Of a stretch of 64,000 bases of DNA, positions 1 to 64,000 are shown one piece after another. The translations under genes were made by a program, and so were the position numbers. The stretch spans positions 56,034 through 120,033 of IMG/VR virus record IMGVR_UViG_3300027751_000004. The stretch is one strand, 5' to 3'. Under the pieces are notes generated by a model. The model was given only the letters and a program-made list of their open reading frames with translations. It had not been told where the DNA came from and ran no database searches. Each line of letters starts with the position of its first letter. Within the stretch, counting starts at the first letter, position 1. Source of the stretch: a virus. Its lineage: Duplodnaviria; Caudoviricetes.

Positions 1-172
1 CTCTTTCACGGACTTCTTTTTCTGCGCTTTCTTCAGTTACTTCTGCGCAATCATCTACCGCACTGGGTAAGTCTTTTTTACCAAAGATAGCATCCCAGTT
101 ATCGTCAAATTTATTTTGGTCTGCAGCCTTGCGCTGTTTGCTACCTTTACCGCCCTGCCATTGTCCGCTCAT
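1..172 (-). CDS. Small hypothetical phage protein, truncated by the window edge (MSGQWQGGKGSKQRKAADQNKFDDNWDAIFGKK...)
   Basis: Read by hand: ATG at 172-170 overlapping the stop of 169..393, open to position 1; not in the ORF track. Confidence 0.65.
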   Translation of the reverse strand, partial: MSGQWQGGKGSKQRKAADQNKFDDNWDAIFGKKDLPSAVDDCAEVTEESAEKEVRER

Positions 173-393
173 TTAAGTATACCTGTTAAAAGTGTTAAAG
201 TCATGACTGTATTTAGCATAATCAACGCACGATCTTTCCACGCAAGACTGACAGTCAACCAGCCAATAGAACCGATTAAAGAGAAATATAAGTCAAACAA
301 ATGGTATTGCTCGCCTGCGCTTCTGAAAGCAACTGCTAATAGTATTGCAATCGATGCAGACCACTTTATCAACCATATGGTTCTGTCACTCAC
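169..393 (-). CDS. Small membrane protein (about 3 hydrophobic segments)
   Basis: 74-aa hydrophobic ORF; GTG start overlaps the upstream TGA (GTGA coupling). Confidence 0.7.
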   Translation of the reverse strand: MSDRTIWLIKWSASIAILLAVAFRSAGEQYHLFDLYFSLIGSIGWLTVSLAWKDRALIMLNTVMTLTLLTGILK

Positions 394-503
394 AAGTAGT
401 GATTCCAGATATAAGAGATAATCTCAAATAAACCCATGGTTAAAACCAAACTTCCTGCAGCTAAACCTAAGCCATACATCATATCAATAAACATATTAGT
501 CAT
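390..503 (-). CDS. 37-aa single-pass membrane peptide (MTNMFIDMMYGLGLAAGSLVLTMGLFEIISYIWNHYL)
   Basis: Read by hand; fills the gap between neighbours with overlapping start/stop codons; below the ORF-track cutoff. Confidence 0.55.
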   Translation of the reverse strand: MTNMFIDMMYGLGLAAGSLVLTMGLFEIISYIWNHYL

Positions 504-672
504 CCCGTATCATCAAATTTGGTGGTCTTTCATCTTCCATCCATTCTTCATGGAGAGTATACCACTCAAGAGCCAGTGTTTTCTTTGGGAACTTGGGGCT
601 GACTATCACGCCTTTAGAGTTCTTCCAAAAGTATTCATCCCAACCATTTTCGCTTGTTATATTAAGTTCCAC
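496..672 (-). CDS. Hypothetical protein (58 aa)
   Basis: Track ORF 496..732; likelier start is GTG at 672 after AAGGAAG. Confidence 0.55.
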   Translation of the reverse strand: MELNITSENGWDEYFWKNSKGVIVSPKFPKKTLALEWYTLHEEWMEDERPPNLMIRDD

Positions 673-682
673 AGTTCTTCCT

Positions 683-886
683 TTAAAACTTTGGTGCGTA
701 TTTGTGATAGAGTTTTGTAGATTCGTTAACAAGACCTTCTTTTTTACAAGCGTTCATCTTATCTTGAATACCATAACTCTCATCACGACCTTTTATAAAT
801 GCTCTGTGGTCGTCGCTCATTGAATAGAACCAATCATGATCGACCAGCATAGTTTCTAACTCTTTCAATATTTCAACTTTGTTCAT
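683..886 (-). CDS. Hypothetical protein with HDWFYSMSDD motif (67 aa)
   Basis: Track ORF 683..949; ATG at 886 preceded by GAGGTGGAG. Confidence 0.65.
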   Translation of the reverse strand: MNKVEILKELETMLVDHDWFYSMSDDHRAFIKGRDESYGIQDKMNACKKEGLVNESTKLYHKYAPKF

Positions 887-1313
887 ATTTCTCCACCTCA
901 ATGCCACATTGATGTAAAAACTCAATACCTTGATTAGTCCTGTAATCATTCTTATATATTACTTTCTTAATCCCAGATTGATAGATCAACTTGGCGCATT
1001 CTATACAAGGAGAATGAGTGATGAATATATCAGCACCCTCTCCGCTTTCTGACGACTTAGCAAGTTTTGTTATTGCGTTTGCTTCTGCGTGTAACACTTC
1101 TGGTTTTGTTTGTAAAAACTGAATGTCGCCATTTGGCCATTTAATTTCTTCTTCACAGGTATTATCCCAACCAGATGGCATACCATTATAGCCAATGGAG
1201 ATGATGCGATCATCTTTTACGACAATCGCACCAACTTGTAGCTTTTTAGCTGTACTGAGTTTTGAGAACCTTTCGGCTACGTCAATATATGCGGATACGA
1301 ACTTATCCTTCAT
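873..1313 (-). CDS. cd: dCMP deaminase
   Basis: VGAIVVKD..IISIGYNG, HAEANAI and PCIEC zinc-deaminase motifs. Confidence 0.92.
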   Translation of the reverse strand: MKDKFVSAYIDVAERFSKLSTAKKLQVGAIVVKDDRIISIGYNGMPSGWDNTCEEEIKWPNGDIQFLQTKPEVLHAEANAITKLAKSSESGEGADIFITHSPCIECAKLIYQSGIKKVIYKNDYRTNQGIEFLHQCGIEVEKYEQS

Positions 1314-2169
1314 CCAATAATTGCCCGAGCGTGGAAGGTCCAGCTATACCGTCAGCATCTAATCCATTTTTGTCTTGCCATTCCTTGAGTACAATCTCAG
1401 TACCAGCACCGAAGATACCATCAGCGCCAATACCTAATGCTTCTTGCATTAGCTTAACACCATCGCCACGTGATCCTTTACGCAATACACCGATATCTTC
1501 TAGGTCGATATCACCTTCATCTTCTTCGTGATCTTGAGAGTCGCAAGACTCTACACCCAAAGCATGAAGTGCTTCTTCCCAGTGATGTATTCTATCTTCA
1601 AGACCGATATAACCGCCATTGATTCGACGAGTTAGTTTCTTCATGTCTTGAGTGTCAGAATACTTATTAAGATTATTTTCATTCCAAAACCAAATTGCAG
1701 CTAGGATACCATAATTTGGATCTTCACTTAGTAGGTCTGGATTGTCAATAACTTCAGGGCAATCCATATCTTCTGCAAACGCAAGGTAGTTGTTTTTACC
1801 AGTTAGCTGAATTGGTCCACGACCACGATAGTTCCATCCATCACCCGACTCAGTCGGTCCATTACCCATACGGTTTGCATAAACTACATTAGCAATCGCT
1901 TCAGGGTTTCTAGCATACTCTTCAGCATCATGATCACCACGTGCGAAGTATTTACCAAAAACAGCATCCAATGCCTTTGCCGAATAGTTTAAGTTTTCGC
2001 TGAATACTCGCCAGCCACCAGACTCATGCCCACATTGTGCTAGGAATGCCGCAATACGATATGGTGTATTAATCTCGTATTTCGGAAACAACTCACGCAT
2101 GGCATCACACCATGCGGAAGCATCACTACACCTTGGGAATAACTCTTTAAATTGAGAATCGCTTATCAT
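1303..2169 (-). CDS. Endolysin: glycoside hydrolase family 19 domain plus C-terminal peptidoglycan-binding domain
   Basis: AAFLAQCGHES, ENLNYSA, YRGRGPIQLTGKNNY, TRRINGG (GH19); LRKGSRGDGVKLMQ..ADGIFG..WQ..GL.ADGIAG (PG_binding_1-like). Confidence 0.9.
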   Translation of the reverse strand: MISDSQFKELFPRCSDASAWCDAMRELFPKYEINTPYRIAAFLAQCGHESGGWRVFSENLNYSAKALDAVFGKYFARGDHDAEEYARNPEAIANVVYANRMGNGPTESGDGWNYRGRGPIQLTGKNNYLAFAEDMDCPEVIDNPDLLSEDPNYGILAAIWFWNENNLNKYSDTQDMKKLTRRINGGYIGLEDRIHHWEEALHALGVESCDSQDHEEDEGDIDLEDIGVLRKGSRGDGVKLMQEALGIGADGIFGAGTEIVLKEWQDKNGLDADGIAGPSTLGQLLDEG

Positions 2170-2172
2170 TTA

Positions 2173-2433
2173 TTACTCCTTGATGATATTAGCAATATGA
2201 GTTTCAAATTGCTCGACCTTATCAACACGGTTCGGCCAATAAATGTAATCCTTTTCTGGATTCATTTTTAGGTTAGTTAAAAGTGGTAGAACAGCATTGT
2301 ATAGTCTATTCAACCTGTCCTCTAATCCTGACGCAGTATCTGTAGTAGCACTGATAACTGACTGTGCTTCACGGACTGCGTCTAATTCACTCTCATCTAC
2401 AGCCGTGAAGCCAAAATCGAAAATATCACTCAT
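2173..2433 (-). CDS. Hypothetical phage protein (FDFGFTAVDE...NPEKDYIYWPNR)
   Basis: 86-aa ORF coupled to neighbours (ATG overlaps upstream TAA). Confidence 0.75.
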   Translation of the reverse strand: MSDIFDFGFTAVDESELDAVREAQSVISATTDTASGLEDRLNRLYNAVLPLLTNLKMNPEKDYIYWPNRVDKVEQFETHIANIIKE

Positions 2434-2690
2434 TTTACAATTTCCTCGTATAAAGTTTCAAAGTCCTCCGATTCGGATTGGACTTCAGTAAAGTTTTGCT
2501 TATGATATACTTTAGCAAGACGCTTTAAGTATTTAGGGTTTAAGCCAACTTCATCTTTGATTTTCACACAAATATCACGCTGTAATTCACGTTCAGAGTC
2601 TTGTCTAACCATAGAATTAGACATTTCTACGACCGCATCCTTAACAGTTTTCTTATCATTCGGGGAAGAGGGAATTATTACACTTGTCAT
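2430..2690 (-). CDS. dsbA: DsbA-like double-stranded DNA-binding protein
   Basis: 86 aa; IKDEVGLNPKYLKRLAKVYHKQN...FETLYEEI resembles the T4 DsbA C-terminal pattern (KDELGVDGKMFNRLLALYHKDN...VELYD). Confidence 0.6.
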   Translation of the reverse strand: MTSVIIPSSPNDKKTVKDAVVEMSNSMVRQDSERELQRDICVKIKDEVGLNPKYLKRLAKVYHKQNFTEVQSESEDFETLYEEIVK

Positions 2691-2716
2691 TATATAGTCT
2701 CCGTAGAAGCAGCAGA

Positions 2717-2989
2717 TTACTCTGCTGCAGGTTCTTCAGTTGGTTCTTCTGGGGGTGTTCTACCTTCAGGATCAGGGTCAACATCTGCATCAGCAGGTTC
2801 TTGCTGAGGGATATTAGCGTCAAGGAATGCAGCAACTTTATTCCGCAAAGCACCTACAGTTTCCAGTTCCTGAGGCTTAAACGCACCTCTAGTGGCACAC
2901 GCATCAATTACAGATAACATATTACGGATATCATTCAGATTGATATCGGGAGTTTGTGCTTCATCAGCAACAGTATTTTCTTCGCTCAT
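2717..2989 (-). CDS. Hypothetical acidic protein (IDACATRGAFK..EL..VG motif)
   Basis: Track ORF 2717..3034; ATG at 2989 after AAGGA. Confidence 0.7.
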   Translation of the reverse strand: MSEENTVADEAQTPDINLNDIRNMLSVIDACATRGAFKPQELETVGALRNKVAAFLDANIPQQEPADADVDPDPEGRTPPEEPTEEPAAE

Positions 2990-2999
2990 TTTATTTTCC

Positions 3000-3677
3000 T
3001 TATGCATTAAACTTTGAATTTTTCTCAAGGGCAACCCAGTATGTTACTTCACCAGTCGCAAATTGAGAGATTAATTTAGACGAGATAGACACTTTCATAT
3101 CACCACCAACAAACTTAAAGTTAGAGATATTGAAGATCATCTCGAATGAAGAGTCAGGTCGAGTAGCAGACGGGATAGACATTTCATAACTGTTAGAGGT
3201 AGAGTCTTTAGTATCGGTCACCTTAACAGTAACGCCAGAACCACCTTCTTCACCTACAACCACAACGTCACTAGAACCTAGTGCAGCTGCCGCACGTCGA
3301 ATAGAAGACAATTGATCTTCAGTAATGTCCAGTTCAATCTCGCAAGCAGGCATAGTAATGTCTTTTTGCGGAGTAGTTAGGATAGAAGCATCAGAGAAGA
3401 AGTAGTTTACAGACTGACCACCCTCGCTAATCTTAACAGTCTTACCATCATCGCCAAACTCGAGGTCTGGGTCTTCAAACATACCTACAACCGAAAGGAA
3501 TTCATTCAGGTCATAGATACCAAAATCCTGAGGGAAAGATTCAGCAACATTGGCTGTCGCTAGAATATTCTTTGCTTCAGAAATAGTTTTGATTACGTTA
3601 CCAGCCTTTACAACGATATTGGGATTAATCGTTGAGAAGTTCTTTAGCATCGCAACCGTTTCATTCGAGATTTTCAT
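3000..3677 (-). CDS. gp45: DNA polymerase sliding clamp
   Basis: MKIS.ET..LKNFSTIN, FGIYDLNEFLS, YWVALE motifs; GGAG RBS before ATG at 3677. Confidence 0.93.
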   Translation of the reverse strand: MKISNETVAMLKNFSTINPNIVVKAGNVIKTISEAKNILATANVAESFPQDFGIYDLNEFLSVVGMFEDPDLEFGDDGKTVKISEGGQSVNYFFSDASILTTPQKDITMPACEIELDITEDQLSSIRRAAAALGSSDVVVVGEEGGSGVTVKVTDTKDSTSNSYEMSIPSATRPDSSFEMIFNISNFKFVGGDMKVSISSKLISQFATGEVTYWVALEKNSKFNA

Positions 3678-3705
3678 GTTGTTCTCCATAGTTAAAGTTG
3701 GCAAT

Positions 3706-3734
3706 ATTATACCTTATTTCTCGCCATTAGTAAA
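3706..3734 (-). promoter_or_regulatory. Early-type sigma70 promoter for gp45 and downstream genes
   Basis: TTTACT-N17-TATAAT on the minus strand, overlapping the 3' end of the upstream ORF. Confidence 0.8.
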
Positions 3735-4130
3735 GTGTTTTTTTGCTACTTCATCCCATTCAAGGGGAGTAACAGAATCGATAGAAGCAGGAGAGATACC
3801 AGACTCAACAGGTTTACTTGCGAGTGGTACTTCATTTGCTGGGGATGCGTTGAGGGTTTGTTCAACTCTGTCGTGCTCATAAAGGGCAAGCAAGCCATAG
3901 TGTATAACCTTCAACAGGTCTTTGCGGTGGTCAGAACGACTACCTTTTTGACCATATCGGTTTGAGTATTTATCCACGTTTCCGAGGAAGAAACCCATAC
4001 CACGCCCACGATCAACAATGACCTCAGACGTTTGAATCTTATCGCCACCATAGTGTTGACTATAGGTGGCGTCGACATATTCTTTTATTTCAGAGAGAAG
4101 TTCGCCCTCTCTAAATTTATAATTGATCAT
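3714..4130 (-). CDS. DUF3310-like protein (T7 gp1.7 nucleotide-kinase-like family)
   Basis: HY...IQ..E.I......F.LGNV.KY..RYG.KG....DLLK..HY pattern. Confidence 0.6.
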   Translation of the reverse strand: MINYKFREGELLSEIKEYVDATYSQHYGGDKIQTSEVIVDRGRGMGFFLGNVDKYSNRYGQKGSRSDHRKDLLKVIHYGLLALYEHDRVEQTLNASPANEVPLASKPVESGISPASIDSVTPLEWDEVAKKHFTNGEK

Positions 4131-4138
4131 TTAATCTC

Positions 4139-5311
4139 CTAGAAAGCAGGTTCGTCATTATCAATAGCATCTAACACATCACCTAGATTTACTTCAGGGG
4201 CGACCTCATTAGAGTCAATTTTACTGTATAAGTCTAAGAAGGCAGACTTTGTATCTTCATCAAAACGGTTTACACATAACTCAATAGATCTAGCACGGTC
4301 ATTAAAGATAGAAAACGTTTGAGCAATGTGACATAGGCGACGAGTAGAAATAATATCTTCAACACCACCATCAGCATAAGTCTTGCGAATAATCTCAGAC
4401 CAAGTAGTTAGCTTATCAGCAAAGTCAGTATCAACCGCACCAAACTTATCCATATGGTTCAGTAGGATCTTTTTCTCTATTGCGAGAGAAGGGTAAGGTT
4501 GCTCAACAGTAATACTGAATCGCTCCAGGAATGCTTCATCAATAATCGTAGCAGCAACAAACCTGCCATCTTCCGAACCTTGACCTTTGGTGTTAGCAGT
4601 AGCAATCACGTTGAATCCAGGAGCAGGAGTAATCATCTCACCAGTTTTCTTAATCATAACTGGCTTACCCTCAAGAACACCCTGAAGAGCCATCAAACGA
4701 TTAGAAGAACGATCAACTTCATCGATCAGAAGTATCGCACCAGCTTCCATCGCTTTGATAACTGGACCCTTTTGGAAAACTGTCTCACCGTTGATCAAAC
4801 GGAAACCACCGATTAGATCATCCTCATCAGTCTCAGGAGTAATCTGAACACGGACATACTCACGCTTAGATTTAGCGCACGCTTGCTCGACCATCATTGT
4901 TTTACCATTACCAGATAGACCAGTAATAAAGGTTGGGTAGAACATACCCGAATCAATAATAGTTTTAATGTCTTTGAAGTTACCCCAGCTGACATAAGTA
5001 GAGTCAGCAGAAGGAACATAGACTTCATTGTTAGTAACAGATTGTACAGCAGTCATTAAAGGTTTTCTCTCAGCTGGAGCATTAGAAGTTTGCTCAGCAT
5101 TAACATTACGGAAAGGAAGGATCTGAGCTTCCAAATTCCAAACACCACGTGAAATTTTATTATCGGCAATCATCACCTCACGGTAGACTCTACCTTTTGC
5201 AACGCCAGTAGCATCGCAGGCATCATATATATCTTTGTTACGGAAGTGGCTTCGGTCAGGAAAACGTTTAGCCAACTCACTGTAAAGTGGAGCAAAAGCA
5301 TATGTACTCAT
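4139..5311 (-). CDS. MoxR/CbbQ-type AAA+ ATPase (phage 'CobS-like')
   Basis: Walker A GLSGNGKT, DEDDLIGG, Walker B LLIDE, ATANTKG, EAFLERF, ISTRRL. Confidence 0.88.
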   Translation of the reverse strand: MSTYAFAPLYSELAKRFPDRSHFRNKDIYDACDATGVAKGRVYREVMIADNKISRGVWNLEAQILPFRNVNAEQTSNAPAERKPLMTAVQSVTNNEVYVPSADSTYVSWGNFKDIKTIIDSGMFYPTFITGLSGNGKTMMVEQACAKSKREYVRVQITPETDEDDLIGGFRLINGETVFQKGPVIKAMEAGAILLIDEVDRSSNRLMALQGVLEGKPVMIKKTGEMITPAPGFNVIATANTKGQGSEDGRFVAATIIDEAFLERFSITVEQPYPSLAIEKKILLNHMDKFGAVDTDFADKLTTWSEIIRKTYADGGVEDIISTRRLCHIAQTFSIFNDRARSIELCVNRFDEDTKSAFLDLYSKIDSNEVAPEVNLGDVLDAIDNDEPAF

Positions 5312-5353
5312 AATATAATCTCTCTCTAATCAATTAACTCATTCAATACACAT

Positions 5354-5382
5354 ATTATACTACATTTAAACCCAAAAGTAAA
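5354..5382 (-). promoter_or_regulatory. Early-type sigma70 promoter with upstream A-tracts
   Basis: TTTACT-N17-TATAAT upstream of the AAA ATPase. Confidence 0.85.
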
Positions 5383-5410
5383 GGGTTTTTTAAACTTTTT
5401 TGATCTTTTT

Positions 5411-7489
5411 TTAAGCGACCATCTCAGCAAACTTACTAGCAAGAACACGGTTGCCTTTCTTAGACTTAGCAAACTTCTTAAACTCACGAGTCAGCGCACC
5501 TTTAGAATCATCTTTAGGGGCAAAGTCCGTAGTAGCAGTATCCAACTTTGTAGTTCTCAGGAAGAAGTATCTATCGAAACCTAACTGGTCATCAACAGAT
5601 ACACCGCCTTTTCTCCAGTCAGTAAGGACAGGTCTGATCTCTTGCTCAGTGTCATAACCTTTACCCTCGGAGCGATACAAACGATATCTAACATCATTGG
5701 CTCGGTTAGTTAGGAAGTAACAAACCGTATTACAGCCAGTATGTTTTTTCAACGACTCAACCAGAGTTTGAGTACCAGCATAGTTAGTCTTACAATTGAT
5801 ACGCTCGCCACCTACAGTGAACACCATTCGATTAGAGTTAAAGTAGCCATCGTTCATATCGTGAACTTGCGCATAGTCATAACGAATAGTGTTAGTATCA
5901 CCATCACTCAGCAGAGTAAAGTTTACTTTGTCAAGACCATAAGTATCACGGAAGTCAGGAATCAAAGTATGCATAGCAATCAATGCCTGATTCAGAGGAG
6001 TACCACCCATCATTTCATGCGTAGACTCATGGAAGTTATAGATTTGATAACAAGCAGTTTCAAAGTCTTTCTTGCTCATCTCATTAGAAAGTAACTCAAA
6101 CAGAGACATAGATTCCCAATCAATAACGTGTTTAAAGTTACGCTCTTTAAGACCATTAGAAGTAAACCCATAAACACGGAAAGGGATATTCACTTTACGA
6201 CAAAAGTGTGCGATATTGATAGCTTGTTTCTTTACATTAGCAATACAATCATCCATAGAGCCAGAGTAGTCAACCAACATTACCAGACCATGATTCTTAG
6301 CATCAGCCAGCTTGGTAGTTCTAGCGAAGATATCTTCGTTGTATTTGTAAGAGTATAGTTTAGTAACATCAATAGAACCAGTCTTAGAAGTTCTAGATCT
6401 TGAATAGCGATATGCAGCTTTCTTCATCTCAAACTCACGAGCCATAGTATTAACTACAGACTTGGTCTCAGCCAAGAACTCATCATAAGATTGGGTCACG
6501 TATCTACGCTGATACCAATGAGTGTTTTCATCAGACCTTTCATTAATAAGAGTTTTGTAATCAGCAACAAGACTCTTGGCTTCCTTTAAAGTTAGGGAGC
6601 GAACAACTACAGGGGAACTATCACCATCATGGCTTTCTAGAAGATCAGACTCTTTAGAACGGAACGCTTCATCAGTCTCAACGATTTCGTTACCAGCACC
6701 AGCATTGCTAGAGAATCCTTCCTCAATATCTTTACTTACATCTTCCTCGCTATCTTCAGTATCCTCTCCTTCGATTTCTTCGACAACGTCTTGTTGTTCG
6801 CTGTCCATTTCACTATCTTTACTCTCAGGAATGCCAGATTGATTGTCAGTTGAAGGTGAATCCTCTGTACTTTTTTCCATACTTTCTTCATCGTTATCCC
6901 CCTCAGGATTTTCATTTTGATTTTGAGCTTGATCCTGTTGTTTCTCAACACCTACATAGTCAAGTAAAGATCTAGCAGCATCAACAACTTCTTCCCACGT
7001 TTCAGCAGAGAAACATTTCTTTACTACAGGAAGTTCGTCTTTATCAAATGTAATATCTACTAGTTGGTTCAGTTTGGCTTTAATATTGATACGGTCGGGC
7101 AAACCATAGGAAGAATATTCCCTATCCTGAGTACCAAAGAAGTTTTCGTCAAACAAAACTTGATAACCACCTTGGAACGACTTAACTAATCCTGGATACT
7201 TACTACGGATCATTCGCTCAATGCGGATATCTTCAATAATGTTAAGGAATGAACGAGGAATACCCTCGACATCTATTTCGGAATCATGCCAACCCTCTCT
7301 AGGAGTAAACAAAGCATGACCGACCTCATGACCGATAAGCAGGTCTTGAACATCAGCACCTTTGTCTTTCCATAGGGGAAGATTTAGAACACGGTTAATA
7401 ACATCAAACGATGCGGTCTGGTAGTTACCCTCACGCACCTCAATGTTTTCATTAGCAAGCAATCTAGCTAGAGTAGATTTAACTGTCAT
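5411..7489 (-). CDS. HExxH metallopeptidase-like domain + acidic linker + VWA domain protein ('CobT-like' partner of the MoxR ATPase)
   Basis: HEVGH and NIIEDIRIE at the N-terminus; MIDAS DYSGS, GGTPL and LSDG at the C-terminus. Confidence 0.82.
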   Translation of the reverse strand: MTVKSTLARLLANENIEVREGNYQTASFDVINRVLNLPLWKDKGADVQDLLIGHEVGHALFTPREGWHDSEIDVEGIPRSFLNIIEDIRIERMIRSKYPGLVKSFQGGYQVLFDENFFGTQDREYSSYGLPDRINIKAKLNQLVDITFDKDELPVVKKCFSAETWEEVVDAARSLLDYVGVEKQQDQAQNQNENPEGDNDEESMEKSTEDSPSTDNQSGIPESKDSEMDSEQQDVVEEIEGEDTEDSEEDVSKDIEEGFSSNAGAGNEIVETDEAFRSKESDLLESHDGDSSPVVVRSLTLKEAKSLVADYKTLINERSDENTHWYQRRYVTQSYDEFLAETKSVVNTMAREFEMKKAAYRYSRSRTSKTGSIDVTKLYSYKYNEDIFARTTKLADAKNHGLVMLVDYSGSMDDCIANVKKQAINIAHFCRKVNIPFRVYGFTSNGLKERNFKHVIDWESMSLFELLSNEMSKKDFETACYQIYNFHESTHEMMGGTPLNQALIAMHTLIPDFRDTYGLDKVNFTLLSDGDTNTIRYDYAQVHDMNDGYFNSNRMVFTVGGERINCKTNYAGTQTLVESLKKHTGCNTVCYFLTNRANDVRYRLYRSEGKGYDTEQEIRPVLTDWRKGGVSVDDQLGFDRYFFLRTTKLDTATTDFAPKDDSKGALTREFKKFAKSKKGNRVLASKFAEMVA

Positions 7490-7516
7490 ATAGAATACCT
7501 CTCAATCAATACATGT

Positions 7517-7545
7517 ATTATACTATAAGTAATTGAGAAAGTAAA
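7517..7545 (-). promoter_or_regulatory. Early-type sigma70 promoter with upstream A-tract
   Basis: TTTACT-N17-TATAAT upstream of the VWA gene. Confidence 0.85.
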
Positions 7546-7568
7546 GGGTTTTTTTGAATTATTTTAAA

Positions 7569-9284
7569 TTATTTTATCTTACTGAAGTTTCTTTCCTTAG
7601 TAAACTCTATCTTAGATCTAAACTTGCCGTCTAGAACATCACCTTTGTGAGATATGATAAACGTATTAGTTCCTTCCTCTAGAGTCTCAAGGATCTTGAG
7701 TAGATTCTCGATACCATCATTATCTAGAGAAGAGTCAAACGTTTCGTCTAGGATCAATAAGTTAGAAGAAGCACTATTCTTCATACGAGCAATTTGACGC
7801 CATGTAAACAATAATGCCAAATCAATACGTTGTTTCTCACCCTCACTGAACGAGGCATAGTTAAACGAGTCACGGAAACGGGATTTGATAGTCTCAGTGA
7901 AACTCTCATCAAGGTTGAAAGAAACATAGAAGTCCATAACCTGCAGGTAATGATTGATGAGTTTATTCATTACAGGCAGATACTGCTTGATAACCTTAGT
8001 TTTGATACCGCTATCCTTTAGCATTTCGCCCACAGCTTCTTGATAGGTTTTCTGCTCAGATAGTTCTAGCTTTCTCTCGGTTAATGAATCACGCTCTTCG
8101 CTTAGTCGAGTCAGCTTAGAGTTAGCTTCCCCAAGATCTCCCTCTTTAGAGGTAAGTTTAGTGATGTCTTTTTCTAAAGCAGTTATCTGTTTCTGTAGAC
8201 GAGAAATCTCTTTATTGTTAAGTGTCAACTCAGAAGTATCTTCACGAACCTTTTCAGATATAGAATCTAACTCCAATATGTTAGTTTCTACTGCGGCAGA
8301 TTGTGAAGAAGCATCAATAACCGCCTTGTTTAATTCTCTGGCTTTTTCATGAGCAGTCTCTAGTTTATCCTGCCTTAGTTCTTCAGCGATATCTTGTTCG
8401 CAGGTAGGGCATTGCTCGTTGTTTTCATAGAACTTGGCATCCTTAACTACAGACTTTATCTGCTGCTCGAACTGAGCCTTATACTTGAGCAAACTTTGTT
8501 TCTTACTCTGAGCATTAGATATATTTTCTTTCAATCCGTTTGAACATTCTTCTATCGATAACGATAGTGCTGCGTTGCTTTCTTGTATACCTGTAATAGT
8601 AGATTGACTTTCTTCTATCGATTTACGCTTATCGGATATTTGACCATCATTAATGTCAGCAATCTCACGGATGTAGTCTTTCTGTAAACCAATTTTATCT
8701 TTAACCAGTTCTACTCGATACTTGTTATCTTTAGCGTCTTCTTTGAGACGTTGCGACTGCTCTTTCAGTATCTGATTCATCTTACCGAATATTTGAATAT
8801 CAAGTAAATCTTCGATCACCTCACGACGATGATAGGTCGGCAGTTGCATAAACGGAATGAAAGACGAAGAACCAAGAACAACTACTTGGTGGAAAGACTT
8901 ATGATTAAGTTTTAAGATATTTTGCTCTAGGAACTTTTGATAGTCTCGGCTAGTTGATGACTGATCTACCATCTTACCATTCTGCCATATCTCAAACTTA
9001 TTTGGCTTGATACCACGAACAACCTTAAACTCTACGTTGCTGATAGTAAACTCAACTTCAACTAATGCGTCACGGTTATTGATGCTGTTAACTAGCTGCA
9101 GCTTCTTGATGTCTCTATGAGGTTTACCGAATAAGGCGAACGAAAGAGCATCTAGCATGGTAGACTTACCTGCGCCATTATGCCCTACAATCAATGTAGA
9201 GGGGGAGCGGTCAAGGTGTATTTCAGTAAAGGTGTTACCAGTGGACAGGAAGTTCTTCCACCTGAGTTTAGTAAAATGAATCAT
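7569..9284 (-). CDS. gp46: Recombination endonuclease ATPase subunit (Rad50/SbcC-like)
   Basis: KNFLSTGN, GHNGAGKST, CPTC zinc hook, FSEGEK signature, LILDE, ISH. Confidence 0.96.
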   Translation of the reverse strand: MIHFTKLRWKNFLSTGNTFTEIHLDRSPSTLIVGHNGAGKSTMLDALSFALFGKPHRDIKKLQLVNSINNRDALVEVEFTISNVEFKVVRGIKPNKFEIWQNGKMVDQSSTSRDYQKFLEQNILKLNHKSFHQVVVLGSSSFIPFMQLPTYHRREVIEDLLDIQIFGKMNQILKEQSQRLKEDAKDNKYRVELVKDKIGLQKDYIREIADINDGQISDKRKSIEESQSTITGIQESNAALSLSIEECSNGLKENISNAQSKKQSLLKYKAQFEQQIKSVVKDAKFYENNEQCPTCEQDIAEELRQDKLETAHEKARELNKAVIDASSQSAAVETNILELDSISEKVREDTSELTLNNKEISRLQKQITALEKDITKLTSKEGDLGEANSKLTRLSEERDSLTERKLELSEQKTYQEAVGEMLKDSGIKTKVIKQYLPVMNKLINHYLQVMDFYVSFNLDESFTETIKSRFRDSFNYASFSEGEKQRIDLALLFTWRQIARMKNSASSNLLILDETFDSSLDNDGIENLLKILETLEEGTNTFIISHKGDVLDGKFRSKIEFTKERNFSKIK

Positions 9285-10345
9285 TACATAAGTTCCATAT
9301 TTTGTGCTTCAACATATAAACCGTGAACAATATCTTTTATCTTATCTTTGCTCAGCTCAGTATCAACTGCATCAACATATGTATTAAGCATATCTTGAGT
9401 GTCTTCAACGTCTACTTCAGAGTCTTCAATAGCTTCTCCCGCAAACTCTTCAAAGGTCTCAGCAATCTTTACCTCATAGGTATCAATAGCTTGTAGTCTG
9501 TCGATGAATCGGTCAAAGGTAAATGGGTCTTTCTTTTTCTTCACAATAACCTTAACAAAGTTATTAGCCAACTTATCTACGTCAAAGTCGGAGTAGCTTC
9601 TATCCGTATCATCATAATATATGCGAGAGAATATAGTTATAGGGTTCAATACTGGTGTTAACTCACGAGTCTCAGTATCAAATATGTGAAAGTATTTAGG
9701 ATCGTTAACATCAGTCCAAGTAAACTCCATCTGAGAACCAAGATAATGGATATTATCCTGTTGAGATTTAGTATGGAAATGACCAGACATAACCATCTCA
9801 AAACGTTTGAAGTGATCGCTAGACATACCATGTGGATTAGGAAACCCTTTATGCATATCAAAGCCAGCCAACTCGAAATGACCACCCACAATAGAAGCGG
9901 AACAGTTTTCGATAAACTTCATCGTAGAATGATAATTGTCGTTATTGATCCAAGGTATGACCGCTATTCCACAACCGTCATAATCTAGAACCTTTGGCTC
10001 CATATGAATATCTACTTCATTCATGTAGTGCCCGAGCAACTCTTTCAAACTATTCAACTCGTTAGTATTCTTGAAGAACACGTCATGGTTTCCTGGAATA
10101 ATGTCCATATGGATACCCTCTTTGCGGAGTACCTCTAGGAAACTATTGCGGTTAGAGTTAAGTGCTTTGAAGTTAATATACTTGCGATGGTCATAGTAAT
10201 CGCCCAAATGCAAGATGTTGCTTATACCATTTTCTTTTAGGTATGGAAAGAAAACCTCTGAGTAGAAGCGTTCTTGGTAGTTAATGAATATGTCAGACGA
10301 GTTACGGACACCGCAATGGGTATCGTTCAATATAGCAATCTTCAT
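9284..10345 (-). CDS. gp47: Recombination endonuclease nuclease subunit (Mre11/SbcD-like)
   Basis: DTH, LGD, GNHD and SGHFH metallophosphoesterase motifs; adjacent to gp46. Confidence 0.96.
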   Translation of the reverse strand: MKIAILNDTHCGVRNSSDIFINYQERFYSEVFFPYLKENGISNILHLGDYYDHRKYINFKALNSNRNSFLEVLRKEGIHMDIIPGNHDVFFKNTNELNSLKELLGHYMNEVDIHMEPKVLDYDGCGIAVIPWINNDNYHSTMKFIENCSASIVGGHFELAGFDMHKGFPNPHGMSSDHFKRFEMVMSGHFHTKSQQDNIHYLGSQMEFTWTDVNDPKYFHIFDTETRELTPVLNPITIFSRIYYDDTDRSYSDFDVDKLANNFVKVIVKKKKDPFTFDRFIDRLQAIDTYEVKIAETFEEFAGEAIEDSEVDVEDTQDMLNTYVDAVDTELSKDKIKDIVHGLYVEAQNMELM

Positions 10346-10348
10346 AAT

Positions 10349-10930
10349 TTATCCCATAAACAGTTCAAGGTTTTTGTCTTGCTTCTTCTTGGTTATCTTC
10401 TCTTGTTTGCTGAACTCTTTTAGGACACGGTCAGAATCTCTAACCTTATCGATACGACTGCGGAGTTCTTCGATAAATCCATTATCACCTATGTCTTCTC
10501 CAGATGCATCATGCTGAACAATAAACTCCTCAAAGGACGCTTGCTCAATAAACCTCATTTTAACATCAAACTGTTTCTTCTCTTTCTGGATACGTCTTAT
10601 GAAAGCATAATAGCATATCTGAGTAAAGTACGCAAACGCATTAGGATTACCAGTACGAGTGGCTGTTTCTATATTGTAATTCATGATAGCTTTCAGGCAG
10701 TTTTCTACAGCATCCATAACCATTTCTTCCCGATAGGTATATCGAATGAAGTTAGGTTTATGCGATAGACCTTCAGATATTTTTAAGAAACATGTGGCGA
10801 TATATTCGGTTACGATGGGGTTTGTTTCGCCCCTTTCCTGCGCCTGCTTGACAGAATTGACGTAATCGACTACAGACTGCGAGAACAATTTATTGTTCAC
10901 ATAATGAGGCTTGTTGGCAGGTTTAGTCAT
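10349..10930 (-). CDS. gp55: Late-transcription sigma factor
   Basis: HYVNNK, KISEGLS.KPNF..YTY.EEMV.D, NAFAYFTQICYYAF.RRI.KEK. Confidence 0.95.
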   Translation of the reverse strand: MTKPANKPHYVNNKLFSQSVVDYVNSVKQAQERGETNPIVTEYIATCFLKISEGLSHKPNFIRYTYREEMVMDAVENCLKAIMNYNIETATRTGNPNAFAYFTQICYYAFIRRIQKEKKQFDVKMRFIEQASFEEFIVQHDASGEDIGDNGFIEELRSRIDKVRDSDRVLKEFSKQEKITKKKQDKNLELFMG

Positions 10931-10962
10931 TATAATCTTTCCATTTTAAGTTTGATAAGCAT

Positions 10963-10991
10963 ATTATACTACATTATCGCTCAAAAGTAAA
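10963..10991 (-). promoter_or_regulatory. Early-type sigma70 promoter for gp55-gp47-gp46
   Basis: TTTACT-N17-TATAAT. Confidence 0.85.
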
Positions 10992-11026
10992 GTATTAATT
11001 TAATTTAATTTATTTGAAGAAAAGGC

Positions 11027-11078
11027 TTTACTTTTTGTCATTTTTATAGTATAATATAAGAGTTGTTCGGGGGAGGGT
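11027..11078 (+). promoter_or_regulatory. Orphan early-type promoter followed by a G-rich box, antisense to the uvsW operon
   Basis: TTTACT(11027-32)-N17-TATAAT(11050-55), then GGGGGAGGGT (11069-78); no credible plus-strand ORF follows. Confidence 0.75.
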
Positions 11079-11088
11079 GAGTATACCT

Positions 11089-11475
11089 TTAATGTAGTGT
11101 CGATTTAGGGTCGATATCAGTTTCCCATTCATCATCATACTCATCATCTGTTTCTGGCGAAGCCAGATCATCGTCGGGATAGACCTCACGGAGACGCAAG
11201 GCAGTAGCGATGTATTTCTCTTTAGTATTTTCGCTGGCTTTGCAAGTAGCGATTACTGTATCTGCGTTTATGAATACTGTTAATGAATCAGGCTGAACAG
11301 TGAACCAAGGAGTCATGAAGATCCTTTGCATCCTATCCTCGTTATAGATGTTCATAAGCAGAGGGGATTCAACTATGTATCCATGATCTTCCATACCTCT
11401 TATATAGCCAATCACCTCATTCCCATCTATGAGTTTAAAGTGCCTGATATCAACTTCGTCTATTTCGAATTTCAA
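11089..11475 (-). CDS. Hypothetical protein downstream of uvsW (possible Sm-like fold, acidic tail)
   Basis: FKL..G.EVI...P.......PW pattern; TTG start overlaps the uvsW stop. Confidence 0.7.
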   Translation of the reverse strand: MKFEIDEVDIRHFKLIDGNEVIGYIRGMEDHGYIVESPLLMNIYNEDRMQRIFMTPWFTVQPDSLTVFINADTVIATCKASENTKEKYIATALRLREVYPDDDLASPETDDEYDDEWETDIDPKSTLH

Positions 11476-12977
11476 ATTTCTAGCTCATATATTTTGTAAT
11501 CAAATTTCTCTTTCGAGTATATCTTTATACGTTCTGCAGCGTGATTTAGAGTATAATTCTTACGATTTTTATGATGTAAATCATCCGCTATATCGTACAA
11601 GTTCGTTTCTCGCCCATCGTCAGATTTTCTTAGCCCACGACCAATAGACTGCAACACTTTAACCTGAGACTTTGACGGAGAGGCAAATACAATATTATGT
11701 ATATTCCTTATATTAACCCCCGTAGAGAAAGTCCCTAGAGAAGCAACCACGATAGCATTCTTTTCTCTTTCTGTGATTTGCCTTACCATTTCCCTATCAT
11801 CTACATCAGTTTGCCCAGATACAAAGAAGATCTTACGATTCTTATGAGCACCCTCTTTAATAATATTGTAAAGTGGCTTGCCGTGTTTCTCTACTAGGTT
11901 GAATAGAACTAGCGTGTTACCATCTTGGTCTAGTGCTAGGTTCTTTATAAATGTATTGCGTTTCTCATTACTTACAATGAAATCTATTTCTTCCTGATAC
12001 TTAGCTTTCTTCATCTGAAAACATACTTCAGCTGGATACTTTAGTAATAGGACATTTATCTTTAATTCTGATAATGCCCCAGAGTCCATAAGGTTCTTTG
12101 TATTGGTAACTCGATAAACTGGACCGAAGTGTCCTTCTAGAACCAAACGGTGAGTTTGAGTGCCGTCAAGAGTACCAGTGGTTCCAATACGGAACTCAGC
12201 ATCCCTAAGTTTACCCATAATTGTACCAAGTGACTTTGCTTTAAAGTTATGCGCTTCATCTCCAACTACTGCTCCAAATTGTTCAAACCAAGTTGCAGGC
12301 AGTTTATAGATTGACTGCCATGTTGTTATAGTAACTCTCTTATCAGAGCTCTTTTCCTTACCAGAATAGATCTTATGTATCTCGTCTACGGCATTAAAGT
12401 ATTCGTCGTATTCGGAATAGTCCGCAAAGTCAGAAGCCATTTGCTCTACCAAAGAAGTGGTAGGAACTACAATAAGAAAGTTTTTATCTCTATTATGTAG
12501 GAAGTATCTCATTATGGCATATATGATAAGAGACTTACCAGATGCGGTTGGAGATAGCAAAAGAGCATTCTTGTTTTCTAGCCCATGACGGATCGCTGTA
12601 AGCTGATAGTCTCTGGGTTTAATCTTATTGCCCCCAGACGTGAGGTTCATACTATTGATAAAGGAGTTGAAATCTCCCTCGTCAATAGGAACTTCTGTAT
12701 CAGGTCTACCGTACCAAGCATCTTGCTCTACAAATAGATCGTAATCCCTAGCACCTACAAATTCTTTTAGGTATTTGAATAGACCTATGGGCAACTCTTT
12801 CTTTCTTGAATCATATAACCGTATCTTCCCATCCCACATCTTATTCTTGAACGCAGGCATAAACTGATACCCTGGAACAAGGAAGCAAAAGAAATCGCTC
12901 AGTTCGTTCTCAATTGAAGGATCTGTTATAACGCTGAGGAATGCGTGGTTCTTTTTCTTTACGGTTAGAGAATTCAT
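11472..12977 (-). CDS. uvsW: SF2 RNA-DNA/DNA helicase UvsW
   Basis: WDGKIRL, PRDYQ, SPTASGKS, DEAH, TGT, QSIGRGLR. Confidence 0.96.
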   Translation of the reverse strand: MNSLTVKKKNHAFLSVITDPSIENELSDFFCFLVPGYQFMPAFKNKMWDGKIRLYDSRKKELPIGLFKYLKEFVGARDYDLFVEQDAWYGRPDTEVPIDEGDFNSFINSMNLTSGGNKIKPRDYQLTAIRHGLENKNALLLSPTASGKSLIIYAIMRYFLHNRDKNFLIVVPTTSLVEQMASDFADYSEYDEYFNAVDEIHKIYSGKEKSSDKRVTITTWQSIYKLPATWFEQFGAVVGDEAHNFKAKSLGTIMGKLRDAEFRIGTTGTLDGTQTHRLVLEGHFGPVYRVTNTKNLMDSGALSELKINVLLLKYPAEVCFQMKKAKYQEEIDFIVSNEKRNTFIKNLALDQDGNTLVLFNLVEKHGKPLYNIIKEGAHKNRKIFFVSGQTDVDDREMVRQITEREKNAIVVASLGTFSTGVNIRNIHNIVFASPSKSQVKVLQSIGRGLRKSDDGRETNLYDIADDLHHKNRKNYTLNHAAERIKIYSKEKFDYKIYELEI

Positions 12978-13423
12978 TATGCACCGTTAGTAAATCTGTG
13001 CCAGTCTATCATATTCTTAATTGTAGAATGGCGCCATCTGAGATTATTGATTATCTCTTCAAGGGTTTCTATTATAGCCTGAGCCAGATCGATCTTTGCA
13101 TTTAGCTTTTGCATGTCTGGGTCAGAACGGTAGAAGTAATCCATATCACCCTTCAAGACTCTCAACCCATTTGTAGGGTCTGGATCCCAACCAAGTTTAC
13201 GAACTTGATCAACGTCCATCTTTCCTGAGTAGTATAGCCACTTATTCTTGAACATAACATCTAGCTGACTCTCGAGATACTTCTTCTCAAGTTTGCTTTT
13301 GGTCATCATTTCAAGATATTTTGCGTGTAGGTTTGGGGTAACTCTAGAAGATTCGTCTAGCTTTAAACGATCTATCTCCGAGTCAGTTTTCCACATGTCC
13401 ATAATTTCTTCAATATTGTACAT
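12977..13423 (-). CDS. uvsY: Recombination mediator UvsY
   Basis: LHAKYL, KWLYYSGK, IKNMIDW.RF..G; position between gp3 and uvsW. Confidence 0.9.
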   Translation of the reverse strand: MYNIEEIMDMWKTDSEIDRLKLDESSRVTPNLHAKYLEMMTKSKLEKKYLESQLDVMFKNKWLYYSGKMDVDQVRKLGWDPDPTNGLRVLKGDMDYFYRSDPDMQKLNAKIDLAQAIIETLEEIINNLRWRHSTIKNMIDWHRFTNGA

Positions 13424-13443
13424 AATATACCTTGTATCAGTGT

Positions 13444-13911
13444 TTATTCAATAGTCATATCCGAGAAAGAAAATACCACATCTGCAGTTATATAGGAGAC
13501 TTCAGTAGCACCTGCATCAAACTCAAGTCCGCCAATAGAAGTTGGTATTGCGTTCTTGAAAGTGAATGTTCTATTCTCATTATTGTGGCTCGTCATAACC
13601 ATTAATGTTATATCGCTAAACTGATCACCTAGAAGAGACTGGTCCATCACTGAAGCATTAATCCAATCAAAGATTTCTTTGTAGGATTTCATATCTTCGT
13701 CGACTATTAGTTTAACTGATAAATCTTCAAAAGTCAACTTATCTCCGTAGATATTCATATTCCTTTGAGACAAGTTTGCCGTTGTAACCCCAGAAGATAC
13801 TGCTGGGACTGATACGCCAGTAGCAAAAAACTCTAGGTTCGGAAACTTCTGCAGAACCAATTTGAATGATACTGGAGATAAAGAATTGATATTTTCGGGG
13901 ATAGCTGCCAT
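13444..13911 (-). CDS. gp3: Tail tube terminator / tail completion protein
   Basis: LSPVSF, GDKLTFEDL...IVDEDM..Y.EI.DW; follows gp23. Confidence 0.85.
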   Translation of the reverse strand: MAAIPENINSLSPVSFKLVLQKFPNLEFFATGVSVPAVSSGVTTANLSQRNMNIYGDKLTFEDLSVKLIVDEDMKSYKEIFDWINASVMDQSLLGDQFSDITLMVMTSHNNENRTFTFKNAIPTSIGGLEFDAGATEVSYITADVVFSFSDMTIE

Positions 13912-13939
13912 TGTAATATACCTTTACTTATTGTAACTC

Positions 13940-13947
13940 TATTTATA
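13940..13947 (-). promoter_or_regulatory. T4-type late promoter (gp3)
   Basis: TATAAATA on the minus strand just past the gp23 terminator. Confidence 0.85.
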
Positions 13948-13951
13948 AGGC

Positions 13952-13978
13952 AAAAAAAGAGGGAGCCGAAGCTCCCTC
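13952..13978 (-). terminator. Intrinsic terminator after gp23
   Basis: GAGGGAGC-UUCG-GCUCCCUC followed by U7. Confidence 0.93.
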
Positions 13979-14002
13979 AAAACTAACAATATTTCGTTAT
14001 GT

Positions 14003-15400
14003 TTATTCTCCAGCAGCACCAATAACGTTTGACACACCGAAGATACGGAAGTAACCATTCGAACGGTTAGTACCAACAGTACCAACACCAGAGTCATTTT
14101 GGCCAGTAACGAATGGGTTAGCAACCATGCCATAACGAGTCTTAAAGCCGATTTTCGGTTGGAAAGTATTCTCGCCAACTGCTTTAACCATAGTTAATGG
14201 TACATATGGGCAGTAGAATAGACCTGCGTCATATGGGTTAGAACCACGATAGCCAACAGTTACATAGTTAACAGTTGCATATGGATCGATGTATACTTTC
14301 ATACGACCGTTAAGTACACCAGCAAAAGTATTACCAGTATCGTCTACTTGTAGGTTAGTAGAAAGAGCAGGCGTATAGTCTAAAAGACCAGAAGCAGCAA
14401 GAGCAGAAGCAACATCTGATGAACAGATGATGAAGTTACCTTTACCACGACGAGTGTCTTTAGCGATAGCATTAGCTTCAATTTCGATCTTCATGATCAA
14501 AGACTTATACTTCTCTACAGACCAACGACCATCAGTAGCGTCTAGGTCGAAGTGACCATTAGTAACAGCACCAGCAGCTCCACCAGTTGCAGTACCAGCC
14601 TGTTTAGTAGCTAGTTTTGCTTTAATGTTGATAGTACGGATAACTTCACGGTTCACTTCAGCTAGGATCTCAGCAGAAAGAATGTTAGCCAACTCAGTCT
14701 CAGCGTCTAGACCGTGTACAGCTTTAAGGTCTTGAGCCAATTCCATAGTGTACTCAGCTTTCAACTGACGGCTAGTAGCAGTTACAGAAGTACGATCAAT
14801 TGAGAACGCCATTTCACCAAAGGTAGAACCTTCACCAGCAGCAGTTGTCATACCAGTACCAATGCCAAAAGCAGCATCTAGATCGATATTGCCGTCAACA
14901 GCATCAAGAACATCGTCATCGTCACTATCAACCTGTAGATTGTCGTTACCGAAAGCAGGATCTAGGCTTGAAGAGTTACCATCGTGAGCTCGGGCGGTGC
15001 CAAGGTTAGTACCAGTACCAGTACCAGAGAAGTCTGTTTTAGCTTCGTCGAATAGAGCTTCAGAGCGAGAAGCGTCGCCAGCAACATATTCTGATTTCAT
15101 TGCAAAGATAAGACCAGTAGGACCAGACATAGGCTGAACACCAGCAATATCATAAGCAATTAGGTTAGGCATAGCACGACGTACTAGCGAGATTAATACT
15201 GGATCAAAATTATCTACTTGACCAGCTACGTTTGACTCAGTCATAAAGCCTTGTTGAGCTTTTTGCTCTTGTAATGCTTTCTCAGTGTTCTCAAGTAGAG
15301 CAGCAGTTACAGCTTTACGATAGTTATCTTTGATTGGTGCAGCAGCTTCTGCGTCCAATACTGGAGACCATTTCTCCGTTAATTTTTCAGATCCGAACAT
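14003..15400 (-). CDS. gp23: Major capsid protein
   Basis: FDPVLISLVRRAMPNLIA.DI.GVQPM.GPTG, LKAEYTMELAQDLKAVHGLDAE, YCPYVPL, FQPKIGFKTRYG. Confidence 0.98.
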   Translation of the reverse strand: MFGSEKLTEKWSPVLDAEAAAPIKDNYRKAVTAALLENTEKALQEQKAQQGFMTESNVAGQVDNFDPVLISLVRRAMPNLIAYDIAGVQPMSGPTGLIFAMKSEYVAGDASRSEALFDEAKTDFSGTGTGTNLGTARAHDGNSSSLDPAFGNDNLQVDSDDDDVLDAVDGNIDLDAAFGIGTGMTTAAGEGSTFGEMAFSIDRTSVTATSRQLKAEYTMELAQDLKAVHGLDAETELANILSAEILAEVNREVIRTINIKAKLATKQAGTATGGAAGAVTNGHFDLDATDGRWSVEKYKSLIMKIEIEANAIAKDTRRGKGNFIICSSDVASALAASGLLDYTPALSTNLQVDDTGNTFAGVLNGRMKVYIDPYATVNYVTVGYRGSNPYDAGLFYCPYVPLTMVKAVGENTFQPKIGFKTRYGMVANPFVTGQNDSGVGTVGTNRSNGYFRIFGVSNVIGAAGE

Positions 15401-15418
15401 TTTATGTTCTCCTTAAAT

Positions 15419-16558
15419 TTAAATTGTTTTTGAAAGTGCGTTCAAGTAGGCTTGCATAGCAGGCGAACTTGTTTTTTGTTCAGAAGATTCTTGAACTTCT
15501 TCTTTGGTGTCAGTGCCAGTAGCTTTAAAGTAAGATTCTTTAAGAGTAGCAACTTTAGCTACAAAAGATTCTTGACTTTCGTACTCTACGCCTTCAGCCA
15601 AAGTGCGAAGTTTTTCCACTTCAGTTTCTGCCATTCCAACAGTCGCTTCACGAATGATTTCTTCACGACGGAAATCGGAAACTTTCTCAGCTAGATCGAT
15701 ATTGTCACCAACAGTTTTGTTAAGTTGCTCTTCGAGTTCCTCAACTTTACCAGCTAGTTCGTCTACCATATCTACCTTAGACTCAGGTACTTCAATGTAG
15801 TTTTCTACAAACAGTGATTGTAATGAATCAATAAAGTTTTCAGCAATCTCGGTACGAAGACCGTTAGTAACCGCAACTTCATTGGTTTCCATCCACTGCT
15901 CAACAACATAATTGAGGTATCCGTCAACTTTCTCTACAATCTCGCCACGAGCTGATTCACTTTCTTCAGCAAGTTTTTCGGCATAAGATTCTTCGAGACG
16001 TTGTACTTCCGCAGTAACTTTAGTTTTAACAGCAGCTTCGAAGATAACAGCAGCTTTGTCTTTAAAGCCTTCAGCTAATGCTTCTTCACCGTCAACCAAT
16101 GCATCTAGGTCTTCGGAGAAATCAACATTAAGTTCCAACTCTGCAGATTCAGCAACTTCTTCGACAGCTTCTTCAGATTCTTCAGCAATTACCTTATTAT
16201 AGGCAGTTGTCAAGTCGTCTTTGCTCATCTCAGACATTTTTTCGTAAATGGCTTTAATCATACCAGCTTTAGTGCTAGGCATGTCTACATCTTCTTTAGC
16301 CATTTTCTTTTTCTTACTGGATTCAGACTTCTCTTCGTCGCCTTCATCTTCGTCTTCGTCTTCGACTTCGCTTTCTTCGTCATCTACTTCGACTTCAGCT
16401 TCGTCGTCAGATTCTTCATCTGTCTTCTTAGCTTCTTTCTTAGCAGACGCTTCAACTAGCTCCTCGTCAACTTCAACGTCTTCAACTAAACCTTCTAGTT
16501 GTTCCTCAGTAATGTCTTCGATAAGATCAACTTCTTGATCTACGATTTGATCAGACAT
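15419..16558 (-). CDS. gp22: Prohead core scaffold protein
   Basis: Very acidic; F..KA..IFEAAV, KVDGYLNYVVEQWM; between gp21 and gp23. Confidence 0.92.
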   Translation of the reverse strand: MSDQIVDQEVDLIEDITEEQLEGLVEDVEVDEELVEASAKKEAKKTDEESDDEAEVEVDDEESEVEDEDEDEGDEEKSESSKKKKMAKEDVDMPSTKAGMIKAIYEKMSEMSKDDLTTAYNKVIAEESEEAVEEVAESAELELNVDFSEDLDALVDGEEALAEGFKDKAAVIFEAAVKTKVTAEVQRLEESYAEKLAEESESARGEIVEKVDGYLNYVVEQWMETNEVAVTNGLRTEIAENFIDSLQSLFVENYIEVPESKVDMVDELAGKVEELEEQLNKTVGDNIDLAEKVSDFRREEIIREATVGMAETEVEKLRTLAEGVEYESQESFVAKVATLKESYFKATGTDTKEEVQESSEQKTSSPAMQAYLNALSKTI

Positions 16559-16578
16559 ATTTCACTCCTTACAAAGTG

Positions 16579-17223
16579 TTAAAGTTTCGAGAGGAAATCT
16601 TGCCACACACGAGTTTGGGCTTCAGCCAAATCCGCTTTAGATGCGCTCTTGATTTCAGTCTCATACTTTTCAATTTCTTGAGCTTTTAGGATACCATTAT
16701 CCCAAACCCAGTCTACTCCTTCCATGATGCCATTTACAAAGGCTTCAGGAGCAGAGGGGTCTTGCACGATATCTACGGTAGAAAGGACAAAATCCTCTTT
16801 AACGTACATTGCGCCCTTACGACGCTCAAGACTTCCCATACCACGACTTGAAACGCCTAACTGACATCCACCTTCAACCAAACCTTTTACGATTTGACCC
16901 ATAGGAGTATTCAGTATCAACGCCTTTCCTACCACATTACTTCCTTCCATGCGGAGTTCGGTAATACGATGCGAAACTTTGTCAAGGTTTACAGTTGGAC
17001 CATCTGGATGGTTCAATTCACCAACTGCTCTACCTTTTGAAACTTGCTCACTAACATACTTCTCTACGGCAGGTTTTAACACCCTTGATTCGTAGATACG
17101 ACCATTGCGGTTTTTTTGATCAGCCTGCATAAACACGCCTTCAATATAAACCTCTTTCTCACCTTTAGCGTTTGCTTCGGTGATATATTCTAGTTTCTCT
17201 GTATGTTCTGTGATTAGCTTCAT
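16579..17223 (-). CDS. gp21: Prohead protease
   Basis: MKLITE, IEGVFMQ, NRNGRIY, GELNHP, GVSSRGMGS, DPSAP.AFV. Confidence 0.96.
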   Translation of the reverse strand: MKLITEHTEKLEYITEANAKGEKEVYIEGVFMQADQKNRNGRIYESRVLKPAVEKYVSEQVSKGRAVGELNHPDGPTVNLDKVSHRITELRMEGSNVVGKALILNTPMGQIVKGLVEGGCQLGVSSRGMGSLERRKGAMYVKEDFVLSTVDIVQDPSAPEAFVNGIMEGVDWVWDNGILKAQEIEKYETEIKSASKADLAEAQTRVWQDFLSKL

Positions 17224-17225
17224 AT

Positions 17226-17465
17226 CTATTTGTCCATTAACTTGGCGAAATCGTTTGCAGCTTTCATTGCATCTTTCTCGCTTCTAAACTTATCAAGTTC
17301 GGTGTCGTTAATATAGACAACAAACTTGGAACCTTTTTTAGCTAGGATAGCAGGAGACTTAGATTTACCAACCGTGAACTCTTTTACTTTTTTCTCGCCA
17401 GCTGGAAGTTTAAACTTCTTCGCTTCCGACAGGTTCGTTCTCAGCTGTTTGAACGTTAAGCTCAT
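17226..17465 (-). CDS. Small basic prohead core protein (gp68 position)
   Basis: AGGAG RBS fits ATG at 17465; sits between the gp67-like gene and gp21. Confidence 0.65.
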   Translation of the reverse strand: MSLTFKQLRTNLSEAKKFKLPAGEKKVKEFTVGKSKSPAILAKKGSKFVVYINDTELDKFRSEKDAMKAANDFAKLMDK

Positions 17466-17646
17466 TTGCATCTCCTATTTCTGTTTGGGGTTGCTCTTGC
17501 GCAGTATATAAACTCTGAGCAACTTCTACTCTTCTGACATCTAATGCGTCAGACACTTTATCCGCCATAATCGAGTCAAAAGTTTTGCTCGCTACAGACA
17601 TGTCTTCGCCTTTTAATGCGTCTATTAAAGAATTAATATCAGACAT
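17410..17646 (-). CDS. Small acidic prohead core protein (gp67-like)
   Basis: LIDAL......A...F...M..K...AL...R.E.A..L pattern; follows portal and a late promoter. Confidence 0.72.
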   Translation of the reverse strand: MSDINSLIDALKGEDMSVASKTFDSIMADKVSDALDVRRVEVAQSLYTAQEQPQTEIGDANELNVQTAENEPVGSEEV

Positions 17647-17665
17647 TATTCACCTCATTTGCTAT

Positions 17666-17673
17666 TATTTATA
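17666..17673 (-). promoter_or_regulatory. T4-type late promoter (head operon)
   Basis: TATAAATA between portal and the gp67-like gene. Confidence 0.85.
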
Positions 17674-17686
17674 ATAAAAAGAATCT

Positions 17687-19171
17687 TTAAATCTCGTCTT
17701 CTTCGCCATATTTATCTTTTTCATCTTCGATTTGTTTATCGATGTCTTCGATATTTTCGTCGTTCTGCTTCAAGATATTCTTACGAACCCAATCTACAGA
17801 ATAGTATTTACCTACAAACTCATCAAGTTCCCTTAATGTGTTTACACGCTCACGTAAAATCTCAGCTTCTTTCAGTTCCGCAAAGTAAGTGTCGCTTATG
17901 AAGTCAACAACTATCTCTTCTTTCATCCACTCCCAGTCTTCACGAGTAACAATACCCTTTAGTATAAGTTGTACTTTAAGAGCCTGCATGAATACATCGG
18001 AGAAACGTCGACGAATCTTGTCGATAAACCGTTGGAATTTAACTTCGTCTCTGGTAATCTCTGATGTTCTACCTAATGAGAATTGAGCTTCTTGCTCTAG
18101 ACGGCTAATTGGAACATTTAGTGCACGATATGTTTTCTTCTGGAAGTATAGAATATCATCTATCTGTCCAAGGTTCTCTCCTCCAGGAAGCGTAGTAATC
18201 TCTGTTCCACGACCACCCTCACGACGAGGCAACCAAAAATCTTCAAGCATAGACATATGCTTTCTATCATCTCTAATCTCACCAGTCTGAGCATCGTAAA
18301 CCATTTTGTTACGATAGTTGCTCATGATAGATCTGAGATACTCTTCAGCTTTACCTTTTGGCAAATTACCAACGTCGATATAGAATACTCGACGTTCTGG
18401 CGCACGTGATAAACGGTAGATAACTAGAGCATCTTCCATCATGCGTAATTGGTTAGCTGGCTTGATAGCTTTATCTAGATAACCAAGAACCATATCTCGT
18501 TTAGCGGATAATAAACCAGAAGGGACAAAGATAATAGAATCCTTTGCTATCTTAAGACCTTGACCGCTCTTAGACATATTTCCGTCTTGATATAAGAAGT
18601 ATTCTTCTATACCAGTAACGATTTTAGCGCCAGTCTTTTCATCTTTTTCTTCTATGACTTCTTTGATCTTTCTTATCTTGGTAGGATCGATCGGGCGTAG
18701 TTCTAAAATACCACGCTTTGGAGATTTTTCGTCAATGATTATATGATAGAATAATCTACCATCAATATACCATCTTCTGAATATGTCATTACCAGATGAA
18801 GAGAAACTCATTTTAGCTACAAGTTTCTCGAATTCATCTCTTATTATTTTCTTAATTCTGTCTGGTTGCTCTAAACCATTAAGGTTAATATCAACTGGAG
18901 CACCATCTTCGACAGAGACAATCGACTCATTAATAATATCTTCAATAGCAGCATCTACTTCTGGGATCTGAGATATTTCACGATATTTTGAAATGAGGTC
19001 ACCTTCATTCTTGGCGTTACCGCCAGACATGTCTAGGTATTGACCATAATGACCGCCAGCTTTAATTACACCAGAGCCATCGTCTTCCATAGGTGCGACA
19101 AATGAACGCTTCTTAGCTTCCTCTTTATCCTCACCCTTTCGTTTTATTTCAAATCCAAATAAATCAGCCAT
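17687..19171 (-). CDS. gp20: Portal vertex protein
   Basis: LFGF.I, FRRWYIDGR, NQLRMMEDALVIYR.SRAPERR.FYIDVGNLPK.KAE, EDFWLPRREGGRGTEI.TLPGG. Confidence 0.98.
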   Translation of the reverse strand: MADLFGFEIKRKGEDKEEAKKRSFVAPMEDDGSGVIKAGGHYGQYLDMSGGNAKNEGDLISKYREISQIPEVDAAIEDIINESIVSVEDGAPVDINLNGLEQPDRIKKIIRDEFEKLVAKMSFSSSGNDIFRRWYIDGRLFYHIIIDEKSPKRGILELRPIDPTKIRKIKEVIEEKDEKTGAKIVTGIEEYFLYQDGNMSKSGQGLKIAKDSIIFVPSGLLSAKRDMVLGYLDKAIKPANQLRMMEDALVIYRLSRAPERRVFYIDVGNLPKGKAEEYLRSIMSNYRNKMVYDAQTGEIRDDRKHMSMLEDFWLPRREGGRGTEITTLPGGENLGQIDDILYFQKKTYRALNVPISRLEQEAQFSLGRTSEITRDEVKFQRFIDKIRRRFSDVFMQALKVQLILKGIVTREDWEWMKEEIVVDFISDTYFAELKEAEILRERVNTLRELDEFVGKYYSVDWVRKNILKQNDENIEDIDKQIEDEKDKYGEEDEI

Positions 19172-19208
19172 TTATATTTCCCACAATTATTCACTAATAT
19201 TGAAGATA

Positions 19209-19234
19209 TTACTTGGGGGCGAACCCCCAAGTAA
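19209..19234 (-). other. 11-bp perfect UUCG-loop hairpin in the gp19-gp20 intergenic region
   Basis: TTACTTGGGGG-TTCG-CCCCCAAGTAA on the minus strand; no U-tract follows. Confidence 0.85.
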
Positions 19235-19247
19235 CATTGCCTACTTT

Positions 19248-19254
19248 TATTTAG
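19248..19254 (-). promoter_or_regulatory. Variant late promoter (CTAAATA) for portal
   Basis: GCTAAATA just after the gp19 stop codon. Confidence 0.55.
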
Positions 19255-19260
19255 CCACCA

Positions 19261-19785
19261 TTAGCTAGTTGTGTTTGCTTCCCAGTATTGAACCTGGAAT
19301 TCACAAGTGAACTCTTCGATGGTGTTTTCAGTTTCGTATGAAACGTCAATTGCTGATACGTTAGTTGGGAAACAACCACGGAAGTTATAAGTCTTTAATG
19401 AGTTTCCGTTTTTGTCCAACTGTTCAACTTTCAGGTCAGCTTGATAATCAGCTGGGTTATTTCTACCAGCGTTAGTCTTGTGACCGTTGATTGCGTTCAT
19501 CCATGATTCCATGGAGTTACGAACAGCGAAGTTAGTATCATTGATAACAGTAATTGTCCAAGGTTCGAAAGTACGATCACCTGCAACTTGCAGCTGACGA
19601 CCACGGAATGGAACAGTTACTGGGGCGATGATAGAAGCTGGTAATTGAGCAGCTTTAATCATGAATGACGAAAGTTCTACGTCACCCTGTACGCCTGATG
19701 GGAAATTTACAGTAGCTTTAAAGAGATTAGTTCTTGCTCCGCCACCAACTAGTTTAGCTTTGAATGAATCTACACCGAGTGTCAT
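19261..19785 (-). CDS. gp19: Tail tube protein
   Basis: GGAR.NLF, FRGR...AGDRTF..WT.T..ND..F.VR, IEEF. Confidence 0.95.
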   Translation of the reverse strand: MTLGVDSFKAKLVGGGARTNLFKATVNFPSGVQGDVELSSFMIKAAQLPASIIAPVTVPFRGRQLQVAGDRTFEPWTITVINDTNFAVRNSMESWMNAINGHKTNAGRNNPADYQADLKVEQLDKNGNSLKTYNFRGCFPTNVSAIDVSYETENTIEEFTCEFQVQYWEANTTS

Positions 19786-19786
19786 A

Positions 19787-21877
19787 TTAGCCTCCTACGA
19801 TCTCTGAGAAGTCAACACCAGTTCGGGCAGCAACAAAGCTCAGAGTAATAAAGTTAATAGAACGTGCAGGCTTGATGTAAATATCAGAGACAAAGCGATT
19901 AGTATCAATCACTTCACCAGTGTTATTAGTTTCATCACAAACTACACGGAAATCGGTGATACCACGTCTACCTTGTACATCACGCAAGAAAGGCTCAACT
20001 AGGTTCAAGAACTGCGCACGAGTGAATTCATCATTGAACTCAAATAGCGAGAACTTAGAAGCAGTAGCAATTGCTTTCTCGATAGTAATGAATAAGCGAC
20101 GAACATTGATTCGATCAAACGCAGATGGTTTGGCAAGGGCAGTCTTATCACCGAATAATAGAGTGCCTTCTCCAGGGAACGATACAATAGGATTGACTCG
20201 TGCCTTGTAAAGCGAATCACGCTCTGCTTGTTTAGGGTTAAATGCTAGTTTAGCAAAAGTACGAATTTGACCACGGTTCGGACCAGCAGGTGAGAACCAA
20301 GAATCAGCTACGCTATCAGTATTAGCACATAGACCAGCAACAGCACCTGAAGCAGATACCCAACGATAAACATCGTTATACTTGTCATACATGTAACCAG
20401 CAGTAGAATCCATAACTGCATAAGAACTAGAAGTGATACCAGCAGCACCATCGCCATTAGCCCACTTCAATACTTCGCCTTTAGGATCGTTAGTACCAAC
20501 AGTAGCAGTAATTGGAGGAGATACGAAAGCAACACAATCTTTACGTTTTTCAGCTAGAGCAATTACTAGGTTAGCTTGCGCTGTAGAAAGATCACCACCA
20601 ATAATTAAGTTAACATCAATGCTTTCGGAATCTTCGAACGCAGATGTTAAAGCAGCAACTCGTTGCCCCTCAAGTGCTTCGGCATTAGAGCCACCAGCTA
20701 GAGAGATTGAGCTTGCTGTAGAACCAAAAGTAGAAAGGGGATTTGCTGCCCAAACGTACTCAGAGGAACGATTAATGACTTCAACATAATAGTTATTAGT
20801 ACCATCAGATTTTTTGTCGCCAGAATTCTTGCCTAGATATGCATATGTTTCTAGTACACTATCAGCAGAACCAGTCCATGAACCATCTTCATCAACTACA
20901 ACAACGTGAACTTCACCATTATCTGGCGCAGTATCAAATTCGCCAGCAAAAGCAGTGAAAGAAGCATCTTCAAAACTTTGATGATCAGCAACTACAACTT
21001 TTAAAGAGTTACCCAATTCTCCTGGATATCTTGCTACCCAAGCACCAGCGGAAGCCAAGCTAATAGAGTCTTTATGATCTTCGTTCTTAACTTTAACACC
21101 AGCTTGCGCTAGAGTTGCTGTTGCTGTTGCAGCTTCTGATGAACCAGATACAGTTAATGTAACAGAAGGTGCTGAATCATATCCATCACCGCCAGCAGTT
21201 ACTGTAATTGACTCTATACCAAGAGAAGTGATGTTTATCTGAGCACCAGTACCTGTACCGCCTGAAGTGGCAACAGCAGATTGACTACCCACTGAAGTAT
21301 AAGAACCACCGCTTTGTACGCTTACAGTACTAACAGCACCCGAAACATCTACAGCAGTTACTGTTATCTGTGCTTCTGTACCAGCACCAAGGTTAATAGT
21401 TAATACGTCATCTACCGAATAACCAGTACCTGTACCACCACCTGCAGCACTTGCGGTAAGAACTTTAAGTTTAGCTGTTGCTTCAGCATCATTTGCTGAA
21501 TTGCCTGAATCACTAGCACCTATAGTAACTGTAGGTACTGATGTATAACCAGCTCCAGGAGTATCTACTGAAATAGTAGAAACAGAATCTGAAGCAGAAG
21601 TTGCGTTTAACAAACCAGTTGCATCGGCACGGACGACACGAAGATCGCTACCATATGCCAAAAATTGTGAAGCGGTGAGGAAAGACTTAGCAGTAATATC
21701 GTCTGGGCGACCAAACTTAGCTACGAGATCTTTCTCTGATCCGACTTGTACAACTTTATCAACTGGTCCCCAAACGAAAGAGCCAGCGTAAGCACCAATA
21801 GAGGTGGATACGGCTGGTACAACATTTGTCAGGTCAACTTCTTTAACCTGAACTCCTGGAGATACTTGAAAAGCCAT
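19787..21877 (-). CDS. gp18: Contractile tail sheath protein with inserted beta-rich domains
   Basis: MAFQVSPGV...E.D, F.WGP, WFSPAG.NRG, FDRINVRRLF, FEFND.FTR, IKPARSINFI; start placed at MAFQ after GAGG. Confidence 0.97.
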   Translation of the reverse strand: MAFQVSPGVQVKEVDLTNVVPAVSTSIGAYAGSFVWGPVDKVVQVGSEKDLVAKFGRPDDITAKSFLTASQFLAYGSDLRVVRADATGLLNATSASDSVSTISVDTPGAGYTSVPTVTIGASDSGNSANDAEATAKLKVLTASAAGGGTGTGYSVDDVLTINLGAGTEAQITVTAVDVSGAVSTVSVQSGGSYTSVGSQSAVATSGGTGTGAQINITSLGIESITVTAGGDGYDSAPSVTLTVSGSSEAATATATLAQAGVKVKNEDHKDSISLASAGAWVARYPGELGNSLKVVVADHQSFEDASFTAFAGEFDTAPDNGEVHVVVVDEDGSWTGSADSVLETYAYLGKNSGDKKSDGTNNYYVEVINRSSEYVWAANPLSTFGSTASSISLAGGSNAEALEGQRVAALTSAFEDSESIDVNLIIGGDLSTAQANLVIALAEKRKDCVAFVSPPITATVGTNDPKGEVLKWANGDGAAGITSSSYAVMDSTAGYMYDKYNDVYRWVSASGAVAGLCANTDSVADSWFSPAGPNRGQIRTFAKLAFNPKQAERDSLYKARVNPIVSFPGEGTLLFGDKTALAKPSAFDRINVRRLFITIEKAIATASKFSLFEFNDEFTRAQFLNLVEPFLRDVQGRRGITDFRVVCDETNNTGEVIDTNRFVSDIYIKPARSINFITLSFVAARTGVDFSEIVGG

Positions 21878-21942
21878 TTTGGAATTCCTCATTAAATTAA
21901 ATTTATTTTACAAGAGAGCATAATACGAATATTCAACACAAG

Positions 21943-21950
21943 TATTTATA
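21943..21950 (-). promoter_or_regulatory. T4-type late promoter (gp18-gp19)
   Basis: TATAAATA directly after the gp17 stop. Confidence 0.85.
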
Positions 21951-21953
21951 CAA

Positions 21954-23555
21954 TTAGAAAAGTCCAGTATTGCTGTCGACAATCCACCTTTGACCAGTAG
22001 AGTCTACTTCAACCTCTTCTGCTTTCCCATCGTCCATAAATCCAAATGGTAACATATCCTGCTCTATTGCTTTTAATTGTTCTTCATATAACATTCCCTT
22101 GATATCAATATCAGACATTTCCCCGAAGAACGGAGTAGTGATAAACCAACCAAACATTACTAGGTTCATCACTAAGTCGTCATGATTGTTGTCGCTGGCT
22201 TCAAAAGAAGACCCCCTTGCGACAAACGTAGACAATTCTAATATAGTCTCTGAATCTACGATTTCTAGTTTTAACTGTTCTACTAAATCCTTCATATTAG
22301 AACAGCCAATTCTTTTTACCTTTTTGTTCATTGTAACACCGATTGAACCTGCTTTTACCATAGATTCAACATGAGTATTCTCATACTCTAGGTCATAATA
22401 CAACCCATTAGCAACTACCGCCCCCTGATCATTACTCTCTATTATAACATACGCCTCATTGTAAGTCATCGCATATTTGTAAATGATATCAGGGAACAAC
22501 AATGGTGAGATCATATTATTTCTATAAATCGCCACCTGCTTAAATGGCTTGACACTAGTGTCGATAATATTGAATGTAGAATAATCTCTACCCCGACCCT
22601 TTGCTACGTCTACGCACATGATGTAATTATGATCGACTTGGGGTCGTTCAAATACCTTTATACCATCCTGTTGATAAATCGGAGAAGACGCTTTCATCGC
22701 CATAAGTTTATCTGGGGAAATGAGAGTATTACCAGTACCATGGAAAGTGTTACCAAACTCTTGTTCAAACTGTAACTCGGATGTGTTGGCTACGGTTTGT
22801 TTCTTCCATTCTTCGTCTCTTCCAGGAACATCCCACCAATCAACCCTGAATGGTTTATATTCGTTCGTTCCTTGTACTGCTCCTTCCCATAACTTTTGGT
22901 ATACGTTACCAATACCATTTGCCGTAGAAGTTATGATAACTCTAGAAGTTTTACCCGAAGAAACAACTGGATATGTACTAGTATAGAACTGACCTGCATT
23001 CTCTACAAACGCAAACTCGTCAAGGAATAGTAAGTTAACCGACATACCACGAATAGAAGATCCGCTAGTCGCAGAGGCAATAATCCTTGAATTGTTACTA
23101 AATTCTATGGAACCCTTGTTCAGAGTTTTACATCCAGGTTGCAAAAAGAAAGGTAAGTTTTCGAGAGCAAGCGTGATACGAGTTAGCATTTCTCTCGCAG
23201 TAGCACCCTTGTTTGCTAGGATTGCTACAGTTTTCTCTGGATTGAATAGTGCATACCAAAGTAGATACACAACCGAACTGATAGACTTGCCCGATTGCCG
23301 ACAAGCTAATACGATAGAAAATCTACTGTCTTGAAAATGATCGAACATGTTCTTTTGGTAGGGGTATAAATTGAATGGAACAAGACCCTTGTCGAGAGAA
23401 ACGACTTTCACGTAGGTTTCGGCGAAGTATGAAGGATCTTCCATACAACGTTTGTATTCTGAGATCTCTTGGACGCTCCAGTTTTGCTCAACCCCATCAC
23501 GCTTTACATTAGGGTTGCCTAGATATCCAAGGTCGCTATTCTTGACCTTCTGCAT
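21954..23555 (-). CDS. gp17: Terminase large subunit
   Basis: YLGNPN, RQSGKS (Walker A), FLDEFAF (Walker B), TSTANG, DVAKG.G.DYS, HDDLVM. Confidence 0.97.
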   Translation of the reverse strand: MQKVKNSDLGYLGNPNVKRDGVEQNWSVQEISEYKRCMEDPSYFAETYVKVVSLDKGLVPFNLYPYQKNMFDHFQDSRFSIVLACRQSGKSISSVVYLLWYALFNPEKTVAILANKGATAREMLTRITLALENLPFFLQPGCKTLNKGSIEFSNNSRIIASATSGSSIRGMSVNLLFLDEFAFVENAGQFYTSTYPVVSSGKTSRVIITSTANGIGNVYQKLWEGAVQGTNEYKPFRVDWWDVPGRDEEWKKQTVANTSELQFEQEFGNTFHGTGNTLISPDKLMAMKASSPIYQQDGIKVFERPQVDHNYIMCVDVAKGRGRDYSTFNIIDTSVKPFKQVAIYRNNMISPLLFPDIIYKYAMTYNEAYVIIESNDQGAVVANGLYYDLEYENTHVESMVKAGSIGVTMNKKVKRIGCSNMKDLVEQLKLEIVDSETILELSTFVARGSSFEASDNNHDDLVMNLVMFGWFITTPFFGEMSDIDIKGMLYEEQLKAIEQDMLPFGFMDDGKAEEVEVDSTGQRWIVDSNTGLF

Positions 23556-23889
23556 CTATTTCCTTTTCTTCTCGCCTTTGATGTAGCATTTTCTGTAGAT
23601 CTGTAGCTGAACCGACAAACACATTATTTTGAGTTAGTTGTTTTGGTTGTTCTAACGCTTCGGCTTTATCTACTTCTTTCTTTTGCTTTTGTAGATGCAT
23701 TAGCTTGTCTGAAACGTCAGCAGTATTTTTGATCATGCCAGAAAGAACTTCAAATGCACGAGGATGCTCACTCTCACGAGCAAGGTCTAACATCAAGTCA
23801 ATCGCCTCTTGCCCCTTTTCGACTAACTCGTAATAGTTAGTTCTTGCAAAGGAGTAATCATCATTAACATCATCTTTTTCGTTACTCAT
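23536..23889 (-). CDS. gp16: Terminase small subunit
   Basis: DY..AR.N...L, ESEHPRAFEV, NN.FVGS..DLQ. Confidence 0.92.
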   Translation of the reverse strand: MSNEKDDVNDDYSFARTNYYELVEKGQEAIDLMLDLARESEHPRAFEVLSGMIKNTADVSDKLMHLQKQKKEVDKAEALEQPKQLTQNNVFVGSATDLQKMLHQRREEKEIDAEGQE

Positions 23890-23890
23890 A

Positions 23891-24868
23891 TTAATTAACC
23901 GTGTAATTGGTGACCTCAACAGTCGTACTAGTATTTAGACCTACTAGATTTTCTCCAATTTGCGGGAACCCTTCCAAATTCGTAAGGGTAAATGTAGTTT
24001 CGTTAGCGGTTTCGTCATAGGCTCTTGCCACCAAACCATAGATCGCTGTGGTTTCCCCCAAGAATGGTTCATTTGACCCAAACCCTGAAGCGATATCCCC
24101 AGAGACTGTCATAGTAATAGAAGTTACTGTTGGTATGAAGTCCTTAGATTCAACAATACCGAAATTGTCTGTCCCATCAGATCCAAATGGAGCCACTCGA
24201 GTGTTTAAGTTTTCTATGTGAGCATCATCTTCTGCATTAAGGAAAGTAACCTCTGTAGCTTTAACCAGTTTATTCGTAGCAGCACTACCAAAGAACTTAA
24301 CACGCATTGTAAAGTCTAGAGTATAGACTAGTACACGCCTTGCTTCGAAGTCCCCTTCATAGTCATCAGAGATAGAAACTCCCTCTAAAGAAATAGGGAC
24401 ATCTGTATTTTGATCTACGCCATCTACAAGTTTAGCTGAGACTGTATACTCTGGTTGGAATATAGGAAGTATTTGTTCTAGTATTTGTAGTCCTTCGTCT
24501 TGGTTCTTAGCCAAGATGTTTAACTGCATACCAATTTTATAGGGTACAAAAGAAACGCTATCCGCAGAATCCCCTGTTTGATTAGTTACTAGTTTGTTAA
24601 ATCGGTTTAGTTTAGACTCGGTGTCATATGTCAGAGAAGTAATCTCAAACGACAAACGTGGGATCTTGATTGCTATTTTAGAAGAAGAAAGATCTCTTTG
24701 CCCCTCAATCCTAGCAATAAACTTTTGTTTTGGTCCATAAGAAAGCGGAACCTTTACTATCTGACCAGAAGTACCGCTCTGACGAATAATGTTTATATCG
24801 TTAAACAGAGTACCAAATATGGCTACCGATTTTCTTAGAATAGCATGATAAAAATGACCACCAAACAT
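23891..24868 (-). CDS. gp15: Tail sheath terminator/stabiliser
   Basis: FYH...RK....FGTLFN.I, VPLSYGPKQKF, PR.SFE, EQILP.FQP, DDYEGDF. Confidence 0.93.
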   Translation of the reverse strand: MFGGHFYHAILRKSVAIFGTLFNDINIIRQSGTSGQIVKVPLSYGPKQKFIARIEGQRDLSSSKIAIKIPRLSFEITSLTYDTESKLNRFNKLVTNQTGDSADSVSFVPYKIGMQLNILAKNQDEGLQILEQILPIFQPEYTVSAKLVDGVDQNTDVPISLEGVSISDDYEGDFEARRVLVYTLDFTMRVKFFGSAATNKLVKATEVTFLNAEDDAHIENLNTRVAPFGSDGTDNFGIVESKDFIPTVTSITMTVSGDIASGFGSNEPFLGETTAIYGLVARAYDETANETTFTLTNLEGFPQIGENLVGLNTSTTVEVTNYTVN

Positions 24869-25776
24869 TAGAAGTCTCCAAATGGGTTTGATTCAGTAAA
24901 GTCAAGAACGGCTGCAGCTTCAGTTTCTATTTCATAGTTCTTAGCGTAGTTATCTTGAACGGATTCTTCTGTAGCACCCTCCATATCTTTAATAGCTGTA
25001 ATAGTGCCAGAGCCACCAGATACTTCTGTTGTAACACTACCGCCAACAGTAAACTGGTGATACTTACTATCGCTAGTTCTTATGCTGTGAAGGTAAATCT
25101 TAGAAGTTGTACTAGAAGCAATATCTTTATATGAAGCAATCGCTCCAGAGATAGTAACCCCATCTTCTAGATTTTCAGTAATATTCTCGCCTATGATAAA
25201 GTCTGTCCCAGCAATACCGCTGATAGTAAGTTCTTGCTGATAGGCAAATAGGTTACTAATATTGTCAACTTCAGTATTACCAGTATCGAACTTCTCATCG
25301 CCAAACTCATAAAGAGAGCAGATAAGCTGATAAGTCGGTAAGTTTTGGAGTTGATAGAAAGGTTTCTCATGCTCAACTTTATCGATCTGGAAGAAAGACT
25401 TAGACATAGGAAGATAAATTAGATCTCCCTCATTAGGTCTGTAGTTAGTCAACTCATTATTGAAGACACCTACGGATTGTTCCCAGCGTCTTTTAGATAC
25501 CACAAACGTTGCCGTATCTCTAATCTCTAACCCGAACTTGGTCATAAGTTCGCTTTCACCACCGAATCCTTCGGGGTTTTCGATATACATCTCTAATGTA
25601 TATGAATCGTCAAATTGAGATTCTACAGTTTCGCCCAGAATGTAATCACGCTCTACGATGTTTCTTGGTAGATAATAGACATCCTGCCCATACATTTTTA
25701 AAGATTCAATTACGATATCTTCGTATAGGTTTTGTTCGCTTTTTACTGCGGGCGAAAAATATACATTAGTAGCCAT
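24868..25776 (-). CDS. gp14: Neck protein
   Basis: EQ.L.ED...ES...YG.DVYY.PR, KFG, RPNEGDLIY.P, PFYQL, DFTESNPFG. Confidence 0.93.
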   Translation of the reverse strand: MATNVYFSPAVKSEQNLYEDIVIESLKMYGQDVYYLPRNIVERDYILGETVESQFDDSYTLEMYIENPEGFGGESELMTKFGLEIRDTATFVVSKRRWEQSVGVFNNELTNYRPNEGDLIYLPMSKSFFQIDKVEHEKPFYQLQNLPTYQLICSLYEFGDEKFDTGNTEVDNISNLFAYQQELTISGIAGTDFIIGENITENLEDGVTISGAIASYKDIASSTTSKIYLHSIRTSDSKYHQFTVGGSVTTEVSGGSGTITAIKDMEGATEESVQDNYAKNYEIETEAAAVLDFTESNPFGDF

Positions 25777-25779
25777 CTT

Positions 25780-26538
25780 TTACCCCATGAAGAAATTAAC
25801 TGGTAACTCGTGAGTTAACCTTACTTGTTCTTCTAGCTTCTCTAGGTCTTGCATTGCATCCTCATATATCTGACGACCGTTAATCGTCACTCCTCCAGGA
25901 AGTTGCATACCTTCAAACTTTATTAGGTTAGCACCCCATTGTTTCTTGATAAGAGCAGTTGAATATCTTTTAAGGAACATATCGTTCCAAATAGAGGTAG
26001 AACCTGCAGCCCCATCATAAGGAGCAACGTGCATAGTTGCTGCTACGATGATAATACCCCCCACTTTAAGGTCTTCTTCGCCAACATCAAGATATATTTT
26101 ATTCTCGTGGCGTGCCCACCTAATAAGTTCGCTCGCACCAGAACCTATTTTCATATCATACATAGCTAGATTTTGCTGTACCATTTCATAGTAAGCAAGA
26201 TTGCCAAGGTTTCCTAACTGATAAACATCGTTCAGGTGCATCTGATATTTAACATCAAACATGTTAAAGCCAGCATCTTCGGCGATAGGTAAGATGCGCT
26301 CTACAAAGATAACTGAATCGGCTACAGTTATAAACTTATTAGTTACATCATCGGCAGTAATCGTATGCGGAATAAACATCTTCTTGGTAGCATCTGAATG
26401 GTATTCTTGATAGAATTGTAATGCTTCGTCGATTCTTTCTTCTGCTTGATCAGGGTCAACGTTTATCTCGATTACTGGATCGCCCAACTGCCTAAAACAG
26501 TAGTCGATTAAATCTTGCCTAGATGCTGGGGTTGCCAT
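25780..26538 (-). CDS. gp13: Neck protein
   Basis: L..YC.R.LG.PVIEINV, KQWG.NL.KF.G.QLPGG.T.NG. Confidence 0.94.
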   Translation of the reverse strand: MATPASRQDLIDYCFRQLGDPVIEINVDPDQAEERIDEALQFYQEYHSDATKKMFIPHTITADDVTNKFITVADSVIFVERILPIAEDAGFNMFDVKYQMHLNDVYQLGNLGNLAYYEMVQQNLAMYDMKIGSGASELIRWARHENKIYLDVGEEDLKVGGIIIVAATMHVAPYDGAAGSTSIWNDMFLKRYSTALIKKQWGANLIKFEGMQLPGGVTINGRQIYEDAMQDLEKLEEQVRLTHELPVNFFMG

Positions 26539-26580
26539 ATGAAATAGTCCTAGATTAAATTATTTAATATCTTCTAAGTC

Positions 26581-26588
26581 TATTTATA
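26581..26588 (-). promoter_or_regulatory. T4-type late promoter (gp13-gp17)
   Basis: TATAAATA about 42 nt upstream of gp13. Confidence 0.85.
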
Positions 26589-26641
26589 CTTTTTAAAAGG
26601 CTAGGGGTCAATCAAATGATAGCAAATGTTATATATTGTAC

Positions 26642-27901
26642 CTAACTAAGACCGATAAACTCAAACTTTAAAAAAGCTAAAGAATGACAGTCCACTCCAT
26701 ACCAAACTTCTACGGTGTCCCCATCGTTTAAATAAAATAACGGTGATCGAGCATGATAATATATGTTTGCCTGTTGAGCTGGATTTGATACACCGCTGGT
26801 TTCAAAGTATCCGTACCCCATATTATCTCCAGTTAGAGAAGTGAGGAATGGATTAGGTATTCTCCCAGTACCACTACTACCAGTTCTGCCAAAGTTAACA
26901 GAATTATTATAAAATATAGTAAATTTTCCGTTCGAACCGTTATTGCTATGATACACCGATTCCTCAGTGCCCCCACTATTGTGCCATTCATCGGGGTTGG
27001 AAGATGATGGAAGTTGGGCAATCTTGGTTTTCCATCCACTATTTGTTGATGTAGTTGACCCAAACGTGTCAATATCATGAAACGTACCGTTAATAGAATA
27101 TCCGAAAATTTGAGCATCTCCACGATAATATGTTGCCGAACCGTCTCTTTTACCCGAAATGTGCAAATACTTTGATGCGGATGTACCACTATACGTCAAC
27201 TTTACCCTTCTTACAAATAGTAAAGGGTTATTGGTGATTGTGCTTGAAGAGGAACCAACCCCACCAAGTTCGGAAGTATTAGGAATAGCAGTGTCGGTAT
27301 ATGAATTTGTGCCAGTGTAGGTTACAGGTATTCCGCCCAAGTTACGTTCTTTACCATAAAAGTCGTCAAAATCGATGGTGGACAAATTAGTGGTCTCTTC
27401 TGCTATTACTCTCACATCCGTGTCATTCAGTCTGATTGTTTCACCAAAAGTATCATCAAGAAGAATCCCAACATTGTTGTGAAATTTTGACCCAGACTCA
27501 TTTCCGAGTGTTATTGGTTGAACAGCATCGGTCGAAGTTGATGTGGAGTATGAACCACTAATCTGAAGAATTCTATTACTTGATGTATTAAGGTAACACT
27601 GAAAAGAACCAGTACTAGACGAACCGAAATTAAGTTTTAAGATGCTAAAGTGATGACCAGTAGTTTTCTGTACTGATGTAGTTAAAGAATCTACTGTACA
27701 GTTTAGAAGAGGATATGTGGAAGTTCCTGGCACACCAATAGTCTTGACGTAAGCAGTGATTGTTTGACCACTATACACTGTCAAACCAACACCAGTTCCA
27801 GCAGTAGCAGTTGTATCGCTTTGGTATCTTATGTCACTTTCTAAGATAAATTCGTCGGCTTCCTGTAAACGACCTCTAACCGTCATTATAGATGCTGACA
27901 T
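26642..27901 (-). CDS. Putative fibre-tip/adhesin protein with a MAM-like C-terminal region
   Basis: 419 aa, S/T/G-rich; last gene of a fibre operon; I.L.D.DVR...DFYGK motif and GRTGSSGTG...GYGYFETSG...RSP segment. Confidence 0.5.
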   Translation of the reverse strand: MSASIMTVRGRLQEADEFILESDIRYQSDTTATAGTGVGLTVYSGQTITAYVKTIGVPGTSTYPLLNCTVDSLTTSVQKTTGHHFSILKLNFGSSSTGSFQCYLNTSSNRILQISGSYSTSTSTDAVQPITLGNESGSKFHNNVGILLDDTFGETIRLNDTDVRVIAEETTNLSTIDFDDFYGKERNLGGIPVTYTGTNSYTDTAIPNTSELGGVGSSSSTITNNPLLFVRRVKLTYSGTSASKYLHISGKRDGSATYYRGDAQIFGYSINGTFHDIDTFGSTTSTNSGWKTKIAQLPSSSNPDEWHNSGGTEESVYHSNNGSNGKFTIFYNNSVNFGRTGSSGTGRIPNPFLTSLTGDNMGYGYFETSGVSNPAQQANIYYHARSPLFYLNDGDTVEVWYGVDCHSLAFLKFEFIGLS

Positions 27902-27903
27902 TA

Positions 27904-28344
27904 CTAACCGCCTTCATCGATGTGTGTTGTCGAATCAGAATCGACATTATTTTCTTCCTCATCGGGCGTCTCATCGTTGACGACTTCTTCACTGGTGTCT
28001 ACTTCAGGGACTACGTCCCAAGGATTAATGTTATGTTCGACAGGTGTTTTAGATAAAGCAATATCTCCTGCAATTTGCGATTCGGTATCTGAAACTTCTT
28101 CCTCTCCGAGCGAAGATTTAACCCAACCGATTACAATATCTTTAGTGACATCCGCCCATGCAATGTAGTTTTCAGAAGAAGGATCTGCATCAGTATGAAC
28201 ACTGCCATAACGTCTACCACGGTGAATTACCTGTTTGTCGCCAACTTGTTCCGTCTCATAATCTGAGGCTTCCCAATGTACCATTTTGATAGCACCATCA
28301 GAGATATTCGAGTCAACCTTTGTTATATTCCAAACTATTGCCAT
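27904..28344 (-). CDS. Small fibre-associated protein (possible assembly factor)
   Basis: W.I...D.......V.W......F/YI.W..VT...V.GWV...LG pattern; directly after an S74 fibre gene. Confidence 0.6.
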   Translation of the reverse strand: MAIVWNITKVDSNISDGAIKMVHWEASDYETEQVGDKQVIHRGRRYGSVHTDADPSSENYIAWADVTKDIVIGWVKSSLGEEEVSDTESQIAGDIALSKTPVEHNINPWDVVPEVDTSEEVVNDETPDEEENNVDSDSTTHIDEGG

Positions 28345-28346
28345 AA

Positions 28347-30095
28347 TTATTCACCTTTCTCACTAATTTTAGATTCTAGATACGCCACTTTTTGGGTCAA
28401 CTCTTTTACTGCTTCTATCAACAAGGGTGTTAGTTTGTCGTAAGAAACACTTTTATAATCTTCTCCGAACTCGTCTTGACCTACCGCAGATTTAGTTACA
28501 ATCTCAGGTAATACTTCCTCAACCTCTTGAGCAGATACACCGACCTCTAGTTCGGTATTATCCACACCCAAAGAATGCGCTAATGCGTTTGGTTTATAGT
28601 AATATCCTGTGAGTTTATTAACTTTATCTAGAGCATCTGGAATTGCTCCCTTAAAGTCTTTCAGTCTTTCGTCAGAGTAATATGCAGTCACATTACCTGT
28701 AGCAATGATATTACCATTAACGTGAAGTGCTTCAAGTGGGGACGAGACACCTATCCCAAATTTACCACTTGCGTCTAACCGATGTTTTTCTCCGTTGCTA
28801 CCATATAAAAATTGTATCGATGCGCCAGAACCAGAACCATGATAACTTTGAACTTGAGCCAACGAAGAGAAATTGCCGAATCTAAAGAATGAAGTAGTAT
28901 TAGTATTGAGTAATTGAAGACCTTGTTGAGTAGTATTAGTACTAGTTGACGTACTCTCTACAATTAAAGGTACTCCAGAAGTTCTTCTAATCTTTGTAGC
29001 ACCATTGAGGTAATTCTGGCCAGTAGACTGAAGTGAAGAGTTGATATTTACATATCTAGATCCAGAATTTCCAGACCCAGCGCAGATATTGACGGTCTTT
29101 ACCCCGCCTGAAGCCAAGTTACTCCCAATATCGATAGTGGCTGCATTAGTGACAGTTGTGGCACCGCTACCAATAGATATATTTTGAGAAACAGTACTAT
29201 TCCCAAGTGTTATTGTACCTGTACCAGTAGTTTTACCAATAGTAATTGTGCGAGAGGCAAGAACTGGAGTTATAGTAAAGTTATGCCCATTAAAATTAGT
29301 ATCGCCGTATTGGAATGTAGTATTACCACGAATCGCTACGGTTGTTGTACCAAAAGTGGGATCAGCACCACCTATTGTTACTGCTGTATCACTACCCTGT
29401 GAGTTCTTTGCCGCAATATTTACTGTAGAAGTACCGCTACCTGAACCGCTACCAATATTAATGATTTGCTCTTGATCAGACTCCGTTGTGGCATTACCAA
29501 TATCGATCGTATTGTCTTTGGTACTTTTACCGAGAGTGATTGTGCCTGTACCAGTAATTTTACCGATATTAATAGTGTCAGAGGTAGAATTTGGATTTAC
29601 TGTAAAGTTACCGCCATTAAAGGCAACCGCACCATTCGTAAATGTACTAGCACCACGAATCGCAACTGTGTGAGAACCAGTTGAATTAGAGCAACCAATA
29701 GTCACTGCTGTATTTGAGGCAGTGAGTGTATTTGCGGCTAAATTCAATACAGTGTCGCCACCAGAAGCGTTCCCACCACCGATATTAATTGTTTGAGTTG
29801 CCTCATTTGCTGTTACGGCATTACCAATATTGATTGTGTTGGTTGCGGTACTTTGACCAATGGTGATCGTGCCTTCTTGAGCAGTTGCGCCAAGAGTAAT
29901 AGTGTCTGCTGCAGTTCCAGGATTTACGGTGAAGGATTCGGTGATGTTTGCGCCAATCTGAAATATAGTACTTCCGCCACGAGAGTATAAAATTTTGTCT
30001 GCGGTATTGAGGGCTAGTTCGCCTTCTACGATATTGTCGGTGTCAGGAGCATTACCAGACTGGCTACTCCTCTTGAGTTTTAGAACGGTTGACAT
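28347..30095 (-). CDS. Tail fibre/spike with repeated beta-helix-like units and C-terminal peptidase S74 intramolecular chaperone
   Basis: N-terminal KLKRS...P....GELALNT.D..LY; T.TIG/T.NIG repeats; YSDERLK...GVSAQEV..VLPE.V...V.Y.KL.PLLIEAVKEL. Confidence 0.88.
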   Translation of the reverse strand: MSTVLKLKRSSQSGNAPDTDNIVEGELALNTADKILYSRGGSTIFQIGANITESFTVNPGTAADTITLGATAQEGTITIGQSTATNTINIGNAVTANEATQTINIGGGNASGGDTVLNLAANTLTASNTAVTIGCSNSTGSHTVAIRGASTFTNGAVAFNGGNFTVNPNSTSDTINIGKITGTGTITLGKSTKDNTIDIGNATTESDQEQIINIGSGSGSGTSTVNIAAKNSQGSDTAVTIGGADPTFGTTTVAIRGNTTFQYGDTNFNGHNFTITPVLASRTITIGKTTGTGTITLGNSTVSQNISIGSGATTVTNAATIDIGSNLASGGVKTVNICAGSGNSGSRYVNINSSLQSTGQNYLNGATKIRRTSGVPLIVESTSTSTNTTQQGLQLLNTNTTSFFRFGNFSSLAQVQSYHGSGSGASIQFLYGSNGEKHRLDASGKFGIGVSSPLEALHVNGNIIATGNVTAYYSDERLKDFKGAIPDALDKVNKLTGYYYKPNALAHSLGVDNTELEVGVSAQEVEEVLPEIVTKSAVGQDEFGEDYKSVSYDKLTPLLIEAVKELTQKVAYLESKISEKGE

Positions 30096-30166
30096 ATATA
30101 TGTCCTCGAATTTTAATGGCTATATAGCCGTGAAATTTTTAAAGTGAGCAGTATATACTACCCACT
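30091..30166 (-). promoter_or_regulatory. Structured 5' leader with three AUAU-loop hairpins
   Basis: Inverted repeats at 30143-30166, 30118-30129 and 30091-30104, each centred on TATATA; the last includes the start codon. Confidence 0.65.
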
Positions 30167-30173
30167 GTATCTA

Positions 30174-30181
30174 TATTTATA
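30174..30181 (-). promoter_or_regulatory. T4-type late promoter (fibre operon)
   Basis: TATAAATA overlapping the stop codon of 30177..32078. Confidence 0.82.
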
Positions 30182-32078
30182 CGTCGAAAGAACCGCCATC
30201 GATAATGTTACTAAATGCTGGTGTACCAGCACTATCTGCTTGTAAAATAGATCCATCAGCAGTTGATGCTGCTGTTACCGCTAGAGCATTAGCACCATTA
30301 CCAAGTACAACGCCATTAGAAGTAACTGTAGCTAAACCAGTACCACCGTTCGTTACAGGTAGTGTTGCAGTCACCTTAGTAGTAAGATCAATAGATCCTG
30401 CTAACATGGTATTTGTGATGCCACTAGCTTTTACTTGTAATGCGTCCGAAGCAATTTCTATAGATGATCCATCAACCGCAACATTTAACGTGTTACCACT
30501 TTTTGTTAATGCGGAACCAGCCTCAATTTGACCAGCACCAGAGAACTGTTCAAAGATGATGTCATCATTGGCTCCTCCAATGGCAGTATGAGTTTCTGTT
30601 TGAACAAAACCATTAGAGCCATTTATAGTTCCGTTTTCAACGAATAGGAAGTCACCAGAAGCAATCTCATCTACCGTGTCAAAATCTGATGCTCTTGTAA
30701 ATGTTGTTGAATCGGTTCTAATGTAGATACCGTTATGCTCTTGAGCAGTTTCGTCTTTAATTAGAATCCTGTCACCGTCTACTAAGGTATATCCATCAAG
30801 TGTTGAGATTCCAGTAGAAAGTATTAATGTCGCATCGACCCCAGCATCTTCATTATCATAGGTTACTGTGCCACCACTCTCAGTCGCTAAGTCTTGTGTT
30901 GTTGCAGCTTTTGCAGAAGCATGAACATGAAGACCTTCAGCAATTGCATCAACATAAGATTTAGGAACTACTGAGTCTGCATCTAAATTAGTTCTAGTTT
31001 CATACGAACTAGGTAGTTTAACAACACCTTGCCCATTAGGTGAGAGAATTAGGTCTCCGTCTGTGTCTGTTGTTAGAATCGAGTTATCTTTGATTTGGAC
31101 ATTATCGATATCAACTTGAGTAAGTCCTGCCAGTGCGGTAGCTGATGCGCCAAGATCAATTTCGGTTATACCGACTGTGACACTATCGTTAGTAAGTTTT
31201 CCGTTTGCTACGGAAGCATCTACTAACTGTGATCCATTAATTGAAAGATCTGCTTGATGTGCTGTAACGTCGTCAGAAGTTACTGAATAACTTGTGATGT
31301 ATCCAGCGCCATTTGTAAGCGTATTATTATTTGTTGGAATATCACTTGTAAGCGCAACAGTACCAGTTGCTGTTGGAAGCGTTAACGTACCAGTGTTACT
31401 AATAGAAGAAATTACAGGTGTTGTCAGTGTTTTATTCGTAAGAGTTTGTGTGCCAGTTAATGTCGCAACTGTTGATGAATCTATTGCGAATGATACCTGA
31501 TTGTTTGAAACCGTAGTATCAATACCAGTACCGCCAGCAAATGTTAATGTGTCTGTACCAACAGTAACGACATCATCAGTACCACTATCAGCACCAACCG
31601 TAAGGCTGGCAGACAAAGAACTTGTTGCAAAATCAACATATTCTTTAGTAACTAATGAGTCATCGCCTAATCCAGCTCGATCTTTATATCCAGAAGGAAC
31701 ATTAACAACTCCAGTGCCCTTTGGGGTGAGGGTAATTGAAAGGTTAGCTTCAGTACTTTGCGCAGCAATATCAGCATCGTGATACTTTAAATTAGCAGCA
31801 GCAGTACCGATTGTAAGTTCGTCTAGACGGCTATCGCCATCAACAATAAGCGCAGAACTAGCAGTTGTAGTACCAGCAGCATGATCCAACATATCGGTAA
31901 AGTGCTGACCGCCAATTACAATTGGATTAACTTGGGTCCCACCTGAACCGTCGGATTCAGTTTTACCAATAAAGAGTTTATTTGAGGCGTATGAATATGC
32001 TTGTTCCGCTTGCGCTAGTATATCTCCACCTGGTTCATTAGCAGTACTAGCACTTTTAATTTTAATTACTGTCGCCAT
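30177..32078 (-). CDS. Fibre-like virion structural protein
   Basis: 633 aa, T/G/A/S-rich; TLTGTQTLTNKTLT, TKEYVD/KSYVD, GDRILIKD.T...NGIY, LPVTNGGTG motifs typical of phage fibres. Confidence 0.8.
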   Translation of the reverse strand: MATVIKIKSASTANEPGGDILAQAEQAYSYASNKLFIGKTESDGSGGTQVNPIVIGGQHFTDMLDHAAGTTTASSALIVDGDSRLDELTIGTAAANLKYHDADIAAQSTEANLSITLTPKGTGVVNVPSGYKDRAGLGDDSLVTKEYVDFATSSLSASLTVGADSGTDDVVTVGTDTLTFAGGTGIDTTVSNNQVSFAIDSSTVATLTGTQTLTNKTLTTPVISSISNTGTLTLPTATGTVALTSDIPTNNNTLTNGAGYITSYSVTSDDVTAHQADLSINGSQLVDASVANGKLTNDSVTVGITEIDLGASATALAGLTQVDIDNVQIKDNSILTTDTDGDLILSPNGQGVVKLPSSYETRTNLDADSVVPKSYVDAIAEGLHVHASAKAATTQDLATESGGTVTYDNEDAGVDATLILSTGISTLDGYTLVDGDRILIKDETAQEHNGIYIRTDSTTFTRASDFDTVDEIASGDFLFVENGTINGSNGFVQTETHTAIGGANDDIIFEQFSGAGQIEAGSALTKSGNTLNVAVDGSSIEIASDALQVKASGITNTMLAGSIDLTTKVTATLPVTNGGTGLATVTSNGVVLGNGANALAVTAASTADGSILQADSAGTPAFSNIIDGGSFDV

Positions 32079-32339
32079 CTAGAAAGACCCTCCGGAGATG
32101 CGCAAATTTTCGTTTTCTACTTCTGATTTTGTTTCAAACTTTTCTGTTGCTGCGTTATAGATTAACACAGATCCATCAGCTAGTGCAGCTGTATCTACGT
32201 CGGTGAGCTCGGTTAGAGCAATTACTGGAGTTCCAGCACCACCTGCTACAGCAACAGATCTAGCTTGTATAGTATTTGACCTGCCTATAGAAGCACTTAG
32301 ATTATTTGTTTGCTGACCTATTTTACCTACCAATGACAT
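32079..32339 (-). CDS. Small virion/fibre-associated protein
   Basis: L.EL.DVD.....GSVLIYN....F motif; ends ISGGSF. Confidence 0.7.
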   Translation of the reverse strand: MSLVGKIGQQTNNLSASIGRSNTIQARSVAVAGGAGTPVIALTELTDVDTAALADGSVLIYNAATEKFETKSEVENENLRISGGSF

Positions 32340-32683
32340 TAGGTGTAATCCCTTGTAACTGAAGGAGTTATTTCTAGTTGTCCCTCAAGAACTCTCGTAG
32401 GGACATTACCGCCCGACATAACAATAACGTCATAAACATATCTTCCAGGTTTCATAGCCTGAGAAGTTGCGCCATCTATTCGCATAGTAACCTCTCCAGC
32501 TGGACCATTTCCTATGGTAACCTGATCAAACGCTGTTGCAGTTACAGATCTATATGTTTTACGGATAGATGCATATGCAGTGAATCCCGATAAGTCTTGA
32601 ACGTTACCGTCAGCGTCTTCGACAGTCAAAGCAGTAGTAAATGTACTACCTTGATCGATAACTAGATTAGCATATGCAGCCAT
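32339..32683 (-). CDS. Virion structural protein (BppU-N-like fibre attachment domain)
   Basis: NL.IDQG.TF, DL.G.T....IRK, GRYVYDV, RVLEG....P.VT. Confidence 0.72.
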   Translation of the reverse strand: MAAYANLVIDQGSTFTTALTVEDADGNVQDLSGFTAYASIRKTYRSVTATAFDQVTIGNGPAGEVTMRIDGATSQAMKPGRYVYDVIVMSGGNVPTRVLEGQLEITPSVTRDYT

Positions 32684-32707
32684 TACTATCCTTTTTGTTT
32701 AACTCTT

Positions 32708-35311
32708 TTACTTATTTATACTTTTAATTGATTGTAATTCTTCTTTTAGAGAATCAATTTGACCTTGCTGCTCTTTAATTGCTTCGATTAATAGACCAAC
32801 CATGTTACCATAAGCAACAGTATGTAAGCCGCCTTTTTCGCCAACAGCTTCTGGTAATACTTTAAGAACTTCCTGTGCGATAACACCAGTTTGTCTCGAA
32901 GTTTCAATATCAGTACGATCAAACGTGTAACCATTAAGTTGCTGTACTTTATCTACTGCGTCTTCGATTACTTCAACGTTTTCTTTAATACTCTCATCAG
33001 AGAATGCGGTAATATCTCCAGTAGCATTAATTTGTCCATTAACATTTAAGTTACCTTCAGTTACAACGCCAGAGTCTATATCGGTATCTGTACCATGAGG
33101 GGCAACTAACCTCAAGACTCTTCCATCTATTACTAAACCAGCTACTAATTTTTCAGAATAGTCTATCTCCCCTAGACCATCTTCATCTATGGTATTAAAT
33201 GAGTTGAAACTATCGTCACTTTTGTAAAATGTCCCCAAAATACATGTGTCACCACTAACCCTCCTAAAACCTTCAACAGTTTCTGAATCATAATAGTCCT
33301 TAAAATCTTCTGTGCTACCTTTAAAGAAAGCCAACCTAGTGTTTATAGTAGTCAACTTCTCATAGGGTGAGTATGTTTCATCATCGCTGACGTGACGATT
33401 GGCGCCAACCCCCCCAGCCCATGTGTAATCATCAGACCTTATGACAGTAGAACGTCTTATTATTTCGGGGTCTATACCTCTTTGACCTAGTATAACTTGA
33501 CGTTGTCTTCTAATAGTTTCTGAATCAGATAGACTACTACATTCAAATGGGTTGTCATCAGATATACCGTCTAGATTAAAATGGGAAGGTTCTTTTGTTA
33601 TCCCACCCCCATTGAGTAATTCTAAACCTTGAGAGTCTGCAGACTCATGCTCTAATCCTGTAGCTGCCTTATCTATTACTACGTTAGGTAAAGAAACTTG
33701 GTAAGCTGCATACTGAGGGTTGTATTCTATGCCTAATGGAATAGCTTTATCTCTGCCTGTTGATGGTATATCATCACCGCTAGCAGTTACTGTACTATGC
33801 CCATGGCCAGATTGAAATGGGGTTTTTGGGGATCTTATATAAAGGTTTCCAGGAGTACCAGCACCTGTACCACCACTAATATAGATATTAATGTCACCGC
33901 CCTCAACATCATTTACGCCATCTATATGGGCTAAACCTGCAGAAATGTTAATTCCTGGACTAATACCTTGACCAGTACTGACGCTATGTCTCATTGGAGT
34001 CAATTGTATAACTGAATTTGTAACTTCATCTATAGTCGCATCAGATAGTTTAGCATCTGTTAATGTAGAATCTATAGACTTATTATTATCACCACCCCAA
34101 TCTGCTGTTGCACCACCTTTCAAAAGCAAGTAACCACCATTGTACTTTTCTTCGTGACCAGTAAGTGGACTGTATGTAGTGTTAGAAGCAGAAATTACAA
34201 CATCTGCTCCATTTCTGTCATTGAAGTTGTCATAATGCGTGGCAAAACCATCGCTAACCAAGGCGTCAAAAGGAGCTATACGAATATCTTTTTGAGATCG
34301 AAGGCCACCGACTACAATATCATCAAAGTCCGCATACCTTAAAGAAATATCAGATCGATCAGCTTCAAAGTAACCATTTGGAACCATTACCCGACCATAA
34401 TCATTCTGAACGCTACCAGCGGTGCCGTCAGCAGGCGCAGGCATCAATGATAGTGGAAATATAAAATCAAACTCTTTAAAATCTATCTTATAGATGCCTT
34501 CATCATTGGTATCTGGGTCATCCCCAGTTTGACTGACAAAGTTAACCTCAATTCGTAATTCATCAGGTCTGTAATCATCATTGGCTTCGTCTACTACAAC
34601 ATAATCATTTACTGAATTATCAGACTGGAAGCCAGTAACCTCCAACACCCTTTCTCCACCATCATATGAAACGCTAATTTGAGAACCAATTAGGTCTTGT
34701 GTATTGAAGTTGGAAATTAAAGTCCAAAATTTATTGTGATGGGGTCGCCACATGGTATCATTAGCAGCTTTTGTAAACTCTGCATTTTCTGTTATATCTC
34801 GTATGCGAATATATTGAGTTGCTGAGTTTTCATCAACGCCATCGACATACCTTATATCTGATTGTCCAGCTGAACCAGTATCATTACTAATATTGTATGT
34901 AAGTCCTTTCTCACCAGAAGGATCTCCAGTTTCCCCTAAGAAAACACGTTGGCTACCGCCATCTAATGTAGGATCAAAATAGTTACTTTTTATTACAATC
35001 TTCGACCTATCATCTATTATTAGGTTACTGTCAAACTTTTGCCAATCTAAATCAGCGCCATTAACCCAATCATGAGGGGTGTATTGACCGCCTATAGATG
35101 AAGATACTTTAGGGAATGCAGTCGATAGGTCAAGTTCTACTTGAGGGTATGCGTCTGTTATACCGTCGTTACCAATAGGGGTAAAGGTTATTGTACCGCT
35201 AGAAAAAGCAATTCCGCCATAAAAAGATTCGTTGTTCAAGTTAGTGAAGTTAGCGTCAACCTCCACAAAGGTAAGTGCGTCATTGTTGACTCTTAGATTC
35301 AGATTCGCCAT
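32708..35311 (-). CDS. Tail fibre/spike with C-terminal peptidase S74 chaperone
   Basis: N-terminal LT..EVDANF..LN; C-terminal GDITAFSDESIKENV...GVIAQEV..VLPEAV...VAYGNMVGLLIEAIKE. Confidence 0.85.
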   Translation of the reverse strand: MANLNLRVNNDALTFVEVDANFTNLNNESFYGGIAFSSGTITFTPIGNDGITDAYPQVELDLSTAFPKVSSSIGGQYTPHDWVNGADLDWQKFDSNLIIDDRSKIVIKSNYFDPTLDGGSQRVFLGETGDPSGEKGLTYNISNDTGSAGQSDIRYVDGVDENSATQYIRIRDITENAEFTKAANDTMWRPHHNKFWTLISNFNTQDLIGSQISVSYDGGERVLEVTGFQSDNSVNDYVVVDEANDDYRPDELRIEVNFVSQTGDDPDTNDEGIYKIDFKEFDFIFPLSLMPAPADGTAGSVQNDYGRVMVPNGYFEADRSDISLRYADFDDIVVGGLRSQKDIRIAPFDALVSDGFATHYDNFNDRNGADVVISASNTTYSPLTGHEEKYNGGYLLLKGGATADWGGDNNKSIDSTLTDAKLSDATIDEVTNSVIQLTPMRHSVSTGQGISPGINISAGLAHIDGVNDVEGGDINIYISGGTGAGTPGNLYIRSPKTPFQSGHGHSTVTASGDDIPSTGRDKAIPLGIEYNPQYAAYQVSLPNVVIDKAATGLEHESADSQGLELLNGGGITKEPSHFNLDGISDDNPFECSSLSDSETIRRQRQVILGQRGIDPEIIRRSTVIRSDDYTWAGGVGANRHVSDDETYSPYEKLTTINTRLAFFKGSTEDFKDYYDSETVEGFRRVSGDTCILGTFYKSDDSFNSFNTIDEDGLGEIDYSEKLVAGLVIDGRVLRLVAPHGTDTDIDSGVVTEGNLNVNGQINATGDITAFSDESIKENVEVIEDAVDKVQQLNGYTFDRTDIETSRQTGVIAQEVLKVLPEAVGEKGGLHTVAYGNMVGLLIEAIKEQQGQIDSLKEELQSIKSINK
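32713..32720 (-). promoter_or_regulatory. T4-type late promoter
   Basis: TATAAATA in the last codons of 32708..35311, about 30 nt upstream of ATG 32683. Confidence 0.78.
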
Positions 35312-35315
35312 TAAA

Positions 35316-35552
35316 TTATACCCTGTTTAGTAATTCTTGCAATAGTCCTTTGATTTCGGACATTTCCTGTTTAAGATTATTTATATCTTTTTCAGCATGC
35401 TCTAATTTCATATTCTTAGCTTTTGCTGCTTTGGCTGCAGCAATCGCATTTTTGTATGCCGATTTATTCGTATTAACTATAGCATGAGAATACGGATCCC
35501 TCACGAGATCCGGATTATCCTCAACTTTTGTAACATTATCTAAATCTACCAT
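35316..35552 (-). CDS. Small coiled-coil hypothetical protein
   Basis: KVE....LVRD..S.AIVNTN...Y, then heptad-rich DINNLKQEMSEIKGLL. Confidence 0.8.
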   Translation of the reverse strand: MVDLDNVTKVEDNPDLVRDPYSHAIVNTNKSAYKNAIAAAKAAKAKNMKLEHAEKDINNLKQEMSEIKGLLQELLNRV

Positions 35553-35553
35553 T

Positions 35554-38500
35554 TTACAACGCCAGTGCTATTGCTCTTAAGTCTTTTACCAAAGGTGGTT
35601 GAGAAGAATTAATCCCTTTCATCTTAATCTTAATAGAGAAAGATATAAACTCTGGTATGTTATCTTGAGTATATTCATGCTCTTTGAACGAAGTTCTGTT
35701 AACAGATTTAGACATTTCAATATCAGTCTCGCCATGCGTATTGAAGTAATTCCACCCCAGTTCGTCAAAATCAGAAGAATCATCAGACCTTAAGACCTTA
35801 TACATCACTTCAAGATCCGAACCAGCATTTACGACTGCATCTAAAATAACCTTAATAGATGTAGCAGGGTTTTTAAGCTGGACACGTTTAGTGATGTAGA
35901 CAGATTCTGAACTATCTCCTTCAGGGGCTGTAGCTGGTATAAACGTTGTTGAAGAATCTACGTCCGATTCTTCAGAGATATAATCTATTCTATTAGCATA
36001 TGCTGTTATAGATTTACGCTCTAAATCCACTATAGGGGACAAAGTTGATGTTTTTGTAGATAACGTCAATTCCACTTCTGCAGATTTATTACCGCCCAAT
36101 ATCTCTCCAGACTCATTAACCGAAGAAGCTATGATTTTTGGTTCTTTGAACTCTGTTCTTTCAATAAGTTCAGTCTTCGAATACTGACCAGCAACAAATG
36201 GTATCTGGTTACCAGATACTGAAGTACCAGTAGCGAATTTTATTCTGGTATCAATGTTAGTTTCTGGATAAGTTACAACAGGGAGCATTAACTGATAAGC
36301 ATCAACCAAGGCATTTTCTGTAGCAGTTACATAACTACTGCCAATTGCTGAATCTTGAACCGCTGTTACTGATGGACTATTTGCAGAGTCTAGAGAATCA
36401 GAAGAAATATCTATAGTATAGTGATCCAAACCATATCCATGGATTTCATGAACCCTATTGACGTTGACTAGAGAAATACCATTAGATTCATAAAGTTCTA
36501 CCGTGGTTGTTTGGAAACTTCCGTCTTCGCCAGAATGGAAAGAAATAGGACTATTGATCCCTCTATCTTGGGTTGCGCTAGAAACAGTTATAGAATATTC
36601 GCCAGATGTACCAGTTGCAGCGATAGTGCCATATATAATCTCGTTTTCAATTTCATCTTTATTATTACTTACTAATTTGAAGTAATGGTCTCCGCTTGTT
36701 GGCATACTAGAGTGTAAATCTTTTATTATCATTGTTGTAGCTGAACTTGTGATATCAGATTTAAGATTTGCCGTTATTCCGCTAGATGCTCCTTCGATTC
36801 TCACTTTATTAGTATAATTCCCTGTATTATAATACATATGATGATTAGGGTGTAGTACCTTAATAATTGAAGAACCAGAAGAGCAAATTAATGGATTATT
36901 TCTTAATTGTTTTAGGGGGACATCTTCATTTTCTAAGGTAATAACACCTTCTTGAGAAGTATCAAATTCAGCACGATAAACCGTGAACTTTAGATCTTCA
37001 TAATCATATGCTGTCCAAGTAGAGTTGTTTTGAGATTTAAACAAAACACCAAGATATGGCTGCTCATCAATATTTCGGACACCATCTATATCAGTATCGC
37101 CTAACTTGGATATCCATGTAGTATAACCGATAGAATCTGTCATTAATACAATACAAATTTCTTGGTTAGCTTTTACATATACTGGGTTAGGGAACTCGAA
37201 ACTCGTAGCAGCAGTACCTACTTGAGATACATTAACGTCAGAAGGGTCTAGAGTTATCGAAGCACTAGGTAATACTTTACGAGTCGGTAATCCATTTTCC
37301 ATTTCCCTTAATTGTAGAGTTACAGGGGCATGATCGTCTTTACCAGCAAAGAATACGTCTACTTTAGTGATGAACTCACCGCCTGGAACAGATGGCATAA
37401 TAGATTGAGCCAGTGGGTCATACCAACCAACTTGTACAAGACCTAAATCTCTTGATCTACTGACTTCTACGTTTTCTTGAACCGACCTAGTTTCAACTCG
37501 ACCGTTACGAGTAGCGGTGAATGTTTCTTGCATACTATTCAAAGTGCCAGTTGCGGTGTATTTTTCTTGGGCGAAAGTATCTACCGTTTCCTTAGCATTC
37601 GATGAGCTCGATGTAAGTCTAAATAATCTAGAGCCAGTCCGGAACGCTGGATTACCACTTATTTTAGAATCAGGGATAGTAAACGTACCTGAAACAAAAC
37701 CAGAAGCATCAGTAACAAGTGCTTTTGTGTCTACATCCTCTGTCCGTACAAACCTTTCGATACTATCTGGGTTTTCTATTTGTCTTGCACCGCCACGCAA
37801 TCTAACTGTCCAACGTGCAATTCTGGCATTCGCATCAACTCTTCCTTCCGAATAAAGGTTTTGATCTGAACGATAGTTAATACCGTCAATCAAGTAACCA
37901 TCAAGCATAGCACCGCCATCAACAATAGCTTCTGGAGTTCTAATAAAGGAATGCTCGATAATCTCAGCATATTCTATATTAGAAATAAGAGAGTTATACA
38001 AGTTCCAGCTTTCTGCGTTAGTATGATTACCGCCACCTCCAGGTCCAACCCCAGAATTTAAATCAGGGCTTAGAGAAAAATTCTCATTAAAGAATTGAAC
38101 TTCAGAGATCTGCATAGCACGCATTGGTTTCTTTTTATAAAAGGTTTTACCAGCTAATGTAGGTCTCTTCGGATATGGATCTGGATACGTTTTCTTAGTT
38201 GTCGGATCATCAGCAATATTTCTAACGTAAAAAGTAAAGTAAAGGTCTCCATTATCACTAGGTTCTATCAACGCATTATCGTCAAATATAAATTCAATTA
38301 CATCCCTATCTTTAGTATTTCTTGCGCTTGTATTCGCTTCTAATCTTCGATATTGAAGACCCGCATGAGTTTCTTCTCCTTCCAAAACTGTATCTACAAT
38401 AGGATCCCCATCACCAAGACGTCTTGTTTGATTACCAGCAAGCACTGAGAATTTAGTAATATCATTACTATTCTTATCAAAAGATATAAGTATCCGTTTC

Positions 38501-41500
38501 ACTGAGTTCCAAGCAGCATTAGTTACCTGAGGGACTGTAGCAGGTTTACCAGCTACAGGGGTTATCCCCCCAGAACTAGTTGTACAGTATTTCGAAACTT
38601 CAACGTTATCGAAGAAAGGATAAACTTGGGTATGAGGTCTCAACCCTCTGGCTTCGAACTTAATATTCTTTTGTCTCATGAATGGGATAAGAGCGGAACC
38701 GACAACTTTGTCACCATTAGAAGTTACGTCTATTTGCTCGACAATATTTGTCTCAATACCATTTCTGGTTAGTACACCAACTTCTGTTTCTTGTTGCTGC
38801 TGTAAAACACGACGACCGAAGCCCCTTACGAAATCGGCTCGGAAGTTACCAGTATTTTCTCTGATTCTAGGACCAACTAAATCTGTAGTCGTAATACCAG
38901 TCCAGTTAGTAGTCGCAGCGTCCCACACAGTTCCAAGCGCATCAGCATTTTGAGCAATTAGAGTATCAAAGTTTCCTTCTTTGTTGACAGTTACATCAGG
39001 TAGTCTTTCGATCTCAAACCACTCATCCGAAGATGGAGACAAAGTCATTTGACCCGTCCATGCAAAGTTTAGAACTGGGTTAAGGTTTTCAATAGTAGAA
39101 GCGTAGTTTTGCTCAATAGTTTTAACATGCTCATATGGGAGCATCGCCAAACCACCTTCAGTTACGGTATAACCATGGGCTAGTTTATCTTCACCAAACT
39201 CGTATTTTTCTACTAATGCTATATTCTTCATCGCATATTTTGGGCGAAGAATACGCTTATACATGTCGATAGCACAACGATAGTCAGGGTGAAGTACATC
39301 ACCAGTTTTGTGACCACCAAAGTTATCAACCAAGAAACCAGACTTAAATCTGTCTAATCCATTTTCGTCTTTAATTTGTAATGTATCTGCAGACACCTCT
39401 AGCAAACTTAGAGAGGTGTAATACTCAATATTATTAACCCTCTTTTCTAGAGTACTGAGGTCTCTCATAGTGAAACGTTTATTAGCAAATTTTTCAACAG
39501 CAACATCACGAACATCAATTACATATGGAGGCATAGACAAGTCAGCCAATCTCATTGCATTATCGATAGTATCTGGGTATTTCGGATCTTCGCTATCATT
39601 ACCCTGTATTAAAACAAACTCTCCTTGAGTTGTTAAGTATAAAGAGTCTTTCCTTGCGAGGTAGTATTCGTAGTCGAAGTCGAAGTTGCTGTTGTCTCTA
39701 ACGGTGTTTACGGAAGAAGCACCGCTATTGCCGTCAGAAGAAAAAGATCTACTATTAATATTAAACGAAGTCCCAGTTACTGTTTTAACCCCATCAGAAG
39801 AAGACCCACTAGGAGCATCAGCAACTCTGGGTCTGAAATCTACAGTAGATCTTAAATCAAAGATACCAGTAGGTGCTGGGCTTTCAGGGTCTACACGTGT
39901 AGAAACATATGCGGGTATATCTTTATATGCGACGTCTGAATACGAATCAACAGTAAAGAAGTCTCCAAATCCATGAGTAAAGTAATCAAAGACAACTAGT
40001 AATTCTCCTTGAGGACTTCGTTCGTTTTTCTTAAGTATTAATTTACCGATATCATAGTAGTTATCTCTCTGACCAGGGTCATAAGTGAAACTGTTAAGAA
40101 TATCATTATCTCCAGCAGTAAGAGTACCTACAGATCCGCTCGCAGAAGAAGTTTGACCTACAATTTCTTCCTCAGATATAAACGGTAGAGAGTTTAGAGG
40201 AGTGTAAGATAAATTATTACCATCAATCTGAAGTAAAATAGCTATAGCTCCAGATTGTGATCCGACTATAGTTTCGGTAGTAATAAATGCCCCTTGCGGG
40301 TTAGTAAGCGATAAACTGGGAGAAGAAGCTAATTGCCCCACAGTACCAGAGTCATAAACTGCTAAAACCTTGAATATGTCAGCAACACCTAGTGATATAT
40401 CTTTATGATGAGCTGATGTACCATAAGGTATGTACCCTTGAGTTTCTTCCGATTTATTCTCAACTCTTAATAATGAAGCCCTTTGTAGGGATTTAGTTTT
40501 CTCGTTTTGAGACTGTTTCTGAAGAGTGGTATTCACTCTAATGATAGAACCATCTTCGAAAGGATCATTAGTATCGTCATTAGTGAACCCAGTAATAGTC
40601 AAACTACCAGTCCCCTCTCCTGAGAACGTCAATCTTTCGATATCTACATGAGCACCACTTGACCAAATTTGTGGGGTTGCTCCATGAGACATAATTGTCA
40701 CAGAATAATTTTGATTACTTTTAGCTTTAAATGTTTCATTACCGATAGCAGATAATGTTAGAACTCCAGAAACTGTAGTCCCTTGAAATTGTCTTGAAAC
40801 TGTAACCTGATTCTGAGACTCGAAATCGTTTACTTCAGTTTTTAATGTTTTAATGTATGGCTTATCTAGCATCCTTAACATTAAATTCTTTTCTTGGTCT
40901 TTTAAACCGCCTCTTAATCTTCTTGCTGTGAATGCTCCAGATATAACAGTAGTCGGTGCAGCATTGAGGTCAACCCTTGTGTTGCCCGACTCGCCTGAGA
41001 AAACTGCAGTTACAAACCTTGTTTCTGAAGCAGTACCGCCACCCAGAGAAGTGCCTGTAGGCAATCTTATAGCATCACCTACTCTTAATTCTTCAGAGAA
41101 TTTAGTACCAAGACCTAATAACCCTCTATTGGCAGTACCAGCATTATTATCTGTAAATTGAACAGTACCAGTAAGAGTAAATACATTATCCAAAACAACA
41201 TCACCTTTGAATTCCTGCAAAGTATCATCTTGTCTTAATGCTTTAACTTCTTCAAATGCGAATGTCTTTACAGATGCTACTGTAAATTGATTGGTATCAT
41301 CTACAGATTCGTGAATAAACCCGCCAGCTCTGAAACTGTTTGACGAAGTTAATCTTTCGTTGTTTAAGAATGTACCAGCTACAGATGTCAACGAGATACC
41401 ATTTGAAGTTGTACCATAATAGTAACCAGTGGCGCCAGATATTTCGCCAGTGATTAAACTACCTAATTCCACAGCAAACCTATTATTCGCAGCATTAATT

Positions 41501-43005
41501 GATTCTGCAGCATTACTACCTACAAGATCAATGTGGGTTAACATTTTAATGTCGAATAGGTAACATGCATGAGTACCAAGTCCTGATGCATCTGACTGGT
41601 CAAATGTACCATCAGAGTCAACATCGACACTAGATTGGGTGGTAAAATCTCTGGCTCTAGCAAGACCGATAGTTTCTCCCACCCCACCAGGATTATATAC
41701 GGAATTACCGATACCTGTATCTTTCAATTCTATTAATTCATATTCCTCAATATTCGCATCGCCTACAGTCTCTGGCATACCGTGTGTATTGGTTAATCTA
41801 ACGTAGTTACCAACTTGAATAACTGAAGTTGCGTCTGTTTCTGAGAGGAAAGTTCGGGGTTTTGGAACATCTAAGTAAGATGGTGTTGTAGTCTCTAACT
41901 CATACCCTTTAACATATGATTTACCAGAGGAAATCTGTAGAGTCATAGAATCTTCAGAAGCTAGATTACCGTCATCTGTAGTAGTACCTGCAGAGTAGAC
42001 CCCCTGATTTGTCCCAGTATTTAATTGTTCTTTTAATTCTAATTCATAAGGTTTGATAGTATAATCGCCAAATTGCTCGTAAGTGCGTCTGGCTTGTTCG
42101 TCAGCGAAAACGTCATAATCTGAGATTTTAGCTTTCGCCTGTTGCTTACCTTCAACTATACGTTGAAGCTCAACAAAATTCTGTGTAGTGTTATCTGTTA
42201 TTTCTCTACCGACTAACTTTAACTCTATAAGATAACGGTCTGCTCCACGAGCAGAATAGTTTGGAGCATTAAGCGCAGTATCTAAAAGACTTTGATCTTC
42301 ATCTGCCGTAATAGTAGATTCAATTACATCAATACCTAGACGTGCAGTCGGATTAGGAGAATATTTGGATAGCACTACTCTTTGACGTGGGATATGAACA
42401 TAGCAACCTTTTACAAAAATGATACCACTTTCTATAGAAGCAGTTGCACCCTTTGCTGTAGCATTAGTAGGTGCAGTAACAGCCAATGGTCTTCCTTCTG
42501 AAATCCCACTAATCTCAGTTATACTGGCTGCAATATCTTCTTCGGTTCTTTTCCAAAGTAACGACTCATCATCTTTAAAAATTGACGTAGAGCCATCATA
42601 ACCGCTAGTAAGGTAATTGACATATATTGTTAAAGGGTCAACAGCAGTAGCATCTTCAACATGGACAATCCTAGCTTCTACACCACTTTTAGAGCCAACT
42701 ACGACTACATCTAAAAGTTGTTCGGAATAAGAGTCGACGGATAATGTACCATTAGTACCATTCAACTTTACAGCATCAGCATTATTAGTAAAGCCAAATT
42801 CAGCACCTGTTACAGGAGAACCCTCTTTAAAGAAGTGTTCACCATGTCTAGCAATCTGATTCTGTAATAAAGTCTGTAGCTGAGTTAATTCACGAGCCTG
42901 AACAGAAACTCCTGGACGGAAAAGTATTCTATGAAAATTCTTATCATCCTCAGGGTTAAAGTCGTCATAATACGGCTCTGTGTTGTAGTTGTTGGTGATC
43001 GACAT
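35554..43005 (-). CDS. Large virion structural protein (VrlC/DUF4815-like)
   Basis: PYYDDF, ILFRPG..VQARELTQLQ, RFTMRD...LEKR..N.EYYTSLSLLE, RFKSGF.VDNF, DPLAQS, GVLFKSQN, DLRAIAL. Confidence 0.88.
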   Translation of the reverse strand: MSITNNYNTEPYYDDFNPEDDKNFHRILFRPGVSVQARELTQLQTLLQNQIARHGEHFFKEGSPVTGAEFGFTNNADAVKLNGTNGTLSVDSYSEQLLDVVVVGSKSGVEARIVHVEDATAVDPLTIYVNYLTSGYDGSTSIFKDDESLLWKRTEEDIAASITEISGISEGRPLAVTAPTNATAKGATASIESGIIFVKGCYVHIPRQRVVLSKYSPNPTARLGIDVIESTITADEDQSLLDTALNAPNYSARGADRYLIELKLVGREITDNTTQNFVELQRIVEGKQQAKAKISDYDVFADEQARRTYEQFGDYTIKPYELELKEQLNTGTNQGVYSAGTTTDDGNLASEDSMTLQISSGKSYVKGYELETTTPSYLDVPKPRTFLSETDATSVIQVGNYVRLTNTHGMPETVGDANIEEYELIELKDTGIGNSVYNPGGVGETIGLARARDFTTQSSVDVDSDGTFDQSDASGLGTHACYLFDIKMLTHIDLVGSNAAESINAANNRFAVELGSLITGEISGATGYYYGTTSNGISLTSVAGTFLNNERLTSSNSFRAGGFIHESVDDTNQFTVASVKTFAFEEVKALRQDDTLQEFKGDVVLDNVFTLTGTVQFTDNNAGTANRGLLGLGTKFSEELRVGDAIRLPTGTSLGGGTASETRFVTAVFSGESGNTRVDLNAAPTTVISGAFTARRLRGGLKDQEKNLMLRMLDKPYIKTLKTEVNDFESQNQVTVSRQFQGTTVSGVLTLSAIGNETFKAKSNQNYSVTIMSHGATPQIWSSGAHVDIERLTFSGEGTGSLTITGFTNDDTNDPFEDGSIIRVNTTLQKQSQNEKTKSLQRASLLRVENKSEETQGYIPYGTSAHHKDISLGVADIFKVLAVYDSGTVGQLASSPSLSLTNPQGAFITTETIVGSQSGAIAILLQIDGNNLSYTPLNSLPFISEEEIVGQTSSASGSVGTLTAGDNDILNSFTYDPGQRDNYYDIGKLILKKNERSPQGELLVVFDYFTHGFGDFFTVDSYSDVAYKDIPAYVSTRVDPESPAPTGIFDLRSTVDFRPRVADAPSGSSSDGVKTVTGTSFNINSRSFSSDGNSGASSVNTVRDNSNFDFDYEYYLARKDSLYLTTQGEFVLIQGNDSEDPKYPDTIDNAMRLADLSMPPYVIDVRDVAVEKFANKRFTMRDLSTLEKRVNNIEYYTSLSLLEVSADTLQIKDENGLDRFKSGFLVDNFGGHKTGDVLHPDYRCAIDMYKRILRPKYAMKNIALVEKYEFGEDKLAHGYTVTEGGLAMLPYEHVKTIEQNYASTIENLNPVLNFAWTGQMTLSPSSDEWFEIERLPDVTVNKEGNFDTLIAQNADALGTVWDAATTNWTGITTTDLVGPRIRENTGNFRADFVRGFGRRVLQQQQETEVGVLTRNGIETNIVEQIDVTSNGDKVVGSALIPFMRQKNIKFEARGLRPHTQVYPFFDNVEVSKYCTTSSGGITPVAGKPATVPQVTNAAWNSVKRILISFDKNSNDITKFSVLAGNQTRRLGDGDPIVDTVLEGEETHAGLQYRRLEANTSARNTKDRDVIEFIFDDNALIEPSDNGDLYFTFYVRNIADDPTTKKTYPDPYPKRPTLAGKTFYKKKPMRAMQISEVQFFNENFSLSPDLNSGVGPGGGGNHTNAESWNLYNSLISNIEYAEIIEHSFIRTPEAIVDGGAMLDGYLIDGINYRSDQNLYSEGRVDANARIARWTVRLRGGARQIENPDSIERFVRTEDVDTKALVTDASGFVSGTFTIPDSKISGNPAFRTGSRLFRLTSSSSNAKETVDTFAQEKYTATGTLNSMQETFTATRNGRVETRSVQENVEVSRSRDLGLVQVGWYDPLAQSIMPSVPGGEFITKVDVFFAGKDDHAPVTLQLREMENGLPTRKVLPSASITLDPSDVNVSQVGTAATSFEFPNPVYVKANQEICIVLMTDSIGYTTWISKLGDTDIDGVRNIDEQPYLGVLFKSQNNSTWTAYDYEDLKFTVYRAEFDTSQEGVITLENEDVPLKQLRNNPLICSSGSSIIKVLHPNHHMYYNTGNYTNKVRIEGASSGITANLKSDITSSATTMIIKDLHSSMPTSGDHYFKLVSNNKDEIENEIIYGTIAATGTSGEYSITVSSATQDRGINSPISFHSGEDGSFQTTTVELYESNGISLVNVNRVHEIHGYGLDHYTIDISSDSLDSANSPSVTAVQDSAIGSSYVTATENALVDAYQLMLPVVTYPETNIDTRIKFATGTSVSGNQIPFVAGQYSKTELIERTEFKEPKIIASSVNESGEILGGNKSAEVELTLSTKTSTLSPIVDLERKSITAYANRIDYISEESDVDSSTTFIPATAPEGDSSESVYITKRVQLKNPATSIKVILDAVVNAGSDLEVMYKVLRSDDSSDFDELGWNYFNTHGETDIEMSKSVNRTSFKEHEYTQDNIPEFISFSIKIKMKGINSSQPPLVKDLRAIALAL

Positions 43006-43036
43006 TAACGTTTCTCCGAATTATATTTTATAGTAG

Positions 43037-43043
43037 TATTTAT
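43037..43043 (-). promoter_or_regulatory. Late promoter variant (GATAAATA) for the VrlC-like gene
   Basis: ATAAATA core in the intergenic region, about 31 nt upstream of ATG. Confidence 0.65.
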
Positions 43044-43057
43044 CGTATCTTCTCGCA

Positions 43058-44746
43058 TTAGAATTCAATAAAAGTACGAAGGTTGACGATTTGTTCAACG
43101 TTTTTCCTGAAAGGCGTTCTGTTGTTAATGAACACCATAGAACCAGAAAATTTGTCTACTTCAGGGTTTGTGATAGAATCTGTAGACACGCTAAATAAAT
43201 TTGTATTATTTTCGTCTTGGAAAATATCGCCAACTTCTGGCTCAGACCCATCTATAGATTGTAATAATAAAGAAACCCCAACGTCTTGCTCAGCAATTTG
43301 ATATGGTTCTTTAGCTACAATAACTAGATATTCATCAGTCGTTTGATTGTATATTTTTTGATCTAGTGCGAATGAAGATATATCAATCCCAGCATATAAT
43401 GATGCATCTAGGATATCTAATCTATAGCAAGTAGACCCATAAGAAGAATACAACCTAGACCTTTGAGCTCCAGGGGTTAAATAAACATCTGGGTCAAATA
43501 TCAACCCAGTCTGTCTGTAATCAGATTCCAACAAGAAACCTTGATTTATTTCATCAGCAGTCGTCATCTGAAAACCTACCGTTCTCGCAAAAGATTCTTT
43601 AACTAAATCTTTACCGTGACCGCCAACAGGAGAAATAATTACTTCTGCTATTGCACCTGTACCATTACCAGTATCTGTAATAGTAGCATTAGCAAATGTA
43701 TACCCACTTCCGTGATTATTTAAGGATATACCGACAACTTCTCCGTTTACTATAACCGCATCTGCACTAGCATTTTCTCCATCGCCAGTTATAGTAACTG
43801 TAGTATTATCTACAGAATATCCACTACCTACGTCATTAACATAGATAAAACTCAGCTGACCATCAACCGCAGAAGCACCAACCTCGCTTAAGACAAGATC
43901 GCCCTGATCTATCTGCGCTCTCCATACAGCCCCATTTCCTACTAAACCAGTTACAGGGTGCTCTAACCCAGGAATAGAGTTGGTTATAGTGATTGTCGCA
44001 AACGTATAACCGCTTCCAGGATCTAGTACTGAAATTCCTGTAATCTCGCCAGTATCAACATCAATTGTAACATCACCTAACCGAGCTACGGTTTCAGCTG
44101 GAGCGTCTCCCTGAATCACCACACTAACATTATCGGCAATATACGAGTTACCGCCCGACTCTTTGATTAAAGATAAATCGATACCAGACTGATAAAACCC
44201 ACTAGTAGAGTTAGTAACTGGGATGTAATCAGGCGTCAAGAATTTGCTTCTTTGCACCTCATCCACAGTACCCATATATTTCCAAATATATCCGTCAGAA
44301 AATTCCAGATAACCAGTCTCATTAGTACCTGTTGGCTGTACCGTTGAAGGTCTATTATAATTATTAGATATGCACTTGTAGATATTAAAATCCGTGGTTA
44401 ACACGAACATAGTAGCATCAGCAATATCCTGCGCCCCAGAGGGCGCAGGAAATCCCGACGAGTATCTATCATCATACATATCATAAACTGTACCTGCTGA
44501 CCAATCAACTCGATCAATTGCGAAAGATACGTCAGAAATAGAAACGTATCTTAATCCAATTATAGATGAGCGTGTCTCACGTTCATACTCCCTAGAAGCA
44601 TTTGGGTTCGGTGGAGTAACATCCCCTTCATCCCATGGTAATGTTTTTCCTAAGAAAAAGTACGCTCTAGATGTTTTATTTAATATACCATTATAAAATA
44701 TCCGAGCAACGTTATTATGAACGTCATTTTTAAGTACAGTTGCCAT
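43058..44746 (-). CDS. gp8: Baseplate wedge subunit
   Basis: Y.F.G...PW, R.DW..GT.YDMY, YKC..N, DGY.WKY, GGHG.D, YRQ.G...DP, SG.....NR. Confidence 0.85.
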   Translation of the reverse strand: MATVLKNDVHNNVARIFYNGILNKTSRAYFFLGKTLPWDEGDVTPPNPNASREYERETRSSIIGLRYVSISDVSFAIDRVDWSAGTVYDMYDDRYSSGFPAPSGAQDIADATMFVLTTDFNIYKCISNNYNRPSTVQPTGTNETGYLEFSDGYIWKYMGTVDEVQRSKFLTPDYIPVTNSTSGFYQSGIDLSLIKESGGNSYIADNVSVVIQGDAPAETVARLGDVTIDVDTGEITGISVLDPGSGYTFATITITNSIPGLEHPVTGLVGNGAVWRAQIDQGDLVLSEVGASAVDGQLSFIYVNDVGSGYSVDNTTVTITGDGENASADAVIVNGEVVGISLNNHGSGYTFANATITDTGNGTGAIAEVIISPVGGHGKDLVKESFARTVGFQMTTADEINQGFLLESDYRQTGLIFDPDVYLTPGAQRSRLYSSYGSTCYRLDILDASLYAGIDISSFALDQKIYNQTTDEYLVIVAKEPYQIAEQDVGVSLLLQSIDGSEPEVGDIFQDENNTNLFSVSTDSITNPEVDKFSGSMVFINNRTPFRKNVEQIVNLRTFIEF

Positions 44747-44761
44747 GCTTTAAAAGCCTTA

Positions 44762-45334
44762 TTAGCTAATTTTTACTACCCAAGTGATTGTAATGCTATC
44801 ACCCTCTTGCTTGTTCACTGGTAGGAACACAGTACGACATAACATCGCAGCTACTGGTTCATTGTGATTGTATGCCCCTGCGTCATTGACTAGGGTGTCA
44901 CTATCGCTCTTATCGCCATTAAAGATACCTGCTTCTACAATTGCTCCATCAATAGCGGAGTTATCGCCTATTTCGTAGCCAGTACCAACTGTTGCTGGGA
45001 AAGTAGCAACAAAAGTTACTTCATTATTGTCTACATCGATTGATGTGGAACCAGCTAATGGAACACGACCTTTCTCAGCAAGTAATGTTTTCTGAGAAAG
45101 TGCGGCTGCTGTATTGTTAGAACCGATAGCCATATGACTCATTTGTGCTGGGTGCGCAAAGTTCGCTGAGGTTTGCACTGCGCCATCATCGATCAATCGT
45201 CTTGCAATGTGCTTAAGACCTGTGGATACTACCATATTAGGAACTGTAAATTCCTGAGTAGTTTCGCCTTGAGCGTTAGATTTCTTTACAGTAAGGCGTC
45301 CAGTTGCTACGCCATTGTCTCTTATTAGTGCCAT
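44762..45334 (-). CDS. Conserved virion protein between gp7 and gp8
   Basis: N.VV..G...IA.RL, MSHMAIG, EAGIFN, ML.RTVF...NK...D.I.I.W. Confidence 0.75.
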   Translation of the reverse strand: MALIRDNGVATGRLTVKKSNAQGETTQEFTVPNMVVSTGLKHIARRLIDDGAVQTSANFAHPAQMSHMAIGSNNTAAALSQKTLLAEKGRVPLAGSTSIDVDNNEVTFVATFPATVGTGYEIGDNSAIDGAIVEAGIFNGDKSDSDTLVNDAGAYNHNEPVAAMLCRTVFLPVNKQEGDSITITWVVKIS

Positions 45335-45358
45335 TTTAGATACTCTCCAAATTAAAAT

Positions 45359-48300
45359 TTAAAATTGTCGTTCCGCAATATCGGAACAATACTCGTAGTC
45401 TAAACCCCCTGCTATATATCCTAATTCAACATAGGGTTTAGTTATCGTTAAACTCCCACTTTCACTACTAGTGATTGAGAATTCTTGGATACCTTTATTT
45501 ATACTATAAATATCATTGTCTTGAACAGAATATATATCTGTTGCAAGAGCAGAGTCATCAAGACGTTTGTCGAGTAACAAGTCTTGTACGCCTAAATCAC
45601 TTATATCTATAATAGTATCTTCAAGTGGCTTCTCAACATCAAAACCTAGTTCTTCTTGCTCGCTCGAGTAATCGACTACATCTATTATAAAATACGAATC
45701 ATCATGAGCGCCATCAAGATCATTCGAGGACACAGTCTCACCGCCAGAAATTAAGTAGTATCTTCCAGGTGTTGCGTTAGTAGTATCCCAAGTTAGGGTC
45801 TGATTATTTGTAACAAAACCATTGTGGCTAGTCATGCCCTGATTAGTTATACCATCATCTGTAGCAATATCTGTAACCTTATCTGCTGTTGGAGAAGTTT
45901 TTATCCAAAAGCCCCCAGCTGGAGATGCTGAACTGAAACCGTAAGTATTATATTCTAATTTTATTGTGTCGCCTATATAGGCTTTAATCATAGAATTGAC
46001 ATGAACTGTTCTATCATCATCATCATTATGTGATTTTCCATAGAACCTATATTTAAACGTAGATGATCCACTTTGTATTATTGTGTCATCTCGATCTTTG
46101 TTAGAATTAAATTGGAAAGCAAGATCGTTAAAATCTACAATTCTATTCCCACCATTCCTGCCATGTACATTGTCAATAGCGGCTGGTTCTATCCATCTCA
46201 AGCTATGTGTGGGTACTGAGTTATAATATGAATGCTGCATATCAAAAACGCCATATATTTCAATAGGACCCCCCTCTACAGAGGATATAGCGGTGGTCTC
46301 TTCTTCAGGATGTTCAAAAGAATACCTCGAGTCTAAATCGGACGAAGTACCTACTGAAGATTGCGGACTCTTTATAAAGGAGAAAATAGATCCATCATCA
46401 GAAGCACCGAATTGTAAAAGATCGCTTAAACTTTTAGTGCTATCCTTAGACCTGATAACGTCTTTATCTTTGAAGTCTGTTAAGTCCAATATGGGCTTTG
46501 ATATGGCATTTCTTTGGACATCTGGGTTTGACTCAAAATCAGTTGAAGAAGTTATTCTAGACTTGAATATACCCTTTGCGCAATCTTCCGAAACACCAAA
46601 AATTAAAGTGTCTAAAAGTGCTTTAGATAAGCTGTAACTATCTGAGTCTGTAACAGGTGGATCTAATAGATCCGATAAATCTTTTGTAAACGAATAGATG
46701 TCTTCATCTATTGTAGAGAATACATCGTCTACAGTTGCAGTATCCTGAAGATACTTATTCCTAGAAATAGTTATAGCATCATTAACATCGCTAATAGAAG
46801 ACGATCTTGGCTTTGAAAATAATAATCCGTGAGATTCAGATACATTGTGTTCTAAAGTCTCATTAATCGTGGCTTTTTCAAACAATTTTCTGACGACATC
46901 TTCATCCGATAAATCAGTTATTTCCTCATAACCAGATAAAAGCCCCATGTCTTTCTCGTATGCAACGAGTTCTTTAGTATGGGTAACGTAAGCAAATTCT
47001 TGAGAATCATCGTCATTAAAGAATTTTTCATTAATCACGCTAACCAAAGAAAAGATTTCTTGAGTGCCATCGTCAAATGCGGTGCCACTTTTACTGTGAT
47101 CGAAGATAAATTGAGTATCGTCAGGGTCGGGTGTATCAATTAGTGCTTTACCTATATCGAAAGGTTGACGTTCGTCACTTGCGTCTGCAGTCAATTCTTC
47201 AAGGTCATCTGATCTTGGAAACTGTTTGCCGAATGAAAAGATATGTAAGTCTTCATCTGCTAGATCAGTTATTTCCTCATAACCAGATAAAAGCCCCATG
47301 TCTTTGTCGAAATGGTAGGTGTCAGTGTCTTTATCTTTAAGGTCAGTTTCTTCATAATAATCAGACTCTAGCCCCATATCCTTGTCTAAATGGTAGGTGT
47401 CAGTGTCTTCATCTGCTAGATCAGTTTCTTCCTCATGACCAGACAAAAGACCCATATCCTTGTCTAAATGGTAGGTATCATTATCTTCATCCGCTAGGTC
47501 AGTTACTTCCTCAAGACCAGAATCAATCCCCATGTCTTTATCGAAGTGATACCTATTCTCATTGTCAGCTAGATCGGTTTCTTCGTAATAACCAGATAAA
47601 AGACCCATATCTTTATCGAAGTGATAAGTGTCATTATCTCCATCTGCTAGATCAGTTATTTCCTCATAACCAGATAAAAGACCCATATCTTTATCGAAGC
47701 GATAAGTGTCAACATCATCGTCCGATAAATCTATTATTTCCTCATGCCCAGAATCAATCCCCATATCCTTGTCAAAGTGATAGGTATGGGCATCATCACC
47801 CGATAAATCTATTACTTCCTCAAGACCAGAATCAATCCCCATATCTTTATCGAAATGGTAAGTGTCAGTATCTTTATCTTTAAAGTCAGTTATTTCCTCA
47901 TAACCAGATAAGATACCCATGTCTTTGTCGAAGTGATACCTATTCTCATCGTCAGAAAGGTCAGTTATTTCCTCATAGCCAGATAAGATACCCATGTCTT
48001 TGTCTAAATGGTAGGTATCATTATCTTCATCTGCCAACGTAGTTTCTTCATAATATTCAGAATCTAGACCCATATCTTTATCAAAGTGATAAGTGTCATT
48101 ATCTGCATCTGCTAGATCAGTTATCTCTGCGTATCCAGACGTAAGACCCATATCCTTGTCTAAATGGTAGGTATCGTCGTCTTTGTCGGCGAAGTCAGTT
48201 ATCTCTGCGTATCCAGACGTAAGACCCATATCTTTATCGAAATGGTAATCTTCTTTATCATGTTCAACATAAGCAATTTCTGCATACTCAGGGACTGTTA

Positions 48301-51300
48301 GATTTTTTATTATTAAATAAGTATCATTATCTTCATCTGCTAGATCAGTTTCTTCCTCATAACCAGATAAAAGTCCCATATCCTTGTCTAAATGGTAGGT
48401 ATCGACATCATCATTGCGGGTAGAAGTACCATCACCACCTGGATTTAGTTCGTCGTTATCTGTTCTGTCAAAAACTAATTTATTATACAGAGAGGAGGTA
48501 TAGTCAAACTGAGTAACTTGTAAAGCAAAACTCTCGTTGATATTTTGCTCACCAAATATCTTCATACCTGCTGGGTGGACAGATTTCTTAATCAGATCTT
48601 CAAATATGTCAAAATCAACACCAGTCTGAATAACATACGAGAACTCTTGATACAAGTCATTATCTTGTATCTTGATAATATCCGATAAGAAACCTTTACG
48701 GTCAACATATTTCGGAGAAGTTACACCAACAACACTAGACGCTAAAGTAACTTTAGCAGTAGTTCCTGCTGGATTCTCGGGGGAGATAGTAGTGGTGAAT
48801 GTATCAGGATAATCAAAACCAAAAGAAGTTAATTTAAGTTCTTGAAGTTGTCCATTATTACCGACTTTCGTAACACGAGCATTAGCACCAGTTCCTGGAC
48901 CGTCAATCAATAACGGATTGTATTCACTACCTAACAACGGCTCCCCGATAACCTCATCGATCCACTCAACATAATCGGGCGTTGTAGTTATGGTAATATT
49001 TGAATTTAATCTAGTGCCTGTTAGTGTAACAATGGGGTTGCCGTAATTAGAACCACCGCCAATTTTCAAAAACTGAGATATTTTACCGTCATCTATATCA
49101 GCCGAGAATGATGCTCCATTGTTAGATACTACTATTTCTCCACTCATATTACTGTGCACAGAAGATTGATAGTAGTACGTGCCAACACTTGTCGGAGTAA
49201 ATGTTACAGTTTCTGTCCCTCGACCAGTAACCGTAGAATCTGTTATGGCATCTGTAGTGCCTGAAGCCTGCGAGGTCTTAATATAAAATTCATTAACGGT
49301 ATTTGTATCGGCATAATCCAAGTCAAACTTTACTGTATCGCCCAAAGATATATTAATCGTTGGATCCGTGGTATCGTCAACATCACCGTTTCTGTCTGTA
49401 GATTCAAAAAACACATAATTCAGATTACCTAAATGCTGCCCTATGGTCATTTTGAATACATGTTCTTCTGTAATTGAGACAGTGGCTGATTGCCAACCAG
49501 ATAAAGATCTATCCGAATTATCTCCTACAGATATGATATCAGTGATAGAACCATTAGAATCTAACACCGCTTGTAATGATGGCTCAACTCTTGATAAAGT
49601 ATTTGATACTGTTGATGCTGGATTATAATTTATTCCTTGCTTATTTACAGTAACTGTAGTGAGAACTCCATCTTGAACTATAGCTTCTATTGAAGGATCA
49701 GAACTAGAGTTACCTCTCTTGATTACTGCAGTTGCTCTGCTACTATAGCCACCCCCATTATTAGATATTGAAATTGCGTCAACAACGCCATCTATTATCT
49801 GGAACTCACTAGCATTCGCACCTTGACCGCTACCAGAAGAAGCAATTGTAATGATATCAATATCTGGGTTATACCCTTCGCCCCCATCTTCAATGGTGAT
49901 ATCTGTTATAGCACCAGAGGAGTTTATAACTGGGGTCAAAGTTGCGCCTGTGATAGGAACACTATTCCTTGTTACAGATATTGTAGTAGTGGCTAATTCA
50001 TATCCACTACCCCCAGACACGAGAGAAATCTTATCAATAACTCCATTCCTAACCCCAACAGGGTTAGTGGGGAAGATTATTCCTTCTCCAGTTCCATCAG
50101 TAACCTCAACTGTCGCTGCAGCAATGTCGTACCCTGTACCACCGCTTATTATGTTAAACCCTGTTATAGTATTGGAGTCGGCAATATCGGCAATTGCAAA
50201 TGTTAGAGCAGGTGCCCCACCGCCACCTAAATTTGAGTCGGCTACTGTGAATGTTTCGCCAGCCAAATAGCCAGTACCGCCATCTACAACAGAAATCAGG
50301 GTATCGTAAGTTTTTATAGAACCAATATCAAAAGTTAGTGCAGCTGCACCACCACTGCCTAATAAAGAATCAGGTATGGTTATCGTTTCTCCGACCACAT
50401 AGCCAGTACCTTGACGGAGAGTAAAAATTATCGTACGACCAGTATCAAATACACTAACTCTAAATCCTGCGCCAGTACCACTTCCGTCAGTAGTATATCC
50501 AGAGAAAATATCATAAACACCTTCAGTCCTACTTGCGTCTAAGGTGTTAGCTTCGTCATAAGAAACAGAAGCATTAACACCCGCACCGCCACCTTCACGT
50601 ACTCTAATTTTAAATTCAGCACCTGTACCACTAGCACTATTTGTGGTATAATCGCTAGAAGTGATTTCATAAACACCTTCAGCTCTACTACCATCTGCAG
50701 GCGCATTATTGGTACGTCCAATAATACCGCTATTTTGTAGGATAGGTGCAATGGTAGCATTGTCGTATGAAGCCTGAACTGAATCAATAGGGTCTTCAGG
50801 GAAGTTGTACATTATTCCTGGGGAATATAAGTTATTTATCTTACCGTCGACAATATCTAACTTTACTTCATAGACTCCAGAACCATCAGCAAATGCGTTA
50901 TCTACAAATCTCCAATCATCAGGTATATTTTCGATAATTGCGTCTCTGGGTTTTAAAAGAATCGCAACAGCTTCCCTAATACCAAATCCTGGATTGGTAA
51001 GGTTGAATTTAGTTATAACACCATCCCTAACATTAGGAGCTATATCGGCACCAGAACCATTTATAGTATTAGTTAAAGTAATACTTCCTTCAGAAGAGTC
51101 ATAGCCACCGACTAGAGTATTTACGTTTACAGACTGAATGCCACCGCTAGGAACATCATAGTAACCAGCAGCACGTCTCAATAAAATAGAGACATCATCT
51201 AACGTAATAAGACCAGACTGATCAATATCTCCACGAACACGACCAGTAGCATAATCGCCATCTACTTGTAGTAAAAATTCGTGTAGGTCGTTTCTTTTAT

Positions 51301-53029
51301 CAGCATTATACTTGTATGCCATGGCAGAAACCATAAGCGCAAGATCTTCTACCGAACCAGTATCAAGGTATTGCTGTATCCAAGCAATCTTAGTCGAGTC
51401 TAACTGAGCTGGTAATGGATTAGCATTTCTAAGTGAAGGGTCTTGATATGTAACTAATGCCAATAGGTCATCGGTATCAATTTCTCCATCTTGATCGATG
51501 TCCCCTTTTTTGAAGCCAGTGCTACCAGCTTCCGCATTTAACTGCAATAATGCGCTTGTAAATTCAGCTGGGTCAGCGCCAACAGATAATCTTACAAGGT
51601 CAGATCCCACGTCTACCGGAAGGTAATAAGTAGGATCCCATGCGTCACCAGATGTAGCTGGACTACGCAACGCAAAGGTTTTTTCAGCCCCCATATTCTC
51701 TCGGGTTGCGTATGCGTTCCACTCAGATATAACCTCAGTTATCCTTTGATATCTGATTTCTTCTACAGCTTCTGTGGCAGGATTAAGTCCAGGATCAACG
51801 TCAAATACATACCTAAGTATCGCCATTGAATCGTCAATAGAGATTTCGCCATCTCTATCCCAGTCCCCTCTCTTATATTGAGTTGCCCCAACATTCGTAT
51901 CGAATAATGGGTCTGTAGTGCCGTCACTATATGTTGGCTGGGGAACTTCTTGCAGGAAACTGTATAATTCGAGAGGGATGCTACCATTAGTACCGCCAAA
52001 AGAAGCGATCTCGATAAGAGCCTTAGAGATTTCATCCCAGTTGATTGCTAGATTTGGTGTAGGGATACCATCGATAGTGGAAGTGAATTCTTTCACTTTA
52101 CCGTTTCTTTCTACACGAGTAATCATGGTAGACCCACGAATCACTTGGGTGGTAATCGTATCCTCAAGTTTTATAATTCGTGTTATAGTACCATCAGAAC
52201 GAACGTCTACATCGACATCCTCAAGGTCAATTCTTTTTGTTTTAGATAGAGAGGGGACTTTTCTTCTAAAGGATTTTGGTAATCTCGCTAGATCATTAAA
52301 TCCAGATTCTCTTACAAAATCTGCAATAACAAAGGTTTCGCCTACTCTAAACCCTGTACCGCTATCCTCGATATTTAAAATTTGAGACATTGAAGACTTT
52401 AACGTTGCCTTAACATCTCCGTAATAGATAACACTATCAAAATAGAAGAAGCCAGCAAAATATCGAGAAACGTAGACTTCGTAAACGTTAGAACCCTCTC
52501 GCTTTTCTATCCGCTTAACTTCGACATCAAATGTTTGTTTAGGGGTATTGGGGAATGAAGTTTCTACTTCTACATATTTACCAACAGTTGTAAATAAATC
52601 TCCTTCATTTAATTCTACAATTACCGAATATTCGCTGAGCCAATTACCAGAAGATGATTTGAGAATTTGTTCTTTGGGTAATTTGATGTCAATCTCTTCA
52701 CCAAATAACGCTCTGAACATAACCTTGATGGACTGTAAAGAACCCTTTGCCGAATAAATTTCAGCAAGATTATCGATTATATTCTTTTGGTTGGCTTGGT
52801 TATTAAGAACAAACCCATACCCAAGCTCGCTGTACAGAGAACTTAAATAGAAGTCGACAGCATTGTCAAGGGTTCTCTGCTTTAATGCTAGGTCAATACC
52901 TTCGGAAGGGTTGCCTTTCTGACCCATCCATTCGTAATACTTCTTAAGGAATGTGACAAATTCTGCAGACTCTGCTGCCAAATTATCTGGTAGTATCTCA
53001 GGAACTCTTGTAATTTCTTTGTTTGACAT
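45359..53029 (-). CDS. gp7: Giant baseplate wedge initiator (gp7-like) with many inserted accessory domains
   Basis: FL..YYEW, Y.AKGS..S....FR.LFGE at the N-terminus; G.LSD..KIQD...YQEFSYVI...K..VHPAG.K.FG core; between gp6 and gp8. Confidence 0.8.
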   Translation of the reverse strand: MSNKEITRVPEILPDNLAAESAEFVTFLKKYYEWMGQKGNPSEGIDLALKQRTLDNAVDFYLSSLYSELGYGFVLNNQANQKNIIDNLAEIYSAKGSLQSIKVMFRALFGEEIDIKLPKEQILKSSSGNWLSEYSVIVELNEGDLFTTVGKYVEVETSFPNTPKQTFDVEVKRIEKREGSNVYEVYVSRYFAGFFYFDSVIYYGDVKATLKSSMSQILNIEDSGTGFRVGETFVIADFVRESGFNDLARLPKSFRRKVPSLSKTKRIDLEDVDVDVRSDGTITRIIKLEDTITTQVIRGSTMITRVERNGKVKEFTSTIDGIPTPNLAINWDEISKALIEIASFGGTNGSIPLELYSFLQEVPQPTYSDGTTDPLFDTNVGATQYKRGDWDRDGEISIDDSMAILRYVFDVDPGLNPATEAVEEIRYQRITEVISEWNAYATRENMGAEKTFALRSPATSGDAWDPTYYLPVDVGSDLVRLSVGADPAEFTSALLQLNAEAGSTGFKKGDIDQDGEIDTDDLLALVTYQDPSLRNANPLPAQLDSTKIAWIQQYLDTGSVEDLALMVSAMAYKYNADKRNDLHEFLLQVDGDYATGRVRGDIDQSGLITLDDVSILLRRAAGYYDVPSGGIQSVNVNTLVGGYDSSEGSITLTNTINGSGADIAPNVRDGVITKFNLTNPGFGIREAVAILLKPRDAIIENIPDDWRFVDNAFADGSGVYEVKLDIVDGKINNLYSPGIMYNFPEDPIDSVQASYDNATIAPILQNSGIIGRTNNAPADGSRAEGVYEITSSDYTTNSASGTGAEFKIRVREGGGAGVNASVSYDEANTLDASRTEGVYDIFSGYTTDGSGTGAGFRVSVFDTGRTIIFTLRQGTGYVVGETITIPDSLLGSGGAAALTFDIGSIKTYDTLISVVDGGTGYLAGETFTVADSNLGGGGAPALTFAIADIADSNTITGFNIISGGTGYDIAAATVEVTDGTGEGIIFPTNPVGVRNGVIDKISLVSGGSGYELATTTISVTRNSVPITGATLTPVINSSGAITDITIEDGGEGYNPDIDIITIASSGSGQGANASEFQIIDGVVDAISISNNGGGYSSRATAVIKRGNSSSDPSIEAIVQDGVLTTVTVNKQGINYNPASTVSNTLSRVEPSLQAVLDSNGSITDIISVGDNSDRSLSGWQSATVSITEEHVFKMTIGQHLGNLNYVFFESTDRNGDVDDTTDPTINISLGDTVKFDLDYADTNTVNEFYIKTSQASGTTDAITDSTVTGRGTETVTFTPTSVGTYYYQSSVHSNMSGEIVVSNNGASFSADIDDGKISQFLKIGGGSNYGNPIVTLTGTRLNSNITITTTPDYVEWIDEVIGEPLLGSEYNPLLIDGPGTGANARVTKVGNNGQLQELKLTSFGFDYPDTFTTTISPENPAGTTAKVTLASSVVGVTSPKYVDRKGFLSDIIKIQDNDLYQEFSYVIQTGVDFDIFEDLIKKSVHPAGMKIFGEQNINESFALQVTQFDYTSSLYNKLVFDRTDNDELNPGGDGTSTRNDDVDTYHLDKDMGLLSGYEEETDLADEDNDTYLIIKNLTVPEYAEIAYVEHDKEDYHFDKDMGLTSGYAEITDFADKDDDTYHLDKDMGLTSGYAEITDLADADNDTYHFDKDMGLDSEYYEETTLADEDNDTYHLDKDMGILSGYEEITDLSDDENRYHFDKDMGILSGYEEITDFKDKDTDTYHFDKDMGIDSGLEEVIDLSGDDAHTYHFDKDMGIDSGHEEIIDLSDDDVDTYRFDKDMGLLSGYEEITDLADGDNDTYHFDKDMGLLSGYYEETDLADNENRYHFDKDMGIDSGLEEVTDLADEDNDTYHLDKDMGLLSGHEEETDLADEDTDTYHLDKDMGLESDYYEETDLKDKDTDTYHFDKDMGLLSGYEEITDLADEDLHIFSFGKQFPRSDDLEELTADASDERQPFDIGKALIDTPDPDDTQFIFDHSKSGTAFDDGTQEIFSLVSVINEKFFNDDDSQEFAYVTHTKELVAYEKDMGLLSGYEEITDLSDEDVVRKLFEKATINETLEHNVSESHGLLFSKPRSSSISDVNDAITISRNKYLQDTATVDDVFSTIDEDIYSFTKDLSDLLDPPVTDSDSYSLSKALLDTLIFGVSEDCAKGIFKSRITSSTDFESNPDVQRNAISKPILDLTDFKDKDVIRSKDSTKSLSDLLQFGASDDGSIFSFIKSPQSSVGTSSDLDSRYSFEHPEEETTAISSVEGGPIEIYGVFDMQHSYYNSVPTHSLRWIEPAAIDNVHGRNGGNRIVDFNDLAFQFNSNKDRDDTIIQSGSSTFKYRFYGKSHNDDDDRTVHVNSMIKAYIGDTIKLEYNTYGFSSASPAGGFWIKTSPTADKVTDIATDDGITNQGMTSHNGFVTNNQTLTWDTTNATPGRYYLISGGETVSSNDLDGAHDDSYFIIDVVDYSSEQEELGFDVEKPLEDTIIDISDLGVQDLLLDKRLDDSALATDIYSVQDNDIYSINKGIQEFSITSSESGSLTITKPYVELGYIAGGLDYEYCSDIAERQF
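45496..45503 (-). promoter_or_regulatory. Possible internal late promoter for 44762..45334 and gp8
   Basis: TATAAATA near the 3' end of gp7, about 160 nt upstream of the next ATG. Confidence 0.5.
47250..48405 (-). repeat. In-frame tandem repeat of 78 nt (some 75 nt) encoding DTYH(F/L)DKDMGLLSGYEEITDLADED(N/T)
   Basis: 14 KDMG units plus one degenerate unit counted in the translation; one further copy near 46905-46960. Confidence 0.95.
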
Positions 53030-54865
53030 TTAGTGTCTCGTAAACGTTTGATAACTTGATAGCCCAGTAGATCCTAGTAGCGAAACAGTATCTAACTCTG
53101 ACCCAATATCAATTGTTGCGCTTGGTATATTCAACAATTGCTTATATTTAGGACTGATGTCGAAGCTGTCTGGTTTAGCGAAAATTGTAACAAAGTTGGA
53201 TAAATCGAATTTTATGTTCTTTATGTATACAGTACCCTTTGTTGGATTAATAAGCCCAACATCAGAATACTTGGTAATTTTTTCACTAGTTGCGTGATTG
53301 ATAACAAAGATTCTTCTTGTTGTTGACGCTCCTATCGGCTCGTCTTGGAACCTACACTCAATACCATCTAGTAAGAATACTGAAGAATTGATAGTGGATT
53401 CGTTGGTTGTAGATATATAAAGAGCATTTGGGAATGTGATTGTATAGTCTTCAGCTTTCAATGGGAATGGTCTGAATCTTTTATACATTTTTGTTCTTAC
53501 AACCGAGTTGATAATTCCAGGGTCTGACTCATCAATCAACTTGAGGAGATTGGACATACGGAAGACACCATTGAATGTTTGTAAGGTATCATTATTATAT
53601 TTTACTACTGTGTCAGAAACCTTAGATTCTATTTGCCCTGCCGTAAGTTTAGACTTGTTACTATCATATTTAAAATCTACTTCCAACGCTATATTAGTAT
53701 ATTCGGCTTCAACTATATCTGGAGTAATAGCACCAACATTTTTATCTTTTAAGAACAATTTTACAGAATTAATAAATGTTTCTGTAACCCTTTCTTGATC
53801 CTTGAGCGCAACTGCTACAAACACCTTACCATAAATTGGAGGATCATTGTCCTCACCGCCCCACACCGATATATCTTGAATGTCTGTGAACTGGCGAATA
53901 AGCAAAGAACGATAATCATCAGCAGTTACGGCACGGTCTTGAGTTGCATAGTTAATCGGAGCATTGAACCTGATAGAGTCAACAGTTTCTTTATCAGTAC
54001 CACCATTAGATCTCAGATGACCTTCAGCTAAAGAAACTGATATTGAAGGCAATCCTTCTATAGAACCAGCTGAAGCAAACGTAGTTATACCATTCGATTC
54101 TGGTCCATCCGTAACAAGATATTCTACAGTTACTTTAGAGCCACTTGTCGGTCTACGACCTAAGAAATTGTCCCCGAAATATAACTCGTATCTCCCGAAA
54201 TTGTTCTCGTTAAAGAAGAAAACTTTAGAAGTTGATTTGGTATCGTTTATTTTTTCATAATAAGCATACGATTCTCCAGCAAGCTGATTATCAGTTTCGG
54301 TTATAGAAACTGATAGCGTTTCAGTATCTACAGCTTCAGAAGATATCTCAAACCTTTGGAATGGCGATAATCCATCAACACGATAAGTTTCTGTTTTTAA
54401 CGCACCTTGATACACTGGAATATTAGTAAACTTATAGGTGTTGTTAGATAACTTCACAGCTGTTGCGTCAGACAGAACTACAAAGTAATATGTCTTGTTA
54501 TTAATTTTACCACTTACCTTGTATCCACGCTTCAGCGTAATCCTATTTGGGCTATCTGCGGCACCTGTAACTGTGATATCTATGATCGCACTAGAAGACT
54601 TTTTAGATTTTGGAATATAACCCAAAGACTGAGCACGTGAAACCACATTAGACCTAACTTGAGCGGTAGCAAGGTCAGACTCATTAAGAGTCATATGTGC
54701 TAGTAACGCATTATAATGCGTGTTGTAAGCTAGTACATCCATCAACACATTCAGACCAGAACCTTCAAAATCGTAATCTGTGAATTCGTCTTGGCTCTTT
54801 AGAAATTCTTTGATAGAATCTTTTATCTGATCAAAGTCTAGCTTTGTTAGGTCTGTTTGCGACAT
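53030..54865 (-). CDS. gp6: Baseplate wedge subunit
   Basis: LDFD.IK....FL, DYDFEGSGL..L.DVLAYNTHYNA, Q.RAVT..DY, WGGEDN.PP.YGKV. Confidence 0.95.
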   Translation of the reverse strand: MSQTDLTKLDFDQIKDSIKEFLKSQDEFTDYDFEGSGLNVLMDVLAYNTHYNALLAHMTLNESDLATAQVRSNVVSRAQSLGYIPKSKKSSSAIIDITVTGAADSPNRITLKRGYKVSGKINNKTYYFVVLSDATAVKLSNNTYKFTNIPVYQGALKTETYRVDGLSPFQRFEISSEAVDTETLSVSITETDNQLAGESYAYYEKINDTKSTSKVFFFNENNFGRYELYFGDNFLGRRPTSGSKVTVEYLVTDGPESNGITTFASAGSIEGLPSISVSLAEGHLRSNGGTDKETVDSIRFNAPINYATQDRAVTADDYRSLLIRQFTDIQDISVWGGEDNDPPIYGKVFVAVALKDQERVTETFINSVKLFLKDKNVGAITPDIVEAEYTNIALEVDFKYDSNKSKLTAGQIESKVSDTVVKYNNDTLQTFNGVFRMSNLLKLIDESDPGIINSVVRTKMYKRFRPFPLKAEDYTITFPNALYISTTNESTINSSVFLLDGIECRFQDEPIGASTTRRIFVINHATSEKITKYSDVGLINPTKGTVYIKNIKFDLSNFVTIFAKPDSFDISPKYKQLLNIPSATIDIGSELDTVSLLGSTGLSSYQTFTRH

Positions 54866-55308
54866 TACCTTAATCTCTTTAATAGTAGTTGTAGGTCAAA
54901 TTGCTGTTGCGTATTCACTACGGTGGTGAATATAGTAATTGCATATGCGTTCTTGTCTGGATAATCTTCAATAGCAACATCAGTTACTTGAACTCTGGGC
55001 TCTTGAATTCCAAGAGAATACATTATCTCGTCACGTATAGATGCTTTTGTAATTCCGTCCGCTGGTTCGAACAAATAGTTTTTCAGACCACAACCAAATT
55101 TGGGATTAAATGGTTTCTCTCCACGATTCGTTTTTAAGATATTTCTAATAGAGTTTTTGATTGCCTCTAAATCTTTAACAGGCGATATATCGCCATACTC
55201 AGGGTGCGCCCTGAACCCCAAAGAAAGGTCTCTGTACTGCCTAGTAGTACCAGTGATCTTAGATCTGGTATCCCGAAGGTTTTTATCTGAAATTAGTTCT
55301 GTGCTCAT
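54865..55308 (-). CDS. gp25: Baseplate wedge subunit / sheath initiator
   Basis: Y.DL.L.F..HP, AIKNSIRNI..T..GE.PF.P.FG, EPRV. Confidence 0.93.
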   Translation of the reverse strand: MSTELISDKNLRDTRSKITGTTRQYRDLSLGFRAHPEYGDISPVKDLEAIKNSIRNILKTNRGEKPFNPKFGCGLKNYLFEPADGITKASIRDEIMYSLGIQEPRVQVTDVAIEDYPDKNAYAITIFTTVVNTQQQFDLQLLLKRLR

Positions 55309-55313
55309 ACGTT

Positions 55314-55321
55314 TATTTATA
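55314..55321 (-). promoter_or_regulatory. T4-type late promoter (gp25-gp6-gp7)
   Basis: TATAAATA 5 nt upstream of the gp25 ATG. Confidence 0.85.
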
Positions 55322-55329
55322 CTGGTTTA

Positions 55330-55614
55330 TCAGCCCCCAGCGAAAACATTTGGACTTCCTGCGGCAACTGCTGTGCAGGTTGGGTCTCCAACTCTACCGC
55401 ATTGCTTACCATTAACGTACACAGAACCAGACCCAGAACCTATTGGGGTATTGTGCCCAGGACATGGAGATCCTGGAAGGTCATGTGGAGTATTAGCATC
55501 CCCAGATCTTGAAATTCCTCTGCCATTACAGAATACATTACCACTTCCTGCAGCCTGTACCATAGGCGAACAATGATCTGCGTTTGCGTCTCCGATTCTT
55601 GCTACTGCTGGCAT
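55330..55614 (-). CDS. PAAR-repeat spike tip protein (T4 gp5.4-like)
   Basis: PAVARIGD, GS.NVF.NG....R.GD, GS.SVYVNG...GRVGD; His/Cys metal ligands. Confidence 0.92.
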   Translation of the reverse strand: MPAVARIGDANADHCSPMVQAAGSGNVFCNGRGISRSGDANTPHDLPGSPCPGHNTPIGSGSGSVYVNGKQCGRVGDPTCTAVAAGSPNVFAGG

Positions 55615-55808
55615 TATCGTGTCTCCCTTTTCATTAGTTCTAGTAATTTATCTGTCCATTGAGAGTTTATCTCATGCTCTTCCTCGGTATGCGGTCCAGG
55701 AATATGAACAGGTTTAAACTTTAATAAATTGTCAAACTTCATGGGTATATCTTCAAACTTATTATACACCCTTTTCTCTCCATTCAATAATATGACAAAC
55801 TCATGCAT
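55614..55808 (-). CDS. Small hypothetical protein
   Basis: 64 aa; FEDIP..FD....F.P...PGPHTEEEH; coupled to the PAAR gene. Confidence 0.75.
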   Translation of the reverse strand: MHEFVILLNGEKRVYNKFEDIPMKFDNLLKFKPVHIPGPHTEEEHEINSQWTDKLLELMKRETR

Positions 55809-55810
55809 AG

Positions 55811-56659
55811 TTATTCTTCCAATGGCGAATACGTTTCAAGGTAATTTTCTATCCATGTTAAAAATTTGTTTAGGTTGTTTCTTACCCTCAACGTTCTATT
55901 TGTTGTGTAATACGAAACATCGCCATCAGAATCTAAATATTTAACCTCAATAGTAATATTTCTGTCTACAAAATTCGAACTGTCGGCTTTGAAAGATACT
56001 ATCTCTTGGTTTGGCGGTACATTAGCTACACCAGCAGTTACTTGGGGTTTGGCTAGGTCTGGGAATTCTGTTTTTGCCTCAGCAAACTCGGCAGAAGTCA
56101 TAGGTCTCTCGCCATTAGGTTTCATTTCTGTAGCAATTACTGTAAAATTAAAATGAGTCTTTATGAGGCTAGGAGTAGCAGTCATTGTTACTCTACCAGT
56201 TTTAGAATCAACAGCAAGTCCGCTATCCCCCGATAGACTGTAAGTTATAAGAGTTGAATCATCCCCGTCTCCATCTGTATGCGCCTGATAAAGAAAGTCA
56301 CCGCCTCTTGCGCCATCAGGTATCTCAATATTCTGAGAATCTTCTAAAATAGTAAACGGTGCATATATTGTAGTCATTCTCGTACTTGCACCCTTGGGGA
56401 TATGGATTATTTCATCACCCCCGAATGCGCTATTATGTTGACCAGATATCGTCACGGAATTACTACCGCTTGTAAAAGTTACTCCAGTATCCCAACTATC
56501 GTACACCGAACTATTAGTACCGCCCATTCCAGATGGATAGGCACGGACACTTTCTATCCCAGTCGCTTGTAAAGGCATATACGTGGCACTAAATGAAATA
56601 GAGAAATTTGTATCCCTCAGTACATCAGAAACTACTGTTGGAGTTACATTTATGGTCAT
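55811..56659 (-). CDS. Putative spike-associated protein with an inserted cadherin-like segment
   Basis: Between gp5 and PAAR; A.TDGDG...ITYSL.G.....VDS.TG.VT.......F.FTV.AT. Confidence 0.6.
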   Translation of the reverse strand: MTINVTPTVVSDVLRDTNFSISFSATYMPLQATGIESVRAYPSGMGGTNSSVYDSWDTGVTFTSGSNSVTISGQHNSAFGGDEIIHIPKGASTRMTTIYAPFTILEDSQNIEIPDGARGGDFLYQAHTDGDGDDSTLITYSLSGDSGLAVDSKTGRVTMTATPSLIKTHFNFTVIATEMKPNGERPMTSAEFAEAKTEFPDLAKPQVTAGVANVPPNQEIVSFKADSSNFVDRNITIEVKYLDSDGDVSYYTTNRTLRVRNNLNKFLTWIENYLETYSPLEE

Positions 56660-57648
56660 TAGTTTAGATCAATCCTAGACGCTTTAACTTTCACAGTCGC
56701 AGCCTTGGTGGATTGAGCACCGCCATAAGTTTCAGTTACAGTACCACCTGTTTTTTCTGATATATTCTGCCCGACTTCTGTTGATTTACTTTTACTATAA
56801 GTTTCAGATACTTCACCAGAAACTTCTTCTGTCAAATTGCCAGTAATAGTCTCAGTAAAATTACCGCCAATCGTTTCGGTTTTATCACCAGTAACATCAA
56901 TATTCCAATTACCTAAAATAGTTGTATTACAATCTTGGTCGATCGTTAAATTACAAACACCTGTAATGTGGACGTTATCGTTGCCTGTAGTAATATGGAA
57001 GCGATTACCATTATGCTGTACAACATCGCCATTCGGATGCATCTCTACAAACGTACCTGAACGATGCCTTACATTAATTCTCTCTGCCCCTGGAGTATCG
57101 TCTATCTCGATAATATGACCAGAAGTCGTTTGTGTTACTTTATTATTTGGATACTCTGCGGCATAAGCTGTGACAGGTTCTTCAGTTACAGTATCAAGTT
57201 CTCGTATGATAGTGTTGGTGCCACGTGCTAACAAGTTAGTGTCGTTATAGACTTCTTCTAAATCTGTACCATCGGTATCTTGCTGAAACTTTGGATAGGT
57301 TTCAGAAGCGTCTGAAAAACCTTTATCAGCTGGTGGCTTCTCTTGAAAGGTAGAGCCCACCGTCCCCATAACAATAGGATCTTGCGCAGCAGCACCGTCA
57401 CGGAAAAATCCTACGACCCAAGATCCATTTACCAATGCATGACTAGTCTTACCAATCCCCGAAGTATGCGCTGAGTCTGTTGGACCCATTACAGTAGCCC
57501 ATGGAAGATCTTCCGTAGGCAAGTCAGTTTTTACGTCTGTGTGATATCCATATGCTCGCACCTTAACACGACCAACCATAAGAGGGTCTAGAATATCCTC
57601 TACAACCCCAGTAAACCACACAAATTGTTTATTAAACGCACTCTGCAT
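56659..57648 (-). CDS. gp5: Baseplate central spike (OB-fold + beta-helix, no lysozyme domain)
   Basis: WF.GVVED..DP...GRVKVR..G.H, LPWA, V.GFF.DG..AQ.P, YP.N.V..T.SGH..E.DDTPG.ER, V/I.G-type 8-aa repeats; start placed at MQSAF. Confidence 0.92.
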   Translation of the reverse strand: MQSAFNKQFVWFTGVVEDILDPLMVGRVKVRAYGYHTDVKTDLPTEDLPWATVMGPTDSAHTSGIGKTSHALVNGSWVVGFFRDGAAAQDPIVMGTVGSTFQEKPPADKGFSDASETYPKFQQDTDGTDLEEVYNDTNLLARGTNTIIRELDTVTEEPVTAYAAEYPNNKVTQTTSGHIIEIDDTPGAERINVRHRSGTFVEMHPNGDVVQHNGNRFHITTGNDNVHITGVCNLTIDQDCNTTILGNWNIDVTGDKTETIGGNFTETITGNLTEEVSGEVSETYSKSKSTEVGQNISEKTGGTVTETYGGAQSTKAATVKVKASRIDLN

Positions 57649-57818
57649 TATAACCACCATCCTAATTTAGCGCCATTATGTATTATAATCATAAAGCATG
57701 CTATCATATGAGCAATCCACCAAAAGGTTCTAATACCAGCAACCATGTCTGCCTGTTTATCGGTTTCGCCGACTTTTTCTCCGAGCGACTTTGCCCAGAT
57801 TCTCCATAATTTTTTCAT
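57648..57818 (-). CDS. 56-aa membrane protein (MKKLWRIWAKSLGEKVGETDKQADMVAGIRTFWWIAHMIACFMIIIHNGAKLGWWL)
   Basis: Read by hand; fills the gap exactly, TAATG-coupled to gp5; below the ORF-track cutoff. Confidence 0.75.
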   Translation of the reverse strand: MKKLWRIWAKSLGEKVGETDKQADMVAGIRTFWWIAHMIACFMIIIHNGAKLGWWL

Positions 57819-57819
57819 T

Positions 57820-59142
57820 CTAGCCATAACCTTTACTAGATCTTAAAGAACTAAATTTAGATCCAGCATCTTTCACGTAATTCTTCCTTAATCCTAATGT
57901 TTGATTGTAGTAGCCGTCTTTGTCAAATGTATGCATAACTGTCGCCACTAGGTATACCCCTGAAATATATTCATCAATAGGAACTGTAACATCTTCAGGA
58001 TCCATTGCTGGAGGTATTTCTATCTCAATCATCTTACCAGCTTGTACTCTAGAGTCTCCGTAAATATCAATGGAGTGTGACGCAGCAAATTGAGTTTCGC
58101 CTACAAAATTTCTATCAGCAATATAGTTTACTGATTCTTGGTGTAAGTTTGTAGTACCCTCTTCAAACCCTGTTAAGTTTGTTGCTAGAAATATTTGCTT
58201 AGAATCTAAAAATTCTGTTGCTGGTTCATCACCGATAGTGAAGCCAGAATCAAGGGTAAACCTACCAGCAGAATCCATAGGAGTTGCACTACTACCATCG
58301 ATATGATAGTCTTGAACAACAAAGGATTTGTTCGATATATCCAAGGAATACACCGTACTAAAAAACGCACCTCGTTTTATTCCTTCGTAATTAGACACGC
58401 CAAGTTTAGAATTAAAACTTTTTATGCGTAGTCTATTTTTATCAAATTCTTCTTCGTGAGGAGATGACTGATCTTCTGAGAGGAAAACATACTTATCGAC
58501 AGGAGATTCTCCAACTAACTTTTCGTCAGTGATTAGATTAGCATCTCCCCACAATGTATCATAAAGATAAAAAGGACTTCCATTAGCGTTTGCCGCACGG
58601 GATAATAACAACCCAAAGGTATCCATATATGTATGATTTGGATACACTATTTTCATATTACCCACAGCATCATCACCGACAACTAGGTCAGTCTTAAATG
58701 ATACCTCATCCCATAGTCTTGAAATCATTTCGGTGGGGGTGTCGCTGTCTGATCTAGAGATTCTCTTTATGCTAGTCTTAAACGCAGTATCAGTAATAGC
58801 TTTGAACTTATATGCCTGTCCTTCATTACTTGGTCGAGCATATGCTTCAATTTTAGTAAGTATAAGGTACTTAGTTATCTGTTCTTCAGAGCCATCAGGC
58901 GTATCTTTTTTAACCAGAGTGAGTTCTATTTTTTCATTACCCGACACAGTAAACCTTTCAAGAATATTAACAGCATCTACAATAGTAAACTCATAAATAT
59001 TAAACATGCTATTGATGGACTCGAGGACAGTAAAGCTCGAGATTAGGTATGCCATGTCGACAGTTTCACCGCTGAAGTCTGTTAAGACGCACTCCTGCAG
59101 CTCGTATCTTCCTGGTTTTGAGTAATATTGAGAATTAGCCAT
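57820..59142 (-). CDS. Baseplate hub protein (gp27-like position)
   Basis: 440 aa between gp53 and gp5; I.D...ILE.....GNE.I.L at the N-terminus and G......G..I.I.......SG.YLV..V.H at the C-terminus. Confidence 0.62.
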   Translation of the reverse strand: MANSQYYSKPGRYELQECVLTDFSGETVDMAYLISSFTVLESINSMFNIYEFTIVDAVNILERFTVSGNEKIELTLVKKDTPDGSEEQITKYLILTKIEAYARPSNEGQAYKFKAITDTAFKTSIKRISRSDSDTPTEMISRLWDEVSFKTDLVVGDDAVGNMKIVYPNHTYMDTFGLLLSRAANANGSPFYLYDTLWGDANLITDEKLVGESPVDKYVFLSEDQSSPHEEEFDKNRLRIKSFNSKLGVSNYEGIKRGAFFSTVYSLDISNKSFVVQDYHIDGSSATPMDSAGRFTLDSGFTIGDEPATEFLDSKQIFLATNLTGFEEGTTNLHQESVNYIADRNFVGETQFAASHSIDIYGDSRVQAGKMIEIEIPPAMDPEDVTVPIDEYISGVYLVATVMHTFDKDGYYNQTLGLRKNYVKDAGSKFSSLRSSKGYG

Positions 59143-59881
59143 TGATCAACTTTCTAAACGATATAGCGAAATCACGGATATATGAACTTCTCAGCACTCG
59201 TATGAACCTTTTACTATCATTAATAGCTTCTTCGGATTGTCTGTAAGTCACGGATAAGTCTGGTCTCCTTATATTTTCAGAGTTAGAAAACAATTCATCA
59301 TTTGAATCTTTATAATATGCGGTCGATTCAGCATAAGGCAATAAATCCCTATTCGACCCTATAATACCAGTACCTGCTACTTCAATAATCTGTTCTGTGC
59401 TTGAAAATTTGGTAGAGGTTTTATACTCAACTACTAGCTGATTTATTTCTGGGTTTCTTTTAATAATAGTAGCTTCCGCACCAGAATCAAGACCCCTTAA
59501 AGTTCTACCTTCAAGAAATTTATTATGAATAGAGTTAGCATTATAAACTTGACTTTCATCTCTATACATGGTAATTGCATATAGATTTTCTGGATATTTT
59601 GTTTGTATATAATCACGAAGTTCTATAGAAGTCAATGGCCATTCTTTATGACCACCTTTAAGAGTATCATTAATTATAAAGAAAGACCAATGATAGTTCG
59701 GGTCTCCATATAATCTTTCTGATAACTGATCGGGTCTTTCATCTTGAACCTCATAAAACTGGTAAGGCGTTGCCGAATCAAATCTTCTATCAACTATTTT
59801 TACTTGTCGGAATAGGTCAGCGATTTTGACACCGCCATTACCAAAATTGTACTCTATTGTAGGAAAACTATCAAAAAACAT
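59135..59881 (-). CDS. gp53: Baseplate wedge subunit (LysM-like)
   Basis: FF..FP.I.Y, ERPDQLS.RLYGDP.YHW.....N, WP, E...ND.KR.I..L. Confidence 0.9.
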   Translation of the reverse strand: MFFDSFPTIEYNFGNGGVKIADLFRQVKIVDRRFDSATPYQFYEVQDERPDQLSERLYGDPNYHWSFFIINDTLKGGHKEWPLTSIELRDYIQTKYPENLYAITMYRDESQVYNANSIHNKFLEGRTLRGLDSGAEATIIKRNPEINQLVVEYKTSTKFSSTEQIIEVAGTGIIGSNRDLLPYAESTAYYKDSNDELFSNSENIRRPDLSVTYRQSEEAINDSKRFIRVLRSSYIRDFAISFRKLING

Positions 59882-59886
59882 TACTG

Positions 59887-60666
59887 TTACTCCTCCTTCG
59901 GTGCTAGTGCTACGATTTCATCACGTTGTAGAGCCTTAATCTCACGGAAAGCAAGGGTTACATCAACCTCAATAGGAGAACCATCTTTATGCGTTAGACC
60001 AGAGGATGTATTATAAGTAGCCTGACAACTTTCAAGAAAACACTTATATGGTTGAGCGATAAACTGATTTATTCCACCACCTATAGCCATAAAATTTATA
60101 GTCCATTCGGCAGGATATGTTACAGTAATCCCATCCTTCACGCCATACATATATTTTCTAAAATTATTTACTATTTTATTAATAACAGCAGCATCATCTG
60201 AGCTCTCTGCTACCATCTTAAATGTAAAGTTATGTTGACGTATCTCTGAGTTTGTATATTGTAATACTGTATTGGGATTAATCGCCTTACTTTTGTTTGA
60301 TAGGACAAGGTCAGAAACTCTATCACCAACGCCACCCCCAAGACCAAAGTTAGAAAATGCCTTTTGCAAAACTGCTGAATCAAGAGCCTTATTGCCAGTG
60401 TTTGCTGAATCTTCTAAAGATTGTTTTAATCCTTTTGTGTCGAGTTTTCCATCTTTGTCGATTAATCCTTGGATGCCATCTTCACCCCCACCAATAATCC
60501 CAAGATCTAGATTACCATAAGATGCCCCATCAGACACAGCGACAGTGGGTGGCATATAAAGGCATATGTTAACAACTTCTCCATCACCTTTCTTTTCGTA
60601 TCCTTTAAATCTAACGTAGTTATGCTTTTCATCGCTGAGATTAGCAGGAAATCTATATGTTGCCAT
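59887..60666 (-). CDS. gp48: Baseplate tail-tube cap
   Basis: I.LYMP, NPN...Y....R.H.F.F...., YP.EW.I.F, C.L......Y, G.P......L.F.E. Confidence 0.82.
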   Translation of the reverse strand: MATYRFPANLSDEKHNYVRFKGYEKKGDGEVVNICLYMPPTVAVSDGASYGNLDLGIIGGGEDGIQGLIDKDGKLDTKGLKQSLEDSANTGNKALDSAVLQKAFSNFGLGGGVGDRVSDLVLSNKSKAINPNTVLQYTNSEIRQHNFTFKMVAESSDDAAVINKIVNNFRKYMYGVKDGITVTYPAEWTINFMAIGGGINQFIAQPYKCFLESCQATYNTSSGLTHKDGSPIEVDVTLAFREIKALQRDEIVALAPKEE

Positions 60667-60679
60667 GTTTTTTACCCGA

Positions 60680-60686
60680 ATAAATA
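60680..60686 (+). promoter_or_regulatory. Late promoter variant (AATAAATA) for gp4
   Basis: ATAAATA core 27 nt upstream of the gp4 ATG. Confidence 0.6.
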
Positions 60687-60706
60687 GAGTTAAAGTATTA
60701 TAGTGT

Positions 60707-60714
60707 TATTTATA
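60707..60714 (-). promoter_or_regulatory. T4-type late promoter for the gp48-gp53-hub-gp5 operon
   Basis: TATAAATA on the minus strand, overlapping the first base of the gp4 ATG. Confidence 0.82.
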
Positions 60715-61187
60715 TGAAAACATACAAAGGAAAATACACACCCAAAAATAAGAGTAAATACGTGGGTGATGTAAAAAATATCGTTTATCGTTCTCTCTGG
60801 GAGAGGCAAACGTTCAGATGGGCAGATGATAACCCTGCTATCCTCGAGTGGGGATCGGAGGAAGTCGTCATTCCCTATGTTTGCGCTACAGATAATAAAG
60901 TCCACCGATACTATATAGACATGTATTTTAAGACCGCAGATGGCAAGAAGTATCTGATAGAGATTAAACCAAAGTCGCAGACAGTACCGCCCAAAAAAGG
61001 TCAACGCCAAACAAAACGTTTCATCACAGAATCATTGACCTACATCAAGAACACTTCTAAATGGAAAGCTGCCACAGAGTTTGCTCAGGACAATGGATGC
61101 ATATTCCAAATATGGACAGAGGATGTATTAAAGGGTATTGGGATAAAGATACTTGGCGGAAAGGTAAAGCGTAAGAAGAAAAAATAG
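60714..61187 (+). CDS. gp4: Head completion protein (TnsA-like nuclease fold)
   Basis: YKGKY.P.N..KY.GD, YRSLWE, W.SEE..IPY, HRYY.D, IEIKP..QT, KW.AA. Confidence 0.93.
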   Translation: MKTYKGKYTPKNKSKYVGDVKNIVYRSLWERQTFRWADDNPAILEWGSEEVVIPYVCATDNKVHRYYIDMYFKTADGKKYLIEIKPKSQTVPPKKGQRQTKRFITESLTYIKNTSKWKAATEFAQDNGCIFQIWTEDVLKGIGIKILGGKVKRKKKK

Positions 61188-61193
61188 AGATAG

Positions 61194-61245
61194 ACCATCC
61201 CCAGCAGGGGTGTTATATTATACCTTATTATTGAATAAAAGTAAA
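61194..61245 (-). promoter_or_regulatory. Orphan early-type promoter followed by a G-rich box, antisense to gp4
   Basis: TTTACT(61245-40)-N17-TATAAT(61222-17), then GGGGATGGT (61202-61194). Confidence 0.75.
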
Positions 61246-61254
61246 GGGAAATCT

Positions 61255-61262
61255 TATAAATA
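61255..61262 (+). promoter_or_regulatory. T4-type late promoter (gp2 operon)
   Basis: TATAAATA 5 nt upstream of the gp2 ATG. Confidence 0.85.
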
Positions 61263-61267
61263 GTGCT

Positions 61268-61861
61268 ATGGCTGAATCATTGTTTCAAAACTTAGAATCA
61301 CAAGCGTTTCGTGCGGGAGTAACTCCACGAACAGATGAATCACGTAAGTGGTTTCGTCAAAAAATTCAACAGATGGGTAAAGTAAACCGACAACAGATTT
61401 TAAAAGATCCTTTACTGGATACGCAAAAGAGATTTGTTACTGGTAAGATGTTTATGTTCTTCTACGATCCAAAGTATCGTGAGACGTTACCTTACTATGA
61501 TGCGTTTCCTTTGACCATTATGATAAGTCCTGCTCCTGGAGGGTTCTATGGGTTGAACCTACACTACCTATCTCCAATGGTAAGGGCAAGATTCTTAGAT
61601 AAATTAATGGCGCTACAAAATAATAAAAATAACGATGAGACGACCAGATTAAAATTAACCTATAATATGTTACAAGGTGCTAAAAAGTATAGAGAATTTA
61701 AACCTTGTTTTAAGCATTACTTGACAAAACATGTAGACTCAAGGATTGTTCGTGTTGACCCACCTGAGTGGGAGATCGCAGTATTCTTACCCACAGAGCA
61801 ATTCCGTAAACAAAGTAAATCCCGTGTTTGGGGAGAATCTAAGAGGTCGTTTAGTAGCTAA
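61268..61861 (+). CDS. gp2: DNA end protector protein
   Basis: S..WF, G.M.MF.YDPK...TLPYYD.FPL, GLNLHYL, K.YL..HV, LPT..F.K. Confidence 0.92.
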   Translation: MAESLFQNLESQAFRAGVTPRTDESRKWFRQKIQQMGKVNRQQILKDPLLDTQKRFVTGKMFMFFYDPKYRETLPYYDAFPLTIMISPAPGGFYGLNLHYLSPMVRARFLDKLMALQNNKNNDETTRLKLTYNMLQGAKKYREFKPCFKHYLTKHVDSRIVRVDPPEWEIAVFLPTEQFRKQSKSRVWGESKRSFSS

Positions 61862-62700
61862 TGGCAGATTATCTAAATTTTGATAAACAATTAGGCATGG
61901 TGGTAGCACGGAAAGGTTATGCTAAGTCAAACAGATACCGTGTTGATGTAAATTTACCGCCATTAGTCAGCAGTCAAATTATTAGTGGGTACAGTTTAGA
62001 GCAAATAAATATGCTTTGCGAGTCTGTAACTTTACCCAGCCGTGCTTTGTCTACAAACGAATATACCAATGGGACTCAGACTAAGAAAATACCATATACC
62101 TATATCGATGAAGATGTAGTAATGGAATTTAATCTCTCTGGGGATTACTACCCAAAGTTAGTTATGGATAATTGGATTGAATCTATCCTTCAACCCGATG
62201 GTTTTGTAGCACAATATAAAAAGAATTTCGTTGCAGATATCCAGATTTATGGTCAGGATATAAATGATAATAACGTATACAAAATAAACCTAATAAATGC
62301 ATACCCGATTAGTGTTGGAGATATACAGCTGTCTAATGCTAATGAAAATACTATTGGTAAGTTCCAAGTTTCTTTTGCTTATGATAGATTCGAGTTTGCT
62401 GCTGGAGATTTTAAAAATACACCACCACCGATAGTTAATGTTCCTAGCGCATTAAACGGATTAGCAGGCGGTCGATTTGGCGGTATATTTGGATTTCTTT
62501 CCGATTTAAATGGAGAGTTTTCTACATTGAATAAAGCAGTAAATAGTTTCAATACTAACAGACAAAATGCGAGAAATTTGAAAGCTAATGTTAACGGTTT
62601 GAAAGGCATTAAGTCTATTGATGCAGCTCAGGGCGGAATAAGCGGTACTTCGGAGTCAATAAGCACTCTAGGCAAGAGCCTAAATAGATTAGGATTCTAA
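61861..62700 (+). CDS. gp54: Baseplate tail-tube initiator (gp54-like, tube-fold paralogue) with low-complexity C-terminal extension
   Basis: G.A..NR..V, LCESV.LP, W...I, L.NAYP.S.G...L, F.V.F.Y. Confidence 0.7.
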   Translation: MADYLNFDKQLGMVVARKGYAKSNRYRVDVNLPPLVSSQIISGYSLEQINMLCESVTLPSRALSTNEYTNGTQTKKIPYTYIDEDVVMEFNLSGDYYPKLVMDNWIESILQPDGFVAQYKKNFVADIQIYGQDINDNNVYKINLINAYPISVGDIQLSNANENTIGKFQVSFAYDRFEFAAGDFKNTPPPIVNVPSALNGLAGGRFGGIFGFLSDLNGEFSTLNKAVNSFNTNRQNARNLKANVNGLKGIKSIDAAQGGISGTSESISTLGKSLNRLGF

Positions 62701-62743
62701 TGATTTTTTTATAGTTTTTACAAATTGAGGTGAAATAATAACT

Positions 62744-63448
62744 ATGGCATTACCTAAACTGGGGACACCCAAATATGTCCTGACAGTACCATCGTCAGGT
62801 AAAGAGATTGAATATAGACCATACACGGTTAGAGAAGAAAAGGCATTATTGATAGCGGTCGAAAGTAAAGATCAGAAGCAAATGATCATGGCTGTAAGAG
62901 ACCTAATCGACGAATGTACGTTTAAATCAGTAGACTCCATGGGAATGGCTTCTTTTGACTTTGAATATATCTTCTTAAAAATTAGATCACGTTCTGTAGG
63001 TGAAGGATCAGATCTATTATTTAAGTGTAAAGGTTGTGATGGTAAAAACGAATACACAGTAAACCTTGACGATGTTGAAGTGCAAGGCGAAGTAAAAAGA
63101 AATTTAAAGACACAACTGTCAGAAGAGGTTGGCGTTATCCTAAAGTACCCAACTGTAAAAGGTGCTGCAGAGAGCGTTTCGGAAGGAAAGAGTCAATACG
63201 ATACAACAGTAGATATGATTATCTCATGTATTGATTCTATCTACGACAAGGATGACGTTTATCCTGCTAATGAGCAATCGCCAGCAGAGTTACGTGATTT
63301 TGTAGAGAGTTTCTCTTCACAGCAATTTAAAGACGTTGTTGAATTGTTTAACGAAATGCCTATGGTAAGGCACGATGTGGAATTTAATTGTACACATTGC
63401 GGTATTAAAAACGAAATTAAACTAGAGGGTCTCCAGAGTTTTTTCTAA
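62744..63448 (+). CDS. gp26: Baseplate hub assembly / tail assembly chaperone-like protein (usually annotated gp26 in marine T4-like phages)
   Basis: MALPKL..P.Y.L..PS.G..I.YRP..V.EEK.LL.A, D.EY.FL.IR..SVGE, two CxxC pairs, ends LEGLQSFF. Confidence 0.85.
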   Translation: MALPKLGTPKYVLTVPSSGKEIEYRPYTVREEKALLIAVESKDQKQMIMAVRDLIDECTFKSVDSMGMASFDFEYIFLKIRSRSVGEGSDLLFKCKGCDGKNEYTVNLDDVEVQGEVKRNLKTQLSEEVGVILKYPTVKGAAESVSEGKSQYDTTVDMIISCIDSIYDKDDVYPANEQSPAELRDFVESFSSQQFKDVVELFNEMPMVRHDVEFNCTHCGIKNEIKLEGLQSFF

Positions 63449-63636
63449 TTTGTCTTTCTCATGAGTCTCTGGAGAATTTTTATAAAACGAATTTTGCTAT
63501 GATGCAGTTTCATCAATATTCGTTAACAGAGATTGAAGATATGCTACCATGGGAAAGACAGATATACACTGCTTTACTTAATGAGCATGTAAAAGAACAA
63601 AACGAAGAGATTAAACGTAGAAATTTAAGTAGATAG
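63445..63636 (+). CDS. gp51: gp51-like short ORF in the -1 frame of gp26 (first ATG at 63499)
   Basis: Read by hand: LICLSHESLENFYKTNFAMMQFHQYSLTEIEDMLPWERQIYTALLNEHVKEQNEEIKRRNLSR*; not in the ORF track. Confidence 0.8.
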   Translation, partial: LICLSHESLENFYKTNFAMMQFHQYSLTEIEDMLPWERQIYTALLNEHVKEQNEEIKRRNLSR

Positions 63637-63645
63637 GAATATAAA

Positions 63646-63963
63646 ATGAGTGATGAACAAAAATTTCACCCAGCCGATACTAATGGCGATGGGCATGTAA
63701 CAAAAGAAGAAGAAGCGATGTACCTCGAGTTTAAACGCAAAGAGTTAGAAGATGCAGATGCTATGCGTGATGCTCAACGTAACATGACATGGTTTGCTCT
63801 TGGTGGATTACTATTATATCCATTTGCGGTTGTTCTTGCATCACTAGCTGGTTTAGATCAAGCACAGGATACACTAGGCGATATGGCACCAACATACTTT
63901 GTAGCTGTTGCTGGTATTGTTGCTGCGTTCTTTGGTACTCAAGCTATGAAAGGTAAGAAGTAA
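63646..63963 (+). CDS. EF-hand-containing two-pass membrane protein
   Basis: DTNGDGHVTKEE canonical EF-hand loop; two hydrophobic helices; basic C-terminus; AGGA RBS. Confidence 0.75.
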   Translation: MSDEQKFHPADTNGDGHVTKEEEAMYLEFKRKELEDADAMRDAQRNMTWFALGGLLLYPFAVVLASLAGLDQAQDTLGDMAPTYFVAVAGIVAAFFGTQAMKGKK

Positions 63964-64000
63964 TGGATCCTTTGAGTGCTTGGGAAAGTTTATCGTATGT
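63963..64000 (+). CDS. Start of the next ORF (MDPLSAWESLSY...), truncated by the window edge
   Basis: TAATG coupling with the previous stop. Confidence 0.5.
   Translation, partial: MDPLSAWESLSY

Follow-up and report, generated by a model that had tools for sequence, protein, structure and literature searches.

Ocean T4-like phages are among the most abundant viruses known, yet we know of no experimental knowledge of where their replication starts and, to our knowledge, little is known of how their late genes are timed without MotA and AsiA. Mitochondrial CSB II and ColE1 RNA II are G-rich primer elements, and the OOP RNA of phage lambda is a defined transcript of 77 nt, cis-antisense to cII and carrying a terminator. 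A precedent for antisense RNA in a cyanophage is CfrI of S-PM2 (PMC2984593). An A+T-rich unwinding element is a defining part of the T4 origins oriF and oriG, and the sequence rule for R-loop formation in T4 has been described as an open question (Kreuzer and Brister 2010, PMC3016281). The promoter-early stem-loops (PeSLs) of T4-type phages (Arbiol et al. 2010, PMC2839356; Comeau et al. 2014, PMC4122927) are oriented along the genes and end in the ribosome site and start codon of the downstream gene (PMC2839356; PMC4122927).

The DNA examined here, referred to as the window, is a stretch of 64,000 nucleotides from a marine T4-like phage, which a distant search of a phage collection placed among Kyanoviridae-like genomes; a near-identity search of that collection with the phage sequence gave no match. 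The sequence TTTACT-N17-TATAAT occurs at six exact sites in the window, the same count as in the initial annotation, where 0.05 would be expected, and at 17 sites in the whole record of 120,033 b (16 on the minus strand, one on the plus strand). Fifteen of these 17 promoters run directly into a ribosome site and start codon and two are gene-less. The four copies that had been described as driving genes (3706, 5354, 7517 and 10963) do have a ribosome site and an ATG 25-45 nt on. The two that had been called orphans, at 11027-11055 (+) and 61245-61217 (-) and hereafter sites 1 and 2, have no gene behind them and point at the stop codons of convergent genes (11089-11091 and 61185-61187). The promoter at site 1 is predicted to be of the sigma70 type, in the early dialect of the 15 gene-driving promoters. 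None of the Rfam 15 covariance models reached its gathering score in the 64-kb window, and at 10700-11700 there were only snoRNA matches at chance level (E 0.24 or worse). The features of both sites are collected in Table 1.

Table 1. Features at and around the two gene-less promoters (positions in the window)
Feature	Position	Strand	Sequence or remark
Genes behind four promoters	3706, 5354, 7517, 10963		Clamp gp45, CobS-like ATPase, CobT-like protein, gp55
gp55, late sigma factor gene	10349-10930		Driven by promoter 10963-10991 (-)
gp55 sigma70-type promoter	10963-10991	-	TTTACT-N17-TATAAT; back-to-back with site 1 promoter; then ribosome site and gp55 ATG
A+T-rich spacer between the two divergent -35 hexamers	10992-11026		83% A+T
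Site 1 orphan antisense promoter	11027-11055	+	TTTACT 11027-11032, 17-nt spacer, TATAAT 11050-11055
Site 1 leader module	11059-11086	+	AGAGT 11059-11063; G/purine tract GGGGGAGGGTGAG 11069-11081; GTATAC 11081-11086
Late operon gp3-uvsY-uvsW-GC139	11089-13947	-	Would be opposed by orphan transcript
Small T4-GC139 'MauE-like' protein	11089-11475	-	Stop codon 11089-11091
uvsW	11472-12977	-	
uvsY	12977-13423	-	
gp3-like	13444-13911	-	
Late promoter of uvsY-uvsW operon	13940-13947	-	TATAAATA
Strong intrinsic terminator after major capsid gene	13959-13978	-	GAGGGAGC-TTCG-GCTCCCTC then T7
Site 2 hairpin	61196-61212	+	CATCCCC-AGCA-GGGGTG then TTATATTATA; 61194-61212 with G-box
Site 2 orphan promoter	61217-61245	-	Between gp4 (60714-61187, +) and gp2 (61268-61861, +)
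gp2 late promoter	61255-61262	+	TATAAATA; 10 nt beyond the -35 of the site 2 promoter

The whole element at site 1 spans 11027-11086 (+) and abuts the stop codon of GC139, and its purine tract includes the G-box (11070-11078) to which the initial annotation had drawn attention. The 40 nt upstream of the orphan -35 contain 17% G+C in the window and about 20% on average in 50 relatives. Among ORFs starting within 150 nt of site 1, the longest has six codons. A small ORF behind the promoter was considered and rejected, its length in relatives running from 6 to 111 codons (median 34) with variable starts. An RTG does follow the purine tract. It is the complement of the His codon conserved at the C-terminal end of the convergent gene, and it lies at too variable a distance from the tract for the latter to be its ribosome site.

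Site 1 was sought in relatives by the scan between uvsW and gp55 that had been proposed at the outset, and its promoter and G-rich tract are positionally conserved. The element is present in 51 distinct relatives (gp55 proteins about 57-70% identical to that of this phage; two are near-identical strains), typically some 100-140 nt away from gp55, with promoter position, polarity, abutment to the stop codon, absence of an ORF and leader all kept, and a backward promoter lies 60-300 nt from gp55 at about 50 of 80 gp55 loci. The leader consensus reads TATAAT-AATAGAGT-N6-GGGGGnGGGGGG-TATAC; in the RNA the conserved parts are AGAGU, an unstructured G/A-rich tract of ~12 nt and RUAUAC, whose distance from the -10 hexamer is constant at 24-28 nt. 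Pattern matches that have a proper -35 and a G-rich tract all lie 90-140 nt from gp55 and 410-560 nt from uvsW, a placement that random matches do not share. In three relatives (L045, L078 and L085) a gene has been inserted between the element and gp55, and the backward promoter remains at the GC139 stop codon, at the operon end, with no sigma70 partner; in L182 the element lies behind an extra gene at the end of the operon.

Two further comparisons bear on what is being conserved. In contig 3300045135_000898 the element occurs a second time, again right beside the stop codon of a convergent gene, here an Rz-like one upstream of nrdA. The two copies agree at every one of the 37 nt from TATAAT to TATAC and the 17-nt spacer differs at about 10 positions, which suggests that the constraint on the start of the transcript is sequence-specific and not one of base composition alone. 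Within clades, the transcribed 30 nt of the element are conserved. Cultured Kyanoviridae keep the backward promoter in position and polarity with a G tract that is weak or absent, as in S-CAM7, S-CAM9 and S-SM2, and any family-wide function would therefore rest on the promoter and its transcription rather than on the G-box. In P-SSM2, S-CAM9 and S-8S56, both promoters use one palindromic -35 (CTTGACAAG), and thus must compete for polymerase.

We consider early antisense transcription from site 1 into the late genes to be the best reading of this site, albeit a tentative one. Host sigma70 RNA polymerase would read the conserved gene-less promoter, which sits where the last late operon (gp3-uvsY-uvsW-GC139) meets the early/middle block starting with gp55, and would fire backwards into the late operon. 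Early in infection, when host-type promoters are active, the product would be a non-coding RNA antisense to the 3' end of the uvsW operon, and this RNA, the convergent polymerases or both may hold down, process or insulate that operon. Once polymerase switches to the late mode, the orphan promoter would fall silent and the late operon would be released. The purine-rich leader could serve this RNA by making promoter escape efficient or by stabilising its 5' end in the manner of a ribosome-binding site.

The order gp3-uvsY-uvsW-GC139 is the same in P-SSM2, S-CAM7, S-CAM9, S-SM2 and S-8S56. An antisense RNA that damps late genes had been put forward only as an alternative to an origin; the comparative anatomy is somewhat more in its favour, since in every case the promoter directly adjoins the stop codon of the late operon, while its expression and the damping are steps that we infer. 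It is also suggested by the persistence of the element at the end of the late operon where genes have been inserted (L045, L078, L085 and L182), and by a gene-less site 1 that faces a target operon with a putative late promoter (TATAAATA at 13940-13947). Against this, a discrete RNA would be expected to have a conserved terminator. No plus-strand terminator follows site 1 before 12298 in the window, none is conserved in relatives, and a hairpin with a U tail follows the element in one relative only, L014. The intrinsic terminator behind the major capsid gene is predicted to isolate the uvsY-uvsW operon from upstream transcription. With this terminator (13959-13978) and a gp55-dependent promoter, the late operon should be silent early, so that the need for an antisense RNA is not obvious. 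Simple antisense pairing would also leave the fixed-distance RTATAC and purine tract unexplained, and the leader has no outstanding target in trans, its best candidate (-31.7 kcal/mol) falling within the span of -29.7 to -36.8 obtained with shuffled queries. Metatranscriptome coverage of 8500-15500 consists of unstranded Logan contigs of low depth with possible DNA carry-over, covering 9716-11250 and other pieces; one contig of 1559 nt, from a near relative, bridges site 1 and others stop at 10936, 11002 and 11141, with starts, ends and strand unreadable.

Several candidate properties of the leader RNA were rejected. A conserved hairpin is not apparent (mean MFE -4.1 kcal/mol, median z -0.37), and pairing of AGAGU with AUACU has a constant A-A mismatch and shows no covariation. 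Taken alone, the purine block fits the anti-Shine-Dalgarno sequence no better, and its Gs cluster no more, than in composition-keeping shuffles; an apparent signal stems from a pyrimidine-containing flank.

The initial annotation had joined the two orphans through a G-box in the same register. Within the window, GGGGAKGGT does occur at these two sites only (0.35 expected; at least two in 6 of 100 shuffles), and at each it occupies +15 to +23 counted from the -10 hexamer; this part of the claim is upheld. As a common and conserved feature of both sites the G-box was not borne out. Site 2 is found only in a 99% relative (L095), in which one extra G in the G run makes the spacing unlike that of the window, and is absent from 79 other, more distant relatives, where the spacer between gp4 and gp2 is short and holds the late promoter alone. 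A profile built from the relatives of site 1 scores site 2 at E = 2.3. No second conserved orphan promoter was found within 2.5 kb of gp4/gp2 in relatives. A back-to-back divergent partner is present at both sites, as had been noted, and differs in type, being a sigma70 promoter (gp55) at site 1 and late-type (TATAAATA) at site 2. The sole reading frame at site 2 has 37 codons and is antisense to gp4.

The G run of site 2 has a structural context of its own. The C-arm of the hairpin is the complement of the G-box noted earlier (61194-61202), and the minus-strand RNA folds as ACCCC-UGCU-GGGG (-7.5 kcal/mol, z = -2.1). The hairpin looks like a putative terminator of gp4, and a G-box that forms an arm of a terminator-like hairpin behind gp4 gives site 2 a resemblance to an inverted PeSL-like cassette. 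Site 2 therefore looks like a separate, lineage-specific insertion of an inverted promoter and a G/C stem-loop, the latter probably doubling as the terminator of gp4. The same genome has a classical PeSL around a forward promoter (GATGGGG-TATAATAG-CCCCATC at G000 12772-12800).

The case for regarding the two sites as copies of a single G-box element is accordingly weak, and we take their likeness to be probably part chance and part a promoter dialect common to this phage. The G-box identity of 8/9 in register is unique among the 136 pairs of the 17 promoters, and the likeness is higher than is comfortably chance. It is conceivable, although on balance unlikely, that the orphans are paralogous copies of one family (promoter, ATAAnA start and G run at +15), with site 2 a recently acquired, diverging second copy that has the function of site 1. 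Over the first 26 nt the two agree at 15/26 positions, a level attained by 13 of the 136 pairs, and neither exceeds 11/26 against the gene-driving promoters. Each fires into the stop codon of a late gene, contig 3300045135_000898 has a true second copy at another junction, and the gp55 site of L083 and L076 has a C5-loop-G4 hairpin reminiscent of site 2. Set against these points are the poor score of site 2 with the site 1 profile, its lack of AGAGT and RTATAC, the unrelated spacers, the different spacing in so close a relative as L095, and a hairpin that by itself explains the G run.

Site 1, and perhaps site 2, could instead be a transcription-primed replication origin, a reading that we regard as unlikely. 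The early sigma70 transcript would stay annealed through its purine/G-rich first 25 nt, aided by negative supercoiling between the divergent promoters, and would prime leading-strand synthesis until late-expressed UvsW removes R-loops; site 1 would be the positional counterpart of T4 oriF. This had been the main proposal of the initial annotation, and what survives of it is a site 1 that is conserved, gene-less and hybrid-prone, together with a late uvsW, while the lack of an unwinding element and of a skew inflection and the lineage-specific nature of site 2 count against it. In favour of an origin are a strongly conserved promoter with no gene, and a purine tract that is free of pairing in the RNA and whose composition is kept while its sequence is not. 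The hybrid-minus-duplex ddG of the leader, -7.5 kcal/mol, is within the top 0.013% of the 20-mers of the record, and among the 17 promoters the two orphans have the most negative values, with the other 15 between -0.6 and -4.1. In T4, oriF is the uvsY promoter and fires towards the 3' end of uvsW (T4 record NC_000866); in the present phage uvsY has been relocated into the uvsW operon, behind a late promoter, and a gene-less promoter is left in the polarity of oriF. T4 origins sit in late-gene regions and use early or middle promoters, and their R-loops need no specific sequence (PMC3016281). Two copies of the element in some phages would be expected with several origins per genome.

Other observations weaken the case for an origin. 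The A+T-rich unwinding element required by T4 oriF and oriG (PMC3016281) is absent downstream of site 1: G+C content is 43% at +1 to +35 and 35% at +36 to +135 (mean of 50 loci; window 45%), and the latter interval matches coding background. The A+T-rich tract lies upstream of the promoter instead, and an overlap of the two -35 hexamers leaves cultured cyanophages without it. S-CAM7, S-CAM9 and S-SM2 have a weak G tract or none, and the leader of T4 oriF itself is not rich in G (70% A+T, ddG -2.0). G+C skew has no inflection at site 1; its minimum is at the strand switch 60666/60714 and merely tracks gene orientation. Site 2 is not conserved and has its G run tied up in an RNA hairpin, and the identical 37 nt in two copies of the element argue for sequence-specific selection and not for composition. 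In its most specific form, site 1 would be the fixed origin of cyanophage-type (Kyanoviridae-like) T4 relatives, a positional descendant of oriF without uvsY in which the polypurine/G tract, not an A+T-rich unwinding element, nucleates an R-loop that late UvsW shuts off; this version, too, seems to us unlikely.

That the backward promoter has no function of its own, whether it arises from symmetry or crowding around the gp55 promoter (bidirectional noise) or is a mere competitor or supercoiling partner that tunes gp55 with an irrelevant RNA, would agree with the single palindromic -35 of P-SSM2, S-CAM9 and S-8S56 but is very improbable given its retention at the operon end without a sigma70 partner in L045, L078 and L085, and a transcribed 30 nt that is conserved within clades and identical between two copies in one genome.

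Site 1 provides a defined, mutable handle of ~60 bp on either the start of replication or the timing of late genes. Since the promoter is also present in cultured cyanophages, phage-host pairs already available would allow a test of either reading. Antisense transcription, if true, would show how late and early blocks are insulated in a phage with nearly all of its genes on one strand. An origin, if true, would tie T4 oriF to the whole phage family and give a simple rule for R-loops, namely a promoter plus a polypurine tract.

Comparison with the described systems places the two sites differently. Site 2 resembles PeSLs in its strong sigma70-like promoter with a TTTAC-type -35 and A+T-rich sequence upstream, in an adjoining stem-loop of G-tract and C-tract, which in PeSLs works as a terminator, and in insertion/deletion polymorphism among relatives (L095 has the cassette, 79 do not). 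It is unlike them in being inverted relative to gp4 and gp2, gene-less and within a conserved structural module. Site 1 shares with CSB II and ColE1 RNA II a G run (G5AG3) in the nascent RNA near the promoter, which would favour a persistent RNA:DNA hybrid. It differs in having only two G runs (no intramolecular quadruplex), in their position at +8 to +22 and not 100-500 nt further on, and in a G tract that is not kept across the phage family. As in T4 oriF and oriG, a predicted sigma70 -10 promoter of pre-late type lies in a late-gene region; as in oriF, it is on the opposite strand to uvsW and converges on its 3' end, UvsW is under late control, and the RNA leader is purine-rich (62% purine in T4). 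The T4 oriF promoter, however, is a MotA-dependent middle promoter that also expresses uvsY, whereas site 1 is gene-less, and where T4 needs an A+T-rich unwinding element, site 1 has a G-rich leader followed by ordinary coding sequence. The putative RNA of site 1 departs from OOP in having no conserved terminator and in conserving a 5' module rather than a hairpin. With both lambda OOP and S-PM2 CfrI it shares a promoter of its own just downstream of the target, convergent orientation, the lack of an ORF and an overlap with the target starting at its stop codon.

Beside gp55, the backward sigma70-type promoter and its leader (site 1) are, by their distribution among relatives, a real, conserved element, of which we found no description in the literature searched. 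This element would belong to the phage antisense promoters or, possibly, to the transcription-primed origins, and its function is directly testable in cultured cyanophages. The phage itself is placed by gene content and nearest records among T4-like marine myoviruses, in or near the cyanophage family Kyanoviridae; Phage C48C1 is the top DNA match, Synechococcus phages make up 166 of the 190 matches, and the 120,033-b IMG/VR record, whose bases 56034-120033 make up the window, has an estimated completeness of 66%. Nearly every gene between 873 and 60666 lies on the - strand. The order around site 1 is gp23 (major capsid), a strong terminator, a late promoter, gp3-like, uvsY, uvsW, GC139 (cyanophage gene cluster T4-GC139), the intergenic region, gp55 (late sigma factor), gp47 and gp46, and the terminator shields the uvsY-uvsW late operon against transcription from upstream. 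The same order occurs in the cultured cyanophages P-SSM2, S-CAM7, S-CAM9, S-SM2 and S-8S56.

In about 50 of 80 IMG/VR loci encoding gp55 relatives, a sigma70-type promoter lies on the opposite strand upstream of gp55, usually at a distance of 60-140 nt and in a few cases of about 300 nt. Behind it comes a module that begins with AGAGT and continues through 5-7 variable bases and about 12 nt rich in G/A to (G/A)TATAC, or RTATAC (alignment consensus TATAAT-AATAGAGT-N6-GGGGGnGGGGGG-TATAC). Two near-identical strains excepted, gp55 of the element-bearing relatives is about 57-70% identical to that of the window. In all 51 distinct versions collected RTATAC falls 24-28 nt after the -10, and the gap to the convergent stop codon varies from 2 to about 12 nt. 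One relative (L015; gp55 99% identical) has several intergenic changes, yet its G-box, GGGGA(G/T)GGT, is intact and its -35 is nearer consensus. Phage C48C1 also carries the element, and site 1 has no match in Rfam. An independent scan of all viral contigs for TATAAT-N3-AGAGT-N16-26-RTATAC gave a clean separation: matches that have both a G-rich tract and a proper -35 all lie about 90-140 nt from gp55 and 410-560 nt from uvsW, a few being further away where extra genes intervene, whereas matches lacking a -35 and low in G have neither gene nearby. In the five cultured cyanophages a backward promoter occupies the same place, but its leader differs (AACTCTG-N3-GGGTTCAAGGGAAC or weaker) and the G tract is slight or missing, a finding that marks this tract as clade-specific. 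In three of these marine phages a single palindromic -35 (CTTGACAAG; TTGACA on one strand, TTGTCA on the other) is common to the gp55 and backward promoters, which must therefore exclude each other.

Positions of the two sites and of associated features in the window, the whole record and the relatives' loci (L-numbers)
Feature	Sequence	Position	Remark
Site 1 promoter	Window	11027-11055 (+)	
Site 2 promoter	Window	61245-61217 (-)	
GC139	Window	11089-11475 (-)	3' of uvsW
DNA just past the late operon's last stop	Window	11060-11092 (-)	UAAAGGUAUACU...CCCCCGAA
Late-operon 5' leader	Window	13889-13936 (-)	UAAAGGUAUAUU...CCCCGAA
Late-operon promoter	Window	13940-13947	TATAAATA
Skew minimum	Window	about 60615	
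Coding-strand switch	Window	60666/60714	
Late promoter at switch	Window	60707-60714 (-)	
Gene-driving promoters with common leader	Window	5354-5382, 7517-7545	- strand
Gene-driving promoters with common leader	Whole record	59-87, 325-353, 6615-6643, 30585-30613	- strand
PeSL-type arrangement	Whole record	12772-12800	GATGGGG-TATAATAG-CCCCATC
Element in Phage C48C1	L176	1941-1975	
Element copy, IMGVR_UViG_3300045135_000898	L010	12079-12139	At gp55
Element copy, IMGVR_UViG_3300045135_000898	L014	811-870	Upstream of nrdA
Cytidylyltransferase-like insert	L045	2025-2465	FDLLHxGH motif
Cytidylyltransferase-like insert	L078	2033-2467	FDLLHxGH motif
Cytidylyltransferase-like insert	L085	2038-2457	FDLLHxGH motif
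Shared palindromic -35	L175 (P-SSM2)	1940-1975	Each -10 16-17 nt away
Shared palindromic -35	L294 (S-CAM9)	2515-2550	Each -10 16-17 nt away
Shared palindromic -35	L296 (S-8S56)	2415-2450	Each -10 16-17 nt away

Rearranged relatives reveal what the element stays attached to. Where a cytidylyltransferase-like gene (which apparently lacks its own sigma70 promoter) is inserted between element and gp55, in three loci, the backward promoter has no sigma70 partner and is still at the GC139 stop codon; where an extra gene follows GC139 (L182), the element is placed behind that gene; and contig IMGVR_UViG_3300045135_000898 has a second copy upstream of nrdA, where it faces an Rz-like gene's stop codon. 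What stays constant throughout, then, is a host-type promoter firing into the 3' end of an upstream, co-oriented operon. GC139, a small 'methylamine utilization'/MauE-like protein, has a conserved His directly before its stop, for which all three stop codons are used in the window and its relatives. It sits where T4-type coliphages have uvsW.1, after which those phages keep a conserved bidirectional terminator (PMC1524935). The 5' leader of the late operon resembles the DNA just past the operon's last stop; paired with the orphan leader, it forms a duplex no stronger than shuffled controls do, and the likeness may be due to chance.

The leader encodes no conserved ORF: among frames that begin within 150 nt, the longest has a median length of 34 codons (6 in the window) and scattered starts, and the ATG/GTG after the tract is antisense to GC139's conserved C-terminal His codon. 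The 30-nt leaders have essentially no structure (mean MFE -4.1 kcal/mol, median z -0.37, with 35% of their G residues paired), the site-1 leader has no outstanding trans target, and in the purine block neither anti-Shine-Dalgarno complementarity nor G clustering exceeds composition-keeping shuffles. Across phages, the composition of this block is what is kept. The two copies on contig 3300045135_000898 share every one of the 37 nt that run from TATAAT to TATAC and differ at about 10 positions in their 17-nt spacers, which points away from conservation of composition only and looks like selection or short-tract gene conversion acting on the exact transcript start. By published nearest-neighbour values (Sugimoto 1995 RNA/DNA and Allawi-SantaLucia DNA tables, Biopython), the site-1 tract is favoured as RNA:DNA hybrid over DNA duplex by 7.5 kcal/mol, in the top 0.013% of the record's 20-mers; hybrid minus duplex is -4.7 to -5.9 at site 2 and -0.6 to -4.1 at the other 15 promoters.

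We tentatively favour, at slightly under even chances, an antisense or interference element, whose promoter would act through antisense RNA or interference by firing into the 3' end of the facing late operon. This reading fits the single constant feature, the element's position right against a late operon's stop codon, and it has phage precedents. It would account only loosely for RTATAC and the purine tract, as aids to promoter escape or 5' stabilisation of the kind known from T5 N25 and from the polypurine stabilisers of Bacillus. An R-loop replication origin is a rather unlikely alternative. T4 oriF and oriG, located in late-gene regions and shut off by late-made UvsW, span about 100 bp and consist of a middle promoter and an A+T-rich unwinding element; R-loops form in the latter with no specific sequence needed (PMC3016281). 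In the annotated T4 record the uvsY promoter serves as oriF; it is on the other strand from uvsW and fires towards that gene's 3' end, and site 1 has exactly this polarity. In the Kyanoviridae-like family, where uvsY precedes uvsW in one operon, a promoter kept without its gene suggests that priming, its other job, may be what is conserved. However, the unwinding element that defines the T4 origins is missing from site 1 (+36 to +135 has 35% G+C, the coding background), cultured cyanophages do not keep the G tract, and the same measure gives a ddG of only -2.0 for the T4 oriF leader, which is thus not hybrid-prone. A mere promoter by-product or a partner of the gp55 promoter we consider very improbable; what probability remains goes to something else, for example a site at RTATAC that binds a protein or makes the polymerase pause.

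The initial annotation had reported six copies of TTTACT-N17-TATAAT in the window, two of them gene-less, and both counts hold: 0.05 copies are expected, and neither orphan, each facing a convergent gene's stop codon, leads within 25-45 nt to a ribosome site and start codon. The whole record has 17 copies, 16 on the gene strand and 15 with a ribosome site and start codon within that distance. Directly behind the -10, the gene-driving early promoters have a conserved leader in common, A-N3-GTAT(A/T)-N-A(A)TTGA; in two it reads TGTATAAATTGA, containing a late-promoter-like TATAAAT. This may let their genes be expressed early as well as late, or it may be a 5' UTR signal that they share. Sites 1 and 2 agree at 15 of the first 26 transcribed bases, among them GGGGA(G/T)GGT at +15 to +23, found in the window only at these two places, and theirs is the sole 8/9 match in G-box register among 136 promoter pairs. 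The earlier observation thus survives in part: site 1 is a real, conserved element and the G-box is in register at both orphans, but it is no family-wide signature, a hairpin accounts for it at site 2, and the 'identical spacing' is lost even in the 99% relative L095 (one extra G in the run).

Site 2, between gp4 and gp2, has its promoter in only one of 80 loci encoding gp2 relatives, L095; in the other 79 the gp4-gp2 spacer is 20-30 nt and holds a late promoter alone, and none has an orphan promoter within 2.5 kb. On this survey the junction is not conserved as a second orphan-promoter site in the window's lineage. The G-box of site 2 complements the 5' arm of the hairpin CATCCCC-AGCA-GGGGTG, after which comes TTATATTATA and which a scan flags as terminator-like behind gp4, and the - strand RNA folds into the same hairpin (z = -2.1). 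The minimum of the record's cumulative G+C skew, 0.6 kb from site 2, coincides with its only coding-strand switch, at which - strand baseplate genes give way to + strand gp4 and late promoters face in both directions. Site 2 may possibly belong to the site-1 family as a second copy that has diverged: a C5-loop-G4 hairpin resembling it is present in two gp55-site relatives (L083, L076). A profile of site-1 relatives counts against this, with E = 2.5e-4 for site 1 and 2.3 for site 2. Our own reading is of an inverted PeSL-like cassette. A textbook PeSL-type arrangement, with the -10 of a forward promoter in the loop, occurs 43 kb before the window. PeSL cassettes of T4-type phages combine a strong early promoter with a G-tract/C-tract stem-loop and are found in one lineage and missing in relatives (PMC2839356, PMC4122927). 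Although site 2 differs from these in being inverted and gene-less, it resembles them in its strong early promoter joined to a G/C-tract stem-loop and in its lineage-specific presence.
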